Source of the DNA: a virus | Strand: one strand, 5' to 3' | IMG/VR virus record: IMGVR_UViG_3300048587_001155 | Span: 12,534 to 76,533 of that record | Length of the DNA: 64,000 nt | Shown: positions 1 through 64,000 of the stretch, in pieces | How positions within the stretch are numbered: position 1 is the stretch's first letter | Layout: each line of letters opens with the position of its first letter | The notes under the pieces: model-generated | Told to the model about the DNA's origin: nothing | The model's database searches: none | Seen by the model: only the letters and a program-made list of their open reading frames with translations | Translations under genes and position numbers: made by a program

Positions 1-143
1 TGAACAAGCATTGATCGATACCGGTCGTGGCGTTTGATCGACTGACAGCTCCATGTCAATCACTCGGAGACAGGGCAATTTACCAATCTCCACATTAGAT
101 ACCTAAGCCGCACGCGCTCGGCGTGCAACGAAAGGAGCACATC

Positions 144-869
144 ATGATTCAGGAGCACAACAACTCAGTCATGATCTGGGTCGGTGCAGTTGCATTGAAA
201 CAAGGATTTGGAGGTTGGGCATTCTTGCTTCAGAGGAAGGAGACCGGTCTGATCGAGTCCGGATTCGGCCGGAGTGTTGACACGACGAAGTACCGCATGG
301 CACTTGAAGCAGCGTGCCAGGCTGTCAGCCGATGTAAGCAAAACGACGTCATAACCATCGTGTCTGATCTCACCTACCTTGTTAATGGAATCGAAGCCGG
401 TCTTCGTCGAAAGACTATCGCAGGCGAAGAGGATAACGTCGATCTCTGGAAACGCCTCTTAATTGGAGCAAACTCTCGAGAAGTAAAAGCCCTTTGGACG
501 CGAGATTATTCTGTTCGCGCTAATCGCTGGTGCAACATACAGGCAAAGCGGTCGGCGCAAAGTCTTCGGGACGGAAGGTCAGTGCCATCAAGTCTTCCAC
601 TTCCAGAGTCCAAGTGCATCGATCAAGACAAGATGGCAGCATTTGCATCCGAGCTGAAGCGAACCAACTGCGTTCCGCAAGTTATGGAATGCTTGGAAAT
701 ATCAGCTCTCTCGTTCGACGGTGATTTGATCTCAATCGAACTATCGCGTGATCCCTCTGGAACCGAGAAGTTCAAGCTTGAGAGAGCGGTCAAGAAGGCG
801 ATTCGATCAATGGCTGTCAAGCAAGAGAGGATTAACTCGCGTCCGGCAAAAAAGAATCGACCTCGCTGA
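144..869 (+). CDS. RNase HI-like protein, catalytically degenerate
   Basis: GGWAFLL, TTKYRMALEAA, SDLTYLVNGI and NVDLWKRL align to RNase HI; D10, E48 and D134 equivalents are replaced; SD AAAGGAG precedes ATG 144. Confidence 0.8.
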   Translation: MIQEHNNSVMIWVGAVALKQGFGGWAFLLQRKETGLIESGFGRSVDTTKYRMALEAACQAVSRCKQNDVITIVSDLTYLVNGIEAGLRRKTIAGEEDNVDLWKRLLIGANSREVKALWTRDYSVRANRWCNIQAKRSAQSLRDGRSVPSSLPLPESKCIDQDKMAAFASELKRTNCVPQVMECLEISALSFDGDLISIELSRDPSGTEKFKLERAVKKAIRSMAVKQERINSRPAKKNRPR

Positions 870-930
870 GAGACCCGTTCACACACAGGGAGATTGTTGA
901 AAGTTTCGATAGATAACTGAGGATCTCGCA

Positions 931-1869
931 ATGGAAGAATCTGATTGGCTCGTCGAGGCGAAGGGAAGTTGCTCTAGCGTTTCCGGCGGACCGGGAGCAT
1001 GGCGTGTTCGAGTACTCGAGAAGACTAATGGACGACACGAAGAGCAAAGCGGAAACAGTTCGAATACATCTCCGCTCGAGATGGAGCTGACTGCGGCATT
1101 GAACGGGCTTCGAATGATACCGAAACGAGGATCGGTGACGCTTATGGTTCGGAACCCGATCATCGTAAATGTTTTGCGAGGAAGCGAACTGCCATCGAAG
1201 CACAATGATTTGTGGAGATGCATTCAAGCGGAGTCATTGCCAAGAAGTGTCAACGCTGTAACAGTTCGCAATTTCGTCGAGATCGACCGCGCGATCGAGC
1301 AACGAAACAAGAAGGAGCAGAGAGAGAAAGCGAGGATGTCTTCGACGTCGGAACTCGAGACTCTGCCACTCTTCGACCACGACATCACGATCTACACGAA
1401 CGGCGCAAACTCCAATAAAGTTTGCGGGTGGGCATTTCTACTTCACAACAAGCGTACTGGTGAGATGGAGACCGGCGCCGGTTCGATTCGTCAAACAAAT
1501 GTGAATCGGATGAAGCATCTGGCGATAGTAGAAGGACTCAAACGAGCTCCGCAGAATGGGCGGATCCGGGTTCTCACCGACATGAAATATCTCGCTGACG
1601 GAATTACTTACAAGATAGATGTGTGGCATAGCTGGGGATGGCGCAAGTCAGCGAACGGTTGTGTTGAACGGCCGAACCCCGATCTTTGGGAAGACGTTTG
1701 GCAATCCAAGAGGGTGAGCGACGTTCGAGTTGACTGGGTGCGAAGTAACACCGGGATCGAAGGGCAAGATTGGTGCGCAACAGAAGCTACTCGACAGGTG
1801 GATATCGCTCTTAGAAAGCGAGCAGGAGAGCAGGCCGAACTACCTCGTTTGGATTCGACTCAGCCATGA
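931..1869 (+). CDS. Tandem double RNase HI-like domain protein, catalytically degenerate
   Basis: Domain A: KGSC..GGPGAW, MELTAA, NDLW. Domain B: IYTNG, NRMKH, TDMKYL.DGI, W..WGWRK, NPDLW, WVRSN. Confidence 0.85.
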   Translation: MEESDWLVEAKGSCSSVSGGPGAWRVRVLEKTNGRHEEQSGNSSNTSPLEMELTAALNGLRMIPKRGSVTLMVRNPIIVNVLRGSELPSKHNDLWRCIQAESLPRSVNAVTVRNFVEIDRAIEQRNKKEQREKARMSSTSELETLPLFDHDITIYTNGANSNKVCGWAFLLHNKRTGEMETGAGSIRQTNVNRMKHLAIVEGLKRAPQNGRIRVLTDMKYLADGITYKIDVWHSWGWRKSANGCVERPNPDLWEDVWQSKRVSDVRVDWVRSNTGIEGQDWCATEATRQVDIALRKRAGEQAELPRLDSTQP

Positions 1870-2261
1870 GATCCCGTGTGGGCGTCGAGACGAATGTCGT
1901 TGTAACAATCTTGAGAGTCTTTCCTGGTTTTCTCAATCGGCCGGTCGCGGTCGCGATCGAAAAGGAAGCTCGCTTTGAGTGTCGGGCGAAATACCGAAAC
2001 GTGAGTATGAACCATCAAATACTATGCCGAAGTAAGTCAAAAGCTGCTCGGGATAATCCACAGTGATAATCTCAATCCCGTCAAAAACGGTAGAACCTGA
2101 CTATCTTTACGACCCATTCCCTCGATTTGAAAGAAAGTCTGTGGAAAGTAAGGAGCCTCGCTTCGCCAATCGCTGCCGCCAGAATCGTTTTGAATTTACT
2201 CCCCGCTATGCCCAGACCGATCCTAGACTTTGAAGCGTAAAAACGCGGGGTCTTTAGTTCG

Positions 2262-3584
2262 ATGATGAAATCAGATGAACAGTTAAGCAGCGCTCAAGTT
2301 ACGACTCCCTTGCGGGTGATCGAACTTTTTTGGCGTCTACTGAGACATCGTCGGCCTGCTATTGGGCATGTCCTCGACATGGGGGCGGGCGATGGACGAT
2401 TCGCGAAAGCCGGGGAATTCAGATCATACTTGGGAATAGAAATCGATCCGACAAGATCGAGGCATGCAAAGATCCCGAAGAACGCCAAAATTATAAGAGG
2501 CTGTGCGTTCAAGCATTCAGGCAGAGGTTATGATGCCTGCATTGGTAATCCTCCTTATGTCCGACATCACGATATCGAGGGGAGTTGGAAACAGCGAACA
2601 CTCCAAAGTCTTTCAAAATCGCTCGGAGTGAAGCTAGATTGTCGTTTCAATCTTTACCTCTACTTCATGTGCCTCGGTCTCCTGCGCACTGCTCACGATG
2701 GGATATTGGCAGTCGTCGTTCCGCACGAATGGATTGGCCGTCCATCATCGCGTCCACTTCGCGAGTACATTAGCAAACAATCGTGGGACGTAGATGTCTA
2801 TCGGTTCACTCAGCCCATTTTCGAAGGAGTCCTGACGACTGCTTCGATCACATTCATTGATAAGTCATCATCATCCGGCTCGTGGCGACACTATGATCTT
2901 TCGAATAACTTCGAAATGAATCCGAGGCCGATTCCTCGAAAATCTGTTCCTCAAATCCTCCCGTACGAACGCCGGGGAAAAATTTGGGCTATTCGCGGCC
3001 TGAGTCCCGGGTCACAGCGTTTCTTCGTTCTGACGGAGGGGGAACGAATTCACAACGGACTCAGGAAGTCGGACGTAGTTCCATGCGTGACGTCAATGTC
3101 TTCTATGCCGTCCGAAGTTGCCACATTATCGGTAAGTGCATTCAAAAAACACTTTGTGAACGCTGGCGAAAAATGTTGGTTGATAAAATCGCACTCAGAG
3201 AGCCCTAGCGATTCATTGGCCGCGTACCTTGGGACCGTTCCAGCTGGGATTCGATCAAACTTCACCTGCTCATCTCGCACCGTCTGGCATCAATTCCGTA
3301 TGCCGAAACCTCCGGACATCCTGGTGAGCTCAGGATTCGTTTCGTTTGGACCTAAGGTAGTCGTGAATGAAATTGGCGCGATTGGGATCGGAACTATTCA
3401 TGGCGTGCACGGGGTCCCAAAGTCCAAACGGATCGGTTTGCGAAATTTCTTAGTGTCAACGAACTTTGAAAAACAGATTATTCCACATGCAAACACGTTG
3501 AAGAAAATCGAAGTTCGCCAGCTTAACGCAGCTCTCAATCGATATTCCACAGAGGTGAATAGAAATGCCGCGCGTCCTCTCTGA
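2262..3584 (+). CDS. N6-adenine DNA methyltransferase (gamma/Eco57I-like motif order)
   Basis: Motif I VLDMGAGDGRF, motif IV CIGNPPY, then NLYLYF and a C-terminal TRD-like region. Confidence 0.88.
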   Translation: MMKSDEQLSSAQVTTPLRVIELFWRLLRHRRPAIGHVLDMGAGDGRFAKAGEFRSYLGIEIDPTRSRHAKIPKNAKIIRGCAFKHSGRGYDACIGNPPYVRHHDIEGSWKQRTLQSLSKSLGVKLDCRFNLYLYFMCLGLLRTAHDGILAVVVPHEWIGRPSSRPLREYISKQSWDVDVYRFTQPIFEGVLTTASITFIDKSSSSGSWRHYDLSNNFEMNPRPIPRKSVPQILPYERRGKIWAIRGLSPGSQRFFVLTEGERIHNGLRKSDVVPCVTSMSSMPSEVATLSVSAFKKHFVNAGEKCWLIKSHSESPSDSLAAYLGTVPAGIRSNFTCSSRTVWHQFRMPKPPDILVSSGFVSFGPKVVVNEIGAIGIGTIHGVHGVPKSKRIGLRNFLVSTNFEKQIIPHANTLKKIEVRQLNAALNRYSTEVNRNAARPL

Positions 3585-5787
3585 GCAAGATATTCCGTTT
3601 CAAACCGAAGGACGCTTGCTGCAAGAGCTAGGGCTGCGACTCGTCGCTAGTCCGCAGGTCGCACTTGTCGAACTCATTAAAAACGCTTACGACGCCGATT
3701 CGCCAATATGCGATGTTCGGTTAGAGGGCCAGAGAACGCTGATCGTTGAAGATCACGGAAGCGGTATGACGCTTGACGATTTTCGAAACAGATGGATGCG
3801 AATCGCGACATCTGACAAGGCGACTCTTGCTACGTCGCCGAGGTTCAAACGTCCGCTCACTGGCGCAAAAGGTATTGGCAGATTCGCCGTGAGATTTCTG
3901 GGGAATCATCTCCATCTGACGTCAGTTGCATACGACAAGAGTCGAAAACTCCTCACTCAACTTGACGCCGATTTCAATTGGACCGCTCTCGATCGAGAAA
4001 GAGACATCTCTCACGCAGTTGTTCATTGCAAATTGATTGCAGCACCAGCCGGCGCACAAACGGGAACCGTATTGCGAATTAGCTCTTTACGACAAGAAGT
4101 CGACTTTGCCCGCGACCAGTCCTTACGATCGGATGTCCTCCAAATCGTCACGCCTTTGCAGGGGTTGGATCGCGGTAAATTTGCGACGGAAAATGGAGTA
4201 GGAAGCGCCGATCCTGGATTCAAGGTAACACTTCCCGGTACCGATTCAGACGAGAATCTCGACCTCGCAGAACTCGTATTGAATAACTATTGGGCAAGAT
4301 TGACTGTCGAACTTGTTGGAGCGCGTCTCAAGATAAAGGTGCACCTACACGAGTCTGGTGAAACGAGCGAACTAAATCTGCGTGTCGCAAGCGTCATCTC
4401 CAAAGGTTTCTTTGCCGATATCCGTTACTTCCCGCGTCGCAAGGGAGTTTTTAGCCAAAAGGGTATTGATGGACGGAAGGCATGGAACTGGGTTCGAACG
4501 AACTGCGGTATTAAAGTCGTTGACCACGGCTTTCATATTCATCCATATGGATTCAAAAAGGACGACTGGCTGCATCTTGATCATGATACGTCACACAATG
4601 AGCGGCAATGGAGCACACGAATTGCCCAAGAGCATTTTCCGATTAACCAGCTGATTCAGAAAGACCCGGCCATTAACCCTGCTCTGAATCTCGCATCAAA
4701 TTTTCAGGTAGTTGGCGCCGTATTTATTGAGACAGCTCGTGACGCAGGAAATAAAGATGTAATCGATTTATTACCTGCAATGGATCGCGAGGGCTTACTC
4801 GAAAATCAGGCTTTCCTTCAGTTAGTTGAATTCGTGAGGAGTGGGCTTGAATTTCTTGCGCATGTTGACAAGCGTGCTCTCTTGAAGAAGCTAGAAATGG
4901 ATGCGAAGCTTGCGGCCAAGTCGGCCCGGAAAGACATCCAGCAAGCAATCTCCCATATTCGTAATAGTCCGACACTGACATCTGCCGACAAATCGAGGAT
5001 TGTCAAGCAATACGCATCGCTCGCTGCGCAAGTCGAGAAACAAGAGGAGTATTCTCAGCAAGCGCGCAGAGGCCTCGTTACCATGGGGCTGCTCGGCGTT
5101 GTTGCTGGATTTATGACGCATGAAAGTCGCGCAATACTTCATGATCTAGAATTAACCGTTTTGGCCATACAACGACTGGCAAAGAAGGATCGATCACTCC
5201 AGAAGGACGCGGATCAGCTCGAGCATCGTCTAAACACATTTCGCGGGTATCTCGACTATTCTCGTTTATTCATTCAAAGTGCACGGGTTCTACGCGATGA
5301 ACCTCTAGCCGTTGCTAGCCAAATTCGCCGAATTATTGCGAACTTTGGCTCTGTTGCCAAAGATCGGGGCATCAAAGTGAGTATTGATGTGGATGAATCT
5401 GTAAAGACACCTCCGCTGCCGGTAACTGCTTACAGTGGCATCTTGCTGAATCTTTTTACCAATGCGGTGAAAGGAATTCTTGCAGCGGCCGGTAGCACTC
5501 CGAAGCCACTGATCAGCTTTCGATCGTGGAATGAACAGGATCGACATATCGTTGAAGTTGCTGACAACGGTATTGGTATTCCACCGGAATTGAGACGAAG
5601 AGTGTTTGATCCTCTTTTCACCACCACTTCGGATGTCGGCAACCCGCTTGGATCCGGAATGGGCTTGGGCTTAACATTAGTCGAACAGGTTGTACGCGAA
5701 TTTGAAGGAAGGATAACCCTTCTGGAAGTTCCGCCTCCGGGATTCAGCACGTGTTTTCGAGTCGTCTTTCCGAGGAAAGATAAATGA
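3565..5787 (+). CDS. GHKL (MORC/HATPase_c_3) ATPase fused to a C-terminal histidine kinase
   Basis: N-terminal ELIKNAYDAD, DHGSGM, GAKGIGRFA, GTVLRI; C-terminal H-box FMTHE, N-box NLFTNA, DNGIGIP, FDPLFTT, GMGLGL. Confidence 0.9.
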   Translation: MPRVLSEQDIPFQTEGRLLQELGLRLVASPQVALVELIKNAYDADSPICDVRLEGQRTLIVEDHGSGMTLDDFRNRWMRIATSDKATLATSPRFKRPLTGAKGIGRFAVRFLGNHLHLTSVAYDKSRKLLTQLDADFNWTALDRERDISHAVVHCKLIAAPAGAQTGTVLRISSLRQEVDFARDQSLRSDVLQIVTPLQGLDRGKFATENGVGSADPGFKVTLPGTDSDENLDLAELVLNNYWARLTVELVGARLKIKVHLHESGETSELNLRVASVISKGFFADIRYFPRRKGVFSQKGIDGRKAWNWVRTNCGIKVVDHGFHIHPYGFKKDDWLHLDHDTSHNERQWSTRIAQEHFPINQLIQKDPAINPALNLASNFQVVGAVFIETARDAGNKDVIDLLPAMDREGLLENQAFLQLVEFVRSGLEFLAHVDKRALLKKLEMDAKLAAKSARKDIQQAISHIRNSPTLTSADKSRIVKQYASLAAQVEKQEEYSQQARRGLVTMGLLGVVAGFMTHESRAILHDLELTVLAIQRLAKKDRSLQKDADQLEHRLNTFRGYLDYSRLFIQSARVLRDEPLAVASQIRRIIANFGSVAKDRGIKVSIDVDESVKTPPLPVTAYSGILLNLFTNAVKGILAAAGSTPKPLISFRSWNEQDRHIVEVADNGIGIPPELRRRVFDPLFTTTSDVGNPLGSGMGLGLTLVEQVVREFEGRITLLEVPPPGFSTCFRVVFPRKDK

Positions 5788-6866
5788 AAAGTCTGAATAT
5801 ACTTCTCTTCGATGACGTGGAAGAGAATCTGCGTGAGGTTCAAGATCTTATTTCAAAAGAGCTTGGCGTTAAAGGGAAGGTGGAAGCATATCCTCTTGTT
5901 CGGAGAGAAACCTCTAAGCTGGGCGACCCGGAGCCATTCGAAGACATCATCGAGCGCGAGCTCAGGAAGCGTGCGGAGCCGGTCAGCCTAATAGTCGCAG
6001 ACCGAGATCTATCGCGAGCCACAGATTACCGTGGACTGTCAGAACCAACCGTTCGCCGCGCCGCAGAACGACTTGCGATACCGGAATGTGGCTATGCACG
6101 CGGTGAATCCGGGGACGCTATCTCATATTTGGATATTGGCGAGAAGAGAGAGGAGTGTATTCGCCTTAGCCTCACTCCCCAAGATGTGTTCGCTCGGAAG
6201 GTGGTCGACATCGCCGAAGGATTCGAATGGATGAAGGAGCAGGTCCCAAATGTAATGCAAAAGATGAAAGGCAGACAACCATCTCCGGCAAAGATACTCG
6301 CCGAATTGTTGGGAGTGCCCGATCAAGTTGAGAAAATTTCCCTCTTTGCTGTGGGCGATAAAAATCGATTGGGTGACATCCCCAGACTTGGAAAATCTTC
6401 TTCAGACGAGAGAGCACGGAGGCTCGCCTATCTCTTGGGTTATTGGCTGTGGGACTCTGTCTTATTTTTTCCTGGGCTTGTAGTAAATGAAATAGCCGCA
6501 TCAAGTTACTTGAATATCAGCGTAGAAGAGTTCAGAAAAAAGGATGTAGCAAGTTTATTCTCCGCGGCCAAATACTTGGGTCCGTTCTCCTACGCGAGAG
6601 GGCCTCTCTGGTGGCGCGGTAGGCTTGATTCACTACTCGGTGATTTCGAAGACGGAAACTCTCTAGCGACGACGAACCTCGGTCGAGAAGTCGCACCATG
6701 CTTATGCTCCGTAGATCCTTCGATACAGGCGGGCTTCGTTTGCGTACTGTCAAACAAACCTGTTAGTAGCAAAAACTCAACAGGCAAATTGCTTTGGTTG
6801 CCCCGAGGCGCCGATTTGGCTCGGGTGAGTCGCACGATGATCGATGAGTTTGGTCCATGGCTGTAG
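5784..6866 (+). CDS. Divergent response-regulator receiver protein with C-terminal Cys-containing domain
   Basis: ILLFDD acidic pocket and LIVADRDLS phosphoacceptor-like Asp; ATGA overlap with the kinase gene. Confidence 0.7.
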   Translation: MKSLNILLFDDVEENLREVQDLISKELGVKGKVEAYPLVRRETSKLGDPEPFEDIIERELRKRAEPVSLIVADRDLSRATDYRGLSEPTVRRAAERLAIPECGYARGESGDAISYLDIGEKREECIRLSLTPQDVFARKVVDIAEGFEWMKEQVPNVMQKMKGRQPSPAKILAELLGVPDQVEKISLFAVGDKNRLGDIPRLGKSSSDERARRLAYLLGYWLWDSVLFFPGLVVNEIAASSYLNISVEEFRKKDVASLFSAAKYLGPFSYARGPLWWRGRLDSLLGDFEDGNSLATTNLGREVAPCLCSVDPSIQAGFVCVLSNKPVSSKNSTGKLLWLPRGADLARVSRTMIDEFGPWL

Positions 6867-6876
6867 AGAACGAGAT

Positions 6877-7572
6877 ATGTCACAATTTCCAGGACAAGCC
6901 CGGTATGCGGATCTCATTGCTTCATTCACTCGACACCTTCAGACTCCCTGTGGAATGATCGACATCTTTCCTAGATCCGAAGCTGAATGGTTTAGGTCTA
7001 CCCAAAAGACGGCTTCACTTTCGGAATGGAAGTTCGAAATCGTAATGCACCTTCCGCGATGGAAGGCCAGGAGAAAGGAAGTTTATATTATCCTTCATGC
7101 AACCGAGACCATACAGCGAAGGTCTGGCGGGGCTGCGATAGTGACGAAATCCACCGTGCGCCTTTCATATTGCGATGTTGAAGAAGAGTGCGAGCTCCTC
7201 CATTCAATTCACTATGACTTTGACAAAATAGTAGAAAAGCATCCTCTGTTCCATGCACAGGTAACGAATGAAGCTCCTTCATTACCCGATGTAGCTCAAC
7301 AGGAACTCGAGATCATTCTTCCAAAGCCGCGTTCTCCGCTTTTTAAATTTGCACGAATTCCAACTTCCGACATGACTCTCCCTTCGGCACTTTTGTGCTT
7401 AGCGGCAGATCATTGCGGAGACCAGGAAGCGTTTGACGCATTCCGCGAAAAGGTTATGTCACTTCGCGAGAAAATGCATTACGCCGATGCGTCGATGATT
7501 ACGAATCATGTAAGTGGATCAAAATTACCAATTCTTTGTAGCTCGGTTTGGTTCGGAAAGTCGCCTGAGTAG
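6877..7572 (+). CDS. Hypothetical protein, DUF2290-like
   Basis: IHYDFD....HPLFHAQ ... RIPT pattern recalls DUF2290; last gene of the operon. Confidence 0.5.
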   Translation: MSQFPGQARYADLIASFTRHLQTPCGMIDIFPRSEAEWFRSTQKTASLSEWKFEIVMHLPRWKARRKEVYIILHATETIQRRSGGAAIVTKSTVRLSYCDVEEECELLHSIHYDFDKIVEKHPLFHAQVTNEAPSLPDVAQQELEIILPKPRSPLFKFARIPTSDMTLPSALLCLAADHCGDQEAFDAFREKVMSLREKMHYADASMITNHVSGSKLPILCSSVWFGKSPE

Positions 7573-7752
7573 CTGTTACGCGGCGATTTGAGGTCAAGCA
7601 TCACTTGGAGTACAGACGAGGTGGTGAACCTAAGCAAGTTTCAGATGGAAGACAACGACTAATCGTCGAGTCTGCTGAGTTCACCCATTTCCGTTTGGTA
7701 AACCAAGCGCAGATATCGAGACTGAGTTAAGGTGAATTGACTGTTTGATCTT

Positions 7753-7793
7753 GGCCGGCGGTTTTGTGCATGGCCCGTCGGTCTCTTTTTTTT
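7753..7793 (+). terminator. Rho-independent terminator
   Basis: GGCCGGCGG...CCGTCGGTC stem with G-U pairs followed by a long T run, downstream of the methyltransferase operon. Confidence 0.65.
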
Positions 7794-7873
7794 AAGCTAC
7801 GTTTCGTGAGCCCCGATCGGCATGGGCGAACGATGCGGGGGCGCAATCCTAGCTCATGTCGATTCGGGGTCTA

Positions 7874-8107
7874 CTACTTTGGCCGGTTCAAGCTCTGGAA
7901 GATGGCAAGCGCATCCTCAGCTTCCTGGCCGTGCAGATAGTGAGATTCCCCGCCACGATCCGGCGAACTGCCGACAACAACCTCGAGTATCTTCTCTTCT
8001 TCGTCGAATTCGGCCTCGCGGATAAAAGCCGTGTTGATGAACTTCAGCTTGCGGGTCAGCCCGTTGAGTCCCTGCTCAGTCCTCGTGAACTTGATGAATG
8101 GCGGCAT
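7874..8107 (-). CDS. Small hypothetical protein
   Basis: 77-aa ATG ORF with protein-like composition, lying between two hairpins. Confidence 0.55.
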   Translation of the reverse strand: MPPFIKFTRTEQGLNGLTRKLKFINTAFIREAEFDEEEKILEVVVGSSPDRGGESHYLHGQEAEDALAIFQSLNRPK

Positions 8108-8206
8108 CGAATCCTCCCGTCGAGTTCTGTGATTTCTGACGGAATAACCGAATGAAGAGCGGATTTCGAGAGCATTCTGGACTACATTGGTGCATCGTTT
8201 GGGTTA

Positions 8207-8246
8207 GGCCGGCGGGTTATGGGACTCCGGATCCGCCGGCCGTTTT
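8207..8246 (+). terminator. GC-rich hairpin, possible terminator
   Basis: GGCCGGCGGGT ... ATCCGCCGGCC followed by GTTTT. Confidence 0.45.
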
Positions 8247-8359
8247 ACCCTCCGAAAACCCGGAATTCCACCTGTTGCGACTGATTCGACTTTTCTAAAC
8301 TCCGTTCATTGGCTTCGGGTTGGACCCAAGCGTTATCGCTACTTCATGATGGAGGAGCC

Positions 8360-9595
8360 ATGCCACGTCAAACTACGACATATCGCGTATTAATTGCGTC
8401 ACCTTCGGATTGTGAAGAAGAACGAAGATTAGTTCCAGAAGTCATAAGTGACTGGGTTGATGGCCATTCGTTGTCGCTCGATATCACCGTATTGCCTGTC
8501 AAATGGGAGACGAATTCGGTCCCAGAATTAGGAGAGAAGGGCGCTCGGCCACAGGGAATAATCAACAGTCAACTTATCAAAGACTCCGATATTCTTGTCG
8601 CGATCTTTTGGAGCCGCCTCGGAACTCCGACAGGAAAAGCAGATTCCGGTACGATCGAAGAAATCGAGGAATTCCGAAAGGCCGGCAGACCGGTTCTCGT
8701 CTACTTTTCCCAAAAACCGGTACCAAACAATGTCGATACATCTCAGCTCGAAAAGCTTCGCGAATACCGCGAACAAATTCGGCACGAAGGAATTTGTTTT
8801 GATTATCATTCGCTCGAGAATCTGCGAAACCTTCTATCCAAGCACTTAAACAGAGTGATCACCGAGCTTCATGAAGTCCATAAGCTGAGTCTCAAAAATC
8901 CTGTTAACGCAGAACCTATGGACGAGAGGCTAAAACGCTTTCGTGAATTCGCAGACGAGTTCGACTCTTTTCTTCGTGGATTCGAACTGAAATGGCACGC
9001 CGAACAAGAGGTCAGGCAGATCAATTTAAACAACGGAAAATCCCATTTATTAAGTGCGTATGATCACGTTCACACATTGACCAGCCGCATCAAGTTTGGG
9101 TTAGATGAGATCAAAGAGCCATTGAAAGAAATATTAGTGAAGATTCGACAATTGCAGGACCATCACCTATTCGCGGACGGTGGCAGATCCATGGCTGAGT
9201 TCTGGGAACATGGCAATGAGATCATCAAAGACTTGCATGGCATATCCGGCAAAATCCGTGTACTGGAAAGACGATTGCTAGAACCTCAATCTGAAATCCC
9301 GCCCAATGCGCATCCCAATGACAGAGGCGTATCATTGTCAGAGCTTGCGGCAGAAATCATTCGTGAGGCGGTGAAAGATAAGAACGGAATGATTTTGGCG
9401 TATGGCCTGTTGGATGGCTGGCATGTGGCCACTAATCAACTCGACTTTGTTGAACCTGATGATCCTCGAAGTGAAGCAAAAGCACGCGCCGCGATAAAAG
9501 AACTTCAAGCAAATGGTTTAATCGAGCAGCGCGGAAAAGAGTCGTACGGAGTCACAGCGGCTGGCTTTGACTGGACCGACAAACAAAATCCCTGA
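8360..9595 (+). CDS. DUF4062-like (NDT/TIR-like nucleotidase fold) protein with helical and wHTH-like C-terminus
   Basis: YRVLIASPSD.EEER, WE, PQ.IIN, SDILVAIFWSRLGTPT, SGT.EE, VYFS; SD GGAGG precedes ATG 8360. Confidence 0.8.
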   Translation: MPRQTTTYRVLIASPSDCEEERRLVPEVISDWVDGHSLSLDITVLPVKWETNSVPELGEKGARPQGIINSQLIKDSDILVAIFWSRLGTPTGKADSGTIEEIEEFRKAGRPVLVYFSQKPVPNNVDTSQLEKLREYREQIRHEGICFDYHSLENLRNLLSKHLNRVITELHEVHKLSLKNPVNAEPMDERLKRFREFADEFDSFLRGFELKWHAEQEVRQINLNNGKSHLLSAYDHVHTLTSRIKFGLDEIKEPLKEILVKIRQLQDHHLFADGGRSMAEFWEHGNEIIKDLHGISGKIRVLERRLLEPQSEIPPNAHPNDRGVSLSELAAEIIREAVKDKNGMILAYGLLDGWHVATNQLDFVEPDDPRSEAKARAAIKELQANGLIEQRGKESYGVTAAGFDWTDKQNP

Positions 9596-9599
9596 TGAA

Positions 9600-9624
9600 C
9601 TAAATTTAGCTCCCTCACTAAACC
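9600..9624. repeat. 25-bp direct repeat, copy 1 (CTAAATTTAGCTCCCTCACTAAACC)
   Basis: 23/25 identical to 11636-11660; begins with the 10-bp palindrome CTAAATTTAG. Confidence 0.85.
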
Positions 9625-9806
9625 AGAAACTGCGAGGTAACTAACGTCGAGGCCCCCGGCAAAAGGGGATCTCAGTAGAAAATAAATTCGGCATCGGAGG
9701 CGCGATACGATGGCTCGAAGTTTGATCCGTCGAAATTTTCGCCGGCTCCGTCGGTTACTCGCTCAAGCCTGTCGACCAACTAAGTCAGGATCACCGGAGA
9801 GTCAGC

Positions 9807-10262
9807 GTGTGCGTTCACCATGAAGACACAGTCCCCGGCCCTGTCCATCCTCACCATACAGCCATCAACAACAGGTGCTATTTCTTTTACGACAAGCACC
9901 ACAGGCCAGCCAACGTCGACGATGCTCAGTGGCTACCCGGCCTTCCGTCGGCAGAGGAATTTGGTGTGTTCGAGCGAGCGAATGAGCACGATCTGTCCAC
10001 CAATGGGGGGGACTTGTTCGGCCTACGAATCCGAGAGGGACTAGTTTTGGAACTCGGGATGTTCGGCGAGCAGGTAGCCAAGTTCCCGTTCGTCTGTGGC
10101 AACATGCCGTGGCACGGGTTTCCACACTGGCCCTTAGCCACGAACGGTCTTGCTGGCGGCCGCACGTATCCACCTCCGCGGAAAGTTCTGAAAAAAATGG
10201 AAGCGGTCGGACTCATTACCGCCACGCAGCGAAGGCGGCTTGAATCTGGAAAGCACGTATGA
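9807..10262 (+). CDS. Hypothetical protein (WHGFP motif, possibly toxin-like)
   Basis: 151-aa ORF coupled by an ATGA overlap to the next gene. Confidence 0.65.
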   Translation: MCVHHEDTVPGPVHPHHTAINNRCYFFYDKHHRPANVDDAQWLPGLPSAEEFGVFERANEHDLSTNGGDLFGLRIREGLVLELGMFGEQVAKFPFVCGNMPWHGFPHWPLATNGLAGGRTYPPPRKVLKKMEAVGLITATQRRRLESGKHV

Positions 10263-11389
10263 CTAGTACCCCTTTTCGCCACATCCTCCACAAGTTACCT
10301 ACCGTTATCACTTGGGCCGGCATCTGCCCCTGGACGAACACCTACTGTTTCGGGTCGGGAACGGGTAGAGTCGGCGTCTCGCCCGGTAGCCGTCGGACGC
10401 TTGGGAAGAAGGAGGTGCACCCGACGAAGAATGTCGATGTCGCCACCGCCCCCGTCAACGGTATAGCCTTTCTCGGTCGATTCGCGGCCGTGTCATCTCG
10501 CCACGAAATCGTCATCCTCCCACGTAGCGATCTCTACAAGAGTCACTTCGGACAGGTGGTGCTCACTCACGACAACGGCGCGCACGGCGTAGTGGCCGTC
10601 AACGCTATTCAGGAATTCGTTGCGCCGATTGGCGCCGGCGGCTTGGTTTGCCTCACAACTCGCCGCAAGAGCCGACCGCGCGTTAGGATAGAGCGGACGC
10701 CGGAGCGCAGCCTGAACTTTTACAAGGTCACGGTCGTCAGAGAGTACGAACCGAGGGCTCTACTAGCCGCCGCCTGCCGTAAAGGCGGTATCGCGGCCTT
10801 CTGCCTCACGCAGGGACAGCCGCCGTCAGCGATCACTCGCCACGTCTTCGGGAAGGGCGACATCGTGGACATCGTTGCCGTTGGCGAACCGCAGGCCTCG
10901 CATGGTGTCATCGGACTCAGCAAGGACGGATCGCTGGTTTGGATTCCAGACGTGCTCGCCAGTGCCCCTCCACGCACTATTTCTCCTCGCATCTCCATCG
11001 ACACCGCATATTCCTTGCTATTGGTCAAAGGACATGGTTTAGTTCTGGCCGACAAGACCCTCTCGTGCTTGCCCTATCTGGTTGACGGTCTAGTTTCGGG
11101 GCGGGATTCGATCGACGGCTTTACCATTCCGTTCGAGGGCGACGAGTTGCTACCGGCGGCGGAGGGTTCGTTCTTCCTCCTCACTGACGAGGGGCCCAGA
11201 GAGTTCGAGATAGAGCAGTTTATCCAGGACGCTAATGCTCTGCACAACGCCGACGCTCGAGGACAGGTTCCACCGGAGCCTTACTCGGCAATTATCCGTG
11301 CTAATGTCAGCCAATACGGATACTTGCCAGCCGAGCTCGACTGGAACCGCGAGCCGGACGCCGCGTTCGACAAGGAGTTTGTCGGATGA
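10259..11389 (+). CDS. Hypothetical protein, predicted beta-rich (propeller-like)
   Basis: 376-aa ORF with short hydrophobic strands separated by Gly turns. Confidence 0.65.
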   Translation: MTSTPFRHILHKLPTVITWAGICPWTNTYCFGSGTGRVGVSPGSRRTLGKKEVHPTKNVDVATAPVNGIAFLGRFAAVSSRHEIVILPRSDLYKSHFGQVVLTHDNGAHGVVAVNAIQEFVAPIGAGGLVCLTTRRKSRPRVRIERTPERSLNFYKVTVVREYEPRALLAAACRKGGIAAFCLTQGQPPSAITRHVFGKGDIVDIVAVGEPQASHGVIGLSKDGSLVWIPDVLASAPPRTISPRISIDTAYSLLLVKGHGLVLADKTLSCLPYLVDGLVSGRDSIDGFTIPFEGDELLPAAEGSFFLLTDEGPREFEIEQFIQDANALHNADARGQVPPEPYSAIIRANVSQYGYLPAELDWNREPDAAFDKEFVG

Positions 11390-11422
11390 TCCTCGGCGTG
11401 TAGTCACTGGGTACCGTAGAAC

Positions 11423-11514
11423 GCCAAAGCATTCGCTGCAGCAATCGGCGGGGAGGGCTTTTGGGAGTTCAAAGTCTCCAAGGCGGCCGCCGCTGCTGAG
11501 CTTTTCTCATCGAC
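11423..11514 (+). other. Degenerate integron attC-like site
   Basis: CGCTGCAGCAATCGGCGG pairs with CCGCCGCTGCTGAGCT leaving extrahelical bases, about 35 nt after a stop codon; R boxes decayed. Confidence 0.65.
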
Positions 11515-11590
11515 GAAGGCCAGCCCTTGAAGAATCCAAACTGGTAACGGACCATCGGGATTCGGTGCTCGTGGCACCTCCTCTGTGTGG

Positions 11591-11629
11591 TCGACCCCGT
11601 GTTTGGTTGAGCACGGGGTCGATTTATTT
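11591..11629 (+). terminator. Rho-independent terminator
   Basis: 11-bp stem TCGACCCCGTG/CACGGGGTCGA followed by TTTATTT. Confidence 0.7.
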
Positions 11630-11635
11630 CCCCGT

Positions 11636-11660
11636 CTAAATTTAGCTCCGTCGCTAAACC
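11636..11660. repeat. 25-bp direct repeat, copy 2 (CTAAATTTAGCTCCGTCGCTAAACC)
   Basis: 23/25 identical to 9600-9624; contains the inverted repeat TTTAGC-N6-GCTAAA. Confidence 0.85.
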
Positions 11661-11795
11661 GTCCTAAATCCCGCGATCCCGGGAAATCGGGATTATCGTT
11701 TGCCGAGAAGACGGTAAACTCATGGACGTGAGACTTCTGCGAACCCCTGGATTTGGAAACGAGTCGAGGGGTTGCTCTTTTTCGAGGGCCAACCG

Positions 11796-12032
11796 ATGAT
11801 CAATCCCGACATCAGCATCGACGCTCTGCTGAAGGCGAAGGCAGAACTCGAGAAGATCGGCCCGATCCAACGCTACGTCGAAGTGACACCCAAGCAATAC
11901 GCCGCAATGAGAGAGATGATTCCAACGGTCGTCGTTCCTCGAGAATTCCCTTTCGGCTTGCGAGTCCGAATTATCGGCGATCCGGCCACCATGACATTTC
12001 TCGACCTCTTCATCTCCGATCCCAAAACTTAA
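11796..12032 (+). CDS. Small hypothetical protein
   Basis: GAGGG SD precedes ATG 11796; convergent with the next gene. Confidence 0.55.
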   Translation: MINPDISIDALLKAKAELEKIGPIQRYVEVTPKQYAAMREMIPTVVVPREFPFGLRVRIIGDPATMTFLDLFISDPKT

Positions 12033-12036
12033 CAAG

Positions 12037-12330
12037 CTAGGCCGCTGCGTATTTCTTCACGAAAATGTCGGGCTTGACCGGGTAAAACTCCCCGTTGACA
12101 CCCTTGACGATCCAATCGCCGTGTCGCGCGATCATCTCTCCTTCGAGAGTCGGAATCGTCAATTCGATGAACGGCCCTCCCTCGCCGCACGTGTCGGAGT
12201 AGGTTTCGACGTGACGACCGGGATTCTCCCCGGAGATGATGCTTCCGAGGAACTCACAGATCTCATCCCAATTGGTCCACCGAAGTTGAACCGCTTCAAT
12301 GACCACAGGCAGCGATCGGTAAAGACCCAT
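12037..12330 (-). CDS. Conserved small phage protein (PGDYG-like)
   Basis: YRSLPVVIEAVQ ... IPTLEG.M.A..GDWIVKGVNGEFYPVKPDIF.KKY, a common phage family signature. Confidence 0.85.
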   Translation of the reverse strand: MGLYRSLPVVIEAVQLRWTNWDEICEFLGSIISGENPGRHVETYSDTCGEGGPFIELTIPTLEGEMIARHGDWIVKGVNGEFYPVKPDIFVKKYAAA

Positions 12331-12471
12331 TTCCATGTTCCTTCCGAATCGTGACAAACCTTTCCACCAGCCCGGTATCTAAACCGCCGACCGCCCCGAG
12401 TTCAAATTTCGTCCCTTGTCCGAATTGACCGCCACCGCCAGTGCAGCGATTGAACTCACCTCCATCTCCGA

Positions 12472-12535
12472 CCCTAATCCGGTAAGCTCCTCCCTAACCC
12501 GGTAAGCTAATCCGGTAACCTCACCCCCTAATCCG
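12472..12535. repeat. Four imperfect direct repeats, CCCTAAYCCGGTAAGCT
   Basis: Copies at 12472, 12492, 12507 (partial) and 12526 (partial) in a roughly 0.9-kb gene-poor region. Confidence 0.75.
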
Positions 12536-13284
12536 ACATGCTTTGACCGAAACAGAAAAAGCGATTCCCAAACCACTGTACACCCACCCCGTATACGCCC
12601 TTTACAGCCCTTCAAACGTCCACCGGACATACAGACAGGTTAATTACCCTCGAAATGGCAGAGCAGGTCAGCCAGACACCAAGACGGGCATCCCAAGTAA
12701 GGTTTTCCGGGGCAGCTTTTCAGGGCAAAAATTGGGGAGAGGGCCCCTAGAAATGGGCGGGAGGGCGTGGGGCCAACGGGGTATGCGGGTTTCGCTCCTG
12801 ATCACATCGCGTAACATCTATCACACAATGCACGAATAGATAAGCACTTGCGTCATATCATTCGTTGCCGATCCTGCGCCCACATAGTGAAGCACGTATG
12901 CCGTTGGGGGTGTTTCTATCCTTATGATCGAAAGAATCGCCCCTCTTCATCCCTTTTCACCATGTTCACTACTCATGTTCAGTATTGCTCAAGCCGTTGG
13001 ATATTGGTTGCAAGTCTGTCGCAAATGCTTTGAAGATCAGGGGGAAAGTGATTCGCAGATTGGCGGTAAGATCGTCCGAAAGTGTTTCGAGAATGGCTCG
13101 AAGATTGGTTGCAAGTGGCCTGTAGATGTTCTGTGAATGCTTGATTGATTTACCGATACCCGACCGTTCCCGGTCGGAAGCCTCGCCCCTTGGGCGTGTC
13201 TTCTCTCGGCATAGGGAGTCTTCTCCCATAGCGACGGGCCGGGCGAGGAATTGACGATCGGCTAGGATTCGGCAAGATGCGGAG

Positions 13285-13725
13285 ATGACGACTCAACTCG
13301 AAAGCTTCGACGATCAACTAAGGGAACGAGTCCGCGCCAAGCTGGATCCCGATTCCTTCTCCCTCAATGAACTGGCCAGGCAATCGGGAATCAATGTCGG
13401 TACGCTTTCCCGATGGCTCAACATTCCGTCGCGGTCTATTCGGCTCGATCATGCGGAACAGCTGGCCCGCGTTCTTCGTTGTGATCTATGCGTCTCGGAG
13501 GGAAAGAGGGCGAGCCGTTACCATCCGGGCCGATCGTTAAGCATGTCTGATCAACTCCGCGGATTCATCGAGGAGAGGGGCAAAACGGAATTGGCGCGAT
13601 CGTCTGGCGTTCCTTTGAGCACAATCACGACGTGGCTAGCTAACAAAGATTCCAGAATTTCTTGCCGCGTTGCTTTCAAGCTTTGCGCCGTTCTGCAAAA
13701 GGACTTACTCGCAGCACGTGAGTAA
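13285..13725 (+). CDS. Tandem XRE/Cro-type HTH regulator
   Basis: Two repeats, DQLR...ELARQSGINVGTLSRWL and DQLR...ELARSSGVPLSTITTWL; TTGACG lies upstream at 13251. Confidence 0.85.
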   Translation: MTTQLESFDDQLRERVRAKLDPDSFSLNELARQSGINVGTLSRWLNIPSRSIRLDHAEQLARVLRCDLCVSEGKRASRYHPGRSLSMSDQLRGFIEERGKTELARSSGVPLSTITTWLANKDSRISCRVAFKLCAVLQKDLLAARE

Positions 13726-13763
13726 TCTCCTGAAAGTCTTTTGAAAATCTTTCGAAAATTGTT

Positions 13764-13778
13764 GCAACGATTCGTTGC
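13764..13778. promoter_or_regulatory. Candidate operator palindrome GCAACGA-T-TCGTTGC
   Basis: Perfect 7-bp inverted repeat between the HTH gene and the early operon. Confidence 0.45.
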
Positions 13779-13949
13779 GCTTGCCGTATTGTATCTCTGT
13801 CGAGAGCGACGGGACGTAAGACGAACACGGTTCGCGGTCCTCTGACGGCAATCATAAGACCGCCAGTAGCTCAGAAACGACGAAGCGCATCGGACGCTCT
13901 TGTTCCGATCAGCTGGCACGGCTGTGAATGTGTCGAGAGATTCAATCCC

Positions 13950-14591
13950 ATGCTACATGAACGTTACCGGCCCGCGACGTGGGAAGACTTCGCAGGCCAT
14001 GAAAAAGCCGTCAAGATCGTCCGGCGCGTGATCGATCGGCCCGGCTATGCTGGCGGGGCATTCTGGATCGATGGCCCGTCCGGTGTAGGCAAAACATCCC
14101 TTGCTTGGCTCATTAGTCGCACGTTGACCGCAGGCGATGATTACAACATTGAGGAAATCGACGGGGACGGTTGCTCCGTCGATCGCGTGCGTGAGTTATC
14201 CGAAACGCTACGCTACCGATCGTTGACCGGCGGTTTCCGTTGCGTGATCGTCAACGAAGCGCATGCCATGACAGCGCGAGCCGTGCAAGCTTGGCTAACT
14301 CTGCTCGAGCGCCTCCCGTCTCAAGTCGTCGTGATCTTCACCACAACGCAAGGGCGTGAGGAATCGTTATTCGGTGATTTCGATGCGCCTCTCAAGTCGC
14401 GGTGCCTATGCGTGAGCCTCACGACGTACGGCATTGCTGATGCTTTCGCAGCGCGAGCGATGGACATAGCCAAGCGTGAAGGCTTGGACGGTCAACCGAT
14501 CGCGAAGTATAAGCGACTCGTCGCGGACTGCCGGAATAACCTTCGAGCCGTTCTAGGTGAGATTGAACTCGGCGTGATGATTACGGACTGA
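13950..14591 (+). CDS. Clamp-loader-family AAA+ ATPase (DnaX/RFC-like, short)
   Basis: ERYRP..WEDFAG, Walker A GPSGVGKT, variant Walker B VIVNEAH, SRC motif. Confidence 0.88.
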   Translation: MLHERYRPATWEDFAGHEKAVKIVRRVIDRPGYAGGAFWIDGPSGVGKTSLAWLISRTLTAGDDYNIEEIDGDGCSVDRVRELSETLRYRSLTGGFRCVIVNEAHAMTARAVQAWLTLLERLPSQVVVIFTTTQGREESLFGDFDAPLKSRCLCVSLTTYGIADAFAARAMDIAKREGLDGQPIAKYKRLVADCRNNLRAVLGEIELGVMITD

Positions 14592-14711
14592 CAACAGCGA
14601 CCGCGCCCCGTTCGCGGGGCGTGCTGCTCTTGCCATTCGGTAAGTGACGTTCCAGGGCGTCCTAGTCCTTGGACAGCGTGCGGCGCTGTGAGCCCGCGTG
14701 GGGTTCGATCC

Positions 14712-15590
14712 ATGCAATACACTGAGCGAGCGCGTGAATCTGCGGAGGCGATTGTTGAACAGTTCAAGAATCCCGCGAATCTACCAAAGGCCTTGGCGTC
14801 GATTTGGCTCGACATTTCGGACGATCGGCCCTGCGCCAAGTGGTCCTGGAATAACCGGTTTTTGGTCGCGTTGTTCGGCGGAGGAGATGCGCGAGGCTTT
14901 CGCCAGTGGCAGGAAGTAGGGCGCAGCGTGAAGAAGGGGGCGAAGAGTTTCGCCATACTTGCACCGAAAAAACGGATGATTTCCGTCAAAAATCCGGAGA
15001 CTGGCGAAGAGGAAAAGCGGGCCATCGTTACCGGGTTTACTCACGTTTCCGTCTTCTCGATCGACAACACCGAAGGCGAGCCGTTGCCGGTCAATGAAGA
15101 GCACAAGGCCTTTGTGCAATCGTTGCCGTTGCGTGAAGTCGCGGCATCGTGGGGACTCGACGTCGAATTGGTGAACGGGAAAGGGAGATTTCAAGGCTAC
15201 TACTCGTCGAGTCATTCCGTGATTGCCCTTTCGGTATCGAATCTTTCCACGTGGGCCCATGAGCTAATGCACGCGGCAGACGATCGGCGCGGCGCTCTTC
15301 AGAAGGAAGGGCGTGAAACACTCTCGTACATGGAAGGCGAAATCGTTGCCGAGTTAGGCGCGTCAGTTCTGCTGTCGATCCTTGGTCAATCTGTTGATGC
15401 CGATCTCGGAGGCGCTTGGCGCTACATCACGGCTTACTGTGAGAAGCACAAGCGTGAGCCGATCAGCGCTTGCTCGATGTTGCTTGATCGTATCTGCGGG
15501 GGAGTCGACTTGATCTTGCGGACCGCTGCGGAACTCGCGAGCACTCCGACGGAGGCTAACAACCAACAATTCGAGCGAATCGCGGTTTAA
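14712..15590 (+). CDS. ardC: ArdC-like antirestriction / ssDNA-binding protein with zincin-like domain
   Basis: WSWNN, GFRQWQEVGRSVKKGAK, VF...TEG; HELMH; E.VAELGA, YI..Y. Confidence 0.8.
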   Translation: MQYTERARESAEAIVEQFKNPANLPKALASIWLDISDDRPCAKWSWNNRFLVALFGGGDARGFRQWQEVGRSVKKGAKSFAILAPKKRMISVKNPETGEEEKRAIVTGFTHVSVFSIDNTEGEPLPVNEEHKAFVQSLPLREVAASWGLDVELVNGKGRFQGYYSSSHSVIALSVSNLSTWAHELMHAADDRRGALQKEGRETLSYMEGEIVAELGASVLLSILGQSVDADLGGAWRYITAYCEKHKREPISACSMLLDRICGGVDLILRTAAELASTPTEANNQQFERIAV

Positions 15591-15668
15591 CTGACTGGCA
15601 GGGCTCAACCGGCCCTCTCATGAAGCGGGCCGGCTAGCCTTGGCAGTTGGTTTATCCGGAGGAATGAA

Positions 15669-16004
15669 ATGTCTTGGCTCATACAGCGTGACAGATGGAG
15701 TGAATACGACGAGGGACTTCATGACGTGTTCACCTTCTTCGGTGATCGTCTCGAAGTCACTTGCCATGCTCGGGGTGTTTCGTGTTGGTCGATCGACATC
15801 GGCACGAATGGGGAAGTCAACATTTTTTCGCTGAAGGGACGGCACACGTTCTACCGTGACACGCGGCTGAACAGAGCATGGCGGTTCTATCTTGCTCTGA
15901 GGCTTGGCAAACCGCTCATCACGTTCCGATTCGGGGAGGCGCGGAAACGTTATCAGCTGAATTCGGAAGCGTACGGCTTTAGGCCAATCGTCTCAAAGTC
16001 ATGA
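15669..16004 (+). CDS. Hypothetical protein
   Basis: SD GGAGG precedes ATG; 111 aa. Confidence 0.6.
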   Translation: MSWLIQRDRWSEYDEGLHDVFTFFGDRLEVTCHARGVSCWSIDIGTNGEVNIFSLKGRHTFYRDTRLNRAWRFYLALRLGKPLITFRFGEARKRYQLNSEAYGFRPIVSKS

Positions 16005-16017
16005 AAGGTGGCGTGAA

Positions 16018-16269
16018 TTGAATCACACAATCGGCCTGACCGGAAAGCAAATCTGCCGACTGATGCGCAAGCACCATGTCACGATCAAAGCACTATCGAA
16101 GCGGATGGGTATCACGATGAAACGCATCCGCCATGTCCGTACCAATGGACTCACCGATTCGCCCAATCCCTACCACTACTCATGGAACTGGATCGAAGCA
16201 ATCACCGGAAAGAATCCGGGCCCACATTGGTGGTATGCGATTGAGTCTGACATCAAGGGCATCAAATGA
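16018..16269 (+). CDS. Small HTH-like protein
   Basis: LTGKQICRLMRKHHVTIKALSKRMGITMKRIRHVR helix-turn-helix pattern. Confidence 0.65.
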   Translation: MNHTIGLTGKQICRLMRKHHVTIKALSKRMGITMKRIRHVRTNGLTDSPNPYHYSWNWIEAITGKNPGPHWWYAIESDIKGIK

Positions 16270-16327
16270 CCTGGATGCCAAATGACTGTGACACTTACCA
16301 ATGAAGAGAAAGCGTGAGGTAATCCAC

Positions 16328-17596
16328 ATGGCGAAACCCCGTCGGGGGCGTGAGAAATCATCGCCCCTTCCGGCACGTCCGAAGGTCTACGGTTACGCGC
16401 GAGTGAGCACGTTCCGTCAGACGGGTCGACAATCGATCGATACCCAGCGTGAGCAGCTCAAGCTATTGGCAGAGCGAAACGGCTTGGGGCCGATCGATCA
16501 GATCTTCATCGATGAGGAAGCAAGCGGAGGAACGCCGATCGTCCAACGGCCGGCGGGGCGTGATCTTTGCTTCCTAGTCTCTCCCGAAGATGTTGTGCTG
16601 CTCACCGATCTTGACCGCGCGTTTCGTTCTACGTCGGACGCGCTCGAGACGTTATTGCGTTGGCATGCCGTCGGGATCCGCGTGATCATCCAATCCCTCG
16701 AGGGTTGGGGAACGCTCGACATCAGTACGCCGATCGGGGAGTTCTTTCTCACCGTTCTTGTAGCCGTGAAGAAGCTGGAACGAAATCAGCGCGTGGCCTT
16801 CGTGCAGCAATGCTCGCGCGATGCCATGCTCAAGGCCGAAGCCGAGGGATGGGATTGCACGAGTCGGCGGTACGCTCCTGTGGGCTTCGACTGGGCTTAC
16901 CTCGGATCGGACCGCGGGAAGACTCGTCTGGTTCCGAATGAGGACGATCTTGAAAGCATGTCGATCATTGGTGTGCTGCGAGCTCAGGGAAGGGCGTACG
17001 ACCAAATACGTGATGAGATCCTTCCCCAAATCGGGCGTGAGAAGAGACTTCGCGCTATCCGCCGACAGATCGGCAACAAAAGCATGAATCATCGGCGGTA
17101 TGAGATCAGACGTCATCAGAACGTGTGGCAATGGCACGCGATGGAAAAGGCCTGCGTGTGGTGTGAATCGCACCGTCAGGAACAGGAAGAACTGGCAACT
17201 AGGGTTGCATCAAATCACCCGGAATGGGCAAATCGTTGGGGGCTTGGGAACTATGTTCAAGGATTGGCGACGGAGACGAACGGCAACGATGGAAACGGAT
17301 TCGCAGGAACCGCGCCGCCACATGTTGAAGCGATCGGGGAAGGGGAACCCTCCGCTCGTTTTCCAGGGGATCTTGATTGCCGAAGTGACGGGCCCGAACT
17401 ACTCGGACGCGAAACGCTGGCACGATCTGCGCCTCTACCGAACGGTGAATCAACGGTATGTGGTGGAGATTGTGTTGGTGAAGGCAATTGCGGGCCAAAA
17501 GAGCCATCACTCGGCCGTGATGGTCGAGGATCTGACGGAGGCGAGGGAAGCCTTTTATTCTCACGATCCAATGCAAGGGATCGATTTCCCCAATAA
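16328..17596 (+). CDS. Serine recombinase (resolvase/invertase family)
   Basis: VYGYARVST, Q...L, DEEASG...RP, DLDRAFR, G.F...V......ER; C-terminal tail overlaps the next gene. Confidence 0.88.
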   Translation: MAKPRRGREKSSPLPARPKVYGYARVSTFRQTGRQSIDTQREQLKLLAERNGLGPIDQIFIDEEASGGTPIVQRPAGRDLCFLVSPEDVVLLTDLDRAFRSTSDALETLLRWHAVGIRVIIQSLEGWGTLDISTPIGEFFLTVLVAVKKLERNQRVAFVQQCSRDAMLKAEAEGWDCTSRRYAPVGFDWAYLGSDRGKTRLVPNEDDLESMSIIGVLRAQGRAYDQIRDEILPQIGREKRLRAIRRQIGNKSMNHRRYEIRRHQNVWQWHAMEKACVWCESHRQEQEELATRVASNHPEWANRWGLGNYVQGLATETNGNDGNGFAGTAPPHVEAIGEGEPSARFPGDLDCRSDGPELLGRETLARSAPLPNGESTVCGGDCVGEGNCGPKEPSLGRDGRGSDGGEGSLLFSRSNARDRFPQ

Positions 17597-17696
17597 GCCT
17601 AGCTTTGAGCAACGTTCGAAGAAGCTTGCCGAAGCTTTGGGCCCGGTTTATCGTGAACGTGTCGATATGTTGTTCAAGTCGATTATTTCCTCGTAG
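17289..17696 (+). CDS. Hypothetical phage protein
   Basis: PLVFQG.LIAE...RWHDLRLYRT...YVV looks globular; start uncertain; overlaps the resolvase tail. Confidence 0.6.
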   Translation: METDSQEPRRHMLKRSGKGNPPLVFQGILIAEVTGPNYSDAKRWHDLRLYRTVNQRYVVEIVLVKAIAGQKSHHSAVMVEDLTEAREAFYSHDPMQGIDFPNKPSFEQRSKKLAEALGPVYRERVDMLFKSIISS

Positions 17697-17706
17697 GAGT
17701 TAACTC

Positions 17707-17931
17707 ATGTCCGATAAAGATTTCGTCAAATCGATCTACCCAAAGGCTGAGGCCCATCAAACTAAAGAAACCAAAGAGATCGGTCGAAGAGAAGCCAAGT
17801 GGCCTGAGCATTGGGATATTTTCGATGGCCAAAGACATCACGGGCAACAGCCGCTAGGAACAGGCACCACCGAAGCGGCCGCGTGGAAAGATGCTGCTGA
17901 CAAGATCCGCGCGACACAGCCGCGTCAATAA
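17707..17931 (+). CDS. Small hypothetical protein
   Basis: SD AGGAG; last gene of the + block. Confidence 0.65.
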   Translation: MSDKDFVKSIYPKAEAHQTKETKEIGRREAKWPEHWDIFDGQRHHGQQPLGTGTTEAAAWKDAADKIRATQPRQ

Positions 17932-18431
17932 CCCATCCCTGGAAGCATTCCCGGCCGTTGCTGCCCCATCATCCCTGGGGGCAGCATATTCCCCATTCCT
18001 GGCGGCATCATCGGCAACTGGATCCCGGGCGGCAGCTGCTGGCCAAAGGGAGATGTCGGCATGTCCATCTGCGGCGGAGCAGGCAGTTGTGATCCACCCC
18101 GCGCGATCCGTTCCGCGAGGGGATTTCTCCCCTGCATGGCGAGTGGTTGCATTCCCGTCGCGAGGAGCTGCTTGATCGAATCCGTGGGAGAGGATGGTTG
18201 CGCGCCGGGACCGAATCCCATTCCAGCGACCAGCGATTGCGGATTATTCGCCGCACCCGTCAGTCGATCGACAAGAGGATTCCCCGTGGGAGCCATCGGG
18301 TCAGGCGACCAACCCGACTTCACAGGAATCGGCGATTCCACGTAATCCGGCGTCTCACCACAACCACAGTTGTCGCTCATCGGTCCGCTTAAGGGACCGC
18401 CACTCGTCATTCCTGGACTCGGCTGCATCAT
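17925..18431 (-). CDS. Pro/Gly/Met/Gln-rich low-complexity protein
   Basis: ATGA-coupled to the 1176-aa gene; last gene of the late operon. Confidence 0.65.
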   Translation of the reverse strand: MMQPSPGMTSGGPLSGPMSDNCGCGETPDYVESPIPVKSGWSPDPMAPTGNPLVDRLTGAANNPQSLVAGMGFGPGAQPSSPTDSIKQLLATGMQPLAMQGRNPLAERIARGGSQLPAPPQMDMPTSPFGQQLPPGIQLPMMPPGMGNMLPPGMMGQQRPGMLPGMGY

Positions 18432-21400
18432 TTTCTGGCCTCGGCTTTCTGCTTAGCTTCACGCTTACGTGCCGCCTGAGTGTAATAGAGACGCATCAGA
18501 ATTTGTTCCTCAGGCGTCAACGGTCCCGCAGCCTGATTCGGGTAGAAGTTCTCGAAACTTCGAATTCGTGGAGATTGGTTCAGAACTGTTCGAAGCGCGT
18601 CCTCGGCATCTCTTCTGGCCACGTCCATCGGTACGTCAGAGATGTGGATACCCGTTCCGAAGTTGAGGAGATGATCAGTTGCTGTCTTGCGCGGGTCGAC
18701 AGCCTGACGATAAGCCGTCACGAATCGTGAGACTGGCGTATTCATCAAGATTTGATCGAACGGCTGGTATCCCGTCATCGAATACATCTTGTCCAGCGGT
18801 CGACCGAAGAAGAATGAGCGGTTGGCGAGCTGCTCGAGAAGTCCCTTAACCTCGGGGCGAATGGTTCCGAGCCAGCTCTCGGCCGTGCGACGAAGTCCCT
18901 CGCCGACCGTCGGTCCGAATTGGAATCGTTCGAACGGTTCTTCGAAGGGGAGACCGAGCGACGTAATGTACTTCCGCGCGCCATTGCTTTCTGAACCAAG
19001 AGGGATGTTAGTCTTCTCCCTGATGTATCCCGGAGTAAAGCTCTGTTGCTCGCCCGTGTTAGGCTGGTTGGCCGCGCGAATGGACTTCCCGAGGAACCCG
19101 CCCGGGTTCTCGAGTAACTCTGAAGCGACGAGCTGCAGGTTGTTTTTCATGAAGCTGAAGAATGGGATCATTCTCTTCATCACGTTGCGTTCGGCCCACG
19201 TGTAGGCCTCGGGCCGATAATCGAACTGCCATCGCTTGACCGAGAGTGCCGCTTCCTCTGGGGAGTATCCTTGCCTTAACGCCTCGATGAAGTGGCTCAG
19301 CCGGTTGAAGTCTTCCACGTTCTGCCCGATCGAGCCGCCGGCGTTCAATGCTCGGCCGACGACGTTCCGTTCCGCGGAATCAATCGCGCTTCGAACCATG
19401 CCGGCATTCGCGGGAAGCTTTGACTCCGGCGTTTCCATGAATGCCCGAGCCGGTCGGCCGAAGAGTAGATCCGTTCCGCTCGTCGGCACAACCTGGCTTG
19501 TCACCACGCCTGGCTGAATCGGCGCCTGTCCGGCCGCTCCAGTGATGGGAGCCGCCTGCGTCATATCCGGTGTTGGGACTGGCAATGGTTGAGGCGTTGA
19601 CGCCACGCTTGGCCGTGCGATGTCCGGCGCCTGCGTCAGTTCCGACACGTAGTTGGAGGCACGAAGAGCGCCGCCACCGTGGGCGAGCTCTCGTATCTTC
19701 GCTGTGTCCAGAATCTGACCATTGGGGAGTCGGAGAGTTACGGGCTGTCCAGCCATGACGCTGAAGGCATCACTCAGACTTTGCTGAGAAAGCTTCCGGG
19801 CGGCCATGTTGTAGAACATGCCGCTCATCAGGTTCCGCGAATGGAAAGAAGGCCAAGGAACCGTTGTCAGGCCTTTAAACCTGTTTTGCCAATAATCGAA
19901 GGCGTCCAGTAATCCCGAGTGCGCATCACGCGAGTTGATCGCCTTGATGTAGCCAGCGATGTCGTCCGCGTACTGGCGAGGGATGAACCATCCGGATAGA
20001 TCGACTTGCCCGAGATTGCCACCACGCTGCTGATTGATCTTCGCCCCGATCGCGCTGGCCGCGAGCCCTCCCTTCGAGGTATCGAAGCCGAGGGGGCCGA
20101 GCCCCGGCATGATGTCGGCCACAGACACATCGTCGAGTGAGGTTTGAACCGGCTTGGCGACGCGCGAGACGAGCTCGAGCAGGTTATCCGCCTGAGCCAT
20201 CTTCCGTTCCGCTGACCTCACGCCGAGGAAGAAGTCGACCGCGGGGTGAGCATTGAAGAGATCCTTGCCGGTATCGGCATAGTCGGCCGGCAGCCCTCGG
20301 AGCCAGTTGAACAACTCTAAGGCGTGATCGTAATTCGACTTGCCATCCCGCCAAGTGGTCCCTCGCGCGAGAGCTTCATCCGGGAAGCCGAGATAATCAT
20401 TCAGGATGGTTCGAATCGCGTCGGCATCATCAACGATCGATCCTGGACGAATAGGCCCGCTGATTCGAACGTCCCGGACCATGTCGTTGATGGCTTCACG
20501 GCCGAGCGGAATGTCCTTCAAGAAGGGAACGCGCGCGAAGTCCTGGGCGAGCCGGCTCATCGGTTGCATCGTCGCCGTGACGATCGTGTTCATCTCCTTC
20601 GGATCGTCATAAACGTGGCGAGGTAGGTACGCCAGGAAGTTGTCGGCCAGCGCGTTCTTATCGATGCCCACCTGTTGAAACGCCGGCACGTAATAGTTCA
20701 TCGCATGATTCATCGTCTTGCCGACTTCAGCCGCGCGAATCATCTTGGGGATCTCGGCGCCAACATCATTGGGAATCAACCGCTTGCCCGTCTGATCGGT
20801 GGGGAAGAGAATTGCCAGCTTGGGGTTCTGTCCGATCTCCGCATCGAGAGAAGACATGCCCGACGCCACACGAGTGAGGGCGTCGAGTTCCTGTTGTTTC
20901 AGCGCATCCGTCGCGAATAAGTCCATGGCCCGCTCGACATGGGGTCCGACAAGCTTCTCCGCTTCGACGGTCGACAACACTGGATCCGCAATCTTCGCCG
21001 TTTGGAACTCGGCTCGGTTCATCGCCGGCTGTGAGATCTCTTGACCGATACGCTGACCCAGTTCGGTCGACGCATTACCCGCTCCCGCGCTTAGGGTCCG
21101 GCGTACCGAATTCGTGATCGGATTATGCGTGATCGTATTCGCGACCGGCTGAAGTACTTTCTCGGCAAAGCCTTGAGACATGGGCCCGGTACCGAATACG
21201 AGGTTATTTCCCGTGAAAGGATTGGTGATTGCCGCTAACCCTCCTTGGCCAGCGGCAATCCGACTCGCTGTCGTAGGGGCGAGCCTCCCCGTAACCCCCG
21301 CCTCCCGCGCCAGCGTCGCCGTGTCTCGACCTGCGATGTTTCCGAGTGCGTCCAGATAGCCAGGTGCTTTCAGCACTCCTTGTTTGGCGGCTTGTTGTCC

Positions 21401-21958
21401 CGCTTCCGTCAGTGCTCGAGCTGGCCCGGTGACCCACGTAAGGGGATCGGTAAGGATTTCCGTACCGAGTCCCGCGACGTCCCAAAAGGCATCTGTGGGG
21501 TTCTTGAATGGATGAAAGCCTTCGACGTTTCGTGTCGCCAGCCCATAACTCTGAAGTAGATCTCTTCCGCTTGTGCGTTCCCTGGGATCGGTGATTCCTA
21601 GCGTGTCGGAGAACGGGATGAGATTGAGGAGTTGATCCGGACGGCCGGTGAGAAGCCCACGAACAGCGGCGCCCGGCTTGTCGAGCGTTTCGGCCACGTA
21701 CTGCAGTCCGCCGACGGCAGCACGCCCCACCTGGCCGAGGAGTGAGTCAGCTACCTCTGGTTGGAACTTGGGGAACTGCGGACCACTCGGGATGAGTTGG
21801 CCTTGAGCGTCGTACCTGGGCCGTTGGCGGCGCAACCGATACGCCTGATCGGAATAGGCCAGGGGATTATCGACGAGATCAGGAGCGACAGAGTAGGGGT
21901 CGAGATAGTTGAAGTCGTCCACCGGCGGTACCTCGAGAATGCACTTGATTTCGTGCAT
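18428..21958 (-). CDS. Large internal virion / DNA ejection protein
   Basis: 1176 aa, helical, with FHSRN and QFDY...ER..MKR.IPFFSF motifs; at the end of a podoviral late operon. Confidence 0.65.
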   Translation of the reverse strand: MHEIKCILEVPPVDDFNYLDPYSVAPDLVDNPLAYSDQAYRLRRQRPRYDAQGQLIPSGPQFPKFQPEVADSLLGQVGRAAVGGLQYVAETLDKPGAAVRGLLTGRPDQLLNLIPFSDTLGITDPRERTSGRDLLQSYGLATRNVEGFHPFKNPTDAFWDVAGLGTEILTDPLTWVTGPARALTEAGQQAAKQGVLKAPGYLDALGNIAGRDTATLAREAGVTGRLAPTTASRIAAGQGGLAAITNPFTGNNLVFGTGPMSQGFAEKVLQPVANTITHNPITNSVRRTLSAGAGNASTELGQRIGQEISQPAMNRAEFQTAKIADPVLSTVEAEKLVGPHVERAMDLFATDALKQQELDALTRVASGMSSLDAEIGQNPKLAILFPTDQTGKRLIPNDVGAEIPKMIRAAEVGKTMNHAMNYYVPAFQQVGIDKNALADNFLAYLPRHVYDDPKEMNTIVTATMQPMSRLAQDFARVPFLKDIPLGREAINDMVRDVRISGPIRPGSIVDDADAIRTILNDYLGFPDEALARGTTWRDGKSNYDHALELFNWLRGLPADYADTGKDLFNAHPAVDFFLGVRSAERKMAQADNLLELVSRVAKPVQTSLDDVSVADIMPGLGPLGFDTSKGGLAASAIGAKINQQRGGNLGQVDLSGWFIPRQYADDIAGYIKAINSRDAHSGLLDAFDYWQNRFKGLTTVPWPSFHSRNLMSGMFYNMAARKLSQQSLSDAFSVMAGQPVTLRLPNGQILDTAKIRELAHGGGALRASNYVSELTQAPDIARPSVASTPQPLPVPTPDMTQAAPITGAAGQAPIQPGVVTSQVVPTSGTDLLFGRPARAFMETPESKLPANAGMVRSAIDSAERNVVGRALNAGGSIGQNVEDFNRLSHFIEALRQGYSPEEAALSVKRWQFDYRPEAYTWAERNVMKRMIPFFSFMKNNLQLVASELLENPGGFLGKSIRAANQPNTGEQQSFTPGYIREKTNIPLGSESNGARKYITSLGLPFEEPFERFQFGPTVGEGLRRTAESWLGTIRPEVKGLLEQLANRSFFFGRPLDKMYSMTGYQPFDQILMNTPVSRFVTAYRQAVDPRKTATDHLLNFGTGIHISDVPMDVARRDAEDALRTVLNQSPRIRSFENFYPNQAAGPLTPEEQILMRLYYTQAARKREAKQKAEARK

Positions 21959-22008
21959 TGGAACCGCCGGCCATCAGAAAGGACAAGGGGAGGCTCAGTC
22001 CGAAGGTG

Positions 22009-22308
22009 TTACCTTTGACAGACGGGCAGTGAATCCAGATTGTTGTCCCACTTATTATCGCTGGCGGACCGAAGAGTCGGCTTGCCGCATTTATTGCACT
22101 GGTACTTATAGACGTTCGCTCGCTTACCTGATGAAGGGCTGATCGTGTAGAACTTATTCCCTAAATCCATCGACACATAGACCTCACTGACCGTCCACAA
22201 TCGCGAATAGCCTTGCTGATCTCCAGTCCCGACATTTACGATGTGCGCGCTTTCGAGAGGGTTACAAGTCGGCGACTGCAAGGTGCAGACGATTCGATAC
22301 TCTGCCAT
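22009..22308 (-). CDS. DUF3892-like protein
   Basis: YRIVC, HI..V, G.KFYT and C-terminal LRS..D...DNNLDSLP; SD AAGGG. Confidence 0.75.
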   Translation of the reverse strand: MAEYRIVCTLQSPTCNPLESAHIVNVGTGDQQGYSRLWTVSEVYVSMDLGNKFYTISPSSGKRANVYKYQCNKCGKPTLRSASDNKWDNNLDSLPVCQR

Positions 22309-22344
22309 GGCGATGGCATCCCTTCATTTTTAGGAGGTTTCATA

Positions 22345-22554
22345 ATGGCTGAAGTCGATGAGCTACGTGAGGAGAATCGGAAACAGATGTTCGAGGCGAG
22401 AGAGATTCTGCAAGGACTTCAGAAACAAATCGATGAAGCGATCTGCATAATCGGAACCTTCCTCAACAACAACCCAACAACGAAGAGACTGGGCCCATCG
22501 CCATCATTCTTTACGCCCCCGGTGGGCTATGAAGAACCTGCTCAGTCGTCGTGA
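22345..22554 (+). CDS. Small coiled-coil hypothetical protein (counter-oriented moron)
   Basis: Strong SD AGGAGG precedes ATG 22345. Confidence 0.6.
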   Translation: MAEVDELREENRKQMFEAREILQGLQKQIDEAICIIGTFLNNNPTTKRLGPSPSFFTPPVGYEEPAQSS

Positions 22555-22868
22555 CGGTGCCGGTCGTACAGCAAAGGCCGCTGATAATAATCCCACTCGC
22601 GCTGTTGGTTCGCGTCATAAAGCTCAGCACCGATGTACTGAAGTTGGCGTTCCACGGCGCGATGATGGCGTTCCAGTTCTACTTGGGCATCGCTCTTTTC
22701 TGATGACAGGAAGGGAAGCCGTCTTGACCAACGAAAGGGCATGGGCGAATTGACCAGCCAATAGATGCCGATTCCGGCGACAATCACGACCACGTAAAAG
22801 GCAACGTAACGAAAGAAGCTTTTGAATGCTTCGGTGCCCTTATGATCCTCATCACTATTTTGAGACAT
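22542..22868 (-). CDS. Small single-TM membrane protein
   Basis: YVAFYVVVIVAGIGIYWLV transmembrane segment; SD AGGAGG. Confidence 0.7.
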   Translation of the reverse strand: MSQNSDEDHKGTEAFKSFFRYVAFYVVVIVAGIGIYWLVNSPMPFRWSRRLPFLSSEKSDAQVELERHHRAVERQLQYIGAELYDANQQREWDYYQRPLLYDRHRHDD

Positions 22869-22928
22869 ATGCCCTCCTAAGTGAGGAGAGCACAAGTCCG
22901 CTACTGAGTCAAGCTAGGAGGCTTGCGA

Positions 22929-24257
22929 TCACCAGCCGCCCATCAGAATGCTATCGGCGATTCCCTTCATGGCTTCGTCGCGGCGTTGCTGATGCATCTG
23001 CTGATTTTGATCATAGCCCTTTTGATACCTGCTACGGAGAGTGTCAGAGTCAATCACACCCGATCTGAGTGAATCGAGCCATCCTCGCAGGCCCGCCTGT
23101 GCAGATGGAGTCCACAAGATTCCTTCTGGTACCTGAACCGGATTCCCCGACTTCTCACGAGCTCGAATGAATTGCGACAGGATTGCAAGATCAGACTCGT
23201 TTAATTTCCCATCGATCCACTTCTGGTACGCGGAATAGAGATCGTTCGTATCGAACTCTTCGGGTTGCCGCTTATCAAGCAGCTCTACCATCGTCGGACG
23301 CTGTGAGAGATTCGCCGCCATTATTTTGGCAGCACCGCGTTTGCTCGCCTCCGAAAGCGTGGGGTCGTCTTCTGGTAATGGCGGCGCCGTTCCTCGACCT
23401 CCGCCGCCGAACTGTTGAATGATTCGCGCTGCCCCCTCCATCGCCATCTCTGGAGGTACGCCACGATTGATCATTGTCATCGCCATCATTTGGGGTGACT
23501 GAGCGAATCGGAATTGATTAGCATCCGTGACCGCCTGCTGCATCTGAATCGGCCGATCGCCCGCTCCCTCGAGCGCTTGCCGTACCACTTGTGGATTGGC
23601 CTGCGTTCTCGGAACCGCTCGATAGAACGCGGCGCTCGTTCCGTCATTCGCTCCACCGAATCCGCTGAACTGATGGGGAGTCAGTCCGTGCAACCGTGCT
23701 TGCCGCTGTTGAAGCGTCTGACTCCGAATCTGATCCATCATCGCACCGCGCACGAAACGCTCTTCATCGCTCATCCCGTCCCATCGCTGGAACTCTGGAT
23801 CCGCCATCAAGTCGCCCGGCGCACGGAACGCGAAATGACGCGCATTCGTTCCGGGCATCTGGCTCATGACGTCTTGAACGTGCTGAAGATCCTTCCAATC
23901 CGCCGGAGACATATTGGTGAGATCGGTAGGGGACTCCTGCCCGGGAACCGACTGTTTATCTGCGACAGCGACGACGACAGGTTCCTCTCGATCCGTCGAA
24001 TGAACCGGAGGAGATGACTTACCCCCGAGCATGTCATTGAGTGCCGCCACAGACTCGCCGGGGTTGAACTGTTTGGACGAACCCTCACGAGGAGGAATCA
24101 CGTACGGCTCACCGTTCGCCGTACCTCGAGGTAAATTCCCCGCTCGTGGTATCTCGGGACTGAGTCCGGGAATGAAGTACGGTTCTCCGTTGGCGGTTCC
24201 TCTCGGAAGCCCGCCACGTGTTCGTTCGTCCTTCTTGCGATCGACAGAGACGCCCAT
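22929..24257 (-). CDS. Putative ejection / internal virion protein
   Basis: Position in the ejection cluster; duplicated LPRGTANGEPY motif. Confidence 0.55.
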   Translation of the reverse strand: MGVSVDRKKDERTRGGLPRGTANGEPYFIPGLSPEIPRAGNLPRGTANGEPYVIPPREGSSKQFNPGESVAALNDMLGGKSSPPVHSTDREEPVVVAVADKQSVPGQESPTDLTNMSPADWKDLQHVQDVMSQMPGTNARHFAFRAPGDLMADPEFQRWDGMSDEERFVRGAMMDQIRSQTLQQRQARLHGLTPHQFSGFGGANDGTSAAFYRAVPRTQANPQVVRQALEGAGDRPIQMQQAVTDANQFRFAQSPQMMAMTMINRGVPPEMAMEGAARIIQQFGGGGRGTAPPLPEDDPTLSEASKRGAAKIMAANLSQRPTMVELLDKRQPEEFDTNDLYSAYQKWIDGKLNESDLAILSQFIRAREKSGNPVQVPEGILWTPSAQAGLRGWLDSLRSGVIDSDTLRSRYQKGYDQNQQMHQQRRDEAMKGIADSILMGGW

Positions 24258-24300
24258 CGTTACACCCTCTGACTCAACCACTCGTTCCGAAGATCACTGA

Positions 24301-25014
24301 TTAAACGCGAATTCCGGAGGCACCCGTCTGGCCCGCATTCGCGTTACTGGATCCCATCATCGCCGGATTCTGCCGATTCTGATTGAACACCTGCTGCAAG
24401 AAGCCGAGGTAATTCGAGTCGAGTCCCGTGGGATTCTGCCCGCTCTGCGCTGACGGCACGAACGAGTAGAGACTCTTCTGAGATGGTCCCTCGATCGTCG
24501 GTGCCTGAATCGACTGGCCGGTCGGCGTTCTTCCCGCGGAGACGTTTGCCGCTTGACGTGATGCGTCGTGAAGTCCGCTCATCGCGCCGATCGGTCGACC
24601 GGCCCCATTCGCCGCAACGTCGTTCAAGGAACGATTAGTGTCCTGTTGCATGGGAGGCTGAACTCCCGGTCGAGCGAATCCTCCTCCTTGTGCCTGAGGC
24701 GCCGCTGCTGCTCGAGACGAGCTGACCAAGTCGTTAAGCTGCGATTGCAGTCCCTGCAGATAGGAATAGGTCGGCGAATTCGGAGCGGGATTCTGCGACT
24801 GAAGCCGTCCGATCTCTGACGTGAGCTGATTGATCTGTTGAGCAGGTGTCGCGGCCGGAGCTCCCGTCCCCTGCGCCGCCGCTGGATTAGGTGCGACTCC
24901 GGCAGCGCTCGGAAATCCTCCTCCACCATAGCCACCCCCACCATAACCGCCCCCGCCATATCCTCCTCCACCGTAACCGCCGCCACCCACTCCACCGCCG
25001 CCGTATGCTGGCAT
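24301..25014 (-). CDS. Gly/Gln-rich putative ejection protein with (GGGGY)n N-terminus
   Basis: SD AAAGGAG; low-complexity sequence. Confidence 0.6.
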   Translation of the reverse strand: MPAYGGGGVGGGGYGGGGYGGGGYGGGGYGGGGFPSAAGVAPNPAAAQGTGAPAATPAQQINQLTSEIGRLQSQNPAPNSPTYSYLQGLQSQLNDLVSSSRAAAAPQAQGGGFARPGVQPPMQQDTNRSLNDVAANGAGRPIGAMSGLHDASRQAANVSAGRTPTGQSIQAPTIEGPSQKSLYSFVPSAQSGQNPTGLDSNYLGFLQQVFNQNRQNPAMMGSSNANAGQTGASGIRV

Positions 25015-25025
25015 GATTCGCTCCT

Positions 25026-27347
25026 TTAATCTCCCAAGGGATCATTTCGTTCCATGATGTAACCTCTAATCGCTCCATTGTGGTCGCGCCAGGCACTTTT
25101 AACCTCGCTGCCCGGACCGCGTATCTGGCCTCGTGCATCAGTAAGGGCGACTTTTCGGCCAATGTTGTGACCAGCTCCTTTCATAGCACGCTCGTAGGCT
25201 TTGAGGGCATTCATGAAATTCGCTTGCGCCGTCGAGTTGATGGGCATGGTAGCAGGCAATGGGGGGCCGCCTTCTCCGCTTCCGGCTGTGTCTTGCTGCC
25301 AGCGAGCGGCTTTCAAGAAGCCTTCACTTGTCGTAGATTTACTTCCATAGTCGTTGTAAACCGTGCCATTGTCAAAAGCATACATTGGGTGAGAGCCGTA
25401 TTGCACGCCTCGGCCTTTTTGCCTAGTTCCGACACCGAGGAAGTTATTAACCTTCTGTGCTGAATTAGCCTTTTCAATGCCCGCTTTAACAAGATCCGCC
25501 TCGATACGAGGATCGATTTCGGGATTCGCTCTTTGCCCGCCTAGCCATCTACGGACGGTTTCCAAGACGTTGGTGGTATCCCAATTACCAGGAGCAAGCC
25601 CGCCCATGTAGTGATCAAAAAGTGTTCGCAGAAACTTTCCAGAGGTCGCGCCGATGCTGACTCCCTTCGGGAATCCGCCTCGCGAAGTCAACGAGGAACT
25701 ACCTGGGTCGCCATATAAGCCAGACGATCCGTAAGGGTCGTACGGCGAGACAAGGGTGTCTCGACCATCCGCGTATCGTGCGATCCCTGCTAGCGTCTCT
25801 CCAAACTCCTTGCCGAATCGTCCTCCATCAGGATCTTCCGAGGGGATGGCAATGACGTCCTGATTGCTCGATTGATCTCTGCCGTCTAATCCCCTCTGAG
25901 CATTCACCCCTTGCTCGGCTTGCTTCAACAACTGACGAAGGGGATGATCGGACCCATTCGCGCCACCGCCAGGCTTGACTTTCCCTAGCTCATTGAAGTC
26001 GACCGGGCCTCTCCCCCCGAGTGCGTCGAAGTCTCCGTTCATCGGGACGCCCCACGGAGGATTCTTGGGAATGTCGTAAGACTCCCAAATGCTCGCTTCT
26101 CTTTCCTTGGCCCATTGCTGGTACTGCTGCCGGGCAAACTCCGGGTTATCCAGTTTGGCGAGTTCTTCTTTGAGCATTTGAGGAACGCCAGGAGCACGCC
26201 CGTCAAGATCGCCGAATCCTCCTCCCTTCTGTTGCTGCTGAACACGCATCTTGACCGCATCTTGGGCCATCTGCCTTTTCACTTCGGCATTGATGGCATT
26301 CGGAATATCCGGCTTCCCTTGTGGTTCAGCCGCCCAATTCCGTTGATGGATATTCATCTCATCGGCTTGGCCTGCCCTGCTTTGCTCTCGAAGTTCCGAC
26401 GCGATATTGCGCGACGGTAGACCCTCGTTTCTAAGATTGCGAGACTGACCGAGTTGGAGTGTTGGTGTTGTGACGGGATTCAGAAACTTCTGCGCGTCAA
26501 AATGGCCGGTTTTGGGATCAATCGAGTCAACCCATAGCTCTTGAGAATACGGGGATTGATAGTTCAGGTTGCCCGTCTTATTTGGAGGCACGTCAGAGTA
26601 AGTCGGCTTTTCTTGAGTCTGTGTTCCAGTGAATCCTCGATTCCGCGCAGTCATATCGCGGTTCATCACCGGGTACTTATTGCCACGCTGGGCAAAGGCT
26701 TCATCAAACGCATCTTGAGATCGATACGTGTTCTCGACCTGCTGCGCCCATCTCGGCTGACCGGACAATGCTCGCTCGAGTTGATTGCTGGCCGATGCAT
26801 TAGCGAGAGCCTCGGCGCGACTCAAGTACGGACTCACGTTCGACATGATACGTGCGCTGAGATCTTGCTGTGTCTGTCCCTTGAGTCCGAGGGGCATCAT
26901 GGCGTTCGCGGCAGCACTACCCGCACCTTTACCGCCAATGGCCATCGCGTTCTGTGTGATGTTCATTCCATTGGTAGAGAATCCACCGGGGACGATATTG
27001 GTTCTGCCGGTATTCGCCACCTGATTCAAGAAGGCTTGCGATTGGTTCTGTTGATTCTCGAAGTTGTCACGATTTGACCAAGGATCTTGTCCTAACGCGC
27101 GAGCCAGCCCTCGGGCGAGATCAGTGTAACCGCGGCCGAATACGGCCTTTTGAACATCTTCAACACCGGCGGCTGCGATCGGTCCAGAAAAGTTACCGAC
27201 GTTCACCGATCCTTGGCCGGTCGCTTGTGACGCTTTATTTTTTGCCGCCTGCCCCATCTTTGACGCAGCGCCTGCGGACGCGCCAGCCATGCCTATACCA
27301 GACTGGCTTGTCGCAAAACGGTCGTCATTCGGATTGCCACCCATCAT
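25026..27347 (-). CDS. Putative ejection / internal virion protein
   Basis: 773 aa, G/A/Q/N-rich, in the ejection cluster. Confidence 0.55.
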   Translation of the reverse strand: MMGGNPNDDRFATSQSGIGMAGASAGAASKMGQAAKNKASQATGQGSVNVGNFSGPIAAAGVEDVQKAVFGRGYTDLARGLARALGQDPWSNRDNFENQQNQSQAFLNQVANTGRTNIVPGGFSTNGMNITQNAMAIGGKGAGSAAANAMMPLGLKGQTQQDLSARIMSNVSPYLSRAEALANASASNQLERALSGQPRWAQQVENTYRSQDAFDEAFAQRGNKYPVMNRDMTARNRGFTGTQTQEKPTYSDVPPNKTGNLNYQSPYSQELWVDSIDPKTGHFDAQKFLNPVTTPTLQLGQSRNLRNEGLPSRNIASELREQSRAGQADEMNIHQRNWAAEPQGKPDIPNAINAEVKRQMAQDAVKMRVQQQQKGGGFGDLDGRAPGVPQMLKEELAKLDNPEFARQQYQQWAKEREASIWESYDIPKNPPWGVPMNGDFDALGGRGPVDFNELGKVKPGGGANGSDHPLRQLLKQAEQGVNAQRGLDGRDQSSNQDVIAIPSEDPDGGRFGKEFGETLAGIARYADGRDTLVSPYDPYGSSGLYGDPGSSSLTSRGGFPKGVSIGATSGKFLRTLFDHYMGGLAPGNWDTTNVLETVRRWLGGQRANPEIDPRIEADLVKAGIEKANSAQKVNNFLGVGTRQKGRGVQYGSHPMYAFDNGTVYNDYGSKSTTSEGFLKAARWQQDTAGSGEGGPPLPATMPINSTAQANFMNALKAYERAMKGAGHNIGRKVALTDARGQIRGPGSEVKSAWRDHNGAIRGYIMERNDPLGD

Positions 27348-27360
27348 GGTGCGTTAGTCC

Positions 27361-28044
27361 TTAGCTGAAGATCTGGCCGAGCGCATTGCTGAGGAGCTGC
27401 GACCGTGCTGCTTGATTCTGCTGGAACATGTTCAGCATCGCGGCCTGTGAAGAGATGAGGGCATTGAGGTAATCATTCTGAAGCTTGCCGGAAGCGATTT
27501 CTCCTTGCTGCTGAAAGTTGGCATTCCCTTGAGCCGCTTCCCATCGCGCCTGACGTTCCGCGGCCGAATCCCCCGCCATCCTTGCATTGTCGATCGCGAT
27601 CTGAGCGCCGAAGGTGATCGGGCTCCCTTGACCATAACCCTGCTGAGCCATGCGCTCCTGATACTTCCGAGTGTTCGTGTCGGCCTGCTGCGCGGAAGAG
27701 GCTTTCAGGTTGTTCACCTGATCCTGAATTTGTTGATCCGACCAGATCGGTCCCGAGGTTACTTTCGGGACTTGGAATCGTTGCTGGATTTGATCGGGAG
27801 AGAGCCCCATCTGACGAAGCTTGGCGCCGTAATCTTGATCCGGAAGGATCGAGCTTGCCCACTGATTCATCAGCCCGGAATTGAAATAGCCGCTCCCATT
27901 GTGGACGCCGAAGGTTCGAGCAAGAGCCCCTTGATTGCCCCCCTTGAGCTTCGCGTTCTCGTTCTGCGTCGACAGAACGCGCATTTCCGCTTCTGTCTTC
28001 ATTTGGTCGGGAGTAGTAAACTTCATGAACTCGCCGAACGCCAT
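27361..28044 (-). CDS. Putative ejection / pilot protein
   Basis: Q/A-rich helical 227 aa directly after the tail genes; SD GAGGTG. Confidence 0.55.
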   Translation of the reverse strand: MAFGEFMKFTTPDQMKTEAEMRVLSTQNENAKLKGGNQGALARTFGVHNGSGYFNSGLMNQWASSILPDQDYGAKLRQMGLSPDQIQQRFQVPKVTSGPIWSDQQIQDQVNNLKASSAQQADTNTRKYQERMAQQGYGQGSPITFGAQIAIDNARMAGDSAAERQARWEAAQGNANFQQQGEIASGKLQNDYLNALISSQAAMLNMFQQNQAARSQLLSNALGQIFS

Positions 28045-28058
28045 GAATCACCTCTCAA

Positions 28059-28721
28059 TTACGTGTCGACGTAACTACTGGCCGTCATCACTCCGGTGCA
28101 GGTGATATTCCCCGTTACCGTGATGTCACCAGTCATGGTTAACCCGCCGACGAGGGCGAGTGCCAGTCCACCCAACCCGTGAGCGATGCGAGCAGCCGTA
28201 CCGCTGACGTTGTGAGCTACCTCGAACGAGTAGGTTCCGGCGGTTTGTTGGCTCATCAAATAGCCGTCGTAGCTGATGCAGGGACGTCCGGCCGTCTGTA
28301 GACAGAACCCGCTCGCTCCACCATGCAGAATTCGCATGGCGCTCGTGCTCAAACTGTGCTGCACGTCCACGGCATAACCGTTGTTCAGAGAGGCATTTTG
28401 GTTGCCGAGGAGGAGTCCGTGATAAAACGTCCCCTCTCGGCCGAACACTTTGAGGGCGAATCCCCCGGCCCCAGTGTGGGTAATGTCGAGCGCGTTCGCC
28501 GTCCCGGTAGCCGCGATGAAAAGGGTCGACGCGAAGGTATTCGGCTGGAGGAAGGTTTGCTCAGAATCGAGACGGGCGAAGCTGGCACCGATCGTTTGTG
28601 TCCGGAAAAAGACGTCGAACAGACTGGCGATCTCCTTTGCCAGCATGTTGGCGCCGCCGGGATAGTCCCAGCTCTGACGGAGAAGCCGCTGTGTCTCCTG
28701 TTCCGGGACAAAGTCCGCCAC
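28059..28721 (-). CDS. Tail needle / short fibre-like protein
   Basis: Internal repeats (A..I.H.G.GG.AL...GR) and a C-terminal TGDITVTGNITCTG beta motif. Confidence 0.55.
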   Translation of the reverse strand: MADFVPEQETQRLLRQSWDYPGGANMLAKEIASLFDVFFRTQTIGASFARLDSEQTFLQPNTFASTLFIAATGTANALDITHTGAGGFALKVFGREGTFYHGLLLGNQNASLNNGYAVDVQHSLSTSAMRILHGGASGFCLQTAGRPCISYDGYLMSQQTAGTYSFEVAHNVSGTAARIAHGLGGLALALVGGLTMTGDITVTGNITCTGVMTASSYVDT

Positions 28722-28733
28722 GTTTGATCTCGC

Positions 28734-30758
28734 TTACTGGCTGGCTCCGTTGACGTTGACCTCGAGGATGCGAATCGTTTCCGCCGCTCGGATCCCGTCC
28801 AACTCCACCTGGATAAAACGAACGCCTTCCGTGCGCGTCCCTCTGGCGTTGTCGAACCGAAGATACTCGAAGCCTGCCTCGTTTGTGAGATCCACCACTT
28901 TTGACGTCACTTCATGCTCATTCGTTTGGCCAATGACATCGACGAATTCGACAGGCTGCTCGGAGAAGTCCTCGTACAACGAAACATTGACTTCTTCCTC
29001 CCGTGCCGTGGGACTGAACGTAAGGTCGACCGACCGATATTCCGAAGTCTCTCCATCCGTCCATCGATATCGGCCGCTGATCCAATGCCAGCCGATCCCT
29101 CCGACAAGGAATTCGCTCGTCTGATCCGGAATGACGGTGAAGGGGCTTCGAAGATTGGCGGTCGTGCCGCTGGCAGACGCGATGATCGATCTCTGTCCTT
29201 TCCCTCGGCCACTCACGATTTCGATGGGGCAGCCATTCACGAGCGCGGGAAACGCATTATCGGCAACGAGCTTGAAACGCGTGGCCGAGATCACCTTACC
29301 AGACGTGCCGAGTTGACCGACGATGCCATCAATCGCGGTATTCGAAACCCCCCAAACGATATTGTTCTTCGAGCCGAGATAGACTTGGGGAGCTCCCTTC
29401 GTGGCCTCAGATCCCGATAGCATCGGAACGGGATATTCCTCGACCCACCAACGTTTGAGACGGTACTGATAACAGATCGCATGACGAGGGTACGGACCGC
29501 CGGCCATCGTCACGAACCAACGAATCGTCCCCTGATCGGAATAGTGGCGAGCGTGCCAGAATCGAGTATCCCGCCATTGGATGCGAAGTCCGCTCGATTG
29601 AGGACGAAACATCTCTTGAATCGGCTCGGAGATGGGATCGGACTTCTGACCCCCATCGAACGCGTGAATGCCGTTCCGGTCGAGCATGTACATGATCGAG
29701 TCATCGACGACGACCCAGCAACGGTTGTTGACACAGCCGCGGTACGTCGCGATATACAACGCGCCGTTCGAAGGGTCATTCTGAAAGCTGAATCGATTGA
29801 TAATCCGATCCTCGAGCACGTAGAGGAACGATCCCATCGAAGCGAGTCCGGTGATTTCACCCCCGGTGTCCGGTACCACGATGCCGTTAAAGATCGGCCA
29901 CGCCTCGAGGTAATCCGCCTCGCTCCACTGGACGCCACGGAGATAGGCCGGAGCGGACTTGATGGCGTACGGCGCGAACGACAGATTCGATCCCGCCCAG
30001 TTCGCGGTAAGCACTAGGGCGCGAGGGTTCGACACGCTCTGAATCGTCGCGACAGGTTGACCAGGAATGTAAATCTGACGCCCAGCCAATGAACTCGACC
30101 AATTCGTGCCGACTCCCTGCACGTTAGGTGAGCCGCTCGTCAGAACGAGATGACCAGCCGACACCGTCCGTTCCACCGCTCCGAACACCCGACCCAGATG
30201 CAGCGCCAGACACGCCTTATTCGATGGGGGAACAGTGAATCTGTTCCCGACGTTCTGATTGTCCCCGTCGACGATTGGCACGGCCGTCTGATTCGCGAGT
30301 GTCGAGTCCGCCACGTTATCGGTGTAAGTCGTCTGCGCCATGTTCGTCAGCTCGGCAACGACATAGAACACCGTCGCTTGTCCTGACGTGTTCCGCAGTA
30401 ATTGCTTTTTGACGACCTTCGGATCGGTCGGAACCGGGATTCCCGTCCAGTCGATTTGCTTCGCAGAGAGAGACGAAATCACATTCGATAGGGGAGAAAG
30501 GTTGCTGGGGTTCCCTTCGGCATCGAGGTAACGGACATACGCTGAGTAATTCGATCCGGAGATCAAGCCCGCCGCACCCGCCGCAATGGTCGGCGCGGAT
30601 CCCGGAGGAGCGACGCCGGCCGTTACACCCGTGGTCGACGTTCCGTCCCACCGCTGCATGGGGTTGATGCCGTTCGCAAGAAGCAACTTGTTATGGCCGG
30701 CGCGGACTATCGAATGGGGCTCATTCCCGATCAGCCCCGTGATGAGAGTGGTCGGCAT
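28734..30758 (-). CDS. Tail nozzle / tail tubular protein B-like (P22 gp10 / T7 gp12 position)
   Basis: 674 aa beta-rich; WSE...EAWP, GEITGL, RGC....W, G...FDG...PISE.I. Confidence 0.65.
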   Translation of the reverse strand: MPTTLITGLIGNEPHSIVRAGHNKLLLANGINPMQRWDGTSTTGVTAGVAPPGSAPTIAAGAAGLISGSNYSAYVRYLDAEGNPSNLSPLSNVISSLSAKQIDWTGIPVPTDPKVVKKQLLRNTSGQATVFYVVAELTNMAQTTYTDNVADSTLANQTAVPIVDGDNQNVGNRFTVPPSNKACLALHLGRVFGAVERTVSAGHLVLTSGSPNVQGVGTNWSSSLAGRQIYIPGQPVATIQSVSNPRALVLTANWAGSNLSFAPYAIKSAPAYLRGVQWSEADYLEAWPIFNGIVVPDTGGEITGLASMGSFLYVLEDRIINRFSFQNDPSNGALYIATYRGCVNNRCWVVVDDSIMYMLDRNGIHAFDGGQKSDPISEPIQEMFRPQSSGLRIQWRDTRFWHARHYSDQGTIRWFVTMAGGPYPRHAICYQYRLKRWWVEEYPVPMLSGSEATKGAPQVYLGSKNNIVWGVSNTAIDGIVGQLGTSGKVISATRFKLVADNAFPALVNGCPIEIVSGRGKGQRSIIASASGTTANLRSPFTVIPDQTSEFLVGGIGWHWISGRYRWTDGETSEYRSVDLTFSPTAREEEVNVSLYEDFSEQPVEFVDVIGQTNEHEVTSKVVDLTNEAGFEYLRFDNARGTRTEGVRFIQVELDGIRAAETIRILEVNVNGASQ

Positions 30759-30767
30759 GATCTTCTC

Positions 30768-31190
30768 CTACGTCAAAGCGGGATTGCGGCCCTGCCAGAT
30801 TTCACCGTTCTCATTCGAGTTCACGAGATAGGCCGCCTCGGGACGATTCCAGTAGTACTGCGAATGGACGCCACCGCCGGATACGCCGCCGGGAATGAGG
30901 CGAAAAACTTGGACGTAGTCGCGGTAAAAGTTTGAACTCATCTTCGCCTGAGCCCACAGCGTGTAGCGGCCGGGCGTCGAGAAGAATGTCGTGATCCGAA
31001 GGGCTACCGCGAACGAACCGGTAATGTCGGTATCGAGGAGGGGAGCATTGTCGGAATAGATCAACTGGCCCGCCGGATTGAAGATCTTGTATCGCACCTG
31101 CTCGATAGGCATGGCGGGGACATCGTTCGCATCCATGAACACGAACCGGAAGGCAACGATATCTCCCTGCTGATAACGTCCACGAAACAT
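30768..31190 (-). CDS. Virion structural protein (Ig/BppU-N-like)
   Basis: N-terminus similar to the adjacent 31200-31724 protein (DAN..P ... K.....G). Confidence 0.5.
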   Translation of the reverse strand: MFRGRYQQGDIVAFRFVFMDANDVPAMPIEQVRYKIFNPAGQLIYSDNAPLLDTDITGSFAVALRITTFFSTPGRYTLWAQAKMSSNFYRDYVQVFRLIPGGVSGGGVHSQYYWNRPEAAYLVNSNENGEIWQGRNPALT

Positions 31191-31199
31191 CGTTGACCC

Positions 31200-31724
31200 T
31201 CACACCACGTTGAACGTGTCGATGCGGGCCTTCGCGGCAGACGACACGAGATAAGACGCATAGGCCGTATACACGATGCCAGCCTCGTAACCATTACCGG
31301 TCGTTGCGTCGATCTGGACCTTGTAGAAGCCTGATGTGTGCCATGAGCCCCCCGTGCCCGCTGCCCCGTTGTTACCCGTCAGATTGATCGTGAACGAGTT
31401 ACCGTTGACGACCGAGACCACGTTGAAGCTTGAATTCACAGAGAGAGCATGGCCGACGACACCCGTGATCGTGACCCGCTGTCCCGCTTGAAGCCCGTGC
31501 GCCGTCGATGTAACGACGCAGTTCGTTCCATTCGGATTGCTCACCGACGTGATGGCAACGGACTCGGCGAAGGTAGGGGTAAGGGGTCCCTGGACTAGCC
31601 CATTGCCGTCATAGACCTTGACGGACGGAGTCGCATCAGCATCGATCGGAGTTCCGTTGGCGTCGACCACTTGAAAGAACGCATACAGCGTTTCGCTGAG
31701 CTGTACATCTCCGTAGTACGGCAT
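31200..31724 (-). CDS. Virion structural protein with E1-FCCH-like insertion
   Basis: IT.VS.....VVTS.AHGL..GQRV.I.GV.G...N..F.V signature. Confidence 0.6.
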   Translation of the reverse strand: MPYYGDVQLSETLYAFFQVVDANGTPIDADATPSVKVYDGNGLVQGPLTPTFAESVAITSVSNPNGTNCVVTSTAHGLQAGQRVTITGVVGHALSVNSSFNVVSVVNGNSFTINLTGNNGAAGTGGSWHTSGFYKVQIDATTGNGYEAGIVYTAYASYLVSSAAKARIDTFNVV

Positions 31725-31733
31725 GGACCTCTC

Positions 31734-31919
31734 CTAGCTGATATCCGATTCGAAGATGACTTTGACATATCCAGGACGGACTGTTATTTGGCCCGGATTC
31801 ATGGACATGACATTGACCTGTTCGGTCGCAACGCCCGGCGGATTATCACACTGGTCGTTGTTGTTGGTCATTCCCGGGAAGTCCCGCATCTGGACCTGGG
31901 TTTTGGGTTGCTCCGACAA
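31734..31919 (-). CDS. Small protein resembling the N-terminus of tail nozzle proteins
   Basis: DFPGM....D....PG.A..Q.N.....G....RPG; TTG start after SD GGAG. Confidence 0.5.
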   Translation of the reverse strand: MSEQPKTQVQMRDFPGMTNNNDQCDNPPGVATEQVNVMSMNPGQITVRPGYVKVIFESDIS

Positions 31920-32088
31920 GTGCTTGCTCCACCGACATAAAGACGAGTGACGCCCCTTGAACGAAGGCTGTCATTTCCGCAACCGTCATCTGGGCAACCG
32001 ATTGCTGGCCGACCGCCCGACGAACCAAAGCCAGAAACGACGGAATCTGATCCCTCGTCAGAATCACCTTACCCTCGGGCTGTTCCAT
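31846..32088 (-). CDS. Small hypothetical protein
   Basis: SD AAGGA; in the late operon. Confidence 0.55.
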   Translation of the reverse strand: MEQPEGKVILTRDQIPSFLALVRRAVGQQSVAQMTVAEMTAFVQGASLVFMSVEQALVGATQNPGPDAGLPGNDQQQRPV

Positions 32089-32100
32089 TTCATGGTCCTT

Positions 32101-33249
32101 CTAACCGTCGAAAGCTGTCGAACCGATCTTCAGCCGGCGGAATCCGGTTTGACGGAATCCGACCTGCCGTTGTTGCTTACTCCTCGAGTCTGAGCTTTTC
32201 GCCCGTATGAGTTCGTTGCCATAGTCCTGATCGGCGAGTTGACGTGTCGGACCGTCCATCTTCCGGTCGATCGCCAACCGCCGGCAAATACCTCGGTGAA
32301 TGAGACTCGTCATCGTCGTCTGCTCGATGTCGATCGGGTCCGAAATGCAAAGCGTCCGATTGGCGACCGTCTCCGCGGCTAGCGTGTCCACCGTGAGCGT
32401 GAAAGCGTCGGCCACACTGATGATCTTCGCCTCGAAGACATTGGGATATTCCTCGCTCGTCGAACCCGCGAAGTTCTTACTGTCTTGGCCGATCCGAAGA
32501 ATCGCCCCGACATGCTTCGATGAAAAGGCCGTTCCCGTCCCCGTGACCGTCGCGGATCCGGCCGTCATCGCCACCGTCCCGGTCGTCTCCTTGTAGAGAG
32601 TCGGCTTCTTCGGAGATCGCTTGTAAAGGTAAGGGAACTCCTCCTCGGAATCAGGAACCGGAGCGAAGCGAATGGCCATGCGCCCTGGGGTATTGGGTGA
32701 ACCGTAAATGGAGAAGCTATCAGGTGTGGCCGCCGATCGCCAAGTCTGACGAAGCTCGAAAAGAGCCTGCGGGGACTTCATCTCGAGCGGTTGCCACGTA
32801 TCCAATCGAACGATGTTTTGCAGCACGGAGAAGTCGGACGGCAGATCATAAATGTCCTGATAGATACCGAAGGCCGAGGGAGCGGAAATGTCCGCCGGTG
32901 GACCATCCTTCATGACGATTACGCTATTGGATGTACGAGACTCCACGTCGTACCAGCGGTCTCCGATCAATACGACACCGTTCGCCGCCCATGTCGGCCA
33001 CGTGCCCCCACTGAGCGTCATCGTCCGAGTCGATGCGACATAAGTGATCGTCCCCGTGTAATAAGGGGCCTTCGTCACAATCGTCGCGTCATTCTGAAGA
33101 AACGACCAATCATGCTCAGCGAGCGTCTCTCGCAGGACACTTTCAATCGCCAATTTGGTGAAGCGGAGGGCTTCCGCCGTGGCGCGATCGTAGGCCCCGA
33201 GATACTCGAGGCCGAAACGGACCAAATCCGCATAGGTCAACCATGCCAC
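32101..33249 (-). CDS. Head-tail adaptor (tail tubular protein A-like) with inserted beta domains
   Basis: LTY.DL, HDWSFL, Y.LPSDF and F.P.PD motifs typical of adaptors. Confidence 0.7.
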   Translation of the reverse strand: MAWLTYADLVRFGLEYLGAYDRATAEALRFTKLAIESVLRETLAEHDWSFLQNDATIVTKAPYYTGTITYVASTRTMTLSGGTWPTWAANGVVLIGDRWYDVESRTSNSVIVMKDGPPADISAPSAFGIYQDIYDLPSDFSVLQNIVRLDTWQPLEMKSPQALFELRQTWRSAATPDSFSIYGSPNTPGRMAIRFAPVPDSEEEFPYLYKRSPKKPTLYKETTGTVAMTAGSATVTGTGTAFSSKHVGAILRIGQDSKNFAGSTSEEYPNVFEAKIISVADAFTLTVDTLAAETVANRTLCISDPIDIEQTTMTSLIHRGICRRLAIDRKMDGPTRQLADQDYGNELIRAKSSDSRSKQQRQVGFRQTGFRRLKIGSTAFDG

Positions 33250-33261
33250 GGCAGGAACTCC

Positions 33262-34059
33262 TTACTTGGTGCGAAGGATCAGCAATTGCTCATTCGGCCG
33301 ATCGACCGCCTTCATGTATTGCTTGGCCACGTCGCTCACCGTGAGGTTCATCGGCTTGACGACCGCCGCTTCCTTGTAATGAACCGCCCATGAATCCCAC
33401 GTGCAGAAACAGGGGCATCCGATCAAGGACGCGTTTCGGCTGAACACGACATCCTCGGTCGACGCTTTGTGTGTCTCGAACTTATCGGTCCATTCGTAGC
33501 TGAACCACGGCGGAGGAAGCTGGACGGGTTGCCCTTGGGGATTCTGGAAACCGGTGAAAAGCCGCATGTCGATGGCCATGAGACCAGTCGGAAGCGCGGC
33601 TACCTCTTCAATCCCTGCGCGTCTCGCCGCGTCCAGCCGATCGAACATCGTGAGATGGAAATCTTCTCCGCAGTGCATTCCTGGATTCTGCCGATTCTTC
33701 CACGCGAAGACATAGACGCAGCTTTCGGGGGGAGGTCCGCAATAAGGTGCGGCGATGATGGCGGGGCTCGATCGACGGAATAGGAAATCCATCGCCTCGT
33801 TCCAGAACGGTTTCTGCCCGGGCATGATCCCCATGTCGGAATCGATCATGAACAGGTAATCGACACCTAGTCCGATCGCGTCCTTGATCGCCCGATTTCG
33901 GCTCATCGTGATCGGCGTATCGGCCATCTTCCAAAAAAGGGTTTCACCGATCCTCGGGTCCCGCTCCGCCCGCCGAACGAGATCCAAGTAAAGGTCCGTG
34001 CTTTCCGGATGCTCTTGGTTGTTGCCGGGAAACCGGCAGATCATCACTTTTGCTTTCAT
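33262..34059 (-). CDS. GT-A fold (family 2-like) glycosyltransferase
   Basis: I..SRN.AI, DYLFMIDSD (DxD), PTGLM.I....F, PWF, TEDV.F, H. Confidence 0.82.
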   Translation of the reverse strand: MKAKVMICRFPGNNQEHPESTDLYLDLVRRAERDPRIGETLFWKMADTPITMSRNRAIKDAIGLGVDYLFMIDSDMGIMPGQKPFWNEAMDFLFRRSSPAIIAAPYCGPPPESCVYVFAWKNRQNPGMHCGEDFHLTMFDRLDAARRAGIEEVAALPTGLMAIDMRLFTGFQNPQGQPVQLPPPWFSYEWTDKFETHKASTEDVVFSRNASLIGCPCFCTWDSWAVHYKEAAVVKPMNLTVSDVAKQYMKAVDRPNEQLLILRTK

Positions 34060-34133
34060 TGCTGCCCTTTACACGAGAGGGAACTTGATCCGCCGCATCC
34101 TGACGGATCAAGCAAACGTTCCGCAAGCGGGCG

Positions 34134-34418
34134 TTACGAACTGAGCTCGGTGTAAATATCGTTCGCCGCCCTGATATCGCACAGTGCGACCGTCAACCGA
34201 TGCTTGAGATAACCGAGCACCGTGATTCCGAGCCCAAGGCCGACGATCGTGCAGAAATCACTCGCCGCCTTCCGATCCCCGAAGAAGTTCTCGATGACTT
34301 TCTGTGTTCTCAAAGAGAGCGTCGCCGGCGAGTCGATCTTGTCCGCCAGCTCCTTTCCCGCCGCGTTATCCCCCAATGCGATCGTGATGACCTGACGCGT
34401 TCTAGTGGATAGTGCCAT
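34134..34418 (-). CDS. Small hypothetical structural protein with internal repeat
   Basis: Repeated LS.RT..VI....GD..A..E/D. Confidence 0.6.
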   Translation of the reverse strand: MALSTRTRQVITIALGDNAAGKELADKIDSPATLSLRTQKVIENFFGDRKAASDFCTIVGLGLGITVLGYLKHRLTVALCDIRAANDIYTELSS

Positions 34419-34432
34419 GATCCTCATCTCCT

Positions 34433-34472
34433 AAAGAGAAAGCCCGTCACTCCCGAGGGAGAGACAGGCTTT
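34433..34472 (-). terminator. Rho-independent terminator after the capsid genes
   Basis: Minus strand AAAGCCTGTCTCTCCC-TC-GGGAGTGACGGGCTTT followed by CTCTTT. Confidence 0.7.
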
Positions 34473-34505
34473 GATTCATTCCTCGGTATCCTGATCACAC
34501 CACGA

Positions 34506-35120
34506 TCAGAACGGGTAATGAACGAGACCCAACTTTTCCGCATTCGTGTTCGCCGTGGTCGACGCGGAGAGCGCCGTGACAACCCAGTTATTGACGATGT
34601 TGGAAAAGCTGCCGGCCGACGCCACGTCGGTCGGAGCAACAACCGTCGGCTTGCCGAGTCGTCCGGAAGTGGTCGACGACGTGCTCGCCGCCGCTGTGAC
34701 GGCGCTGAGTTTATCTCCGATCGCATAGAAGTTGTTGGCGCTCGCGGCGGGATCGTTCACGAAGAGGGTCGGACCTTCGATTGTGATGAAGAACCACTCT
34801 CCGTCCGCTACCGACGTCGAAATGAATTCGTCGACGATACCCGCGACGACTTCGTTCGTGACGTTCGCGTAGCCGTCCACTTCCGTCATGTTCGAGCCAG
34901 ATTTGAACTTGACGGCTCGCTTCGGCAACAGAACCTGCCCCGATACGTTGCGAACCAATCGAACGCGCTTCTTCAGGTCGGTAGCCGCTCGGCCACCTTC
35001 CGGAATGAATTTGTTGTCGTCCGTGATCATGTACTCACGGCCGGCACTCAACGCGAAATCTTGATTCGCGTTGTACGGCTGGGTCGTACCCAGCGAGAAC
35101 GGTAATTCATCAGACCGCAT
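34506..35120 (-). CDS. Capsid decoration / cement protein (putative)
   Basis: Immediately after the capsid gene; VAG.VD, V.DGEWF...EGP. Confidence 0.55.
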   Translation of the reverse strand: MRSDELPFSLGTTQPYNANQDFALSAGREYMITDDNKFIPEGGRAATDLKKRVRLVRNVSGQVLLPKRAVKFKSGSNMTEVDGYANVTNEVVAGIVDEFISTSVADGEWFFITIEGPTLFVNDPAASANNFYAIGDKLSAVTAAASTSSTTSGRLGKPTVVAPTDVASAGSFSNIVNNWVVTALSASTTANTNAEKLGLVHYPF

Positions 35121-35178
35121 GACTCTTTCCTCTCAACGTTCGTGACTGAGTGAAGGACACCAACGGAAGAACGCCGGA

Positions 35179-36276
35179 CTAGCTGATCTTCTCGATCTTC
35201 GCCTGAGTCCGCGGACGACGAACTTGCAAGTTGCCCATGAAGTCGGCCACGATCGCGCCCGTTCGTTTGATCGCGCTGATCGGCTCGGCTTCGGCGTTGA
35301 ACAGCTGCCCTTGCATCGACAAGAGAGCCAACGTTCCGAAGTTGATGCCGAACCCGACGCCCGTTGGGACAGCAACGCCAGGCTGAGGCACGACGCTCGG
35401 TAGAACATCAACACCATCCATGTTGATGGCATCCTTGAACCCGAGCTGATAGACGTCCGAGTTCTTGTCGCTGACCACGATGCGCTCCTTCGCGCGCATC
35501 GCATTCTTGAAGTCGTCGAACATCTGCAAGTCGAGCAACACGAGATCGATTCGTTCCTCCTTCGATTCGTGCCGCATCTGGACACTCATGAGGTAGCTGA
35601 GAACCTCGAGGCAGTTATTCGCCCACGCGTTCCCATTCTTCCAGAAGACCGACGTGTAATTCAGGATGATGGGAGTCCAGAAGTCATACTCCTCTGTTCC
35701 CCACCCGCCGAGCGGCCACAAAGCGGCATCACTCCACGAGCCGCCATACGCCTGCCGCGCAAGGTTGATATTGGCATAGCTTCCGTTATTATCCGCCACG
35801 AGCGAATTCACAGTGGCCGTGCCAGCATGCTTAAAGATGGAGTTGTAACCGGTGATTCTCTGGGTGTTGCCCACAGCGTCGCCGTTGTACATCAGCTGTC
35901 GACCGAAATCGACCTTCAGATCTTCGATCAAGCTCTCGGTGTTATTGGCGAGCAGTGCCGTCAACGATTCCGGCGATCGATTCGCCAACGCATCGAGCTT
36001 GGTGTACAGATCGGAGATCACGTACGCCTTGTAATCGAGCTTCGCCCGACGGTGAAGCTGCGTACGGCTCAGGGTGACTTCTTCGGTGTCCGCGATCGGC
36101 GCACCCTTTCGACGACGGAACCGGACCGGCCAATCGAAGTCGGTACCGGCACAGTTGTACCGGATCCGTCCTCGCTTATAGAGCATCGCCGGAAACACCT
36201 GATTGGACATAATCGCCGGCTCGGCCCCTTTCAGGTGCTTCGTGATGACCGTCGCCGCTTGTTCAGCCCATGCCAC
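35179..36276 (-). CDS. Major capsid protein
   Basis: 365 aa after the scaffold gene; LMYNGD, ITG, GF......G C-terminal pattern. Confidence 0.75.
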   Translation of the reverse strand: MAWAEQAATVITKHLKGAEPAIMSNQVFPAMLYKRGRIRYNCAGTDFDWPVRFRRRKGAPIADTEEVTLSRTQLHRRAKLDYKAYVISDLYTKLDALANRSPESLTALLANNTESLIEDLKVDFGRQLMYNGDAVGNTQRITGYNSIFKHAGTATVNSLVADNNGSYANINLARQAYGGSWSDAALWPLGGWGTEEYDFWTPIILNYTSVFWKNGNAWANNCLEVLSYLMSVQMRHESKEERIDLVLLDLQMFDDFKNAMRAKERIVVSDKNSDVYQLGFKDAINMDGVDVLPSVVPQPGVAVPTGVGFGINFGTLALLSMQGQLFNAEAEPISAIKRTGAIVADFMGNLQVRRPRTQAKIEKIS

Positions 36277-36339
36277 GTTGAGACCCCTTCAGTTGTGGGA
36301 CTTATGTCCCCGTTAAACTCGAACAACGATCAACACGAA

Positions 36340-37563
36340 TCAGTTGACACCCACCATCGCCCGGGCCAATTTCTCCCGAATATCGACGCTCGGATCGGCG
36401 AAGAAATCCTCCGCCGGAGAAGCTGCTGATGGGCTCGACACACTAGGGTTCCGGTGAGCCGTGCGTCGAAGCGCCTGCCGCTGTCGATCGCCTGGCGTCT
36501 GCTGAGGGGCTTGAGGCTGCGGGATGAATTGATGCTGTCCATTGACCGACGGCGCGCCGTTCGTGAACAGCGTCGGGTTACTCGACAGAATCTCGACGGC
36601 CAGTTGATTCGATGCAAATCTGGCTCGCTCCATCGGAGTCAGACTTTGCGGCATGCTGTCGAGATGCTGCAGATACCGATAACCGAGGGGAGTCGGTTGA
36701 TTGAGATTCAGGCCATAAGGACCTTGCTGAAAGAGCATCTGGCCGAACGATTGCATCACGTAATCGTTCGCCTGATTCAAGTTCGCCTGATATTCCTGCT
36801 GACGCTGCTGCTGCGCCTGATACTGCTGGAATTGGCTCATCGCCTGTTGCACGGCTTCCGACACGATCGGCTTCATCGCCTCTTCAGGCCGTTCATACAG
36901 GTTGCGAAGGAACTCCTCGCGGCTTTGCGACCATTGCATGGCCTGCTGAACCGTTTCCGGCGCAACCGGCAGTCCGGTCGACTTACTGACGTATCGCTTC
37001 TCGCCTTTCTCACCGTCGATCACGGAGATATCAGCGTACTCGGGGCGCCATTGAGGGCGGGACGGCTGCTGTGGCGCCGGAGCCGCAGGAGGAGCCTGCG
37101 ACTGCTGTTGCTGGATCTGCCGAGCCCAATCTTGCATCGCTTCCAGTCGACGAGCGGCTTCGGCTGCCTGCTGCTGCGCCTGAAAAGACTGGGTCAGCAA
37201 ATCGTTGAGCGCCGTTTGGTCGTCCGGGTAATGGTGAACCGGCATTCCATACGACTGCAGGATCTCGCGAACAGACGCTCGACCCGCAGGGGACGCGGGG
37301 GGAGAATCGACTCCCCCCCCAGCGTCCACCTGCCCCTCGCTGCCGGAAGGCGCGTTGTTCGGATATGGTTGCTGTTGTTGCTGGCCGAAGGGAGCTTGGG
37401 CCGGGTCCATGTGGACGTCGGCTACGGGGGCATCCGGCGCTTCGTTAATCGTCGAACGAAGTTCTGAGGTTAAATCACTCAATGAGGCACTGTCGGTCGA
37501 CGTATCCGGTCCGGTACCGGGTAAAGCATCGTCTCCACCGACATTTTCGAATTCATCTGCCAT
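36340..37563 (-). CDS. Capsid scaffolding protein (putative)
   Basis: Acidic, Q/P-rich coiled-coil protein between portal and capsid genes. Confidence 0.65.
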   Translation of the reverse strand: MADEFENVGGDDALPGTGPDTSTDSASLSDLTSELRSTINEAPDAPVADVHMDPAQAPFGQQQQQPYPNNAPSGSEGQVDAGGGVDSPPASPAGRASVREILQSYGMPVHHYPDDQTALNDLLTQSFQAQQQAAEAARRLEAMQDWARQIQQQQSQAPPAAPAPQQPSRPQWRPEYADISVIDGEKGEKRYVSKSTGLPVAPETVQQAMQWSQSREEFLRNLYERPEEAMKPIVSEAVQQAMSQFQQYQAQQQRQQEYQANLNQANDYVMQSFGQMLFQQGPYGLNLNQPTPLGYRYLQHLDSMPQSLTPMERARFASNQLAVEILSSNPTLFTNGAPSVNGQHQFIPQPQAPQQTPGDRQRQALRRTAHRNPSVSSPSAASPAEDFFADPSVDIREKLARAMVGVN

Positions 37564-37614
37564 CTGCTTTCCTTCCGAATCGAGCTTCCGGCACGAGAGG
37601 AAGGAACAGAACTC

Positions 37615-38049
37615 TTACTTCACATGAGGGCTTCCGTACTTCTCTGTCACCATTTCGACAAGCTCTTGTCGAGGTAGAGAAGCTTTCGACGGGTCCATTC
37701 GTAGCTCATCAGAAATTGATTCGTCAATTAGATCCACTGCGAGCTTGACAGGCGGGGTCGGTTCTTTCTCCTCCGATCGGTGCTCGACAACCCCCTCGCA
37801 TTCAAGGTTTCTCTCTTCGCAGATTCGCTTGATGTGCCCCCGGTAATCGCTGGTATCGATATGGCAACCAAGCTGCTGCGAAAAGACCGTCGGCGTGTCG
37901 ATTCCACGTGTAATCGTGGCGTTTGTCTTGATCGTCGGATAATCCTTATGGGCGTGCATATGGGCGAGCCAAGGATCAAAGCCGTCAGCAACCATGCGGT
38001 CGAATTCCGCCTTTATCTCAGGCGTCCGGAAGCTGAATTCCTTGCTCAA
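37615..38049 (-). CDS. Hypothetical phage protein
   Basis: Overlaps the portal stop codon; 144 aa. Confidence 0.6.
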   Translation of the reverse strand: MSKEFSFRTPEIKAEFDRMVADGFDPWLAHMHAHKDYPTIKTNATITRGIDTPTVFSQQLGCHIDTSDYRGHIKRICEERNLECEGVVEHRSEEKEPTPPVKLAVDLIDESISDELRMDPSKASLPRQELVEMVTEKYGSPHVK

Positions 38050-39995
38050 GGTGCGTCTCCTTTCTTTTCTGCGGACGAACCGTTCGGATCATTTCCCTCT
38101 TCACCGGTGGGAGGCACGACCGGCGGGGCGGGAATAAGCTCTTGCATCGAGACGAGGTACTTGGACGGATCCAGACCTTGCGCCTTCGCCCAATCGGTGA
38201 GCAAGGCATTGATTTGATTGACCGCCTGCGGGGTGATTTGGAAGAACTGCATCAGGATCGGCAGGATCGTTTGCACAGAGGCGGTCATATTCGCTATTTG
38301 CTGCTCTTGATTCGGTTTCTTCACTGAGCCCGCTTCGATGCGGAAATCGAGTTCCCGCATGATTTGTTCGCGCGTTTGACTCCGAATCGTTTGGTTCCAT
38401 AGGAACGCTCCCGTCGTCCCGAGAACCGGCTGAATGTCCTTCTCTTCGAGGTGGTACCACGCCGCGAGGGCCTCCAAGCGGCTCACTTCGGTCATCCAAT
38501 CCTCGACCTGATTGGCCATCGCCGTGATGCGAATTTGCGAACGATCCCCCTTGAGCGAGGCCTCCTCGGCCGACCGCATCGCTCCCTGGCCATACATCAA
38601 CTCCATGAGGCCCGTACGGCGCTCGAAGAGCTGCATCATCAGATCCATGACTTTCCATAGATCCTGGTTCATCTCGGGGTGCTGAAGAAACTCAATCGAA
38701 TCCTTGATTGATTTGACCGTCCCGTCGACTTCCACCATCGTCAGGTCCGAACCGTTCTGAATGGCCGTTTTGAGGTTCTCTTCCAGCCCTGTCTTCATCG
38801 CAATAATGTCGCGCGACCGTTTGGCGATGCCGCTGACCAAGAACGAGAAGATCCAGTCAATGGCCTTCAGTTCAGAAAGAGCAGGGCGGATATGGCTCAT
38901 GGGCCACGGGGAACGGGGAACTTGATGGAAGTCGAGCAAGGCGAACGGCCATGATCCTTCCGCCCAGAAAGGGGTAGGCCAAGCCAGCCGATTGGCAATC
39001 TCCTCGACGTTCATGGTCTCCGGCTTATAGAGGTTCAAGAAGAAGTTCGAACCTTCCGTGACGACCAGATAAACGAAATCCCCGATCATCAGATCAATCG
39101 CATCCTCTTCCTCGGAGGAGTTCTCCTTTCCGACCAGCGAGGAGAGTCGGTACCCCAAACCGATCTTCGAGAAGATCTCGTAGAAGACGACGAGATCGGG
39201 GTTCGGCTTCTTACGATCCGTTTCCTTCGTGTCGGCGCTATTCGTTCCCGACATCGAACTATCGAGATCACCCTTCACTTCACCCGGAGGTAGCTCGAAT
39301 ACCTCCTCCACCTTCCACTTCGGCCAAATCCGCCGGCGAATGACGAATCCCGCATCCTGCAGGGTCTCGGTATCGGCATCAATCAAGAGATTGTCCACGG
39401 TGTCGAATGTGCTCGACACCATTCGCTGTTCCGAGTCCGGCCACGTGACGAGCTCCGTCCAAAGCACGCCACGTCCCTTGATCAACGCCTCGTCGACCGC
39501 AAGGCGCGCATGCGTCTTGAGTCCGCCTCCGATCATTTCGTTGGGAGTGTAGTTGAGATAGGCTTCCATCAGCCGCGCACGAACGCTTGCCACCGCTTCG
39601 CGCATCGTTCTCTCTTGCTGAACAATCTGGGCGTACTCAGGGCCATAGAGCAGCGCGATCGAATCGATCAAATCGGGGGATGGCCTAAGCGTGCACCGTC
39701 GGTTCGGATTCGCATGATACAGGTAGGGGCCGATCACACTTTTCACTTCGAACACTTTGTTGACGTTCCCGCGGAACATGGGCGTGGGGACGTTGGCATC
39801 CTCAGGAGCGAAGAACGAAGACACCTTCTTGCGAAAATCGCTATTGAAGATCTCGCCGGCGTTCCCCGTGTAAAAGTCCATGGCCGTTTTCGCGTCACTA
39901 TCGAACGGCTCTTTCGCCTCCTTTGCCTTCTTGACGCGCATTTGCCATCGCTTCACCAGTTCTTTGAAATTCGTCGGCTTACCCACGGGAGTCAC
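38046..39995 (-). CDS. Portal protein
   Basis: 649 aa after TerL; VNKV, EALIKGRG, G....MYG...RSAEEA, IEAGS. Confidence 0.8.
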   Translation of the reverse strand: MTPVGKPTNFKELVKRWQMRVKKAKEAKEPFDSDAKTAMDFYTGNAGEIFNSDFRKKVSSFFAPEDANVPTPMFRGNVNKVFEVKSVIGPYLYHANPNRRCTLRPSPDLIDSIALLYGPEYAQIVQQERTMREAVASVRARLMEAYLNYTPNEMIGGGLKTHARLAVDEALIKGRGVLWTELVTWPDSEQRMVSSTFDTVDNLLIDADTETLQDAGFVIRRRIWPKWKVEEVFELPPGEVKGDLDSSMSGTNSADTKETDRKKPNPDLVVFYEIFSKIGLGYRLSSLVGKENSSEEEDAIDLMIGDFVYLVVTEGSNFFLNLYKPETMNVEEIANRLAWPTPFWAEGSWPFALLDFHQVPRSPWPMSHIRPALSELKAIDWIFSFLVSGIAKRSRDIIAMKTGLEENLKTAIQNGSDLTMVEVDGTVKSIKDSIEFLQHPEMNQDLWKVMDLMMQLFERRTGLMELMYGQGAMRSAEEASLKGDRSQIRITAMANQVEDWMTEVSRLEALAAWYHLEEKDIQPVLGTTGAFLWNQTIRSQTREQIMRELDFRIEAGSVKKPNQEQQIANMTASVQTILPILMQFFQITPQAVNQINALLTDWAKAQGLDPSKYLVSMQELIPAPPVVPPTGEEGNDPNGSSAEKKGDAP

Positions 39996-40045
39996 CTACC
40001 TGTAGAAGGGAACTCTCCCCACAAATAGGGGAGAGAGTGGAAACC

Positions 40046-40375
40046 TTACTTGCTCTCAGAACCTTCAGGGTCGGCTGCCGCCGGGCTGGATTCTTCGCTA
40101 GGCAGTAACACTTCGGCAAGCTGCCGCATGATCTTGCCGGATTCGGTGAAGTCCCACTTGTATTGGAAGCGGTCGTCATTTTTGGCGAGGGTCGGATCGC
40201 CCACGAAACGAACGCCGGGATATTCCATTCGGTTGAAGAGATTCACGACGTCGATCGATCCGGGATTAATGCCTCTCACAATTCCCGGAAAGGGCTGGGG
40301 GTTGCCCTCGTCATAGAACTGCACGATCTCGAAGAGATGCGGCTTAGGCATCTCGTATTGCTTTACCTCAGACAC
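40046..40375 (-). CDS. Hypothetical phage protein
   Basis: SD AAGGAG; between TerL and portal. Confidence 0.6.
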   Translation of the reverse strand: MSEVKQYEMPKPHLFEIVQFYDEGNPQPFPGIVRGINPGSIDVVNLFNRMEYPGVRFVGDPTLAKNDDRFQYKWDFTESGKIMRQLAEVLLPSEESSPAAADPEGSESK

Positions 40376-40385
40376 GCGAAACTCC

Positions 40386-42224
40386 TTATCTCAGATCCGG
40401 CCGTTTGTTGGGCGAAAGATCCACACCTCCTTTCTTTCGCGTTTTAGCGGCACGTTTCGCAAGTCTTGCCAGTATCGGATCGGAAAGATTATCCCGTCTG
40501 TGGCGGGGCCGAACGTACCTTGGTTGCCTTGCCGCGAAGTACTCGGCGCAGGTCACCAGGTGATTATCTTTGTCGACTCGCTTATCGGTCGGCTGACCAT
40601 CGGCCCGTTTCTGATAAACCTGTTTCGACATCTCCCAAACGAAGTTTTTGCACTTGTCCTTGTGGACCCGGAGGACGGGAGTATCCGTCTGTGGCCTCAT
40701 CTCGAGCCATTGCCGGAACGCTTCTTCGCGTCCCTTGATATCCCGGCTGCCGGGCCGAAATCCGTAACCGGTCGCGATCGCACGAAGCCCCTTCTTCCGA
40801 AACGCCCGCTCATACGACTCCTCGACCGATATCCCGGAACCGATTTGAGTTTGCCGGCCCATCGACATATCGATGATGAATTCCTGAAAAGTCTGATTCT
40901 CCGACTTTCGTTTCACCAAGTCAGCGAACTTGTCAGCCGACGCGCGCTCGAGATAAACCTCGTCGTAGAAGTGGACTTCGAACCCGAACTCCAGAGGAGG
41001 AATCGCGGCAAACAATCCAGCGGCACGCTGAACGCCAGGATCCACGATGAGGAAGCGACACCAGTCCGAGGGAATGGGAAAAGCATCGATAATGTGTCCA
41101 GGGACCGAAGGCATGCTCGGGCATTTGATTTCAGGAATGAATTCGGGATAGACCCGGAGGGCTCGGCGCCGCGATTTTCCCTCGTACCTGACCTCCCGTT
41201 CCGAAGGACTCAACTTCTTCCAGAATTCTTCTTTCGCTTGCTTGCTGATCGAAGGGTTGTCGTCGATGTGAAGAAAGATTTCGACACACGAATCATCGGA
41301 CGGATTGGCCGCACGATCGCGCATCTCATCGAGAACTTCAGTAGCCGTCTGCGGAGTGGCCGACCACTGGAAGAAACCGCCCACTCGATCGACACGTCCA
41401 CGCACCGCGACTTCCGGGTACCACTCCTCGTTGACGATTTCTTCGTCGAACCAAACGAGATCGTATTGATCACCCTGAGGAATATCGCCTTCCGATGATG
41501 CGAAGAAGATTTCCCAATCGTTGCGGAGTCGGATGCTTGCGGGTTGTCGGTCCCGTTTGTTGTACCAACTGATGTCCTTGATCATTCGAGGCGGGATGAG
41601 GGGAGGGGCAAGCTTCCATTCATCCTCGCGGCTCATATCAGAGCGATTACTGAACTTCACGGCCCGCCACTGCCCGGTTTCCAGATCGCGAATGATGCTG
41701 AACGCACCGGCGCGTCCGAGTTTCTTCCAGATGATGCGGCCGATATGAGGCCAATCCTTGCCGACGACGATCGCGGTTCCGCCGAACTCCGGGGTTCCGA
41801 GATATTTTCTCTGACTTGTTCCGCCATGGAGACCCTTGATCGTGCGAGGATGCTGACCGAGAACAACCTTTGCAAAGTTGGCCGTAGCGACCGTCGTCTT
41901 ACCCGAACGGTTCGAACCGATGATGGCGATCTCGGAAGCCTTCGATTTGAACACTTCCCGTTGGCCGGGATTGATCGGGGTGAAGAGTCGCCAACCCTCG
42001 ATACGGCGAGCGTTGAACTCTTCCATGATGAGCTGCTCGGTAGGAGTCAGCGTCGCATTCGGTGGAAGGTGTTGTCTCTCTTCGTCGAGCTTCTTGAGAT
42101 AGTTGGTTGCCTCTTCCGAAGCCTTGGGGGCTCGCTGACGGAAGGCCTCCATGAGTTGTTCAAGTTCAGCCGGATTCGTCTTCGGCTGTTTCTTCGGCCG
42201 ACCCGGTTTCTTCTTCGCTGCCAT
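40386..42224 (-). CDS. terL: Terminase large subunit
   Basis: Walker A GSNRSGKT, Walker B LVWFDEE, SATP, DNP, nuclease IVDPG and DKDNH. Confidence 0.92.
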   Translation of the reverse strand: MAAKKKPGRPKKQPKTNPAELEQLMEAFRQRAPKASEEATNYLKKLDEERQHLPPNATLTPTEQLIMEEFNARRIEGWRLFTPINPGQREVFKSKASEIAIIGSNRSGKTTVATANFAKVVLGQHPRTIKGLHGGTSQRKYLGTPEFGGTAIVVGKDWPHIGRIIWKKLGRAGAFSIIRDLETGQWRAVKFSNRSDMSREDEWKLAPPLIPPRMIKDISWYNKRDRQPASIRLRNDWEIFFASSEGDIPQGDQYDLVWFDEEIVNEEWYPEVAVRGRVDRVGGFFQWSATPQTATEVLDEMRDRAANPSDDSCVEIFLHIDDNPSISKQAKEEFWKKLSPSEREVRYEGKSRRRALRVYPEFIPEIKCPSMPSVPGHIIDAFPIPSDWCRFLIVDPGVQRAAGLFAAIPPLEFGFEVHFYDEVYLERASADKFADLVKRKSENQTFQEFIIDMSMGRQTQIGSGISVEESYERAFRKKGLRAIATGYGFRPGSRDIKGREEAFRQWLEMRPQTDTPVLRVHKDKCKNFVWEMSKQVYQKRADGQPTDKRVDKDNHLVTCAEYFAARQPRYVRPRHRRDNLSDPILARLAKRAAKTRKKGGVDLSPNKRPDLR

Positions 42225-42621
42225 CGTCGAGTTCCTCTTCAGCCGGTGAGACGTCGATCTCGAGAAGTCCCTTTCGTTCCATCACGCGCGTCATGATCGA
42301 GAGTGCCGATTGTTCCAAATCGTTGTCCGATAGAAGAGGAATCGCCTTGTCCATCGCATCGAACGATCCGCCGTGCATCTCGGCTTTGCGGCTCGCGCAT
42401 TTGATGACGAGTTCGAGAATCGACAACTGTTGTTTCAGGCCTCGGGCATCGTTGAACAACAGGAGGAGAGAATTCGCAATGCCTTCGGCTCCACCAAACT
42501 TTCTCGTGATCGCGTCGGCGATCTCGGAGAAGTCCGCTTGGTTCTTCGTCGACATCATCTCCTTGAGCAGCCCGACCGCTTGAGCGAGCTGCGCAGGATC
42601 GGTGCGACCTTTGGCCGGCAT
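42166..42621 (-). CDS. Terminase small subunit (putative)
   Basis: Helical protein directly upstream of and overlapping TerL; LSDNDLE motif. Confidence 0.55.
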   Translation of the reverse strand: MPAKGRTDPAQLAQAVGLLKEMMSTKNQADFSEIADAITRKFGGAEGIANSLLLLFNDARGLKQQLSILELVIKCASRKAEMHGGSFDAMDKAIPLLSDNDLEQSALSIMTRVMERKGLLEIDVSPAEEELDDGSEEETGSAEETAEDESG

Positions 42622-42905
42622 CAACGTCTCCTCTTCTGTTTGCGTTTCCGTTCGGCATGTTGCTTGATGGCGGCCGCTCTCAATTTCCAACGCCGAATAT
42701 CGAGCCAGCGACGGGCAATCCAGATGAGATCGTTCGACATATCATCGCGGGCCCATTCTTCGATCCACATGGAATCGAACGCGCGAAGCTCTTCGTAGGT
42801 GTACTGCTCGATCGATTCAGGAAGCTTCTTAATGCACTGTCGTTGGGATGTGCCCATTACGACTAAAACCTCTCGGTCGATGATCGAGTCCGAGAGGAGT
42901 GCCAT
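42621..42905 (-). CDS. Hypothetical protein
   Basis: TGATG coupling to the next gene. Confidence 0.6.
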   Translation of the reverse strand: MALLSDSIIDREVLVVMGTSQRQCIKKLPESIEQYTYEELRAFDSMWIEEWARDDMSNDLIWIARRWLDIRRWKLRAAAIKQHAERKRKQKRRR

Positions 42906-42938
42906 GATCCGCCATCGTGCGAGTTGATCAGTCAGGTA

Positions 42939-43256
42939 TCACCCCGAGACTAACTTGTAACCGACGGGCCCACTTACGAAGCCAGAACACTCCAGTCGCC
43001 ACAGCATCCCCTTGGCACCCACGCGCAAACGCGTCGACACTGGCGCAGTAAAGAGAATGTCATTTCCCTCTTCATCTTGGTTGAGCGTCGTGAAAGAGGG
43101 TGTGGATGAACGGTCAGCCGGCGGATTGGCGGTTCCCAGCTTAATCGTCGCGGAGAACGGTCCCGTGAGGATGAGCAAGAGGTCACCGTCGGCTCGCACA
43201 AATGCACTGTTGCCGTTCCCTGTGAAAGTCCCCTCAACGACCTGCGGTATGTTCAC
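42939..43256 (-). CDS. Small beta-sandwich phage protein
   Basis: SD AAGGAG; G.F.ATI.L ... WRL.C. Confidence 0.6.
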   Translation of the reverse strand: MNIPQVVEGTFTGNGNSAFVRADGDLLLILTGPFSATIKLGTANPPADRSSTPSFTTLNQDEEGNDILFTAPVSTRLRVGAKGMLWRLECSGFVSGPVGYKLVSG

Positions 43257-43278
43257 GAACGAGTCTCCTTTTCAAAGA

Positions 43279-45657
43279 TCAACCAACGATTGGCCCAATA
43301 ATTCCCTTGTCGCTTCCTCCTCGACCGGAAGACATGACGTCGATCGGCCCAAGCGATGGTTTGCCGGGCCGCGCCATTCCGAAGAAGTCGTACTCGGGTG
43401 CCTTGCACATACCGAGGGACGTGAGCACATCCGAGAATGGATTCGCATTCCCCACCTTGGCCACGGGGGAATCAGATGCGATCGAGGTACGAAGAGGAAA
43501 CGAGGCGTTCGCCGCTTGCGTGATACCAGCCAACGAGTCGGCTCCATAAGCGAGTCCGAATACGTCCGAGTTGGCCACTGACAGATCGATGAAGCCCGTT
43601 GCTTGATCGAACCCACGCACCAATGGGAAGCCGCCAGGATTCGCGCCCACCGCGCCGTAGATTCCGATGTACCGCAAATAATTCGAGCTGTTGACCGGCA
43701 AGTTATTCGCCGAAAATGCTCCCGTCCCGTAACAGACTTTCATCCCCACGGAATAGCCGGCGAGAAGCGCATCAGGGTTCGAGATGATGCAATTTCCCAT
43801 CGGAATACCCCACGCGCCCGCCTCGGCAAAATTCGCGTTCGCGATGGCCACATATCCCGTGGAGTCTCCTCCTCGCACGAGGATTTCACAGTTCATCAGA
43901 CGAGGTTTAATCGTCGTCGACGTGGTCTGATTGAAAATGCAGAACTGAACGAGGTTGCTGACAGTCCCCGCTCCCTCGCAGTCGATTTCAAAGATCGAGT
44001 TGAGCCATATCGCGTTCGTGCTTCCCGCCCACCAATAAAGCGTGGTGTATCCAGGGCGAATGTAATGCCTCGTGTTGATGAACATCGTGCGCGAGTAGGC
44101 TAGCATCGCCGGCTGCTGAGCGACACTTCGGTATCGTGGAGATTGCCAATCGATGATGATGACCTTGTACGTGGTCGGGTCATTCTCCGTTCCGGCGAGA
44201 AAAGCATTCTGCCCTCTCAATTCATCCGAAAAGGTCCATGCCTCACAAGCGACCGTCGCGTTCGGATATTGATCCCGCTCATCGATGATTCGATTGCTGA
44301 TGTTGAGATAGAGAGCAACCGGAAAGCACGGCGTTCCGCCAGTCCCGTTACTCGCTCCACTCGGGAAACCGGTATGTCCGTAGAACGCGGGAACCTTGTC
44401 GACCTGGCCGGGGCCTGTAAATGTGTTGGCCGCGTACAAGGTCGTATTCGTGGAATCGACCGGCAAGCATCCGAATCGAATCACATTCCCTACGAAATAG
44501 GTCTCGTGATTTCCTTGGGCAGAGAATGAATTGAGACAGCTCGCGCCACCGGAAGGAGAGGTATAGCCGACGACACAGTTCTCGACGAAGTGGACACCCC
44601 CTTGATGATTTCCCGTCGCGATGTCGTCCGCCTCGTGAGAGATCATGTGACGACCGCCATAGTACGACTCACAGTTCGCGATATAGGCGACATCCTCTGT
44701 GCCGCCGCCGTTTCGTATGCCGCTGGCGTTCTGATAGCTGATCGACTGACAACCGAAGCCCTCGAAGCAAAGGCCCTCGACCCATAACCGACTCGCACCG
44801 TTCTTGATTCGGAGACCATCGGGAGCGCTGTTATTGCTTCCCACGCCGGGCGTAGCCTCGAAACAGGTTCCCGCGCTGATGGCATTGGGATCCGCTACCG
44901 TGCGAAGGAGGTTCCCGAAATTGACGTTCACGACACCATTGGAGTCGCAATAGAACGAGAGATCCTGAGCTTCGATCTTGGCGTAAGCCGTCGCATCCTG
45001 ACCAGCGGAGACGCTCGTACCAGAGCAATAAGTGAACGGATCGCACCAGGTGATGATGTTGGCGAAGCCGGCGAGCGTAGCGGAACGATCGAACCGGAAC
45101 CAACCGATCGTGGTGGCGTTAGTGGGATTGAGAACCGTGGCACTGGCCGTCAACGATACTTGCCGGCGATTCGTGGCTCCTCCAGGAGTCGTTACGGTCA
45201 CACCGTTCAGCCATTGAATGGTGAAGGCTGAAATGATCGGCTTGACCATCTTCGTGTCGGAACCTGCAACGTTAGGCCCATAACTTCCGAAATGAAGCGC
45301 ATCGGTCGACACTTCCAGTCCAGAAGCGTCCCGAATCATCGTCCCTCTCTTGAACAGGAATGCGGTATTCGTCACGGGCGTCGCGAAACCAGCCTGCCCC
45401 CCAATGGTGGTACCGTCGCCGGTCAATGCCTTGCGAACGTTCGTGAGCGTCTTCCACGGGGTGGCCTGGCTTTGAGCCTGCGTTTTCGTGTTGTTGTCAT
45501 CGCCATTGACCGGGTCGATGTAAAACGTGGTCGCTCTCTTAAAGACGCATTGGCGCCTCCGACGATCCCGAAGCGTCTGAGTCCACGGCAGGAACTTCGA
45601 AGAGGTTTGCGCGGGCATCGCCCCAGCAACGGCAGAAAACGTGCTCACGTTCGGCAT
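43279..45657 (-). CDS. Parallel beta-helix protein (tailspike / depolymerase-like)
   Basis: FYIDPVNGDDNN...PWKTL, FLFKRG, repeated I.NC strands, C-terminal D.FG..R....LG. Confidence 0.7.
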   Translation of the reverse strand: MPNVSTFSAVAGAMPAQTSSKFLPWTQTLRDRRRRQCVFKRATTFYIDPVNGDDNNTKTQAQSQATPWKTLTNVRKALTGDGTTIGGQAGFATPVTNTAFLFKRGTMIRDASGLEVSTDALHFGSYGPNVAGSDTKMVKPIISAFTIQWLNGVTVTTPGGATNRRQVSLTASATVLNPTNATTIGWFRFDRSATLAGFANIITWCDPFTYCSGTSVSAGQDATAYAKIEAQDLSFYCDSNGVVNVNFGNLLRTVADPNAISAGTCFEATPGVGSNNSAPDGLRIKNGASRLWVEGLCFEGFGCQSISYQNASGIRNGGGTEDVAYIANCESYYGGRHMISHEADDIATGNHQGGVHFVENCVVGYTSPSGGASCLNSFSAQGNHETYFVGNVIRFGCLPVDSTNTTLYAANTFTGPGQVDKVPAFYGHTGFPSGASNGTGGTPCFPVALYLNISNRIIDERDQYPNATVACEAWTFSDELRGQNAFLAGTENDPTTYKVIIIDWQSPRYRSVAQQPAMLAYSRTMFINTRHYIRPGYTTLYWWAGSTNAIWLNSIFEIDCEGAGTVSNLVQFCIFNQTTSTTIKPRLMNCEILVRGGDSTGYVAIANANFAEAGAWGIPMGNCIISNPDALLAGYSVGMKVCYGTGAFSANNLPVNSSNYLRYIGIYGAVGANPGGFPLVRGFDQATGFIDLSVANSDVFGLAYGADSLAGITQAANASFPLRTSIASDSPVAKVGNANPFSDVLTSLGMCKAPEYDFFGMARPGKPSLGPIDVMSSGRGGSDKGIIGPIVG

Positions 45658-45734
45658 GGTTCATTCCCATCAACGACTAGTGACCTTTCGCACCCGACAA
45701 ATAGCCTTTCGACCGTGGAAACTTCAACCGGACC

Positions 45735-45772
45735 AAGAAATGAAAGAGCCCGTCCCCCACGAGGAGACGGGC
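45735..45772 (-). terminator. Rho-independent terminator closing the protease/cytochrome operon
   Basis: GCCCGTC/GACGGGC stem followed on the minus strand by TCTTTCATTTCTT. Confidence 0.6.
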
Positions 45773-45849
45773 CATATCAAGTTTTATGTGCGGTACGGGA
45801 GTCACTCGACGGAAACGAGACGCCGAGCGACTCCCTATCAGGGTTTGAC

Positions 45850-46218
45850 TTATCGCGTGACGATCCGCTGAGTCGTTCTCGATCGATTCCCCAGAAAGGG
45901 CAGGCGGGAATTCTGAGTCGTCGTCGTGATCTTTTGGAACCTCGGCGCCGCGACTGCCTGGATCGGTGCCACCGCCGTCGAATAGGCTACATTCGCTTGG
46001 GCAACGATCGGCTGGAATTGCACCGGCGCCGCGACATAAGACGCAACGACAGGCTGCGCGATGACCGCCTGTGCGTATACCGGTTGTGCGATGACCGGCT
46101 GAGCCACAACGGCCTGTTGCACAATGGCTTGCCCTCCGCATCCCGCGAAAGATCGGCCCGGCACGATTGCCACAAGGCCGAGAACCAAAAGAGCAAAAAG
46201 CAGATGAAACGTCCTCAT
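45850..46218 (-). CDS. Small secreted protein with AQPV repeats
   Basis: Signal peptide MRTFHLLFALLVLGLVAIVPGRSFA; ATGA overlap with the upstream gene. Confidence 0.7.
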   Translation of the reverse strand: MRTFHLLFALLVLGLVAIVPGRSFAGCGGQAIVQQAVVAQPVIAQPVYAQAVIAQPVVASYVAAPVQFQPIVAQANVAYSTAVAPIQAVAAPRFQKITTTTQNSRLPFLGNRSRTTQRIVTR

Positions 46219-47009
46219 CGGAGAGGCTCCTTAAATCGAGTGTCGACGATCCCACGCAAATCACCTGACTTGCTCGGATGGGAGTCGTCGAGAATCTTCA
46301 GGCCGGGGGGAATTCGGAGGCGATAAGGAAGCGAGTTCGACTCACGCGCGGGCATCTCGCCGATGGCCGATCCGAAATCGACGAGTCGCCCGTTTTCATC
46401 GACTCTGCCAAATCGCCATAAGTTCGTCGAAGATTGCGATCCAGGCATAGGAGGGGCCGGCGTTGGCTTGGCTCCGGGAATCGCTTTCAGGGCCTCGAGT
46501 AATGCCTTCGGATCTTGCCCCATCCACTGGTCGAACAGAATAGATTCCTCATCCGACAGAGGCTGATCCGGAGGCATGCTTCCCATGCGAACCCGAGTGG
46601 CGATTAAGACCTTCGTCTTGACGTCGTACATCCCTTCCTGATCGAGACGAAGCCCCCCTTTGGCAGAATCACCACTGTGGCAGCTCGAGCACTTCGTCGT
46701 CATCAATTCCTGAATCTGCTCATCGAGAGGAGTCGATCCGATCCGCGGAGCCCCGCCGGTTGTTCCTGGCTGGCAGTTCGCCAAGGCCTGCTCGATTCGG
46801 GCGAGCCGCTCGTTCATCTCGTCCACCTTTCGGCCGGCGAGCAGATTCTCCCTTTCCTGGCCAACGACGTACGTCCAGAATGGATCCGGTACGGGGATGG
46901 TCACCGCACTGACGTAGGGTGTCACCGCTTGCACCTGCTGAACCGCACAAGCCTGTTGTCCGCACTGCGACGGAAGAAACGTGACCAAAAGGGTCGCTAA
47001 TAAAATCAT
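46215..47009 (-). CDS. Exported planctomycete-type cytochrome c (PSCyt1-like)
   Basis: Hydrophobic N-terminus; KCSSCHSGDSAKGGLRLD ... GSMPP.QPLS.EE...F.QW (CxxCH plus distal Met). Confidence 0.85.
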   Translation of the reverse strand: MILLATLLVTFLPSQCGQQACAVQQVQAVTPYVSAVTIPVPDPFWTYVVGQERENLLAGRKVDEMNERLARIEQALANCQPGTTGGAPRIGSTPLDEQIQELMTTKCSSCHSGDSAKGGLRLDQEGMYDVKTKVLIATRVRMGSMPPDQPLSDEESILFDQWMGQDPKALLEALKAIPGAKPTPAPPMPGSQSSTNLWRFGRVDENGRLVDFGSAIGEMPARESNSLPYRLRIPPGLKILDDSHPSKSGDLRGIVDTRFKEPLR

Positions 47010-48298
47010 GGTGCTACTGCCTCCACTTGATTGACGATCGCGATGGCATCCCCCAGCAGATCTTCCCAAGCCTGCCTACTGATTCCCTGACGCGCGAGCA
47101 GCGCCGCGAACGTCGCCAGGAGAATCCTCTTCCGCCGATACGGTGCGGATAGCTTTCCTAGATCCTCCACGGGAATACCAAGTTCAGTGGCCGCGATCTC
47201 TGGCGTTATCGGTTGATCCAGATATTGCACTGTCATCCGTCGAAATTCATGGGCGACCACTTCGGGCTTGAGGTTGCAGGCCTTCGATACCGCCTCGCCG
47301 AACCTTGCTTGATCCTTCGAAATCGTGTCCGCCAGATTGGTGAGGAATCGATCTTCAATTCGCTGCTGATTGTTCCGATCGTAGGTCTCGAGCTTAAGCG
47401 ATTTGCTGTTGATCATCGAAGAGACGTCATCCGTGAACGCGTTGATGCCGAGTCCGTGGCATCCGACACAGCTCCTCGCCGAGTAGATTTGCTTGTCCCT
47501 CGCCGTCGTTTCGTAGTCTTGGGCGATCGCGGCCGGGACGACTTGTACCGCGTTACCTTGACCGTCGGCGATGTAATACGCTTGCAAACCATTCGCGAGC
47601 GTCCAGATGAATTCCCCCGCGTCATGCTTCGATACCTCGAGGTTATCGATGATGTTGTCCTCGTCGAAATCGCTCAGATGATCCTGTGATTCCCACCAAT
47701 AGCCCGTGAGGGACGGGTACCGGATAAGCCGACGGTTGTGCAGCGCGACGGGCGACCGGAACTTCGAACCGTAGATATCCGCCTTCAGAGCAACCGCGTC
47801 GTCGATTCGAATTCGATAGGTCGATTGCACGTCGGCTAGTTTCCCGCCGAGCTTCAGAAACGAGTCATAGAACGGCTTGTCCGAGGAATACGTCAGGAAT
47901 CCCTCGAGACGAAGAACCGGGCTTACGGTCTGGAACGGATCACGCGTCGTCTTCGACAACGACCGCCAGACGGGAACGAATTCGTATCCGCGCTTTTGGG
48001 CGAGATTCTCCCACGCCGCGATATCCCATTCGTAATCCCGCAGATCGACGCGAAGGAGTGTATCGCTCACCTGAAATGGTCTGATGATCCTCGGCCGACG
48101 TGACAACGAGTTCACCCAGAACGAAGCGACCTCTCGCGCCGTTGCCCGTTGATCAGCTGGTATGGCGTAGAGGGAGAGGTACCGAATGAACGGTCGATCA
48201 CTCGGGGAGATTTGGAGCACGTCCACGAGGGACGCGTGGAGTTCACTTGCCGGGCTGGGGAGGCCTGCAAGCATCACGATCGAGAGGATGGCTATCAC
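47006..48298 (-). CDS. Exported protein with one CxxCH heme-binding motif
   Basis: Signal-like N-terminus; RYLSL, NSLS, RVDLRDY.W, HDAGE.I..L.NGLQ.Y, SCVGCH. Confidence 0.75.
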   Translation of the reverse strand: MIAILSIVMLAGLPSPASELHASLVDVLQISPSDRPFIRYLSLYAIPADQRATAREVASFWVNSLSRRPRIIRPFQVSDTLLRVDLRDYEWDIAAWENLAQKRGYEFVPVWRSLSKTTRDPFQTVSPVLRLEGFLTYSSDKPFYDSFLKLGGKLADVQSTYRIRIDDAVALKADIYGSKFRSPVALHNRRLIRYPSLTGYWWESQDHLSDFDEDNIIDNLEVSKHDAGEFIWTLANGLQAYYIADGQGNAVQVVPAAIAQDYETTARDKQIYSARSCVGCHGLGINAFTDDVSSMINSKSLKLETYDRNNQQRIEDRFLTNLADTISKDQARFGEAVSKACNLKPEVVAHEFRRMTVQYLDQPITPEIAATELGIPVEDLGKLSAPYRRKRILLATFAALLARQGISRQAWEDLLGDAIAIVNQVEAVAP

Positions 48299-48312
48299 AG
48301 TTCCCCCATGGA

Positions 48313-49137
48313 CTACAGCGAGAACGTCTTCCCGTTGACGAGCAGGCTTCCTACTCCGACGCCTGACGGAATGTTGATGGTGATTTGACCCGTAGGCGTT
48401 GGACCGACCGGAGGGACTTTCGACGAAGGGCCATAAAGCGCCACCGCATCGGCGATATCCGCCGCGAGAGGCTGATAGACGTTGGCCGAGTAGATCGGAT
48501 TCATCAGCGCCTTCGCTTGATTCGCGGCAGTATGCCGGAACCCGATCGCATGGCCAATCTCGTGCGTGGCAACCGCCAAGAGGAGAATCGCGCCGTTCGC
48601 CGTGGTGACTCCGAACGTCTCATCCAGGTCGTAGACCTGATTGAGTTGAGTGTCCGGGCGTGCTCCGTCCGGCAGTTCACTCCATGCGAGAACCCCCATC
48701 GGTCCGTCGAATCCAGCTCGCTTTCCTTTCCCGGTCGTCATGATGACGTTGGCACCGGCCGCGCCCATGACTTCTATCGGCCTGAGTCCGCAGACCGCGC
48801 CCCATGCCGCCCACGCCTGTCGATACACCTGGCGAGCTTGGTCCGAAGTAAGACCGTTGGGAGTCGCCTGAATGTAATACTTGACGTCCATCATCGGCCA
48901 TTTGCAGCCAGCCGTGGTGATCGTCTGAATGTCCGGAAGGCCGCAACCGCACGTCATTCGCTTCAGAAAGGCACGCTGCGTAATGCTCCCGGCATTCCCG
49001 TCCTCAGTGAGCCCTTGGTAATGCTGAAAGGATTTGACCGCCTCTTCTAGCTCGCCATCTTTCTTCTTTTCGAAGAAGTCTTTAGCGAGATGACCGAGGG
49101 AGATCAGTCCATTGATCAATTGCAATTCCGTGAGCAT
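48313..49137 (-). CDS. Matrixin (M10A, MMP-like) zinc metalloprotease with pro-domain
   Basis: AVKSFQ...GL..DG....T (PGBD-like pro-domain), CGLPD cysteine switch, FDGPMGVLA, HEIGHAIGFRH, ALMNP Met-turn, D....LYG. Confidence 0.92.
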   Translation of the reverse strand: MLTELQLINGLISLGHLAKDFFEKKKDGELEEAVKSFQHYQGLTEDGNAGSITQRAFLKRMTCGCGLPDIQTITTAGCKWPMMDVKYYIQATPNGLTSDQARQVYRQAWAAWGAVCGLRPIEVMGAAGANVIMTTGKGKRAGFDGPMGVLAWSELPDGARPDTQLNQVYDLDETFGVTTANGAILLLAVATHEIGHAIGFRHTAANQAKALMNPIYSANVYQPLAADIADAVALYGPSSKVPPVGPTPTGQITINIPSGVGVGSLLVNGKTFSL

Positions 49138-49186
49138 CGCAAACCCTTTCAGCTATATCCCTGTTTCGTAACGCCGTGAACGATGA

Positions 49187-49654
49187 TCACTTCTTGATGA
49201 GAAGCGGAATCAAGGTCGGACCGTACTGGACGATGAAGGTGAAGATCTTGTCCCAAGGAATATCCTTGAGAACCTTGAGGGCCTCCCGGCGGTCGACAAT
49301 CTCTGCCTGAAAGACAGGTCGAGCTTCATCGGACGTGTGGTTATCCACGAACGTCTGCATGGCTTCGACGAACTCAGGAATGAGCACCGTCGGCTGAGCA
49401 ATGAGGAATTGAACGTCCGGAGTGGCGATCGGTCCCGAGGGAGATCCATCAGCCGGCGGTTCCCCGACGAATAAATTGAGGCCGTAACCCCACAGAATGT
49501 GCAGATTCTTCAAGATCAAGGGGATGTTGTCGGTGATCTTCCCTTCCCGGAAGATCGCGAGCAGCGCCAAAGCCTCATTGATCGGAGGCTTGGTCGGATA
49601 CGGATAGTTGGTCGGTTCCGTGGTCGTCAATTCTTCGGTCTTATCCTGGGTCAT
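49187..49654 (-). CDS. Hypothetical membrane-associated protein
   Basis: YP..P...E...R...I...GY motif; amphipathic C-terminus IPWDKIFTFIVQYGPTLIPLL. Confidence 0.65.
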   Translation of the reverse strand: MTQDKTEELTTTEPTNYPYPTKPPINEALALLAIFREGKITDNIPLILKNLHILWGYGLNLFVGEPPADGSPSGPIATPDVQFLIAQPTVLIPEFVEAMQTFVDNHTSDEARPVFQAEIVDRREALKVLKDIPWDKIFTFIVQYGPTLIPLLIKK

Positions 49655-49672
49655 CGAACAGTCCTTAAATGG

Positions 49673-50014
49673 TCAAGACGAAGACTTCGGCAGAGATGTC
49701 TGAAGCTTCGCGATGACGGAACTCACTTCTCGGAAAGCAACCGTGTTGTCGGTGATCACCTGCTGTTGCGCGATCACCATATTCTCAAGCTTCGTCCGTA
49801 CCTCGTTCTCGAGCAGATCGATCCGTTTCCCCATCCGCTCCTCACGAGCCACCGATTGATTGGTGAAGTCGTCGAGCTGTTTCGTCGAACGAGCTATCTG
49901 ATCCTCCTCTCGTTTGGTCGCTCGATCGTGGTACACCTTGTTCTGCAGGAAATACGCGACGGCGATAAAGCCCAGAACGCCGTATTGCATGAGCACATCG
50001 GATCCACCATCCAC
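49673..50014 (-). CDS. Holin-like protein (N-terminal TM plus coiled coil)
   Basis: QYGVLGFIAVAYFL TM segment followed by heptad repeats; SD AAGGAG. Confidence 0.55.
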   Translation of the reverse strand: MDGGSDVLMQYGVLGFIAVAYFLQNKVYHDRATKREEDQIARSTKQLDDFTNQSVAREERMGKRIDLLENEVRTKLENMVIAQQQVITDNTVAFREVSSVIAKLQTSLPKSSS

Positions 50015-50017
50015 GCG

Positions 50018-50344
50018 TTATTCTCCTTCGAGCTTGAGAATGGCCCGATCGACGTGGTCCTTTAGCCAACGCCAAACAGGCAGAACAGGAACAGTCGATG
50101 GATCAGCACCGGAGAGAAGGGCTTCGAGGGTGGAGCATCCGACTTCATCAGATGCGGGTGAAGTATCTTCACCAGGCTGGCTGGGGTCCGTCAGGATGAG
50201 CTTTTGCAGATAACCGATGGATACCCAGCCGCAATGACAGAAGAGCGAACGGCTGGCAAGAATGGAGTTATCCCGAACGCGATTGATGACAACGCCCATC
50301 TCGATCGATGGAGCTTCGCTCGGGTAATTGAGATCTTGTTGCAT
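50018..50344 (-). CDS. Hypothetical protein, probable paralog of 49187-49654
   Basis: NYPSEAP..E.......R...I.......W..IGY; SD GGAGG. Confidence 0.6.
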   Translation of the reverse strand: MQQDLNYPSEAPSIEMGVVINRVRDNSILASRSLFCHCGWVSIGYLQKLILTDPSQPGEDTSPASDEVGCSTLEALLSGADPSTVPVLPVWRWLKDHVDRAILKLEGE

Positions 50345-50413
50345 TCCGCCGCCTCCGGTCATTGGCGACGGCAGAATGCCAAACGAAAGTTTCAAAGGTC
50401 AAGGAGGGCCAAG

Positions 50414-50668
50414 TTAGAAGAGAGTCCCGTCAGGATCTTTCGCTTTCTTCCCTGTAAACAGATCGCGAATCTTTGACGCGCGTTTGATGTAGGTTGCTAA
50501 TCTCTCTTCACGCTTTTCCGCCGCGTCCGCATTCGTTCTCGATCGTCCGGCTCCCGACCTCACTTCGTGCCCAAATACTGCTGTTTCCTCCCGATGAATC
50601 GATGCAGGAAGATTCCCCGCCCATTTGTTTGCCGACGTTGAACGATCAACACGCACAACCATCGCCAT
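50414..50668 (-). CDS. Small hypothetical protein
   Basis: SD AAGGA; 84 aa. Confidence 0.6.
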   Translation of the reverse strand: MAMVVRVDRSTSANKWAGNLPASIHREETAVFGHEVRSGAGRSRTNADAAEKREERLATYIKRASKIRDLFTGKKAKDPDGTLF

Positions 50669-50694
50669 GAGATTTCCTTTCCGCGAGAGTTAAC

Positions 50695-50883
50695 TTAGGC
50701 CTTCGATTCGAGTTTCTTTCCCACCTCCTCACAAAAGACGAGCACACTCATATCGTCCGACGCCGTCAGGGCATGCTCTAAGATTCTGGATTGGACCCAA
50801 AGAAGTGCCTCCCGGTAACCACTCTCATACAAGAGCACGCCACTGAGGGTTACTTCCCGTCGAGGAGCTTTCTTCTTTGCCAT
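50695..50883 (-). CDS. Small hypothetical protein
   Basis: ATG 2 nt after the upstream stop codon. Confidence 0.5.
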   Translation of the reverse strand: MAKKKAPRREVTLSGVLLYESGYREALLWVQSRILEHALTASDDMSVLVFCEEVGKKLESKA

Positions 50884-50885
50884 AA

Positions 50886-51080
50886 CTACTTCACTTTGAA
50901 CAGATTGCCGCACGGAATAAAGACGAGCTTCCCATTGATAAGTATTCCGTGATTCCGGCAACGTCTCGCGTGGCAGATGATGTGAACGGTTCCGAGGTAA
51001 TCGTGGTACGGCATCATCGAAGAGTAATGTTTGCCGTAGCGAATGCGGACCAACTGGCCTGGGGTGGGATTGGCAAGCAT
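50886..51080 (-). CDS. Small SH3-like beta protein (hypothetical)
   Basis: PGQLVRI.Y ... GTV ... H.I.I.G....IP.GNL. Confidence 0.5.
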   Translation of the reverse strand: MLANPTPGQLVRIRYGKHYSSMMPYHDYLGTVHIICHARRCRNHGILINGKLVFIPCGNLFKVK

Positions 51081-51415
51081 GGGGGGGAACCTTCGAATCG
51101 ACCGAGTCAAATCATTCTGTGAGCAATGCTGGCAGTCATCAAGGTCGAGTAACTCAGGGAGTTTGAATTCGACAGCGAACACTGGCAAGTTAAGAACATC
51201 CTGAATATTCCTGATGCGGTGAGCGATGCGGAGCCCATGCCCGAGCGTTCCCAACAGGCAGCATCGAAAGATCCGCAACCATTCGTTTCGTTTGGACAGA
51301 CTCCGTATCGCTCACACTCCTCAACGACACTTGCTTTGGTATCCTCCGAGCGAGCTGTGGCATTCAAGAATTTCCTCTCATAGAATCTCGTTCGGCAAGG
51401 CGGAGTAGCTACCGC

Positions 51416-51494
51416 CTCATGCACCGGCTCGGCGGCCTCAGCGTTCCAAACCTCGCGGAAGCCGCCGGCCGATGCTGCCATATGAGGTTTGGAA
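51416..51494 (+). promoter_or_regulatory. Long hairpin whose loop is complementary to the downstream SD (or decayed attC)
   Basis: Stem 51421-51475; TTCCAAACCTC (51444-54) is the reverse complement of GAGGTTTGGAA (51484-94), just before ATG 51497. Confidence 0.5.
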
Positions 51495-51496
51495 AC

Positions 51497-53005
51497 ATGT
51501 CACATCCCGATGCCGATTTTACACCCGCTGGTGAATCTGAACTCAACGATGTCTCGAACATCACTTTGAGTGTGAAGTGGGATGAAGTCTTGAGTTGCGC
51601 AAGTAACTTACTTGGAAATATGAATTGTTGGCAATTCTCGGGAGGCCTTCACGATGATGAAGCGAGCCTGCAGAATCTCTGGCTCTCTTGCTCGCGGTTT
51701 GAAAAGGCGATAAATCCCCATCGATTCCAAAGGGAAGTCGTCGACGCCATTTCGCGAGTCGCGTTTTTGCCCCCTTGGGCCCGAGCATTTACGGGACATC
51801 TTCCATTTCCAGACAGGCATCTCATAAAGCCGGACTACAAACAATCGCTGGCAATGTTGATGCTCCCAATGTTGCTAAGGGAGTTTTTGGAAATCATTGA
51901 CAGACTTGGATGGTCATCTCTCATCGACAGCCGTTCCGGTCACAGTGGCGACTTCGCAGTGGCTTGTTCTTCATCCGATGTCGACGAAATTCGGAACAGG
52001 TTTGGCGAATCGTTACAGATAGCGATAAAGCTGCGGCCTTGGGTAGCCGGTTCGTTGTCAGAGGAAGTACGAAAGGTCTGGGAAGGTTACTTAACATACG
52101 AATGCGGCATAAAACAGGTATGCCCCTCCGACGCAAACAGTCATGACAAGAGAAGCGATAAGAGGAAGGATTCAGCAGTTTGCCACTCTCACACTTCGAT
52201 TCGGTCTACCAATGCACTTCGGCGCGCACAAGATCTATCGAAAGGTTTTGCCATAGTTATGGACGAACCCGATTGGCGACCGCTTGGTATTAAGCTTGTC
52301 TGGGATTGCGCGATTGCCTTCGAGAGAGAAGTTAATCCAAATCGGTTTGCGGCAGATGAGTGGTTTTGGCAAGAAGAAATCCAAGGTGACAACAATCCAA
52401 TAGGCGCGGCTGCATTGGAATCAGTAATTCATTGGTTCACGCAATTCCTTGAACCAATTGGATGGTTGTGGATAATCGGCTGCGATAGACCTGAAGAAAC
52501 TCCAATTGCTGACGCGTTTCCTCCTCAGATACCACGACTTGCCGATGGAAGCCTAGCGGTTAGCAGCGATTCTTTCTATGCTCTGGGGGCATTTCTAAGT
52601 CCACCCGAATTGAAAGAACAAATGATTAGGTTCAACGAATCCGTCAGTAAATGGGAACGGATTGAATGCCCTACTGAGAAGAATGATGGTTCAAATGAGA
52701 GGGCAGGACATTCATCGGACCGCTGCAACTCGGGACAGTTCAATCTCAAGACAAAAAAGGTAGTACGAACCGGACGTCCTCCTTTGACCGAAGAACAAAT
52801 GAAGCAGCGTCGAGATGTGGTTGGTGAGGCACGCCAAATCTGCACTGCAACTAGGATTCATTCCGAAGAGCCGACTCTTGGCGAGATACACGCCCAGTAT
52901 TTGAGGATACTTAAAACTCGCGGACTTGCAGACTGGCCAACTTCGATCGAGACAGTCCGTAAGCTCGATGATCTCAACCAGAAAATTGCTCAAAACAACA
53001 AATAA
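51497..53005 (+). CDS. Hypothetical protein with possible C-terminal DNA-binding domain
   Basis: About 500 aa; internal repeat (LW.SCSRFEKAINP.RF / VW.CAIAFEREVNP.RF); C-terminal GRPP ... SIETVRK. Confidence 0.7.
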   Translation: MSHPDADFTPAGESELNDVSNITLSVKWDEVLSCASNLLGNMNCWQFSGGLHDDEASLQNLWLSCSRFEKAINPHRFQREVVDAISRVAFLPPWARAFTGHLPFPDRHLIKPDYKQSLAMLMLPMLLREFLEIIDRLGWSSLIDSRSGHSGDFAVACSSSDVDEIRNRFGESLQIAIKLRPWVAGSLSEEVRKVWEGYLTYECGIKQVCPSDANSHDKRSDKRKDSAVCHSHTSIRSTNALRRAQDLSKGFAIVMDEPDWRPLGIKLVWDCAIAFEREVNPNRFAADEWFWQEEIQGDNNPIGAAALESVIHWFTQFLEPIGWLWIIGCDRPEETPIADAFPPQIPRLADGSLAVSSDSFYALGAFLSPPELKEQMIRFNESVSKWERIECPTEKNDGSNERAGHSSDRCNSGQFNLKTKKVVRTGRPPLTEEQMKQRRDVVGEARQICTATRIHSEEPTLGEIHAQYLRILKTRGLADWPTSIETVRKLDDLNQKIAQNNK

Positions 53006-53029
53006 ACTCAATGAAATAAGTTGGTGCTA

Positions 53030-53060
53030 GTCGCAAATGATTTTGCGACGATGATTTGCG
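53030..53060. promoter_or_regulatory. Operator-like inverted repeat GTCGCAAA-TGAT-TTTGCGAC plus an extra half site
   Basis: Perfect 8-bp arms in the intergenic region upstream of the excisionase-like genes. Confidence 0.55.
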
Positions 53061-53173
53061 TGCAGATCGCGTAACAATTAAATTGTCACCCAATTCTGTC
53101 ATCTTGCGATCGCGGATTCCCCACTTACATTGTGCTCCGTGCGACGATCGTTGCGTCGCTCAAGGAGTAAGCA

Positions 53174-53407
53174 ATGACGAAACGGCCACCCAAGCATTAC
53201 GAAACTGCCGGCAGTATTGCCGCGACTTTTGGACTCCCAATTAGCCATGTTCAGCGGATGCTAGACCGCGGGGAGATTCCAACGGCGGCCCGAGCAGCGC
53301 ACATCAGATTAGTCGATCCGAAGCAAATTCCTGCAATTCGAAAACTGCTCATTGAGAAGGGTCGCTTATCTCCCGATGGTCTACCTATCGCGGAGGAAGG
53401 GCGATGA
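53174..53407 (+). CDS. MerR/AlpA-like small HTH protein
   Basis: TAGSIAATFGLPISHVQRMLDRG; SD AAGGAG. Confidence 0.7.
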   Translation: MTKRPPKHYETAGSIAATFGLPISHVQRMLDRGEIPTAARAAHIRLVDPKQIPAIRKLLIEKGRLSPDGLPIAEEGR

Positions 53408-53631
53408 TCCGCACACGAATCGACGACAACGAACTGTTCGACACGGAAGGTGTTTGCGAAGTATTTCATGTGACGAAGCGCACGCTTCAGCGAGAGATCT
53501 CATTGGGGCGGCTCCGGGCCTACCGGCGATCTCGCGGCACGTATTTTCTCGGGCGAGACCTGCTCGCTTGGCTTGAGCAGGGCGAGTATCGTCCAAATCA
53601 ACTCGATGAAGACCCGGACGTCGATCTTTAA
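53404..53631 (+). CDS. Excisionase-like HTH_17 protein
   Basis: LFDTEGVCEVFHVTKRTLQREISLGRL.A ... DL.AWL. Confidence 0.8.
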   Translation: MIRTRIDDNELFDTEGVCEVFHVTKRTLQREISLGRLRAYRRSRGTYFLGRDLLAWLEQGEYRPNQLDEDPDVDL

Positions 53632-53776
53632 AGCCGGACACTCTAATCAGTCAACACGTCCCCAGCGTATCGAAATCAACTCATGTCCCCTCGAGGGGGT
53701 GATCATCAGTGCGAAGCAAAAACGGCGCTGCCAGGTTGGACCCCTGAGCATCGCCTCAGAACCGAAGGACTTGAAA

Positions 53777-54088
53777 ATGGTATCGCGAAGGTATTCGCGC
53801 AGCAAGATGCCGCGCAATGGCTGGAAGCAGCTGGATTGGCGCGGCGAATTATTCAAGGGATCTCGAAGCTATCTTGCTACACACCGTATTTCTCTCCGGT
53901 GCGAAGAGACACCGCGCGAGCATCTCGTAGTTTGGGTGGCCGAGAGCAAAGGATCACGCCGTTCCCTTGGAAAATACTTGAGTTGGTGCGGTCAGATAAT
54001 CGATCGCGATGGACATCGAACCCCTCATCCTTGCACCATCCAACAATTTCTTGATTCGGTAATTGCGACAGCGAAAGAGGTGTCGTAG
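53777..54088 (+). CDS. Hypothetical protein
   Basis: SD AAGGA; ends 2 nt before the primase start. Confidence 0.55.
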   Translation: MVSRRYSRSKMPRNGWKQLDWRGELFKGSRSYLATHRISLRCEETPREHLVVWVAESKGSRRSLGKYLSWCGQIIDRDGHRTPHPCTIQQFLDSVIATAKEVS

Positions 54089-54090
54089 CG

Positions 54091-56505
54091 ATGGCGAAAC
54101 GCACATCATCTTCCATGCGTTGTGAGCCCAACTTCTCGGAGATTCCTCAAGATTTGTTGAGTCTCGATCAGTGGGTTTTGTGGCGAAAGATGCGCCGAGA
54201 CGGAAGGATGGCAAAGCTCCCGATTTGTGTTGCCGATCCATTATCTGCCGCTGACGTGTCCAACTCATCAACATGGAGCTCGTCAGAGAGAGCGATTAGC
54301 CAATACAAGGCTCTTCTCTCGTCTACAAATCCGATGACCGGCATTGGCTTTGTCTTCTCGGCCGACGACGGCTTTGCCGGCATCGACATTGACGACTGCA
54401 GAGATGCTAAGACAGGGCTCATCTCGCTTTGGGCCCGGCGAATCATCGATAAGTTCGGTAGCTACACCGAGGTGTCTCCGAGTGGAACAGGCGTTAAGAT
54501 CTTCGTCCGTGCAGAACTTCCCGGAGCGGGCTTTCGATCCCAAGTAACGGCCGACGGCGATCGCTGGACAAAGCAGTGCAGCGATCCCAAGGCCAGCGAG
54601 ATCGAGATTTACGATCAGAACCGTTACTTCACGGTCACTGGCCGCAAGCTCAAGAACACAACATCTGAGATCCGATTTTGCCAGGACGAACTCGACGAGC
54701 TGGTGAGCAAGTATTTTCGCCGTCCGACGAAGGCGTGCCGAGTCAATGGCCTTCACAAGGGATTGAACCCTTCGCCGTCGGACGATGAGCTTCTCGAAAA
54801 GGCACGATCAGCAGCTAACGGCGACAAGTTCGTGAGTCTCTTCGCCGGGGACATCAAGGGATATCCGTCGCAATCTGAGGCCGATCAGGCACTCTGCAAC
54901 ATGCTTGCCCATTGGAGCAAAGGAGATGAAGCACAGATCGATCGAATGTTTCGCCGATCAGGTCTAATGCGATCCAAATGGGATCGAAAGGACTACAGGC
55001 AACGAACGATTGGAAGAGCAATTGAACAATCTGCGTACCAAATGCCAGGACACTCCCATACAGATCTCAAAGATGCTGGCGGCAACACCGAATGTAATTT
55101 CCCTGGAGGAGATACTCGTCCCCAAGCACTTCGTTGCACCGATACCGCGAATGCCGAACGCCTCAATCGATTGTGTTTCAACAACGTTAAGTATGTCTCC
55201 GAATGGAAACGGTTCATTGAGTGGGATGGAAGGCGATGGAAGATCGTTGATGACATCGTCATCCAAGATCGCGCGAAAAAGGTATCGGTGTTGATTTTTG
55301 AGGATGCTCTGAAGCTATCGGGTGATGAGCAGCAAAAGCTCATGTCATGGGCTAGGCAGTCTGCGAATGCGCCGCGTATCGAGGCGATGGTGAAACTTCT
55401 TCGACCGATGGTCTCGATGGACGCGACGGCGTTAGATCGAGATCCATGGCTTCTTAATTGTCCGAACGGCACCTTGGATCTTCGGGACGGCCAATTGCAA
55501 CCTCACCGGAGAGAGAATTTCATCACAAAGCTGTGTCCAACAGACTTCAATCCGAATGCGAGATCCCCATTCTTCGAGGCAGCCGTCTCCAAGATTTTCA
55601 GGGGAGACGATCAACCTGAATTGGTCGATTTTTTCCAGCGTATATGTGGTTACATGCTCACCGGCGATGTCAGCGAGCAAGTCATGTTTATCTTCTGGGG
55701 AAATGGGTCTAACGGAAAATCGATGATCACAGAACTGATTCTGTCGATCATGGGACAAGACTACTCGCGAAAGGCACCGCACAACTTCTTAACGACGAGT
55801 AAGACCGAGCGCCACCCTACCGAGCTTGCAGATCTTTTCGGTAAGAGATTTGTTGTGGCCACGGAAACCGATGACGGCCGAAAACTTGCGGAGGCCTGCG
55901 TCAAGGAGCTCACTGGGGCGGATACAATCACTGCGCGTCGAATGCATCAGGATAACTGGAGTTTTCGTCCGACACATAAGCTTGTACTCGTCACAAACTA
56001 TCCTCCCACGGTACATGGAACAGAGGATGGCATCTGGCGCCGATTAGTAATCATTCCATTCACCGAACGCTTCTGGGATTCCGAAAAGGGGGAGTCAGGT
56101 CCGAGTAATCGAAAGATGGATAAACGTCTCCTTCGAAATCTCGAACAAGATTCATCAGCAATCCTGGCATGGATGGTCCGCGGCTGCCAGCAATGGCAAC
56201 AATTTCGAGGTCTCCGAATCCCGCCATGCGTTCTAAGTGCGATGCAGGAATACCGTGATGCCGAGGATCTGATTCGCTCCTTCATCGAAGATCGTTGCGT
56301 CATCAACAAAGATGCTCGAGTAAAGACAAGCGATCTTTATTCGGCATATCGCGACTGGTCAAAAATCAACGGAGAAGATTCGCTTCGTCAAGTCGCTTTC
56401 GGTGATCGCCTTACAAAACTGGGATTTACTTCTCATCGCGGCGCCCAGGGAGTTCGTTACCGACTCGGTATCGAACTAGAAGTATCCACAGGGGGGGGGA
56501 CTTAG
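54091..56505 (+). CDS. P4-family primase-polymerase / SF3 (D5-like) helicase
   Basis: GIDID, TEVSPSGTG, EIY...RY.T.TG, SEAD, LLNCPNGTLDL, Walker A GNGSNGKS, KELTGAD.ITAR. Confidence 0.92.
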   Translation: MAKRTSSSMRCEPNFSEIPQDLLSLDQWVLWRKMRRDGRMAKLPICVADPLSAADVSNSSTWSSSERAISQYKALLSSTNPMTGIGFVFSADDGFAGIDIDDCRDAKTGLISLWARRIIDKFGSYTEVSPSGTGVKIFVRAELPGAGFRSQVTADGDRWTKQCSDPKASEIEIYDQNRYFTVTGRKLKNTTSEIRFCQDELDELVSKYFRRPTKACRVNGLHKGLNPSPSDDELLEKARSAANGDKFVSLFAGDIKGYPSQSEADQALCNMLAHWSKGDEAQIDRMFRRSGLMRSKWDRKDYRQRTIGRAIEQSAYQMPGHSHTDLKDAGGNTECNFPGGDTRPQALRCTDTANAERLNRLCFNNVKYVSEWKRFIEWDGRRWKIVDDIVIQDRAKKVSVLIFEDALKLSGDEQQKLMSWARQSANAPRIEAMVKLLRPMVSMDATALDRDPWLLNCPNGTLDLRDGQLQPHRRENFITKLCPTDFNPNARSPFFEAAVSKIFRGDDQPELVDFFQRICGYMLTGDVSEQVMFIFWGNGSNGKSMITELILSIMGQDYSRKAPHNFLTTSKTERHPTELADLFGKRFVVATETDDGRKLAEACVKELTGADTITARRMHQDNWSFRPTHKLVLVTNYPPTVHGTEDGIWRRLVIIPFTERFWDSEKGESGPSNRKMDKRLLRNLEQDSSAILAWMVRGCQQWQQFRGLRIPPCVLSAMQEYRDAEDLIRSFIEDRCVINKDARVKTSDLYSAYRDWSKINGEDSLRQVAFGDRLTKLGFTSHRGAQGVRYRLGIELEVSTGGGT

Positions 56506-56599
56506 GTGACGCAGGTGACGTGTTTTTAGGTTTCTTCCCTATGTGACACGAACATAAGAGAAATATGGAAAAGTCTGTCACTTACGTCACCAACGTCAC
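56504..56599. repeat. Iteron-like inverted array, candidate replication origin
   Basis: GTGAC at 56506, 56515 and 56543 facing GTCAC at 56577, 56586 and 56595 (9-bp period) around an AT-rich core. Confidence 0.7.
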
Positions 56600-56653
56600 T
56601 CGGCGATTTGTGGCCTAAGAACGAGATCGGATCGCGAAATGAAGGAGATTGCA

Positions 56654-56983
56654 ATGTCGACGACCGCCACGGATGCCGTTATTCGCTGGACATCCGAGTT
56701 TCAGAAGCTCGTGGGAAAGGATATTTCAGCAACGGAAGCGGTGCGTGAGATCGCGGATTCAAATCCCGGTCTGCACGAAGCATTTGCCGAGGCTTTGGAT
56801 TCGATTCACGTGCATGACGGGGAAAAGATCGACGCCGTCCAGGAAGCAAATCGGCGAATCGCAAAACGGATGCGACGCGGAATGAGCCGGCCAAAAGCGA
56901 TTGCGGCCGTCATGCGCGAGGATCCCGATCTTCATGCGAAATACCTGCACGAACTTGGGAGAGTTGGCGAAGTCGATCGCTGA
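56654..56983 (+). CDS. Hypothetical protein with two helical repeats (S...A.......P.LH)
   Basis: SD AAGGAG; ISATEAVREIADSNPGLHEAF and MSRPKAIAAVMREDPDLHAKY. Confidence 0.7.
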   Translation: MSTTATDAVIRWTSEFQKLVGKDISATEAVREIADSNPGLHEAFAEALDSIHVHDGEKIDAVQEANRRIAKRMRRGMSRPKAIAAVMREDPDLHAKYLHELGRVGEVDR

Positions 56984-57321
56984 CAGGAAACGTGATTCGG
57001 ATCATGTTCCCCGATGAATTGCGTATGCCCTCGGCTCGGAGAGTAGTTCAGAAGGAGGTCCAATGAGAATTGAACAATAAGCGAGCTTCATGTTCGCAAC
57101 TCCCGTCACAAACCTCGAGGCTCATCATTGTCGCCTCGGGCCAGCAGTTCCAAATCCCATGAGTTCTCGAAGTCGGCATACGCCAATGACATCCCACGTG
57201 GATGATCTGCGGAGCGCTGCGCTTTGTCGTTCTCAGTGGGCGAGTCAAAATTCGCGTGTGAAATGCTCAGTCGTTTCCGAGTGGATGATCGCTAGCGAAT
57301 GGAATGAGAGGCAGCAGATGA

Positions 57322-57350
57322 AAAATCTAGTGCAATTCGAACTAGATTTT
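57322..57350. repeat. Perfect 10-bp inverted repeat AAAATCTAGT-N9-ACTAGATTTT
   Basis: AT-rich dyad upstream of the recombinase pair. Confidence 0.75.
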
Positions 57351-57695
57351 ATTTGCAAAGACACTGGGCCCGATATACGGATATGAAAGCGGCCCAGCGA
57401 AGAGATGACAGCTCTCCGCTGGACCTGACCGTTCGAAACCGTACCGACTGAGGGTCCGGCCCCGTGGCTGCACGCCTTTTTACCAGTCTGCGCGCTGGCT
57501 ATCCATCCCAAGATGCCGACTTCCCTTCAGCGGTTTCGCATGCGCGGTCTTTTCCAGTATTTCGAGCCGGTTTTGCGATGTCTTCCAAGAATCGTTCACT
57601 TCGATTTTTGCACGTGAGACGTGATCCGGGCTCGTTCCTTGATGGTCCAGTTTCGGGACCCTTCATGCATCCGATCGAATCGAAAGGGAAACGCC

Positions 57696-58949
57696 ATGGC
57701 AGTTGAGATGGGAAACCGTTCCCAGCGGAAAGACCTGACGCTATTCGAGTTCATCGATGAATATTGCCGCGGCACGCGGCTTCTCGGTAAATCGCCGAGC
57801 ACGTACTCGCAACTACTCAAAACCTTGGCACGCATTGAGGAAATGCTCGGGCGCACCTCGACGGTGCGGGATCTCGGCAACGAGTTGGTGTCCCGCTACA
57901 AGATCTTCCTCAAGGCAAGGGGAAACGCAGCGAGCACCATTCGACGCGCCGCATTTGAACTTAAACGGATTTGGAGTTGGGCATTTATTCAGGGATTCAC
58001 CCTGGCCGATCCGAAGGACGATGGCGTTCCTTGTGAGACGTCTGCATCAATGCCGCTCTTGAAGTTCTATCGGAAGATTTACGTTCCCCAGCGTCTCATA
58101 ACGGCGAGTCTCCACACACGCACGGCTTACGAAACCATCATCGGACGGCTCAACCGAACATGGGGACGGCCTGTGCTGCTCGCAGATTTGTCGCGAGAGT
58201 TCCAACGAACGATGATCCAAGAAATGACGAGTAATGGGCTTTCGCCAGGCACGATCAAGAGCACGATGGTCAGCCTTCGCTGCATATGGCGAGAAGCGGT
58301 CGAGGAGGGAATCATCACGACGTTGCCGCCTCGCCTCGGCATCAAAGAGATTATCCGGATTAAACCAGCTTGGAATGTTCAGCAGGTTGGCAAGATCCTT
58401 CAATCGGCCGCGCAGGAGTGCGGCGAGATCGAGGGAATTCCTGCCGGGACATGGTGGGTCGCTTTGCTTTTGGTTTGCTATGACTGCGGAGCTCGCAAGC
58501 GGGTCATCATGCGGACGCCGCTCTCAAGTGTGATGTGGGACGATTGCGCCATCCATTTCCCTGGCGAACTTCAGAAACAACGACGCGATCAATATTCGGC
58601 CGTCAGTCAACGAACGATGGAGATCCTCAAAGGAATTCGCGATCCCGATCGTTCGCTTTTATTTCCTTGGCCCTTCGACAAAGGGAATCGAACGACATTT
58701 CCGGCGCTCGATCGAAAATTCAAGGAGATCCTGAGCCGCGCAGATATCGGTTGGAAGCCGAGTGATTGGCGAAATGGCTTGTTCCATCGATTGCGAAGGA
58801 CACGAGCATCGTATGGCGAGCGAGCAATTCCGGGATCGGCGACCGAGGATCTCGGCCATTCTTCGCGGGCAGTGACACAGCGCTATCTCGATCCCTCAAT
58901 CGTTGGCTGCCATCGAACGGTCGATCACATCCCGCGGCCGGAATTCTGA
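57696..58949 (+). CDS. Tyrosine recombinase with two core-binding domains
   Basis: CGARK, QK, FHRLRR, LGHS, RY: catalytic R-K-H-R-H-Y present. Confidence 0.88.
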   Translation: MAVEMGNRSQRKDLTLFEFIDEYCRGTRLLGKSPSTYSQLLKTLARIEEMLGRTSTVRDLGNELVSRYKIFLKARGNAASTIRRAAFELKRIWSWAFIQGFTLADPKDDGVPCETSASMPLLKFYRKIYVPQRLITASLHTRTAYETIIGRLNRTWGRPVLLADLSREFQRTMIQEMTSNGLSPGTIKSTMVSLRCIWREAVEEGIITTLPPRLGIKEIIRIKPAWNVQQVGKILQSAAQECGEIEGIPAGTWWVALLLVCYDCGARKRVIMRTPLSSVMWDDCAIHFPGELQKQRRDQYSAVSQRTMEILKGIRDPDRSLLFPWPFDKGNRTTFPALDRKFKEILSRADIGWKPSDWRNGLFHRLRRTRASYGERAIPGSATEDLGHSSRAVTQRYLDPSIVGCHRTVDHIPRPEF

Positions 58950-59003
58950 TGTTCGTCGCGGCGCAGTTCTCCTTGCTTACGAATCACCCGGAAGGAAACA
59001 GAC

Positions 59004-60764
59004 ATGATCTCGAACACTTTGGCCTCGTCACGACAGTCGACGACAGCAGAGGGATATTCACTAATCGACTTCGCAGACAAGTACTGCCGTCAGCATCGGC
59101 TTTTGGGACGAAAGGCCGGAGCATATCGGCATTACGTACAGACATTGCTCCGCGTGGATGAGATGTTGGAACGATCCGCTTCCATCAGTGATTTGAATCA
59201 AGAATTGGTGGCAAGGTTTAAGTCTTTTCTCAAGGCTCGAGGAAACTCGTTAGTCACGATAAAGAATCGCTGCATAGCACTTCGAAAGATATGGAAGGTC
59301 GCATTCGATCGGCATTTCTCTGATAACGATCCGGCAAGCGAAGGCGTGCCTGTCGAAGTATCGCTCAGATCATTCTTCGAGCGGAAGCTCGTGGGAACAG
59401 CGTTCGCGAAGTCGGCACATCAGATCGCCTCATATCGATGGACCGTTAATACCATCGCGAGGATTCTCGATCGTCCACCGCTTCTTTCCGACTTAAACGC
59501 TGACGTAATGGATCAGATAAAGCATGTACTCCACCACACGAATCTTTCGCCGAGAACCATCAGTAGTCGCATGACGCAGTTTCGCGCACTTTGGGTCGAA
59601 GCATATCGACGTCAATTGGTTTCGAATGAGCCGATTTATGACGGTCGAAGTCGATCAAGCCGCATTACGAATGAATCGAGAGCGGTTCAGCAACCATCAG
59701 TCATTATCGAAGATGAGGCATACTTCGACCGATCTCGAAAGGATCTGCGTTCTCTCGACGACTCATCTATCTCATTGATGCAATACCTTGAGGATCACTA
59801 CGTCCCGGAACGTTTGTTCGCCGCGCGCGAATTGACGATCGAGCAGTATCGTGTTGCGGTCCGCTTCGCGACAAAGGCATTCGGCCGGGAAGTGACGATC
59901 AAAGATTTGTCACCGCAACTAATCGCCGATATCGTCCGATTGGGAACGCAGCTCCGTTTTAGTCGGTCGACAACTAATGGCCGAATACGTCACATAGGAT
60001 GCATTTGGAGACAGGCTCGTCATTCCGGCTTTAGATGTCTCGAACCGTGTCGGACGCGAATTAAAGAGCCCAAGCGATTCAAGACGTGTTGGACGGTCGC
60101 CCAGATCGCGGCCATCTTAAACGCTTGCCTTCAAGAGCAAGGATGGATCGGCGCGGTTCCTGCCGCTGATTGGTGGTTCGCATTCATTCTTTGCATGTAT
60201 GACTCCGGATGCCGGAAACGTGCTCTTCTCCATGTTCCCCGTGAGAATGTCGATCTGACTTACCGCGCCTTTCGTGTTCCTGCTGAGTTTCAAAAGCAGA
60301 ATCGCGACCAATGGTGTGCGGTGAGTGAACAGTGTGTCGAAGCAATCAAGCGAATCTGGAATCCGGAACGCAGATACCTTTTCGAATGGCCGTATGATCA
60401 GTCAGAAGTTTCGCGCATGCGAACGCTTGATACTCGTTTCAAAGTCATTTTGCGTCGCGCTGGATTGAACGCAGACGAGAGGTTGTTTCACCGCATCAGA
60501 AGAAGTCGCGCCACTTACGGCGAGTTAGTGGCGCCTGGAAGTGCCACAGAGGACTTAGGACACCAGAATCGATCGACCACATTAGCTTATCTGGATCCGC
60601 GCGTGATCGGTATATCCCGAGTCGCAGATCAAATACCGCGTCCGAACGTCAATCAATCGATTACCCAAACATCGGATCCCACTATGGGTCGCTCTGTTCC
60701 AGGAAAGTCTGTGGTTGGGCTCAAACAACTCACGAACCAATCCATCACTTCGGAGGTGCAATGA
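59004..60764 (+). CDS. Tyrosine recombinase with three core-binding domains, paralog of the upstream gene
   Basis: SGCRK, QK, FHRIRR, LGHQ, AY. Confidence 0.88.
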   Translation: MISNTLASSRQSTTAEGYSLIDFADKYCRQHRLLGRKAGAYRHYVQTLLRVDEMLERSASISDLNQELVARFKSFLKARGNSLVTIKNRCIALRKIWKVAFDRHFSDNDPASEGVPVEVSLRSFFERKLVGTAFAKSAHQIASYRWTVNTIARILDRPPLLSDLNADVMDQIKHVLHHTNLSPRTISSRMTQFRALWVEAYRRQLVSNEPIYDGRSRSSRITNESRAVQQPSVIIEDEAYFDRSRKDLRSLDDSSISLMQYLEDHYVPERLFAARELTIEQYRVAVRFATKAFGREVTIKDLSPQLIADIVRLGTQLRFSRSTTNGRIRHIGCIWRQARHSGFRCLEPCRTRIKEPKRFKTCWTVAQIAAILNACLQEQGWIGAVPAADWWFAFILCMYDSGCRKRALLHVPRENVDLTYRAFRVPAEFQKQNRDQWCAVSEQCVEAIKRIWNPERRYLFEWPYDQSEVSRMRTLDTRFKVILRRAGLNADERLFHRIRRSRATYGELVAPGSATEDLGHQNRSTTLAYLDPRVIGISRVADQIPRPNVNQSITQTSDPTMGRSVPGKSVVGLKQLTNQSITSEVQ

Positions 60765-61141
60765 TGATCCGTGTATCATTCGATCGTGATCTCTTCAAAA
60801 GCTATGACGAAACCGTGGAACCATTGCCAAGCGAACACCTCTATCATCTTTCCGCGGCTTGTCTGCGCCTCCTGTTATTTCATCATCCGGACTCTTCGGA
60901 CGAGGACAAAAGGTCGAAGTACGACGATATAGATGTTTCGATCGGCGAAACGGCCGCAGCATGTTTTCAGATGGCTGGATACTTCGAAGCGATGGAATTG
61001 GGAAAACCATTGCCGGAAGAGTTCCTTGAGTCGTCGGGCGAATTCATCGTGTACACGGACGCGTCGAAACGATTCCGCGTTGAGCCGATAGCACCGTGGG
61101 AAGAAACTCCCGATCGATTGCGTTCAGGTTCTCCATCGTGA
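60761..61141 (+). CDS. Hypothetical protein
   Basis: SD GGAGGT; ATGA overlap with the recombinase. Confidence 0.65.
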   Translation: MMIRVSFDRDLFKSYDETVEPLPSEHLYHLSAACLRLLLFHHPDSSDEDKRSKYDDIDVSIGETAAACFQMAGYFEAMELGKPLPEEFLESSGEFIVYTDASKRFRVEPIAPWEETPDRLRSGSPS

Positions 61142-61208
61142 AGTTGTTCGATGGTCAGAGTTGTGGGACGAGGATTCTTTCTCCCCGGGAGACATAAAGG
61201 AACGTTCG

Positions 61209-61625
61209 ATGATCACTCAACGAGTCACATTTAACGCAGACAAGATGTTGAAATTATGCAATGCGATACGTAAGGGCTTAACCATTGTCATTGACGATGA
61301 GCAATATGACAGCGACGACATCATGTGTTGCACTTATTCCGTCATGATGCATGATTTCTACTCGAAATACCTGCCTTGGAAATTAGCTAATCGAAAGCCG
61401 ATTCAAGCGGAAGTCGTCGAACATCTAATCCAAACTGAAGGCCATCGACATCATGCGCGCCTTGAAGCTGTCGCCATGGTCCTTCATATTCTTCGTCGAG
61501 ACCGAGCGGAATGGCAAAACAAGCTAACTTCAGACGACGGGGATATAGACCTGCTCGTCAGTGGATATGGCGATGAGCAATCGATCACAAGATATGAAGG
61601 CGAGCAGGTTACTCATGAATGGTAA
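61209..61625 (+). CDS. Hypothetical protein
   Basis: SD AAAGGA. Confidence 0.6.
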   Translation: MITQRVTFNADKMLKLCNAIRKGLTIVIDDEQYDSDDIMCCTYSVMMHDFYSKYLPWKLANRKPIQAEVVEHLIQTEGHRHHARLEAVAMVLHILRRDRAEWQNKLTSDDGDIDLLVSGYGDEQSITRYEGEQVTHEW

Positions 61626-61897
61626 AGCTCGCTCTATCGCCAAGACTTTTGAGTCCCTAATCTTGCAGCCGAGAAGCGGAGAACACGTCGACCTCGGTCT
61701 TACCACGGTGGGCCATTGAAGAAGGAGGTAACCCCATTCGAATCAAATCAGGGCAAGGCGTTCCCTGGTGATGATTCTCCTCTCGCCAGTATGGCGGGGG
61801 GAGGAAGTGGAAGTAGATGAGTTTGAATTCCGATTGTACGCGCGATTTGTGTAACCGTCGTATTGCAATCGGGCAACAGCAGAAAGTGAGATCTTAA

Positions 61898-62266
61898 ATG
61901 GAGAATGTCATCGACCGTTTGAGAAAGTCCAAAGAAGCATCCGCTGAAGAGGATCGCCGGAGTGGAATGGAGGCTGGCACTGAATGGGCAAAGAAAGAGG
62001 CCGAATGGAGATGTCTTGTCGCGCTGAATCTTGAATTTGGTTCTGCGGATGACAGCTTCTGGGACGAGGTCGGCAGCGATTCGGATGTCGCGGAGCGCAT
62101 CGTCAGCGTCTTAGACGATGACGGCTACCGGCCGGATTGGGATCGCGTCAAAGAGTGCTGGGAGGCGATCGCGGGCATCAACGCGGATAAAGTGACGGCA
62201 GCATTTGCCCGTGGGTTCGTCGAAGGAGCGATCGAGATATTCAACACTGTCAAGGACAAGGTTTGA
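61898..62266 (+). CDS. Hypothetical protein
   Basis: 122 aa; G.EAG.EWA and F.RGFVEGA. Confidence 0.65.
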   Translation: MENVIDRLRKSKEASAEEDRRSGMEAGTEWAKKEAEWRCLVALNLEFGSADDSFWDEVGSDSDVAERIVSVLDDDGYRPDWDRVKECWEAIAGINADKVTAAFARGFVEGAIEIFNTVKDKV

Positions 62267-62349
62267 GCCTTGTCCACTTGACCTGCCTGTTGTTCGCAGA
62301 GAGGAGCAGGCAGGCACCTCCTTTAACCTTCAGATGAGATATTTTCGTC

Positions 62350-63417
62350 ATGTCGGATCGAATTCATGTCTGGATTCAGCGGTTCAAAGATCGCCCCAAT
62401 CTGATGTTGCAGTGGATAGACCCTGCCACCGGCCGGCGGCGGTCTAAGTCGACCAAGACATCAGACATGGAGGAGGCTGAACAACAGCGAAGCGATCACG
62501 AGTACGAGCTCAATAACGATTTGTACCATGATCGCTCGAACCTCTCGTGGGAACGATTCAGAGAAATCTATGTCACCGAGAAGTTCGGTGGGGCTCCGCC
62601 CAACACGCTCTCAAAAGTCGAGACGGTATTCGCCGACTTCGATTCGCGTATGAAGCCGAAGAATCTTGGCGCGGTCACTGAAAGAACCTTCAGCGGTTAT
62701 GCCACCAAATTGCGCGAAGCTGGACGAGCTCCGGCTTCCATCCACGGCAACCTGGCATACTTGAAAGCGGCTTTCCGATGGGCGCAAGACCAAGGTCTCA
62801 TCCATCGCATGCCGAAGATCATCATGCCAAAACTTCCGAAAGGAACGAACAAGGTCAAGATTCGAAATGCGTCGCGCATCACTGTTGAAGAATTTGAAAG
62901 GCTTCTTCTCAAGGCTCCGAACAACGGATGGAAGATGCTCATCGCATTCGCTTGGAATTGCGGTATGCGCCGCTGCGAAGCGATGGCTGTCCGCGGCCGA
63001 GATATCGATCTCAAGGCACACACGATCGACATTCCGAAGAATAAGGCGCGCGATGAAGGTGCCACGGTATTCGTAACCCCCGAGCTTGATGCGTTACTTC
63101 GCCTGATGTTCCCTGATGGGGTTCCCGACGGTCCGATTATCCACGGAATTCCCAAGAGCGAAAAGGAAGTCTCACGCGATTTCGTCGACAAGATCTCGAG
63201 CAAGGCGGCAGTGAAGGGGAATAGCAAAGATGGTTGGGCCACCTTACATGATCTGAGGCGCAACTTTGGGAGCCGGTGGATGCTGAAAGTGCCGGCCCAA
63301 GTCCTACGTCGCATGATGCGCCATTCGGACATCAACACGACTTTGGACTTCTATGCCGATGCGGAGAAAGCCGCTATGGAAGTCATTTGGCCGGAGGGGA
63401 ATGAGAAACTGCGCTGA
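62350..63417 (+). CDS. Phage-type integrase (tyrosine recombinase)
   Basis: N-terminal arm-binding QWIDP.TGRRRSKST; CGMRR, KNK, LHDLRR, MRHS, FY. Confidence 0.92.
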   Translation: MSDRIHVWIQRFKDRPNLMLQWIDPATGRRRSKSTKTSDMEEAEQQRSDHEYELNNDLYHDRSNLSWERFREIYVTEKFGGAPPNTLSKVETVFADFDSRMKPKNLGAVTERTFSGYATKLREAGRAPASIHGNLAYLKAAFRWAQDQGLIHRMPKIIMPKLPKGTNKVKIRNASRITVEEFERLLLKAPNNGWKMLIAFAWNCGMRRCEAMAVRGRDIDLKAHTIDIPKNKARDEGATVFVTPELDALLRLMFPDGVPDGPIIHGIPKSEKEVSRDFVDKISSKAAVKGNSKDGWATLHDLRRNFGSRWMLKVPAQVLRRMMRHSDINTTLDFYADAEKAAMEVIWPEGNEKLR

Positions 63418-64000
63418 GGAACAACCGCCCAAATTGGCTGACTTCCTTGCGTAATTCGAACAGAGGTTCGTCGAGATGGTAAATGTGATCGATACTCAAC
63501 AGCCCGACCACCTCAAGGCGACGTTCGACATGTTCAATACGAAAAGATTCGGAGTCCGAGGATCGCACAGATTCCAGAGGATCAGGACGAGTGCTTGCGT
63601 CGAGAAACCACTTCGCGTCGTCTGCACTCAAATCTCGCAAGACTCGGATGAAGATTGGGCTTTGATTGTCAGCATTGGTCGCCGCGCCGGCTAACAACCC
63701 AGCCCAAAGTTCCTGTAGAGTTTCATCCTCCGAATCGCCACACGCATCTAAAAGAGGAATCAGGAAGCCGGCAGGCATCGTTTTCGGGTCAATTACCCTT
63801 CCTTTCAACCGCTTTGCTACTCGGTCAAGAATGCGAATCCGATTCATCAGTCGCCACGCATAAATGTGGTCGCTTAACATCCCTCCCGCAATTCGGCATG
63901 GATTGCCAACGAGTGACTCAAAGAGGTCGAGGCCCGCTTCGACAACAGGTTTCGCCAGCTTAGTGGCTTCGACAATGGCCGCGGTTTTGGATTCGTCCAT
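63383..64000 (-). CDS. Abi-alpha (DUF4393-like) protein; start at the window edge
   Basis: G.ML.D....WR..N, PLL......EDETLQELWAGLL, P.FI.VL..LS..DA. Confidence 0.78.
   Translation of the reverse strand: MDESKTAAIVEATKLAKPVVEAGLDLFESLVGNPCRIAGGMLSDHIYAWRLMNRIRILDRVAKRLKGRVIDPKTMPAGFLIPLLDACGDSEDETLQELWAGLLAGAATNADNQSPIFIRVLRDLSADDAKWFLDASTRPDPLESVRSSDSESFRIEHVERRLEVVGLLSIDHIYHLDEPLFELRKEVSQFGRLFLSAVSHSPPAK

Follow-up and report, generated by a model that had tools for sequence, protein, structure and literature searches.

The textbook enzyme ribonuclease HI (RNase HI) is also used in inactivated form, engineered in the laboratory, as a standard probe of R-loops. Mutagenesis of the E. coli protein has established that one substitution, at D10, E48 or D70, is enough to abolish its activity; eukaryotic RNase H1 has a hybrid-binding domain. 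Inactive domains of RNase H fold that act as a tether or platform beside an active one have been described in retroviral reverse transcriptase (RT) and in UvrC (PMC5603734, PMC10085695). Our search of the literature returned nothing on tandem or dead bacterial RNase HI or on phage arrays of these, and no paper describing the fusion of an RNase HI to a degenerate RNase HI.

Here, we analyse a locus that holds natural dead versions of RNase HI kept by selection, with four such domains lying beside one active-type enzyme in a phage-like element. The stretch of DNA under analysis, hereafter the window, comprises 64,000 nucleotides (positions 12,534 to 76,533) of the 76.5-kb virus record IMGVR_UViG_3300048587_001155.

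Organization of the array

Four matches to the Pfam family RNase_H (PF00075) occur in a row on one strand of the record, and domain A of ORF2 adds a fifth domain of RNase HI fold. The row comprises four co-oriented genes, g1 to g4, on the plus strand, with intergenic gaps of 21-106 nt and a Shine-Dalgarno-like site before each gene. The first, g1 (G000:C1:11101-11811), lies wholly upstream of the window and carries the sole active-type domain, with a Pfam match of 5.6e-37, an intact DEDHD catalytic set and a C-terminal tail. It is followed by g2 (P0002; G000:C1:11833-12570), whose 3′ end occupies positions 1..37 of the window; this dead paralog, with S/E/Q/Y/F at the catalytic positions, ends in a C-terminal tail and has a strongly basic linker (+12). 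The remaining genes, g3 (ORF1, P0003; 144-869, 241 aa) and g4 (ORF2, P0004; 931-1869, 312 aa), are preceded by AAGGAG 7 nt and GAGGA 8 nt before the ATG, respectively. The three dead RNase HI domains that the initial annotation had recognized in the window are borne out, but they make up only half of the feature, the intact g1 and the dead g2 lying upstream. Because an intact g1 heads the same row, the dead copies are most economically read as accessories to an active enzyme and no longer as decoys acting alone.

Fold and catalytic residues

Against the Pfam RNase_H cut-off of 25.8 bits, ORF1 scored 31.3 bits (residues 14-134) and domain B of ORF2 57.9 bits (residues 150-286). Domain A gave no match in this PF00075 search; an RNase HI HMM constructed for this analysis from 55 hits with one domain each matched it at 1.3e-12, and BLASTP matched it to its paralog g2 at 6e-9. 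Neither ORF1 (48.8 bits) nor ORF2 (87.3 bits) reached the 160-bit cut-off of the NCBIfam 'ribonuclease HI' equivalog NF001236.

Structure prediction agreed with the RNase H fold assigned to all three domains. AlphaFold2 modelled ORF1 residues 1-143 (144..572) with a pLDDT mostly above 90 as a five-stranded RNase H fold with helices A, B, D and E. With this model as query, the top Foldseek matches in the PDB were E. coli RNase HI (E 3e-13), several mutant structures of that enzyme being among the structure matches. The two domains of ORF2 were predicted with a pLDDT of 85-97. Domain A (residues 1-136; 931..1338), the most degenerate of the RNase HI-fold domains, has a complete RNase H core (β1-β3, αA, β4, αB, αD, β5, αE) and is joined to domain B (residues 151-312 plus stop codon; 1381..1869) by a low-confidence linker (residues 137-150; 1339..1380) that is identical in a relative. 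The two domains show no fixed packing in the model (pTM 0.53).

The catalytic columns D10/E48/D70/H124/D134 were read from MAFFT and hmmalign alignments, which returned exactly the residues of the initial annotation: all three window domains lack the catalytic Asp/Glu set. ORF1 carries G/A/D/Y/N, domain A K/E/R/F/gap and domain B N/K/D/N/A, and the hmmalign signatures of the dead domains read SEQYF (g2), GADYN (ORF1), KERF- (domain A) and NKDNA (domain B). The D10 position of ORF1 is occupied by V in a phmmer alignment to solved RNase HI and by G otherwise, and is non-Asp both ways. Orthologs have lost the catalytic set too, with signatures GADYN in P0008 and KERF- and NKDGE in P0005. What had been taken for a truncated end of domain A is the absence of the His-loop/D134 stretch, the last helix being present in the AlphaFold2 model. 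Judged by these residues, the ORF1 and ORF2 domains are predicted to lack RNA:DNA hybrid cleavage.

Nucleic-acid-binding residues and C-terminal tail

The substrate-binding motifs, reported earlier to persist, do so in part. N.DLW is present in all three window domains, whereas W..WGWRK occurs only in domain B (WHSWGWRKS); the basic protrusion to which it belongs is deleted in ORF1 (an 11-residue gap) and in domain A (a 17-residue gap). At positions T43/N45/W85/W90/N100/W104, domain B (N/N/W/W/N/W) and g2 (S/H/W/W/N/W) largely keep the binding residues, and ORF1 (T/Y/K/gap/N/W) and domain A (S/L/gap/gap/H/W) have largely lost them. The Trp-rich DNA-binding handle and the pocket residue N100 are retained in domain B and g2; the handle, N16 and the RNA-contact residues N44/N45 are missing from ORF1 and domain A. 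ORF1 and both ORF2 domains are basic, with pI values of 9.3-9.5 (9.5 for the ORF1 domain). Non-catalytic nucleic-acid binding by the dead domains is plausible on this evidence. Because the basic protrusion and N44/N45 are lost, canonical hybrid recognition by ORF1 and domain A appears doubtful, and a hybrid-binding role for these two is less secure than was first assumed.

The C-terminal tail of ORF1 (residues 144-241 plus stop codon; 573..869) is modelled as two short helices, a β-hairpin and a long helix, a module that also closes g1 and g2. It found no relative in Pfam, PHROG or the Atlas fold search (TM <0.5). Between orthologs, it differs at 9 of 98 residues, as against 27 of 81 for the tail of g1.

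Selection on the dead copies

A related contig of 12,742 bp carries orthologs of all four genes, with identities of 83% for g1, 84% for g2, 90% for g3 and 89% for g4. Domain A is the best conserved between relatives, with 9 differences in 136 residues against 13 in 155 for the active g1 domain. By the Nei-Gojobori method, dN/dS was 0.08 for the RNase H part of g1, 0.17-0.23 for g2 (Fisher p 6e-6) and 0.30 for a domain B fragment of 120 codons (178-297; p 2e-4), with a synonymous divergence of about 0.6-0.7 in neighbouring genes. Both g2 and domain B are under purifying selection. Differences among three domain B alleles cluster in segments of the surface, and the core motifs are fixed.

The paralogs are 30-35% identical to one another and share no nucleotide similarity, so the copies are old, yet their frames are still open; a recent duplication was dropped as an explanation for the same lack of nucleotide similarity. 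A tree built from 179 RNase H domains groups the dead ones on long branches with weak support (34-62), a topology that speaks neither for local duplication as the origin of the array nor against it. Damage was seen in g2, which in a metagenome-assembled genome (MAG) has a 1-nt deletion (frameshift), two stop codons and an IS3-type insertion; in the other relative, its tail is frameshifted at codon ~165. The earlier view that the locus does not look like simple decay is upheld by the intact frames and ribosome-binding sites, by the closer match of the g3/g4 orthologs (89-90%) than of g1 (83%), and by dN/dS values of about 0.2 for g2 and 0.30 for domain B. Since selection has kept the dead copies, a helper role is more likely than junk, and they are probably non-cutting helpers.

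Genomic setting and distribution

At its left end, the provirus has an att core consisting of a partial tRNA, and the array lies next to it. The host is probably Planctomycetota-like, from wastewater or sludge; no second copy of the att core was found and no tRNA was called in the 76.5-kb record. Capsid, primase-helicase and integrase genes occupy the 12.5 kb upstream of the window. The array lies in an ~11-kb low-GC island (49-50% vs 55-60%) that also contains an Eco57I-like methylase and a 740-aa double-GHKL protein, whose N-terminus resembles the restriction enzymes BbrUII/HgiDII; ORF2 is separated from the methylase of this methylase/GHKL operon by 392 nt. In PADLOC-DB 2.0, ORF1 and ORF2 matched no family at E <= 0.01, and the methylase matched generic MTase_II models and, weakly, mad2. 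A role as modulator of a retron or RT had been suggested; RT (PF00078) is absent at E <= 1 from the whole record, including the 12.5 kb upstream of the window, and the retron link was dropped for that reason. A leader of 700 nt upstream of the array is unusually conserved and structured; Rfam returned nothing beyond the tRNA-like core, and an exact-pattern scan of viral contigs for the leader hairpin was empty.

The array is limited to one small lineage, consisting of the window and two relatives, and no further example turned up in the 201 genomes sampled from the MAG's phylum or in virus, genome and metagenome collections. There were no ORF2-related loci in viral or genome contigs and no g2-related loci in viral contigs, and the sole match of the metagenome scan was an ordinary rnhA beside dnaQ in a high-GC bacterium. 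The g1 search of viral contigs recovered four phages with one normal RNase H each. The MAG that carries the g1 ortholog has no ortholog of g3 or g4, and its contig ends in an IS element. Three wastewater/sludge DNA runs gave short, near-identical contigs over the array, with hardly any cover outside it, a pattern that carries no weight in either direction; no RNA run was among those listed with the array.

Fusions of active and dead RNase HI

The union of an active with a dead RNase HI in one polypeptide recurs in many bacterial proteins. The top 150 hits of the ORF1 search, drawn from 1.84 billion representatives, include 21 multi-domain RNase HI proteins, 18 of which have exactly one DEDHD domain and one or two degenerate ones; likewise, seven of nine two-domain proteins among the g1 hits pair one DEDHD with a degenerate domain. 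Examples are P0123, P0014, P0174, P0176, P0248, the three-domain P0011 and P0012, and L023 3233-4192. Such a protein is sometimes all the RNase HI that a cell has: of 201 genomes sampled from the MAG's phylum, 3 have an active-plus-dead fusion as their only PF00075 match. As a class, the dead domains keep T43, N45, W85, W90, N100 and W104 (71-97%) and lose D10, D70, H124 and D134 (retained in 3-17%), a pattern that g2 and domain B largely follow.

Possible roles of the array

Our working interpretation, held tentatively, is that g1, the active enzyme, has the dead copies as partners that bind nucleic acid or act as a scaffold without catalysis. The row lies at the inner margin of the att-proximal end of an integrated phage-like element. 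Within it, g1 alone is predicted to cut RNA:DNA hybrids, the other four domains being pseudo-enzymes that have kept the fold and a basic surface and lost the metal-binding carboxylates. Expressed together with g1, the dead proteins may hold, measure or protect RNA:DNA hybrids or primer-template junctions, which g1 would then process. The array could represent an unfused, expanded version of the two-/three-domain fusions of active with dead RNase HI that occur in many uncultured bacteria. Nucleic-acid binding, cooperation with g1 and a role in phage replication or conflict are all features that we infer. The recurrence of fused active and dead proteins in other genomes (a Rosetta-stone argument) speaks for partnership, and the tethers and platforms of retroviral RT and UvrC offer a precedent by analogy. 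Against it stand the missing basic protrusion and N44/N45 in ORF1 and domain A, the absence from ORF2 of the active domain found in the fused proteins, the lack of fixed A/B packing (pTM 0.53), the dispensability of g2 in relatives, the low identity of the paralogs (30-35%) with weak tree support on their common origin, and the confinement of the array to one small lineage. A complex prediction for g1 and ORF1 lent no support (score 0.01, mark 0.32), a result that leaves the likelihood of binding as it was.

The att-proximal accessory position, in a low-GC island with the Eco57I-like methylase and the BbrUII/HgiDII-like double-GHKL protein, makes it possible, though less probable, that these are conflict proteins independent of g1: moron-type prophage accessories that, by binding hybrids or R-loops or by posing as RNase HI to another protein, would shield, sense or block something in conflicts between phage and host or between phages. 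Such roles could include counter-defence, the exclusion of superinfecting phages or a contribution to the adjacent methylase/GHKL operon. The narrow, lineage-specific distribution is usual for conflict genes, and the clustered surface differences among domain B alleles, with fixed core motifs, also agree. The dN/dS of 0.2-0.3, however, indicates purifying rather than diversifying selection, ORF1 and ORF2 lack a PADLOC match, the record contains no RT or other hybrid-making system, 392 nt separate ORF2 from the methylase, and the active-plus-dead pairing occurs also in what look like housekeeping RNase HI genes. It is unlikely that the domains, ORF1 and domain A especially, have taken on a new function, without any tie to nucleic acids, as scaffolds of RNase H fold in which the core fold would serve as a protein-protein or structural module and the C-terminal tail as the functional part. 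These two domains do lack the handle, N16, N44 and N45, domain A has Lys and Arg at two carboxylate positions, the ORF1 tail is better conserved than that of g1 (9/98 against 27/81 differences), and the retained N.DLW and GGW motifs double as core-packing elements; but the pI values of 9.3-9.5 show the three window domains to be basic, no family or fold could be recognised for the tail, that of g2 is lost in a relative, and nothing points to a specific alternative partner.

Tandem duplicates that lost activity and are drifting towards loss, their frames open only for now, would account for the broken g2 in the MAG (1-nt deletion, two stop codons, IS3-type insertion) and its frameshift at codon ~165 in the other relative, for the long branches of the dead copies and for the rarity of the array. 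We consider such decay improbable given the dN/dS of 0.17-0.30 for the two measured dead units (g2 and the domain B fragment) at a neighbouring-gene synonymous divergence of about 0.6-0.7, the intact orthologs of g3 and g4, which are more conserved than the active g1, the age of the still open copies (30-35% identity, no nucleotide similarity) and the good ribosome-binding sites on all four genes. That the domains are still nucleases, with a rearranged active site that cuts some substrate, is very improbable. Each has one or two acidic residues near the site, such as the Asp one position after the D70 column in g2 (SQD) or E52 with D119 in domain A, yet Asp at the D10 column and His124 are missing from all four dead domains and at most two of the four carboxylates remain per domain, where a single change at D10, E48 or D70 suffices to abolish E. 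coli RNase HI activity.

A broader form of the partnership with g1, which we regard as rather unlikely, is that pseudo-RNase HI domains are a widespread, undescribed accessory module, a built-in hybrid/DNA-binding clamp like the hybrid-binding domain of eukaryotic RNase H1, which the prophage would have expanded into a multi-subunit set with a single cutting enzyme and four binders unable to cut, two of which are reduced to the core. With this set, the phage would control RNA:DNA hybrids in processes such as R-loop-primed replication, or would shield or expose hybrids in superinfection or defence, and the conserved, structured 700-nt leader may take part. Should the dead domains prove to bind hybrids or to modulate the cutting enzyme, the processing of R-loops and primers in bacteria and phages would gain a further level of regulation, and the domains would provide ready-made natural hybrid binders; if they do nothing, the locus is a well-dated case of slow pseudo-enzyme loss.

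Comparison with known systems

With bacterial RNase HI (rnhA; PF00075, NF001236; 2rn2, 1ril), the array shares the fold and clear sequence homology; g1 is a normal DEDHD member, and domain B keeps the Trp-rich basic protrusion and N.DLW. It differs in that ORF1 and both ORF2 domains lack the Asp/Glu metal-ligand set and His124, the protrusion is deleted in ORF1 and domain A, ORF1 ends in a tail of ~100 aa without a fold match, and ORF2 is a fusion of two dead domains. Retroviral and LTR-retrotransposon RT, with their connection (tether) domain, and UvrC and Prp8, with their inactive RNase H domains, likewise retain a degenerate RNase H-fold domain beside an active one, as a tether or platform or in contact with nucleic acid (PMC5603734, PMC10085695). 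These proteins belong to other branches of the RNase H-like superfamily, and the record contains no RT; the likeness is an analogy of principle, not membership.

The fused RNase HI proteins resemble the array in combining one intact RNase HI with domains that lack catalytic residues. T43/N45/W85/W90/N100/W104 persist in their dead domains and, for the most part, in g2 and domain B, and the E48K change of domain B recurs in the dead domains of P0011. Unlike in the fused proteins, the units of the array are separate genes apart from ORF2, which joins two dead domains and no active one; there are four dead domains to one active domain, two of them without the handle; and the locus lies in a prophage and is not its genome's only RNase HI. 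The array resembles the fused class at the operon level only, since none of its polypeptides combines a DEDHD domain with a dead one.

The RNase HI array and its single intact active site

RNase HI domains form a textbook family. The initial annotation placed three inactive copies in two reading frames; these are real, but the feature is larger, with two more RNase H genes upstream. The array comprises four genes and five domains on one strand, separated by 21-106 nt: g1 (G000:C1:11101-11811, in coordinates of the provirus record), g2 (G000:C1:11833-12570, ending at window base 37), ORF1 (window 144-869, + strand, 241 aa) and ORF2 (window 931-1869, + strand, 312 aa), the last two each with a good Shine-Dalgarno site. 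Only the first gene, g1 (Pfam 5.6e-37), is catalytically intact, with DEDHD at D10/E48/D70/H124/D134 of E. coli RNase HI. The corresponding residues of g2 are S/E/Q/Y/F, and alignment with intact relatives by MAFFT and by hmmalign gave G/A/D/Y/N for ORF1, K/E/R/F/gap for the N-terminal domain A of ORF2 and N/K/D/N/A for its C-terminal domain B, in agreement with the catalytic-site residues first assigned. The Trp-rich basic protrusion (W..WGWRK), said to persist, does so in domain B only and is deleted in ORF1 and domain A. Domain A, described as truncated, indeed lacks the His-loop/D134 stretch, but it keeps the final helix and its end is not cut short.

Pfam RNase_H matches exceed the cut-off at residues 14-134 of ORF1 and, in the C-terminal half of ORF2, at residues 150-286; both proteins match the NCBIfam ribonuclease HI model, far under its equivalog cut-off. 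Domain A has no Pfam match; it was matched by an RNase HI HMM made from 55 single-domain matches (1.3e-12) and, by BLASTP, to its paralog g2 (6e-9). AlphaFold2 predicted a complete RNase H core with high confidence for ORF1, domain A and domain B, with E. coli RNase HI the top PDB matches of the ORF1 model. All three domains are basic (pI 9.3-9.5). A C-terminal tail, consisting of a β-hairpin and a long helix and not recognised as any family, is common to g1, g2 and ORF1.

Genomic setting

The 76,533-bp IMG/VR provirus record, of which the window spans bases 12534-76533, is rated complete by CheckV, and the 12.5 kb upstream of the window carry genes for a capsid fusion, a primase-helicase and a tyrosine integrase ahead of g1 and g2. 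The integrase gene is followed directly, on the - strand, by the 3' portion of a tRNA (T-arm, acceptor and long variable arm; L002:39-96 = G000:C1:10338-10395), which is matched by many unrelated metagenome contigs at ~85x summed depth and is probably the att core; no second copy occurs in the record. Rightwards from exactly this core, through g1 into g2, the related MAG contig L016 (JAIEPU010000172.1) shares 88.8% identity with the record; to the left of the core it is unrelated, so the array belongs to the right-hand element and not to the left, satellite-like integrase element. The core probably separates that element from an array-carrying prophage, and the record as a whole resembles a patchwork of two or more mobile elements. 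Elsewhere in the window are an ArdC-N-like protein with a serine recombinase (14688-17596) and a second primase-helicase, of D5/NrS-1 type (54091-56505).

The array begins an ~11-kb island of 49-50% G+C, against 55-60% in the neighbourhood. Alongside the array, this island carries genes for an Eco57I-like methylase and for a 740-aa protein in which a GHKL ATPase domain occurs twice, as well as three unknown genes. A four-gene operon (window 2262-7572) comprises the Eco57I-like N6-adenine methylase, the 740-aa protein, with a MORC/BbrUII-like GHKL ATPase at its N-terminus and a histidine-kinase-type ATPase at its C-terminus, and two unknown genes; PADLOC returned generic methylase matches and a weak mad2 match only, and no nuclease is evident in the operon. 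The nearest ordinary RNase HI relatives of g1 occur in Planctomycetota MAGs, and short near-identical contigs were found in three wastewater/sludge runs.

Between the att core and g1 lie 700 non-coding nt (L002:97-801 = G000:C1:10396-11100, upstream of the window), 93-97% identical to L016, compared with only 85% for the neighbouring RNase H genes (dS 0.6-0.7). Folding z-scores of this stretch are -5.1 on the + strand and -2.5 on the - strand. Rfam returned no match to it, and both a GTAACAGTT direct repeat and a perfect hairpin of 10 bp occur in it. Candidate roles are an attP arm/operator region or, for the RNase H operon, a structured leader or ncRNA.

Conservation of the copies

The paralogs are only 30-35% identical and lack nucleotide similarity, indicating that the copies are old. 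One 12,742-bp contig carries orthologs of all four genes, with amino-acid identities of 83% (g1), 84% (g2, RNase H part), 90% (ORF1) and 89% (ORF2); differences number 13 in 155 residues of the active g1 domain, 16 in 143 of the ORF1 domain, 9 in 98 of its tail, 9 in 136 of domain A and 25 in 155 of domain B. Nei-Gojobori dN/dS against the MAG was 0.08 for the RNase H part of g1, where dS was 0.71, and 0.44 for the g1 tail; over the initial 107 codons of g2 it was 0.17-0.23. Domain B gave 0.30 (Fisher p 2e-4) against a 362-bp metagenome contig (88% identical), from the 40 of 44 differences listed. The MAG lacks the genes for ORF1 and ORF2 domain A; sequence comparison points indirectly to constraint on both, which are better conserved than the active g1 beside them, whose dS is about 0.6-0.7.

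Active-plus-dead RNase HI proteins in other genomes

When 1.84 billion representatives were searched exhaustively by phmmer with ORF1 as the query, 410 matches were obtained, the best of which, beyond the gene itself, are multi-domain RNase HI proteins. Among the best 150 matches, 18 of the 21 multi-domain proteins combine exactly one DEDHD domain with one or two degenerate domains. In the remaining three, the sites of both domains look active, the first domain of one protein reading DEDSN. Of nine two-domain proteins among the nearest homologs of g1, seven likewise pair an active with a dead domain. PF00075 occurs in 135 of 201 sampled genomes of the MAG's phylum, nearly always singly, and none of the 201 has an RNase HI array. 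The array described here is restricted to a single small lineage. In three of the 201 genomes, the only PF00075 match is an active-plus-dead fusion of ~320 aa (L023:3233-4192, L024:2066-4288 and L025:2061-2900), in which a basic linker joins an intact RNase HI to a dead domain keeping a W..GWKKRGWKT handle, in what looks like an undescribed housekeeping architecture. Other arrangements include RNase HI, dead RNase HI and a Nudix-like C-terminus (P0038), an N-terminal extension before dead, active and dead domains (P0012), and one active with two dead domains, sharing the E48K change of domain B (P0011).

Across 35 dead domains of unrelated proteins, D10 is retained in 9%, D70 in 17%, H124 in 3% and D134 in 6%, and N16 and N44 are almost gone too; T43, N45, W85, W90, N100 and W104 are kept at 71-97%. 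In crystal structures of RNase H with hybrid, the kept set corresponds to the phosphate-binding pocket and DNA-binding channel, and N16 and N44 touch the RNA strand near the cut. This pattern is followed by g2 and domain B and departed from by ORF1 and domain A, in which the handle is deleted and N45 lost.

Possible roles of the dead copies

Most economically, the dead copies may be accessory, non-cutting partners of g1, a reading that we hold tentatively, in part because the canonical binding elements are lost in two of the three domains (ORF1 and domain A). By Rosetta-stone reasoning, the array would be an unfused, multiplied version of the fused active-plus-dead proteins. Rather doubtful is that the copies are independent conflict proteins of a prophage accessory region: their position in the element, the low-G+C island and clustered surface variation would fit, but PADLOC has no match for ORF1 or ORF2, the record contains no RT and selection is purifying. 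A new, non-nucleic-acid role as RNase H-fold scaffolds seems unlikely.

The g2 gene is broken in both relatives: near codons 16-21, a 1-nt deletion and two stop codons disrupt its MAG ortholog (L016:9600-11173), and after about codon 107 this carries an IS3-family insertion, at which the contig ends; in the 12,742-bp contig the tail is frameshifted. This copy, at least, can therefore be lost, which counts against function. Slow decay of the copies is an improbable account, and residual nuclease activity in them more improbable still.

Our literature searches turned up no publication on bacterial RNase HI domains that are dead or arranged in tandem. The recurrent active-plus-dead architecture is a broader lead than the array, and one that simple biochemistry can test directly. 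Partnership with g1 would have a parallel, in principle, in the inactive RNase H-fold domains that serve as a tether in retroviral RT and as a platform in UvrC (PMC5603734, PMC10085695).

Follow-up and report, generated by a model that had tools for sequence, protein, structure and literature searches.

A candidate latent lysis enzyme with the architecture of a matrix metalloproteinase zymogen encoded by a temperate phage

Background

The complete architecture of the zymogens of matrix metalloproteinases (MMPs) has been studied mainly in animals and plants. Animal pro-MMPs (family M10A), represented by the structures of the proMMP-9 mini-zymogen (8k5v/5ue3), proMMP-3 (1slm), proMMP-1 (1su3) and proMMP-10 (9csx), combine a pro-domain, a cysteine switch, the HExxHxxGxxH motif and a Met-turn, all of which are found in the phage-encoded protease described here; the relative placement of the pro-domain and the catalytic domain in the model of the phage protein is the same as well. 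In contrast to the animal enzymes, the phage protease contains no signal peptide, hemopexin domain or fibronectin domains and, as judged by alignment, lacks the structural-zinc ligands; it ends in a short proline-rich tail with a hairpin, and carries the switch in the form CGCGLPD instead of PRCGxPD. The catalytic domain of karilysin, a matrixin of the bacterium Tannerella forsythia (2xs4, 4r3v), is comparably similar to that of the phage protein (E = 9e-15), but karilysin is secreted whereas the phage protease is leaderless and has a pro-domain of the peptidoglycan-binding (PGBD) type with a cysteine switch. In karilysin, a short pro-peptide maintains latency through an aspartate, and the structural zinc is kept. 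Matrixins are also encoded by insect DNA viruses (granulovirus, ascovirus, entomopoxvirus and iridovirus), and a structure search of BFVD with the phage protein retrieved mainly these MMPs, which included the best matches, along with a small number of uncharacterised proteins of uncultured phages. The insect-virus MMPs are secreted and degrade the basement membrane or tissue of the host; unlike the phage protease, they come from viruses of eukaryotes and have no connection to bacterial lysis.

With respect to domain order, the closest counterparts are the modular phage endolysins of the phiKZ gp144 type, in which, as in the phage protease, a leaderless N-terminal PG_binding_1 domain is followed by a catalytic domain. 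The protease gene resembles those of these endolysins and of mycobacteriophage LysB, another protein with a PG_binding_1 domain, in its place next to genes for small membrane proteins and ahead of the packaging genes. The differences are that the catalytic domain of the phage protease is a metzincin, outside the known murein-hydrolase classes, and that its peptidoglycan-binding domain apparently doubles as an inhibitory pro-domain with a cysteine that would cap the zinc. A phage-associated metzincin acting in the cell envelope has been described in Listeria, where the prophage-derived Mtz cleaves Tim, a lipoprotein with a TIMP-like predicted structure, and sensitises the cells to lysins (Boichis et al. 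2021, PMC8235301). Both Mtz and the protease described here are phage-borne and are encoded together with an exported partner. However, Mtz is equipped with a signal peptide for Sec export, and a pro-domain, propeptide or cysteine is not mentioned in that paper; furthermore, in the phage analyzed here, the gene next to the protease encodes a 430-aa protein with a haem motif, and a lipoprotein-like gene follows only three genes downstream. A recent survey of MMP evolution covers cellular lineages only and mentions neither phages nor pro-domains nor peptidoglycan (Parsons and Fournier 2025, PMC12587646). The M10 family is absent from the domains given in two endolysin surveys, and in the literature searched, we found no description of a phage pro-matrixin in a lysis-type cassette.

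Results and discussion

The phage and its probable host

The window, that is, the entire stretch of 64,000 nucleotides that was analyzed, comprises bases 12534-76533 of a 76.5-kb IMG/VR record (IMGVR_UViG_3300048587_001155). The phage is temperate, given that its record is listed as a provirus and includes a serine recombinase gene. The genes that define the phage in the window are:

16301-17596: serine recombinase
35179-36276, (-) strand, the same as that of the protease: major head protein; tail-like genes also lie on this strand
38046..39995, (-) strand: portal protein (phrog_156, 3e-5)
40386..42224, (-) strand: large terminase subunit, TerL (phrog_2, 6e-14; Terminase_6N, 8.7e-7)

The G+C content is 0.55-0.60 from ~10 to 50 kb of the window and ~0.49-0.53 on either side. 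A ~97% identical relative that was detected in pond metagenome runs covers 32.0-50.6 kb, and the likeness stops near 50.7-51.4 kb, which suggests a boundary of a module or element at this position. Two runs that are labelled metatranscriptomic, and probably represent DNA, yielded short contigs on the structural genes and the protease operon alike. The host is probably a planctomycete, as indicated by a weak PSCyt1 match of the cytochrome encoded downstream of the protease, by the fact that, among cellular genomes, the protease and its partner both have their best relative on a contig of a Planctomycetota MAG, together with TerL and portal genes, and by the occurrence of fused forms of the partner in a protein labelled as Planctomycetaceae.

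Domain architecture and predicted fold of the protease

The preliminary description of this DNA, made from the sequence alone, had interpreted one of the open reading frames as a complete MMP-type zymogen with a cysteine switch. The features of this protein are:

48313..49137, (-) strand: pro-matrixin open reading frame, 274 aa, without a signal peptide
48970..49107, (-) strand: core of the PG_binding_1-like pro-domain, residues 11-56 (Pfam; three-helix bundle in the model)
48931..48951, (-) strand: cysteine-switch motif CGCGLPD, residues 63-69, with Cys65 as the switch residue (alignment to PRCGVPD of proMMP-9)
48430..48903, (-) strand: matrixin catalytic domain, residues 79-236 (full Pfam M10 profile; matches to MMP and karilysin catalytic domains at E 1e-14 to 1e-16)
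48532..48564, (-) strand: zinc-binding consensus HEIGHAIGFRH, with His192, Glu193, His196 and His202 (read from the sequence)
48496..48510, (-) strand: Met-turn ALMNP, with Met212 (read from the sequence)
48316..48429, (-) strand: proline-rich linker and small C-terminal beta-hairpin, residues 237-274 (family alignments; model)

The frame starts with an ATG preceded by a Shine-Dalgarno-like site, AAAGGG, ~6 nt upstream. In the Pfam search, the Peptidase_M10 profile (PF00413) matched over its entire length (positions 1-159 of 159; E = 1.5e-18, 67.6 bits, cut-off 24), and residues 11-56 matched PG_binding_1 (E = 2.4e-6, 28.1 bits, cut-off 23); the same pro-domain was recovered at E = 3.1e-8 in a six-frame search of the record with PG_binding_1. 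All the motifs previously listed for the protein, namely CGCGLPD, KW (within CKWP, residues 78-81), FDGPMGVLA (143-151), HExxHxxGxxH (192-202), ALMNP (210-214) and LYG (234-236), are present in the translation. A phmmer search of the PDB matched MMP-11, proMMP-9, karilysin, proMMP-1 and proMMP-3 with E values from 1e-13 to 1e-16; the proMMP-9 alignment extends over residues 33-237 (E = 1e-15) and places Cys65 on the switch cysteine of PRCGVPD. A PHROGs search with the protease gave no match.

The AF2 model, built on 133 family sequences, has a pLDDT of 93.1 and a pTM of 0.84. It predicts pro-domain helices at residues 4-13, 29-40 and 51-62, and a C-terminal hairpin with strands at 264-267 and 270-273, where the pLDDT is lower (55-80); according to the alignments, the linker and the hairpin are common to the whole family. 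Among PDB entries, Foldseek placed only pro-enzymes at the top of the matches to the model (proMMP-9, -3, -1 and -10), with a target-normalised TM of 0.82-0.85 to pro-catalytic units over ~240 columns at 22-29% identity, and of 0.47 to the 415-residue proMMP-1 chain, which includes an extra domain. PDB entries that consist of the catalytic domain only rank below the pro-enzymes. Thus, given the agreement of Pfam, phmmer, AF2 and the pro-enzyme matches of Foldseek, to which the invariance of Cys65 (see below) can be added, the complete-zymogen label is confirmed for the sequence and the predicted fold alike. This evidence goes far beyond what could arise in a chance open reading frame, and a pseudogene is rejected as well, the frame being intact and the catalytic residues conserved.

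Conservation within the family and departures from classical MMPs

Among the 133 aligned family sequences, Cys65, His192, Glu193 and His202 are invariant, His196 is present in 132, Asp69 and Pro214 in 125 each, and Met212 in 111; Gly199 is nearly invariant. The consensus of the switch is [PR]-R-C-G-x-P-D, and the CGCGLPD-type form occurs in seven of the 133. As judged by the alignment, all four ligands of the structural zinc are missing: His175, Asp177, His190 and His203 of MMP-9 correspond to a gap, Lys138, Trp152 and Val168 in the phage protein. Position 152 is Trp in 106 of the 133 relatives and His in none, and position 168 is occupied by Arg, Lys, Met or Val. The protease thus appears to be a single-zinc matrixin. 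The apparent loss of the structural zinc had been overlooked in the earlier reading, as had the membership of the gene in a large phage family that is often accompanied by the haem-protein partner discussed below.

The absence of a signal peptide, noted from the outset, is borne out by the hydropathy of the protease, in which no hydrophobic segment is seen at the N-terminus, and by that of its relatives: a hydrophobic N-terminus was found in 3 of the 162 family representatives and in none of the 80 viral copies. The protein accordingly combines the M10 profile, HExxHxxGxxH, the Met-turn and a PGBD-like pro-domain with a cysteine switch, all characteristic of M10A, with the lack of two other M10A hallmarks, the second (structural) zinc site and the secretory signal peptide.

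A word-indexed search detected 14 relatives of the protease, the closest one 95% identical, and an exhaustive search 3101 cluster representatives at E<=1e-3, 935 of these at E<=1e-10. The best 150 relatives are mostly 250-320 aa long and have the same layout; a switch-like motif under a strict pattern is present in 104 of 162 relatives. In IMG/VR, at least 97 contigs encode relatives, including a large group of ~200-kb phages that carry the RRCGLPD form. In contrast, tblastn against 50,697 deposited phage genomes detected no relative at E<=1e-3. In a set with one genome per species, the full zymogen layout was found at a single locus only, and among 401 sampled Planctomycetota genomes, eight had a match at 1e-8, with the zymogen layout, again, only on that prophage-like MAG contig; the remaining Planctomycetota matches are catalytic domains inside larger proteins. 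Given this scarcity among deposited phages and cellular genomes outside the IMG/VR viral records, the pro-matrixin family seems to be mostly phage-borne.

Genomic context

The protease gene belongs to a predicted operon on the (-) strand, in which it lies between the second and the third of the genes listed here in their order:

49673..50014, (-) strand: 113-aa protein with an N-terminal transmembrane (TM) segment and a coiled-coil-like tail, a holin or i-spanin candidate (hydropathy; weak matches to PHROGs of unknown function)
49187..49654, (-) strand: protein of 155 aa whose gene immediately precedes that of the protease, with a TM segment at the C-terminus (hydropathy)
47006..48298, (-) strand: exported protein of 430 aa with a haem motif ('cl37'), encoded immediately after the protease (CxxCH; AF2)
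46215..47069, (-) strand: small exported protein that resembles c-type cytochromes (matches to PSCyt1 and Cytochrome_CBB3 below the threshold)
45850..46218, (-) strand: 122-aa lipoprotein-like protein with AQPV repeats and a signal peptide ending in FAGC, an o-spanin candidate (hydropathy, N-terminus)
45747..45773, (-) strand: terminator-like hairpin of 12 pairs, 8 of them G-C, that closes the operon

Beyond the terminator, a gene for a 792-aa protein is followed by the packaging genes, so that the operon is located just upstream of TerL and portal. The same layout upstream of TerL and portal is found at two other loci, the Planctomycetota MAG contig (L084) and L081. In L081, a holin-like gene (111 aa, two TM segments) directly follows the protease, and after the haem-protein genes comes an overlapping pair of TM and lipoprotein-like genes that resembles Rz/Rz1, and then TerL, portal and capsid. 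The ~200-kb phages lack the haem partner; here, the neighbours that surround the protease are four or five small proteins with TM segments or signal peptides, and similarly, small TM proteins are encoded on either side of the protease in L075 and L077. Across 15 representative loci, small TM proteins account for 34 of the 86 genes that lie no more than three positions from the protease and for 39 of the 255 genes farther off (odds ratio 3.6, Fisher p = 5e-6), with the proviso that several of the lineages share synteny and are not independent. The adjacent small TM proteins of the window, the ~200-kb phages and L081/L084 match no known holin or spanin family; the 155-aa protein has no Pfam-type or PHROG family match, and PHROGs gave no match for the neighbours of the protease in the ~200-kb phages or for the small TM proteins.

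A putative lysis protease

We searched for another endolysin in six frames across 20 viral records that encode the protease, namely that of the window and 19 others; ten of the 20 are at least 95% complete. Phage_lysozyme, Amidase_2, Amidase_3, SLT, Peptidase_M15_4, Peptidase_M15_3 and GH25 were found in none of the 20 records; the same holds for GH19 and GH108, which carry little weight as the control genomes were silent too. PG_binding_1 gave one match each in 19 of the 20 records, which was always the protease gene itself. Peptidase_M23 had no match in the window's own record, but seven records of the ~200-kb group have sub-threshold M23-like stretches, located in frames of ~620-660 and 1480 aa, and the record G003 has one in a frame of 391 aa. 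These observations are consistent with the lack of a recognisable classical endolysin across the lineages, as negative evidence obtained from divergent genomes.

Taken together with the gene neighbourhood, these results incline us, with moderate confidence, to the view that the protein is a latent, peptidoglycan-docked lysis protease that acts as an endolysin or its equivalent. As in holin-dependent endolysins, a cell-wall-binding domain is combined with the lack of a signal peptide. The gene is part of a terminator-closed operon upstream of TerL and portal, and small TM proteins are its neighbours in several lineages. The proposal of an endolysin equivalent made in the preliminary description therefore stands as far as the position of the gene is concerned, on the strength of the operon, the TM neighbours and the lack of another recognisable endolysin in the 20 records. 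The target then suggested, an S-layer or 'protein wall', finds no support: the one domain suited to targeting is a genuine PG_binding_1 domain and indicates murein, or proteins attached to it, as the target instead.

Several observations weigh against the lysis protease. M10 is outside the known murein-hydrolase classes and, to our knowledge, no M10 enzyme cleaves peptidoglycan, the stems of which contain D-residues and iso-peptide bonds. That the Pfam profiles revealed no endolysin is negative evidence, obtained with very divergent phages, some of which have the M23-like stretches. Three of the operon partners are Sec-exported, in contrast to the protease itself; the operon is closed by a terminator of its own, a common trait of moron cassettes; and the small TM proteins resemble no established holins or spanins, with an enrichment that comes from lineages that are not independent.

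The following mechanism can be envisaged for such a lysis protease. The catalytic zinc, with His192, His196 and His202 as its ligands, would be capped by the thiolate of Cys65, and the zymogen, which would be kept in the cytoplasm because it has no export signal, would accumulate there, folded and harmless under reducing conditions, late in infection. The holin-like small membrane proteins encoded next to it would then permeabilise the inner membrane and allow the protease to reach the envelope, where the switch might open by oxidation or proteolysis. The peptidoglycan-binding pro-domain would dock the protease on the sacculus, and the active enzyme could cut stem or cross-link peptides of murein, or proteins tied to murein.

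A variant that we regard as rather unlikely is that the protease is an accessory lysis factor, comparable in function to mycobacteriophage LysB. It would dock on peptidoglycan and cleave those proteins by which the outer membrane or a protein layer is anchored on the sacculus, while murein itself is degraded by an enzyme that we failed to recognise. The lysis-cassette context fits this possibility equally well, and matrixins are endopeptidases of proteins and peptides. The murein hydrolase could be sought among the module genes without an assigned function, which might hide a novel enzyme, or among the large proteins of the ~200-kb phages with weak M23-like domains. However, these M23-like stretches lie in proteins of virion-structural size, which fits entry better than exit, and searches with ten families revealed no murein-hydrolase candidate in the record of the window.

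The haem-protein partner and alternative roles

The pairing of the protease with the haem protein is found in nine loci (the window, L065, L066, L068, L071, L074, L078, L081 and L084). In the eight loci other than the window, the start of the partner gene is no more than a few hundred bases away from the protease. Across these loci, the G+C content varies from 37 to 62%, and the haem partners are just 24-31% identical. The small cytochrome is next in order in the window and in the five other loci checked (L066, L068, L071, L078 and L081). P0002 and P0003, which belong to the closest relatives of the protease, lie on contigs equal in length to those of P0164 and P0170, respectively, which suggests that P0002/P0164 and P0003/P0170 are further pairs of protease and haem protein. 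The CxxCH motif is invariant in 29 partner sequences. The AF2 model of the 430-aa partner (pLDDT 90, pTM 0.90) had no match in the PDB by Foldseek. In an exhaustive structural alignment, the region of residues ~150-330, which includes the haem motif, was nearest to cytochrome c'-beta/P460 at Z 5.4-6.5, with middling scores overall (Z 4.5-6.5 for the top five rows), and we treat the predicted resemblance of the central domain to these proteins as a lead only. Most of the clusters that a language-model search retrieved with the partner are hypothetical viral ones; PSCyt1 proteins of planctomycetes appeared as more distant matches.

This conserved pairing, maintained strictly at nine loci despite the divergence of the partners, is a reason to consider a module for envelope remodelling or lysogenic conversion, in which the protease would process the co-encoded exported partners or envelope proteins of the host. 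The recurrence of the cytochrome, the terminator that sets the operon apart and the temperate nature of the phage also agree with such a module, for which Listeria Mtz (PMC8235301) provides a precedent. Nevertheless, we consider it quite unlikely: the putative substrates are exported whereas the protease has no export signal, and in the ~200-kb phages, some of which (three records) have direct terminal repeats, the protease occurs with TM proteins but without the haem partner.

A virion-associated or morphogenetic role, either as an ejected entry enzyme or as a head-maturation protease, appears very improbable. In the ~200-kb phages, the gene is located between genes whose lengths would suit portal and capsid and a gene for a protein of ~1470 aa, the size of a tape measure, that contains an M23-like stretch, and a peptidoglycan-binding domain would suit an entry enzyme; PHROGs, however, assign none of these neighbours, the genes immediately adjacent to the protease encode small TM proteins, and in the window, L081 and L084, the protease gene lies upstream of the terminase, outside the head/tail block. 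The known prohead proteases are serine proteases.

Finally, the digestion of external matrix proteins of the animal type, such as collagen, by an auxiliary gene product can hardly be credited: bacterial MMPs have been argued to target animal substrates, but that argument leaves phage copies out of account (Parsons and Fournier 2025, PMC12587646), and the phage protease has a lysis-type context and a peptidoglycan-binding domain. A secreted collagenase-type auxiliary enzyme is rejected outright for want of a signal peptide.

Returning to the lysis protease, a haem protein with an open coordination site could, speculatively, be the activator of a thiol-latched protease. Animal proMMPs are activated by haem-peroxidase and NO, and the idea of an oxidant echoes such activation. 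A more inclusive scenario, to which we attach little probability, would unite these threads: the zymogen design would be native to phage lysis enzymes, with the pro-domain binding murein and the switch keeping the enzyme safe until the holin acts; in phages of the window type, the P460/c'-beta-like haem protein and the cytochrome would serve as the periplasmic oxidant that opens the switch; and phages would be a reservoir of MMP genes and perhaps a vector in their disputed exchange between bacteria and eukaryotes.

Conclusions

By the criteria of sequence and predicted fold, the protease described here is a member of M10A with the layout of a modular endolysin and without a known murein-hydrolase domain. 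A role as a lysis enzyme is plausible, and the protease is a good candidate for a new, latent kind of such enzymes in phages; the substrate and the mode of activation are put forward as proposals only. If the protease is indeed a lysis enzyme, it would represent a new catalytic class of endolysins, a metzincin with a built-in safety catch, and would explain how phages without a recognisable murein hydrolase, including the ~200-kb phages and probable phages of planctomycetes, escape from their hosts. The 430-aa partner, with its apparently new overall fold and conserved pairing with the protease, is a further lead. The proMMP architecture is abundant in phages, in a form that, as far as alignments and sequences indicate, is single-zinc and leaderless. 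This phage form suggests why the pro-domain of animal MMPs resembles a peptidoglycan-binding domain, and brings phages into the debate on the origin of MMPs.

The haem-motif partner and the distal genes of the operon

The leaderless matrix metalloproteinase (MMP)-type zymogen of the phage (pro-matrixin) has a recurrent neighbor: at nine loci of widely differing G+C content, a 430-aa haem-motif protein is encoded, every time, immediately 3' of the pro-matrixin gene. In the window, this partner and the genes that follow it are:

47006-48298, minus strand: exported protein of 430 aa; its CxxCH motif is invariant and its AF2 model confident
46215-47069, minus strand: small exported c-type cytochrome-like protein, with PSCyt1 and CBB3 matches that are both sub-threshold
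45850-46218, minus strand: 122-aa protein with a lipoprotein-like signal ending in FAGC and AQPV-type repeats

A Foldseek comparison of the AF2 model of the partner with the PDB yielded zero matches; the central domain of the predicted structure shows weak similarity to cytochrome c'-beta/P460 (Z 5.4-6.5). The domain of the small cytochrome-like protein and the 430-aa partner are joined in a single polypeptide in some proteins of metagenomic and Planctomycetaceae origin (P0183 and P0185). The gene for the lipoprotein-like protein, which may be an o-spanin, is the final one ahead of a strong terminator (45747-45773).

Boundary and plus-strand genes of the window

At approximately 50600-51450, the match to pond metagenome contigs (~97% identical to the phage) ends and the G+C content falls; this region is likely to be a module or element boundary. 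Here the minus-strand late genes are separated by a divergent intergenic region from the plus-strand genes. Elsewhere in the window, on the plus strand, are:

14688-15590, plus strand: ArdC-like anti-restriction protein that contains a zincin-like domain
16301-17596, plus strand: serine recombinase of 431 aa (Resolvase domain, 2e-23), which probably serves the temperate phage as its integrase

Pro-matrixin relatives in other genomes

A long relative of the phage pro-matrixin, P0049 (1214 aa), matches in three stretches, carries a signal peptide and has the classical structural-zinc motif, LAHA. Its match to the phage protein (E 5e-32) is stronger than that of every solved human MMP, and P0049 may be a multi-domain MMP of the eukaryote type.

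The ~200-kb phages encode, 5 kb downstream of the protease, proteins of ~1470-1490 aa with a sub-threshold Peptidase_M23 stretch (L008, 15550-19968, and equivalents), which may be virion lysins of the tape-measure type.

A low-G+C phage (L081, 3523-6475) carries the same module as the window, with a holin-like 2-TM gene 3' of the protease; past the haem genes, a TM gene overlaps a lipoprotein-like gene, a pair reminiscent of Rz/Rz1 that is followed by TerL, portal and capsid genes.

In a third phage group (L066, 8659-9978; L068; L071), the pro-matrixin is ~400 aa long (M10 match 4.8e-37 in L066) and is preceded by a DUF5662 protein. Between these two genes, L066 and L068 encode a trypsin-like serine protease with a signal peptide (cluster 92), which was not found in L071. 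In L066 and L068, one module therefore holds two proteases.

Follow-up and report, generated by a model that had tools for sequence, protein, structure and literature searches.

The window, i.e., the whole stretch of 64,000 nucleotides analysed here, lies wholly inside one element of about 67 kb that is integrated at tRNA-Ser(GGA), and a 59-bp exact copy of the 3′ part of the tRNA-Ser gene is found 2.2 kb to the left of the window. Two tyrosine recombinase genes, YR-A and YR-B, lie 54 bp apart in the same orientation and encode the proteins P0001 and P0002. The element is a prophage of the planctomycete type, and the two genes belong to its lysogeny block. The features of the region are given below, where CB is a core-binding domain and G001 is the genome that bears the orthologous locus.

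54091–56505, plus strand: D5-type primase-helicase, a replication gene upstream of the pair in the same rightward gene block.
56984–57695, no strand: non-coding stretch of 712 bp that precedes YR-A and has 95% identity to G001.
57696–58949, plus strand: YR-A (P0001, 417 aa), with CB1 at 57726–58031, CB2 at 58041–58340 and the catalytic domain at 58359–58946.
59004–60764, plus strand: YR-B (P0002, 586 aa), with CB1 at 59046–59351, CB2 at 59352–59627, a disordered linker at 59628–59759, CB3 at 59760–60059, the catalytic domain at 60066–60647 and a C-terminal tail (low confidence).
60761–61141, plus strand: ORF126 (126 aa, acidic, pI 4.6), whose start overlaps the YR-B stop (ATGA).
62350–63417, plus strand: integrase P0003 (355 aa, one CB and a catalytic domain), the tRNA-proximal integrase of the element.
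63383–64000, minus strand: Abi_alpha (abortive-infection family), the gene that separates the integrase from the tRNA end and at whose start codon the record breaks off.

The likely start of YR-A is the ATG at 57696, which matches the ATG of the ortholog and coincides with a shift in the pattern of DNA conservation. The G001 locus has the order pair, ORF, integrase, Abi, tRNA-Ser and host genes; P0003 shows 97% amino acid identity to its counterpart there, with Abi_alpha and then tRNA-Ser(GGA) coming next. In the window, P0003 lies 1.6 kb downstream of the pair, with three ORFs between. The dS values calculated for the window vs. G001 are about 0.9 for the pair and 0.26 for the integrase, and therefore the pair has not evolved in tight co-adaptation with the integrase, as a single unit would. 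ORF126 has a dN/dS of 0.19, and no family in Pfam or NCBIfam matched it; because it is conserved solely in the G001 ortholog locus, we rejected it as a conserved TnpC-like part of a general module. The proposal that the 51.4–64 kb segment is a separate satellite abutting the prophage found no support either, since no internal copy of the tRNA-Ser att repeat was found (this search concerned that repeat alone).

YR-A and YR-B are simple-type (phage-integrase-like) tyrosine recombinases with intact catalytic residues. The complete R-K-H-R-H-Y set, noticed already in the first-pass annotation, is kept both in P0001 (R267, K294, H364, R367, H388, Y397) and in P0002 (R404, K431, H496, R499, H520, Y529), so that, as far as the residues can tell, both enzymes are apparently active; the catalytic R, K, R and Y are invariant among 150 family members. 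In the Pfam search with PF00589, P0002 scored 37.0, over the cut-off, and P0001 scored 23.2 vs. the cut-off of 27.1, just under it. The AlphaFold2 model of P0002 (pLDDT 83) shows the CB plus catalytic C-clamp fold, and its Foldseek matches are XerA, Tn1549 Int, lambda Int, IntI4, XerH and Cre (E from 7e-9 to 1e-3). The paralogy of the two proteins, proposed earlier together with the near-colinearity of their N-terminal domains, was borne out by BLASTP (9e-73 across the CB and catalytic domains, 2e-39 for the N-terminal domains), and the motif PGSATEDLGH is indeed common to both. In the family comparison they appear as sister paralogs; as their genes are only 54 bp apart, this means that they arose by duplication in place and not by accretion.

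Tyrosine recombinases are textbook two-domain enzymes. The two CB domains ascribed to YR-A and the three ascribed to YR-B from the letters alone were confirmed by sequence statistics, Pfam, AlphaFold, structure matches and selection on each repeat. BLASTP of each protein against itself revealed no internal repeats, and segment-wise Smith–Waterman comparisons with shuffles were therefore needed. All 10 pairwise comparisons between the units A1 (11–112) and A2 (116–215) of P0001 and B1 (15–116), B2 (117–208) and B3 (253–352) of P0002 exceeded 300 shuffles, with z from 4.1 to 43. The Pfam family PF13102 matched two stretches in each protein, and a custom CB profile recognised two units in P0001 and three in P0002 (E ≤ 1e-18). 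AlphaFold2 gave the structural support for the three CB units of YR-B: at a mean pLDDT of 83, the P0002 model contains three equivalent four-helix units (17–104, 118–202 and 256–340) joined by disordered linkers of 10 and about 40 residues. When residues 1–219 were modelled separately (pLDDT 87.6), both distal units independently matched solved recombinase CB domains, including 3nrw (Z 10.2), IntI4 (Z 9.8) and the CB domains of XerD and lambda Int (Z 8.6), and the best 23 rows of the structure search with these units were all recombinase-type CB domains.

Every CB repeat of the pair is under purifying selection (dN/dS 0.07–0.23). Relative to the G001 orthologs, dN/dS is 0.15 for YR-A and 0.11 for YR-B overall, the values for CB1, CB2 and CB3 of the latter being 0.23, 0.16 and 0.07, respectively; both paralogs have been retained since before the split of the window and G001 lineages. 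With pI values of 9.6–10.8, the CB units are basic without exception, and from the presence of several basic CB domains per chain we reasonably infer action at several DNA sites.

P0001 and P0002 belong to a large family, without a name so far, which comprises at least 2,310 cluster representatives, metagenomic for the most part. Half of the family members have the plain architecture of a single CB and a catalytic domain, and the number of CB domains across the top matches varies from one to six. A search for the architecture elsewhere thus showed that CB reiteration recurs in relatives, reaching 4 and 6 copies. About 40 of 153 members carry an extra CB together with a truncated catalytic domain lacking the His/Tyr end, which, to judge by its residues, looks like a tethered non-cleaving DNA-binding unit. 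Tandem pairs have arisen at least twice independently, as the window pair and the pair in genome G565 (locus L044) are each sister paralogs. No match to P0002 was obtained by tblastn against the 72,556 PLSDB plasmids or the GenBank phages.

The architecture is not one that has commonly been described, as had been supposed: the only published precedent found is RitA, described as the sole tyrosine recombinase with two sequential CB domains in a classification that states their absence elsewhere (PMC8138268). What is new here is that the CB is reiterated up to six times, and that a truncated catalytic domain is reiterated in other members; the doubled CB of RitA was known before. As in the RIT elements, the recombinase genes of the window pair stand co-oriented in a row, and the likeness in architecture (two CB domains in RitA, two in P0001 and three in P0002) is one of architecture only. 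The custom CB profile detected two weak CB units in RitA of pHG1, whereas BLASTP of RitA gave non-significant E values with P0001 (0.43) and P0002 (1.1). The best BLASTP match of the pHG1 RitA, RitB and RitC proteins to P0001–P0003 was that of RitC to P0001 (3.7e-4, 25% identity), confined to the catalytic domain, and the family catalytic profile gave 1e-8 for RitA vs. 1e-60 to 1e-70 for members. A RIT is a compact element with imperfect terminal palindromes and three genes of distinct families that overlap by 4–8 bp (PMC3414803, PMC5737581), whereas in the window YR-A and YR-B are separated sister paralogs, the third recombinase gene is 1.6 kb off, a search for terminal repeats gave none, and CB domains number up to 3, with 4 and 6 in relatives. 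Membership of the pair in the RIT elements was rejected on the grounds of gene families, spacing, sequence and the lack of terminal repeats. Arrays of 1–6 CB-like units serving as a DNA-binding array are also present in rhizobial Nop/HsvG-type type III effectors (PMC13667924); the tandem CB fold is likewise reiterated there up to six times, but the recombinase domain has been lost, whereas the catalytic domain of the window pair is intact.

Simple phage integrases (about 300 aa, CB plus catalytic domain, as in mycobacteriophage Brujita Int and archaeal XerA) have no arm-binding domain, and the CB3 plus catalytic fold of P0002 matches both XerA (5hxy) and Brujita (5vfz); viral integrases of 300–315 aa also make up the nearest atlas clusters. 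Unlike them, the pair adds one or two N-terminal CB domains and sits upstream of another integrase, not at att. The catalytic and CB folds of P0002 also match lambda Int (1z1b, 2oxo), and the proposed likeness to lambda-type integrases is that a single chain with a flexible linker would contact both the core site and an accessory site farther off. However, the N-terminal units of P0002 are four-helix CB folds and not the three-stranded arm-binding fold, and no arm-binding Pfam family matched the pair. An integron integrase identity was rejected: the TIGR02249 model matched neither P0001 nor P0002, and the Rfam scan of 50–64 kb gave no match, the attC family included.

The gene context was surveyed in about 60 genome loci. 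In at least 10 other loci, a tRNA-proximal integrase that belongs to a different clade is preceded by a family recombinase in the same orientation, the gap between the two genes ranging from an overlap to 1.6 kb. The tRNA-abutting cases are L027 (Leu), L044 (Leu, two family genes), L045 (Leu, one gene with four CB domains), L054 (Thr, three CB domains), L060 (Glu), L051 and L065 (both Arg) and L082 (Gln), and the matching order of a family recombinase followed by an integrase of another clade was found in L031, L046 and L047. This recurrent adjacency makes doubtful the view of the first-pass annotation that the pair is separate from the integrase at 62350. Most related loci have one family recombinase only. 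Among the loci centred on a generic tRNA integrase, 7 of 8 have that single recombinase alone, which fits an add-on role of the family genes. In the multi-CB loci L050, L052, L053 and L055, a second recombinase is not adjacent. The loci with the recurrent module are from genomes of the same class as the window element, Planctomycetia; the complete genomes G006 and G162 are among those that carry it.

We tentatively favour, as a reading that falls somewhat short of probable, that YR-A and YR-B are accessory catalytic recombinases of integration/excision whose extra CB domains bind accessory DNA sites. The two enzymes would act alongside the integrase P0003 in the integration/excision of the element; the CB adjoining the catalytic domain would clamp a core half-site, as in any tyrosine recombinase, while the distal basic CB domains on their flexible linkers may contact additional arm-like or accessory DNA sites. 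CB reiteration would then supply the role of a lambda-type arm-binding domain or of separate architectural proteins. In support of this reading are the architecture, catalytic residues and fold, the basic CB units under purifying selection, the defined bounds of the element, the recurrence of the module in other genomes and the independent origin of tandem pairs. The truncated extra unit in about 40 of the 153 members points to accessory-site binding too. Against this stands the fact that synteny means linkage and not cooperation; besides, the repeat searches found no DNA sites, the dS values of the pair and the integrase differ, there are multi-CB loci with no neighbouring recombinase, and one-CB relatives are often alone beside tRNAs.

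An unlikely alternative, though slightly less so than the others, is that the pair works on its own to resolve multimers of the replicating or circular phage genome, or to maintain it, much as Cre/lox, Xer/cer or TnpI/IRS do, with its site in the upstream 712 bp and with the extra CB domains conferring selectivity. Recombinase genes often adjoin their own site, and TnpI of Tn4430 binds accessory repeats. The 712-bp region differs from G001 by indels whose lengths are not multiples of three, and it may serve as a regulatory region, an origin or a recombination site. It is 95% conserved vs. about 79% in the adjoining genes, and at 57322–57350 it contains a perfect inverted repeat with 10-bp arms and a 9-bp spacer, AAAATCTAGT-N9-ACTAGATTTT. 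The location of the pair next to the primase-helicase gene of replication and its divergence history, unlike that of the integrase, also agree with a resolution system. However, the inverted repeat is present in a single copy, the window shows no excess of its arm motif, and an origin or a promoter would explain the region just as well. Apart from this inverted repeat and one short tandem motif, the repeat searches, which covered the surroundings of the pair, the conserved upstream region and the att-proximal ends, gave chance-level results; no k-mers were common to the att-proximal arms and the conserved intergenic region, and the promoter and terminator scans did not rise above shuffled expectation. 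Nothing was found that connects the pair with the inverted repeat at 57322 or with the repeats at 9600/11636, and a pure resolution role does not predict the recurrent position upstream of a tRNA-proximal integrase.

An obligate heterotetramer of YR-A and YR-B on the XerC/D model, with each protein taking one half of an asymmetric site and both acting independently of the integrase, appears quite improbable. Like XerC/XerD, they are a paralogous pair that could in principle bind two half-sites; the catalytic residues are complete in both paralogs, purifying selection has acted on both since before the split from G001, and in G565 a tandem duplication of independent origin suggests a preference for pairs. 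XerC/XerD, however, have one CB each and are chromosomal housekeeping enzymes acting at dif, while the window pair is prophage-borne. The earlier "XerC/D-like" label did not hold, as the scores with the equivalog models TIGR02224/TIGR02225 were far under the cut-offs (27.5 and 49 bits vs. 329.6 for XerD; 24.5 vs. 335 for XerC). Moreover, no asymmetric site was found, and most related loci combine one family recombinase with an integrase, which shows that the need for two family paralogs is not general.

Comparably doubtful is a reading in which the two enzymes are stand-alone integrases for other att sites, or survivors piled up at the same tRNA, with no tie to P0003. One-CB relatives are frequently alone beside tRNAs, in the way of self-sufficient integrases (L057, L063, L068, L069 and L075), relatives occur on viral contigs near contig ends, and a satellite-like element with its own integrase lies to the left of the 59-bp att copy. 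Nevertheless, the att repeat is not present between the pair and the integrase, the pair consists of closely spaced sister paralogs with dN/dS of 0.11–0.15, and the order is consistent across loci, with the family gene distal and the integrase of another clade tRNA-proximal.

A precedent for the favoured reading is that two or three tyrosine recombinases are needed together in Tn554 (TnpA, TnpB, TnpC) and GInt (GinABCD), all of them, wherever this has been tested, for integration as well as excision (PMC3414803, PMC5385486). In these elements, as in the window, several recombinase genes form an operon-like block, sometimes with a small extra gene; these elements differ from the window pair in inserting at the ends of protein genes or at att554, and not beside a canonical tRNA integrase, and repeated CB domains are not reported for them. 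Tn554-like elements are reported on plasmids (PMC3414803), and the P0002 tblastn search of the plasmids gave an indirect measure by which no relation to Tn554/GInt was detected. Insertion of YR-A, YR-B and ORF126 into the prophage as a nested transposable unit of the Tn554, GInt or RIT kind is highly improbable: two recombinases with a small translationally coupled ORF do resemble tnpA-tnpB-tnpC and ginABCD, and the divergence of the unit is unlike that of its flanks, but its position is the same in the window and in G001, no inverted or direct repeats flank 57.6–63.4 kb, ORF126 has neither a family nor relatives in other loci, the divergence boundaries are mosaic and not sharp, and the lack of BLAST similarity to RitA/B/C and of a match in the 72,556 plasmids counts against it as well.

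Returning to the accessory role that we favour, recognition of accessory sites by the extra CB domains, if it occurs, would offer a new means of building site selectivity and directionality into recombinases, with a bearing on the integration of prophages and islands in Planctomycetia and on the design of programmable multi-site recombinases. A stronger and rather less likely version is that in Planctomycetia elements a canonical tRNA-site integrase is obligately partnered by one or two recombinases, with up to six reiterated CB domains or with tethered, truncated pseudo-protomers, that read arrays of accessory sites. Such a machine would have arrived independently at heterobivalent DNA binding and control of directionality, by a second route in which arm-binding domains and Xis/IHF-type factors are replaced. 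Should the pair prove dispensable, the case would still illustrate clearly how a domain of a DNA enzyme is recurrently reiterated.

The recombinase pair (CB, core-binding domain) comprises:

57696-58949, co-oriented with P0002: P0001 (YR-A), ORF of 417 aa
59004-60764, co-oriented with P0001: P0002 (YR-B), ORF of 586 aa

In each protein, Pfam detected PF13102 (integrase SAM-like domain) in two stretches together with the PF00589 catalytic domain. Judged from the alignments, the two are paralogs: BLASTP matched them at 9e-73 over the CB and catalytic domains, and a second, colinear alignment covering the N-terminal domains only reached 2e-39. PGSATEDLGH and the other motifs quoted in the first-pass annotation are found in both. 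The start of P0001 is likely the ATG at 57696, which lines up with the ATG of the ortholog and is preceded by 100 bp that are nearly invariant, as compared with about 77% identity in the coding part. The public call for P0002 begins at Met54 (533 aa), thereby excluding 59004-59162 and, with it, half of CB1; the 586-aa form is supported instead by the orthologous P0006 and by the strong likeness of the paralogs' first repeats (z = 43).

The first-pass annotation had described two CB domains in YR-A and three in YR-B, and these repeats were clearly borne out, structurally as well. All 10 pairwise comparisons of the five units of about 100 residues exceeded 300 shuffles (z from 4.1 to 43), and a profile made from them recovered two units in P0001 and three in P0002 at E 1e-18 or better. 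The AlphaFold2 model of P0002 (150-sequence alignment, pLDDT 83) predicts equivalent four-helix units at residues 17-104, 118-202 and 256-340, followed by the catalytic domain, with low-confidence linkers at 107-116 and 209-245; the full model matches XerA, Tn1549 Int, lambda Int, IntI4, XerH and Cre. When residues 1-219 were modelled separately (pLDDT 87.6) and aligned to 48,161 solved chains, recombinase-type CB domains filled all of the first 23 rows, and both units were matched independently (116-213 against 3nrw, Z 10.2; 17-116 against IntI4, Z 9.8), while the CB domains of XerD and lambda Int gave Z 8.6. All CB units are basic (pI 9.6-10.8). The catalytic set R-K-H-R-H-Y is complete in both proteins, with R, K, R and Y invariant across 150 relatives. 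Comparison with G001, a MAG bearing the orthologous locus, gave dN/dS values of 0.15 for YR-A and 0.11 for YR-B (0.23, 0.16 and 0.07 for CB1, CB2 and CB3 of P0002). The results show that both enzymes are intact, bear genuine reiterated CB domains and are under purifying selection.

A HMMER scan covering 1.84 billion cluster representatives in full returned 2,310 family matches at E 1e-3 or better (176 at 1e-30 or better), of about 290 to 817 aa. Public names, where given, are generic ("integrase" or "phage integrase SAM-like domain-containing protein"), and the named members derive from Planctomycetota or unclassified MAGs.

Architectures in 153 sequences (the best 150 of the 2,310 matches, the window proteins and P0006), counted with CB and catalytic (CAT) profiles
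CB-CAT: 75/153
CB2-CAT: 25/153
CB3-CAT: 10/153
CB4-CAT: 1/153
CB6-CAT: 1/153 (P0036, 817 aa)
Extra upstream catalytic-like unit (CAT'): about 40/153

The layout CB-CAT'-CB-CAT (about 625-650 aa) occurs in P0013, P0014, P0030, P0031 and others, with genes at L048 6425-8374, L049 6221-8164 and L045 1292-3187. The extra unit spans profile positions ~3-143 of 190 only, so that neither the last His nor the Tyr nucleophile is present; by its sequence, it has the look of a pseudo-protomer that is tethered and does not cleave. Two full catalytic domains and a truncated one are found in P0008 (798 aa). N-terminal reiteration is scattered over several separate clades of a quick tree. The architecture counts and the truncated units indicate that N-terminal reiteration of their own DNA-binding parts is a trait of this large unnamed family, to which the pair clearly belongs.

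The provirus record is 76.5 kb long, and the window makes up its final 64 kb. The G001 locus (read as L016 and L004) has, in this order, a primase-helicase, a small ORF, a conserved 712-bp spacer, YR-A, YR-B, ORF126 (a small acidic-protein ORF), the integrase, Abi_alpha, tRNA-Ser(GGA) and host genes. The 3′ part of this tRNA gene has an exact 59-bp copy at 10337-10395 of our source record, 2.2 kb to the left of where the window begins. The copy is likely attL, so the entire window lies within a single element (or composite) that is integrated at tRNA-Ser and has P0003 (62350-63417) as its tRNA-proximal integrase. The pair shares a rightward block with a D5-type primase-helicase, and the virion genes (terminase, portal) at 18-46 kb lie on the opposite strand. 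Beyond them, a 431-aa serine recombinase (16301-17596; PHROG DNA invertase / integrase) brings the recombinase genes of the element to four. About 115 bp inside the 59-bp copy, the motif GTAACAGTT(T/G)AC stands twice in tandem.

The divergence from G001 is mosaic (58106-61137 vs. 62347-63391): the pair and ORF126 have a dS of about 0.9 and the integrase one of 0.26, with dN/dS at 0.19 (ORF126) and 0.06 (integrase). Together with a near-identical patch at 59306-59455 within P0002, this indicates recombination between related prophages. A 1.2-kb segment (61138-62346) missing from the G001 locus encodes two acidic ORFs of 154 aa (pI 5.1) and 122 aa (pI 4.4) and is a moron-like insertion between pair and integrase. 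The integrase-tRNA slot is filled in both genomes by the abortive-infection gene Abi_alpha (window 63383-64000; L004 4193-4804), whose products share 51% aa identity, far more diverged than the adjoining integrase (97%).

Family matches were found in 57 of 401 same-class genomes and in 4 of 401 genomes sampled evenly over the phylum. About 60 loci were read for context, and a layout recurred in which one or two family recombinases, mostly multi-CB, lie upstream of and co-oriented with a different-clade integrase (Int) abutting a tRNA gene.

Loci with the recurring layout
L027: two CBs, Int, tRNA-Leu; 4-bp gap between genes
L044: two family genes, Int, tRNA-Leu
L045: CB-CAT'-CB-CAT protein, four-CB protein, Int, tRNA-Leu
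L054: three CBs, Int, tRNA-Thr
L060: tRNA-Glu
L051, L065: tRNA-Arg
L082: tRNA-Gln
L031, L046, L047: same gene order

The terminal integrases of several such loci are P0003 homologs (28-44% identity). By contrast, of the eight loci read around a generic tRNA integrase, seven had no recombinase besides it, and one-CB family members are frequently solitary beside a tRNA gene (L057, L063, L068, L069, L075). The window paralogs are sisters in the quick tree (support 94), as are the two L044 genes (support 99), so that tandem pairs arose independently. The pair sits in a block of several recombinase genes that recurs where integrated elements meet the tRNA gene. At L059, a 449-aa ORF (7615-8961) directly follows a two-CB recombinase, ahead of a tRNA-Met-proximal integrase; it has three CB units, all weak, and lacks a catalytic domain.

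We tentatively infer that the pair acts in integration/excision alongside P0003. The distal CB domains would bind accessory sites, and CB reiteration would in this way correspond functionally to arm binding. The truncated, tethered catalytic units of relatives fit this logic, and Tn554 and GInt provide a precedent for a joint requirement for several tyrosine recombinases (PMC3414803, PMC5385486). Against this role stand the unlinked divergence histories of pair and integrase and the four multi-CB genes without a visible partner (L050, L052, L053, L055); repeat searches around the pair, in the upstream spacer and at the att-proximal ends revealed no accessory sites.

An unlikely alternative is a resolution system acting on the upstream spacer. 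This non-coding stretch (56984-57695) is 95% identical between the two genomes, above its flanking genes, has indels that are not multiples of three and no Rfam match, and contains a perfect inverted repeat (57322-57350); the stretch could serve in regulation, as an origin or as a site of recombination. A heteromer of YR-A and YR-B acting on its own, as proposed in the first-pass annotation, is more doubtful still. That interpretation holds in part: its XerC/D-like assignment fails (equivalog models give 27-49 bits against cut-offs near 330), and nothing supports its link to the repeats at 9600/11636, which are real but 46 kb distant. To the same low degree, the two could be independent or relic integrases.

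A nested Tn554/RIT-like unit is very improbable. RIT elements are marked by recombinases from three distinct families, genes that overlap by 4-8 bp and palindromes at the termini (PMC3414803, PMC5737581), none of which the window locus shows. RitA, RitB and RitC of plasmid pHG1 have no meaningful similarity to P0001-P0003 (best E 3.7e-4, RitC vs. P0001, catalytic domain only), although RitA, with two weak CB units, is a partial precedent for the reiterated architecture. As tblastn gave no match in 72,556 plasmids or 50,697 phage records, these and the Rit and Xer comparisons indicate that the architecture is not a commonly described one.

The direct repeats at 9600-9624 and 11636-11660 (25 bp, 23/25 identical, none expected by chance) include a small inverted repeat, TTTAG-N8-CTAAA. 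They flank a 2-kb segment with two ORFs of no Pfam family (9807-10262, 10259-11389), which looks cassette-like.
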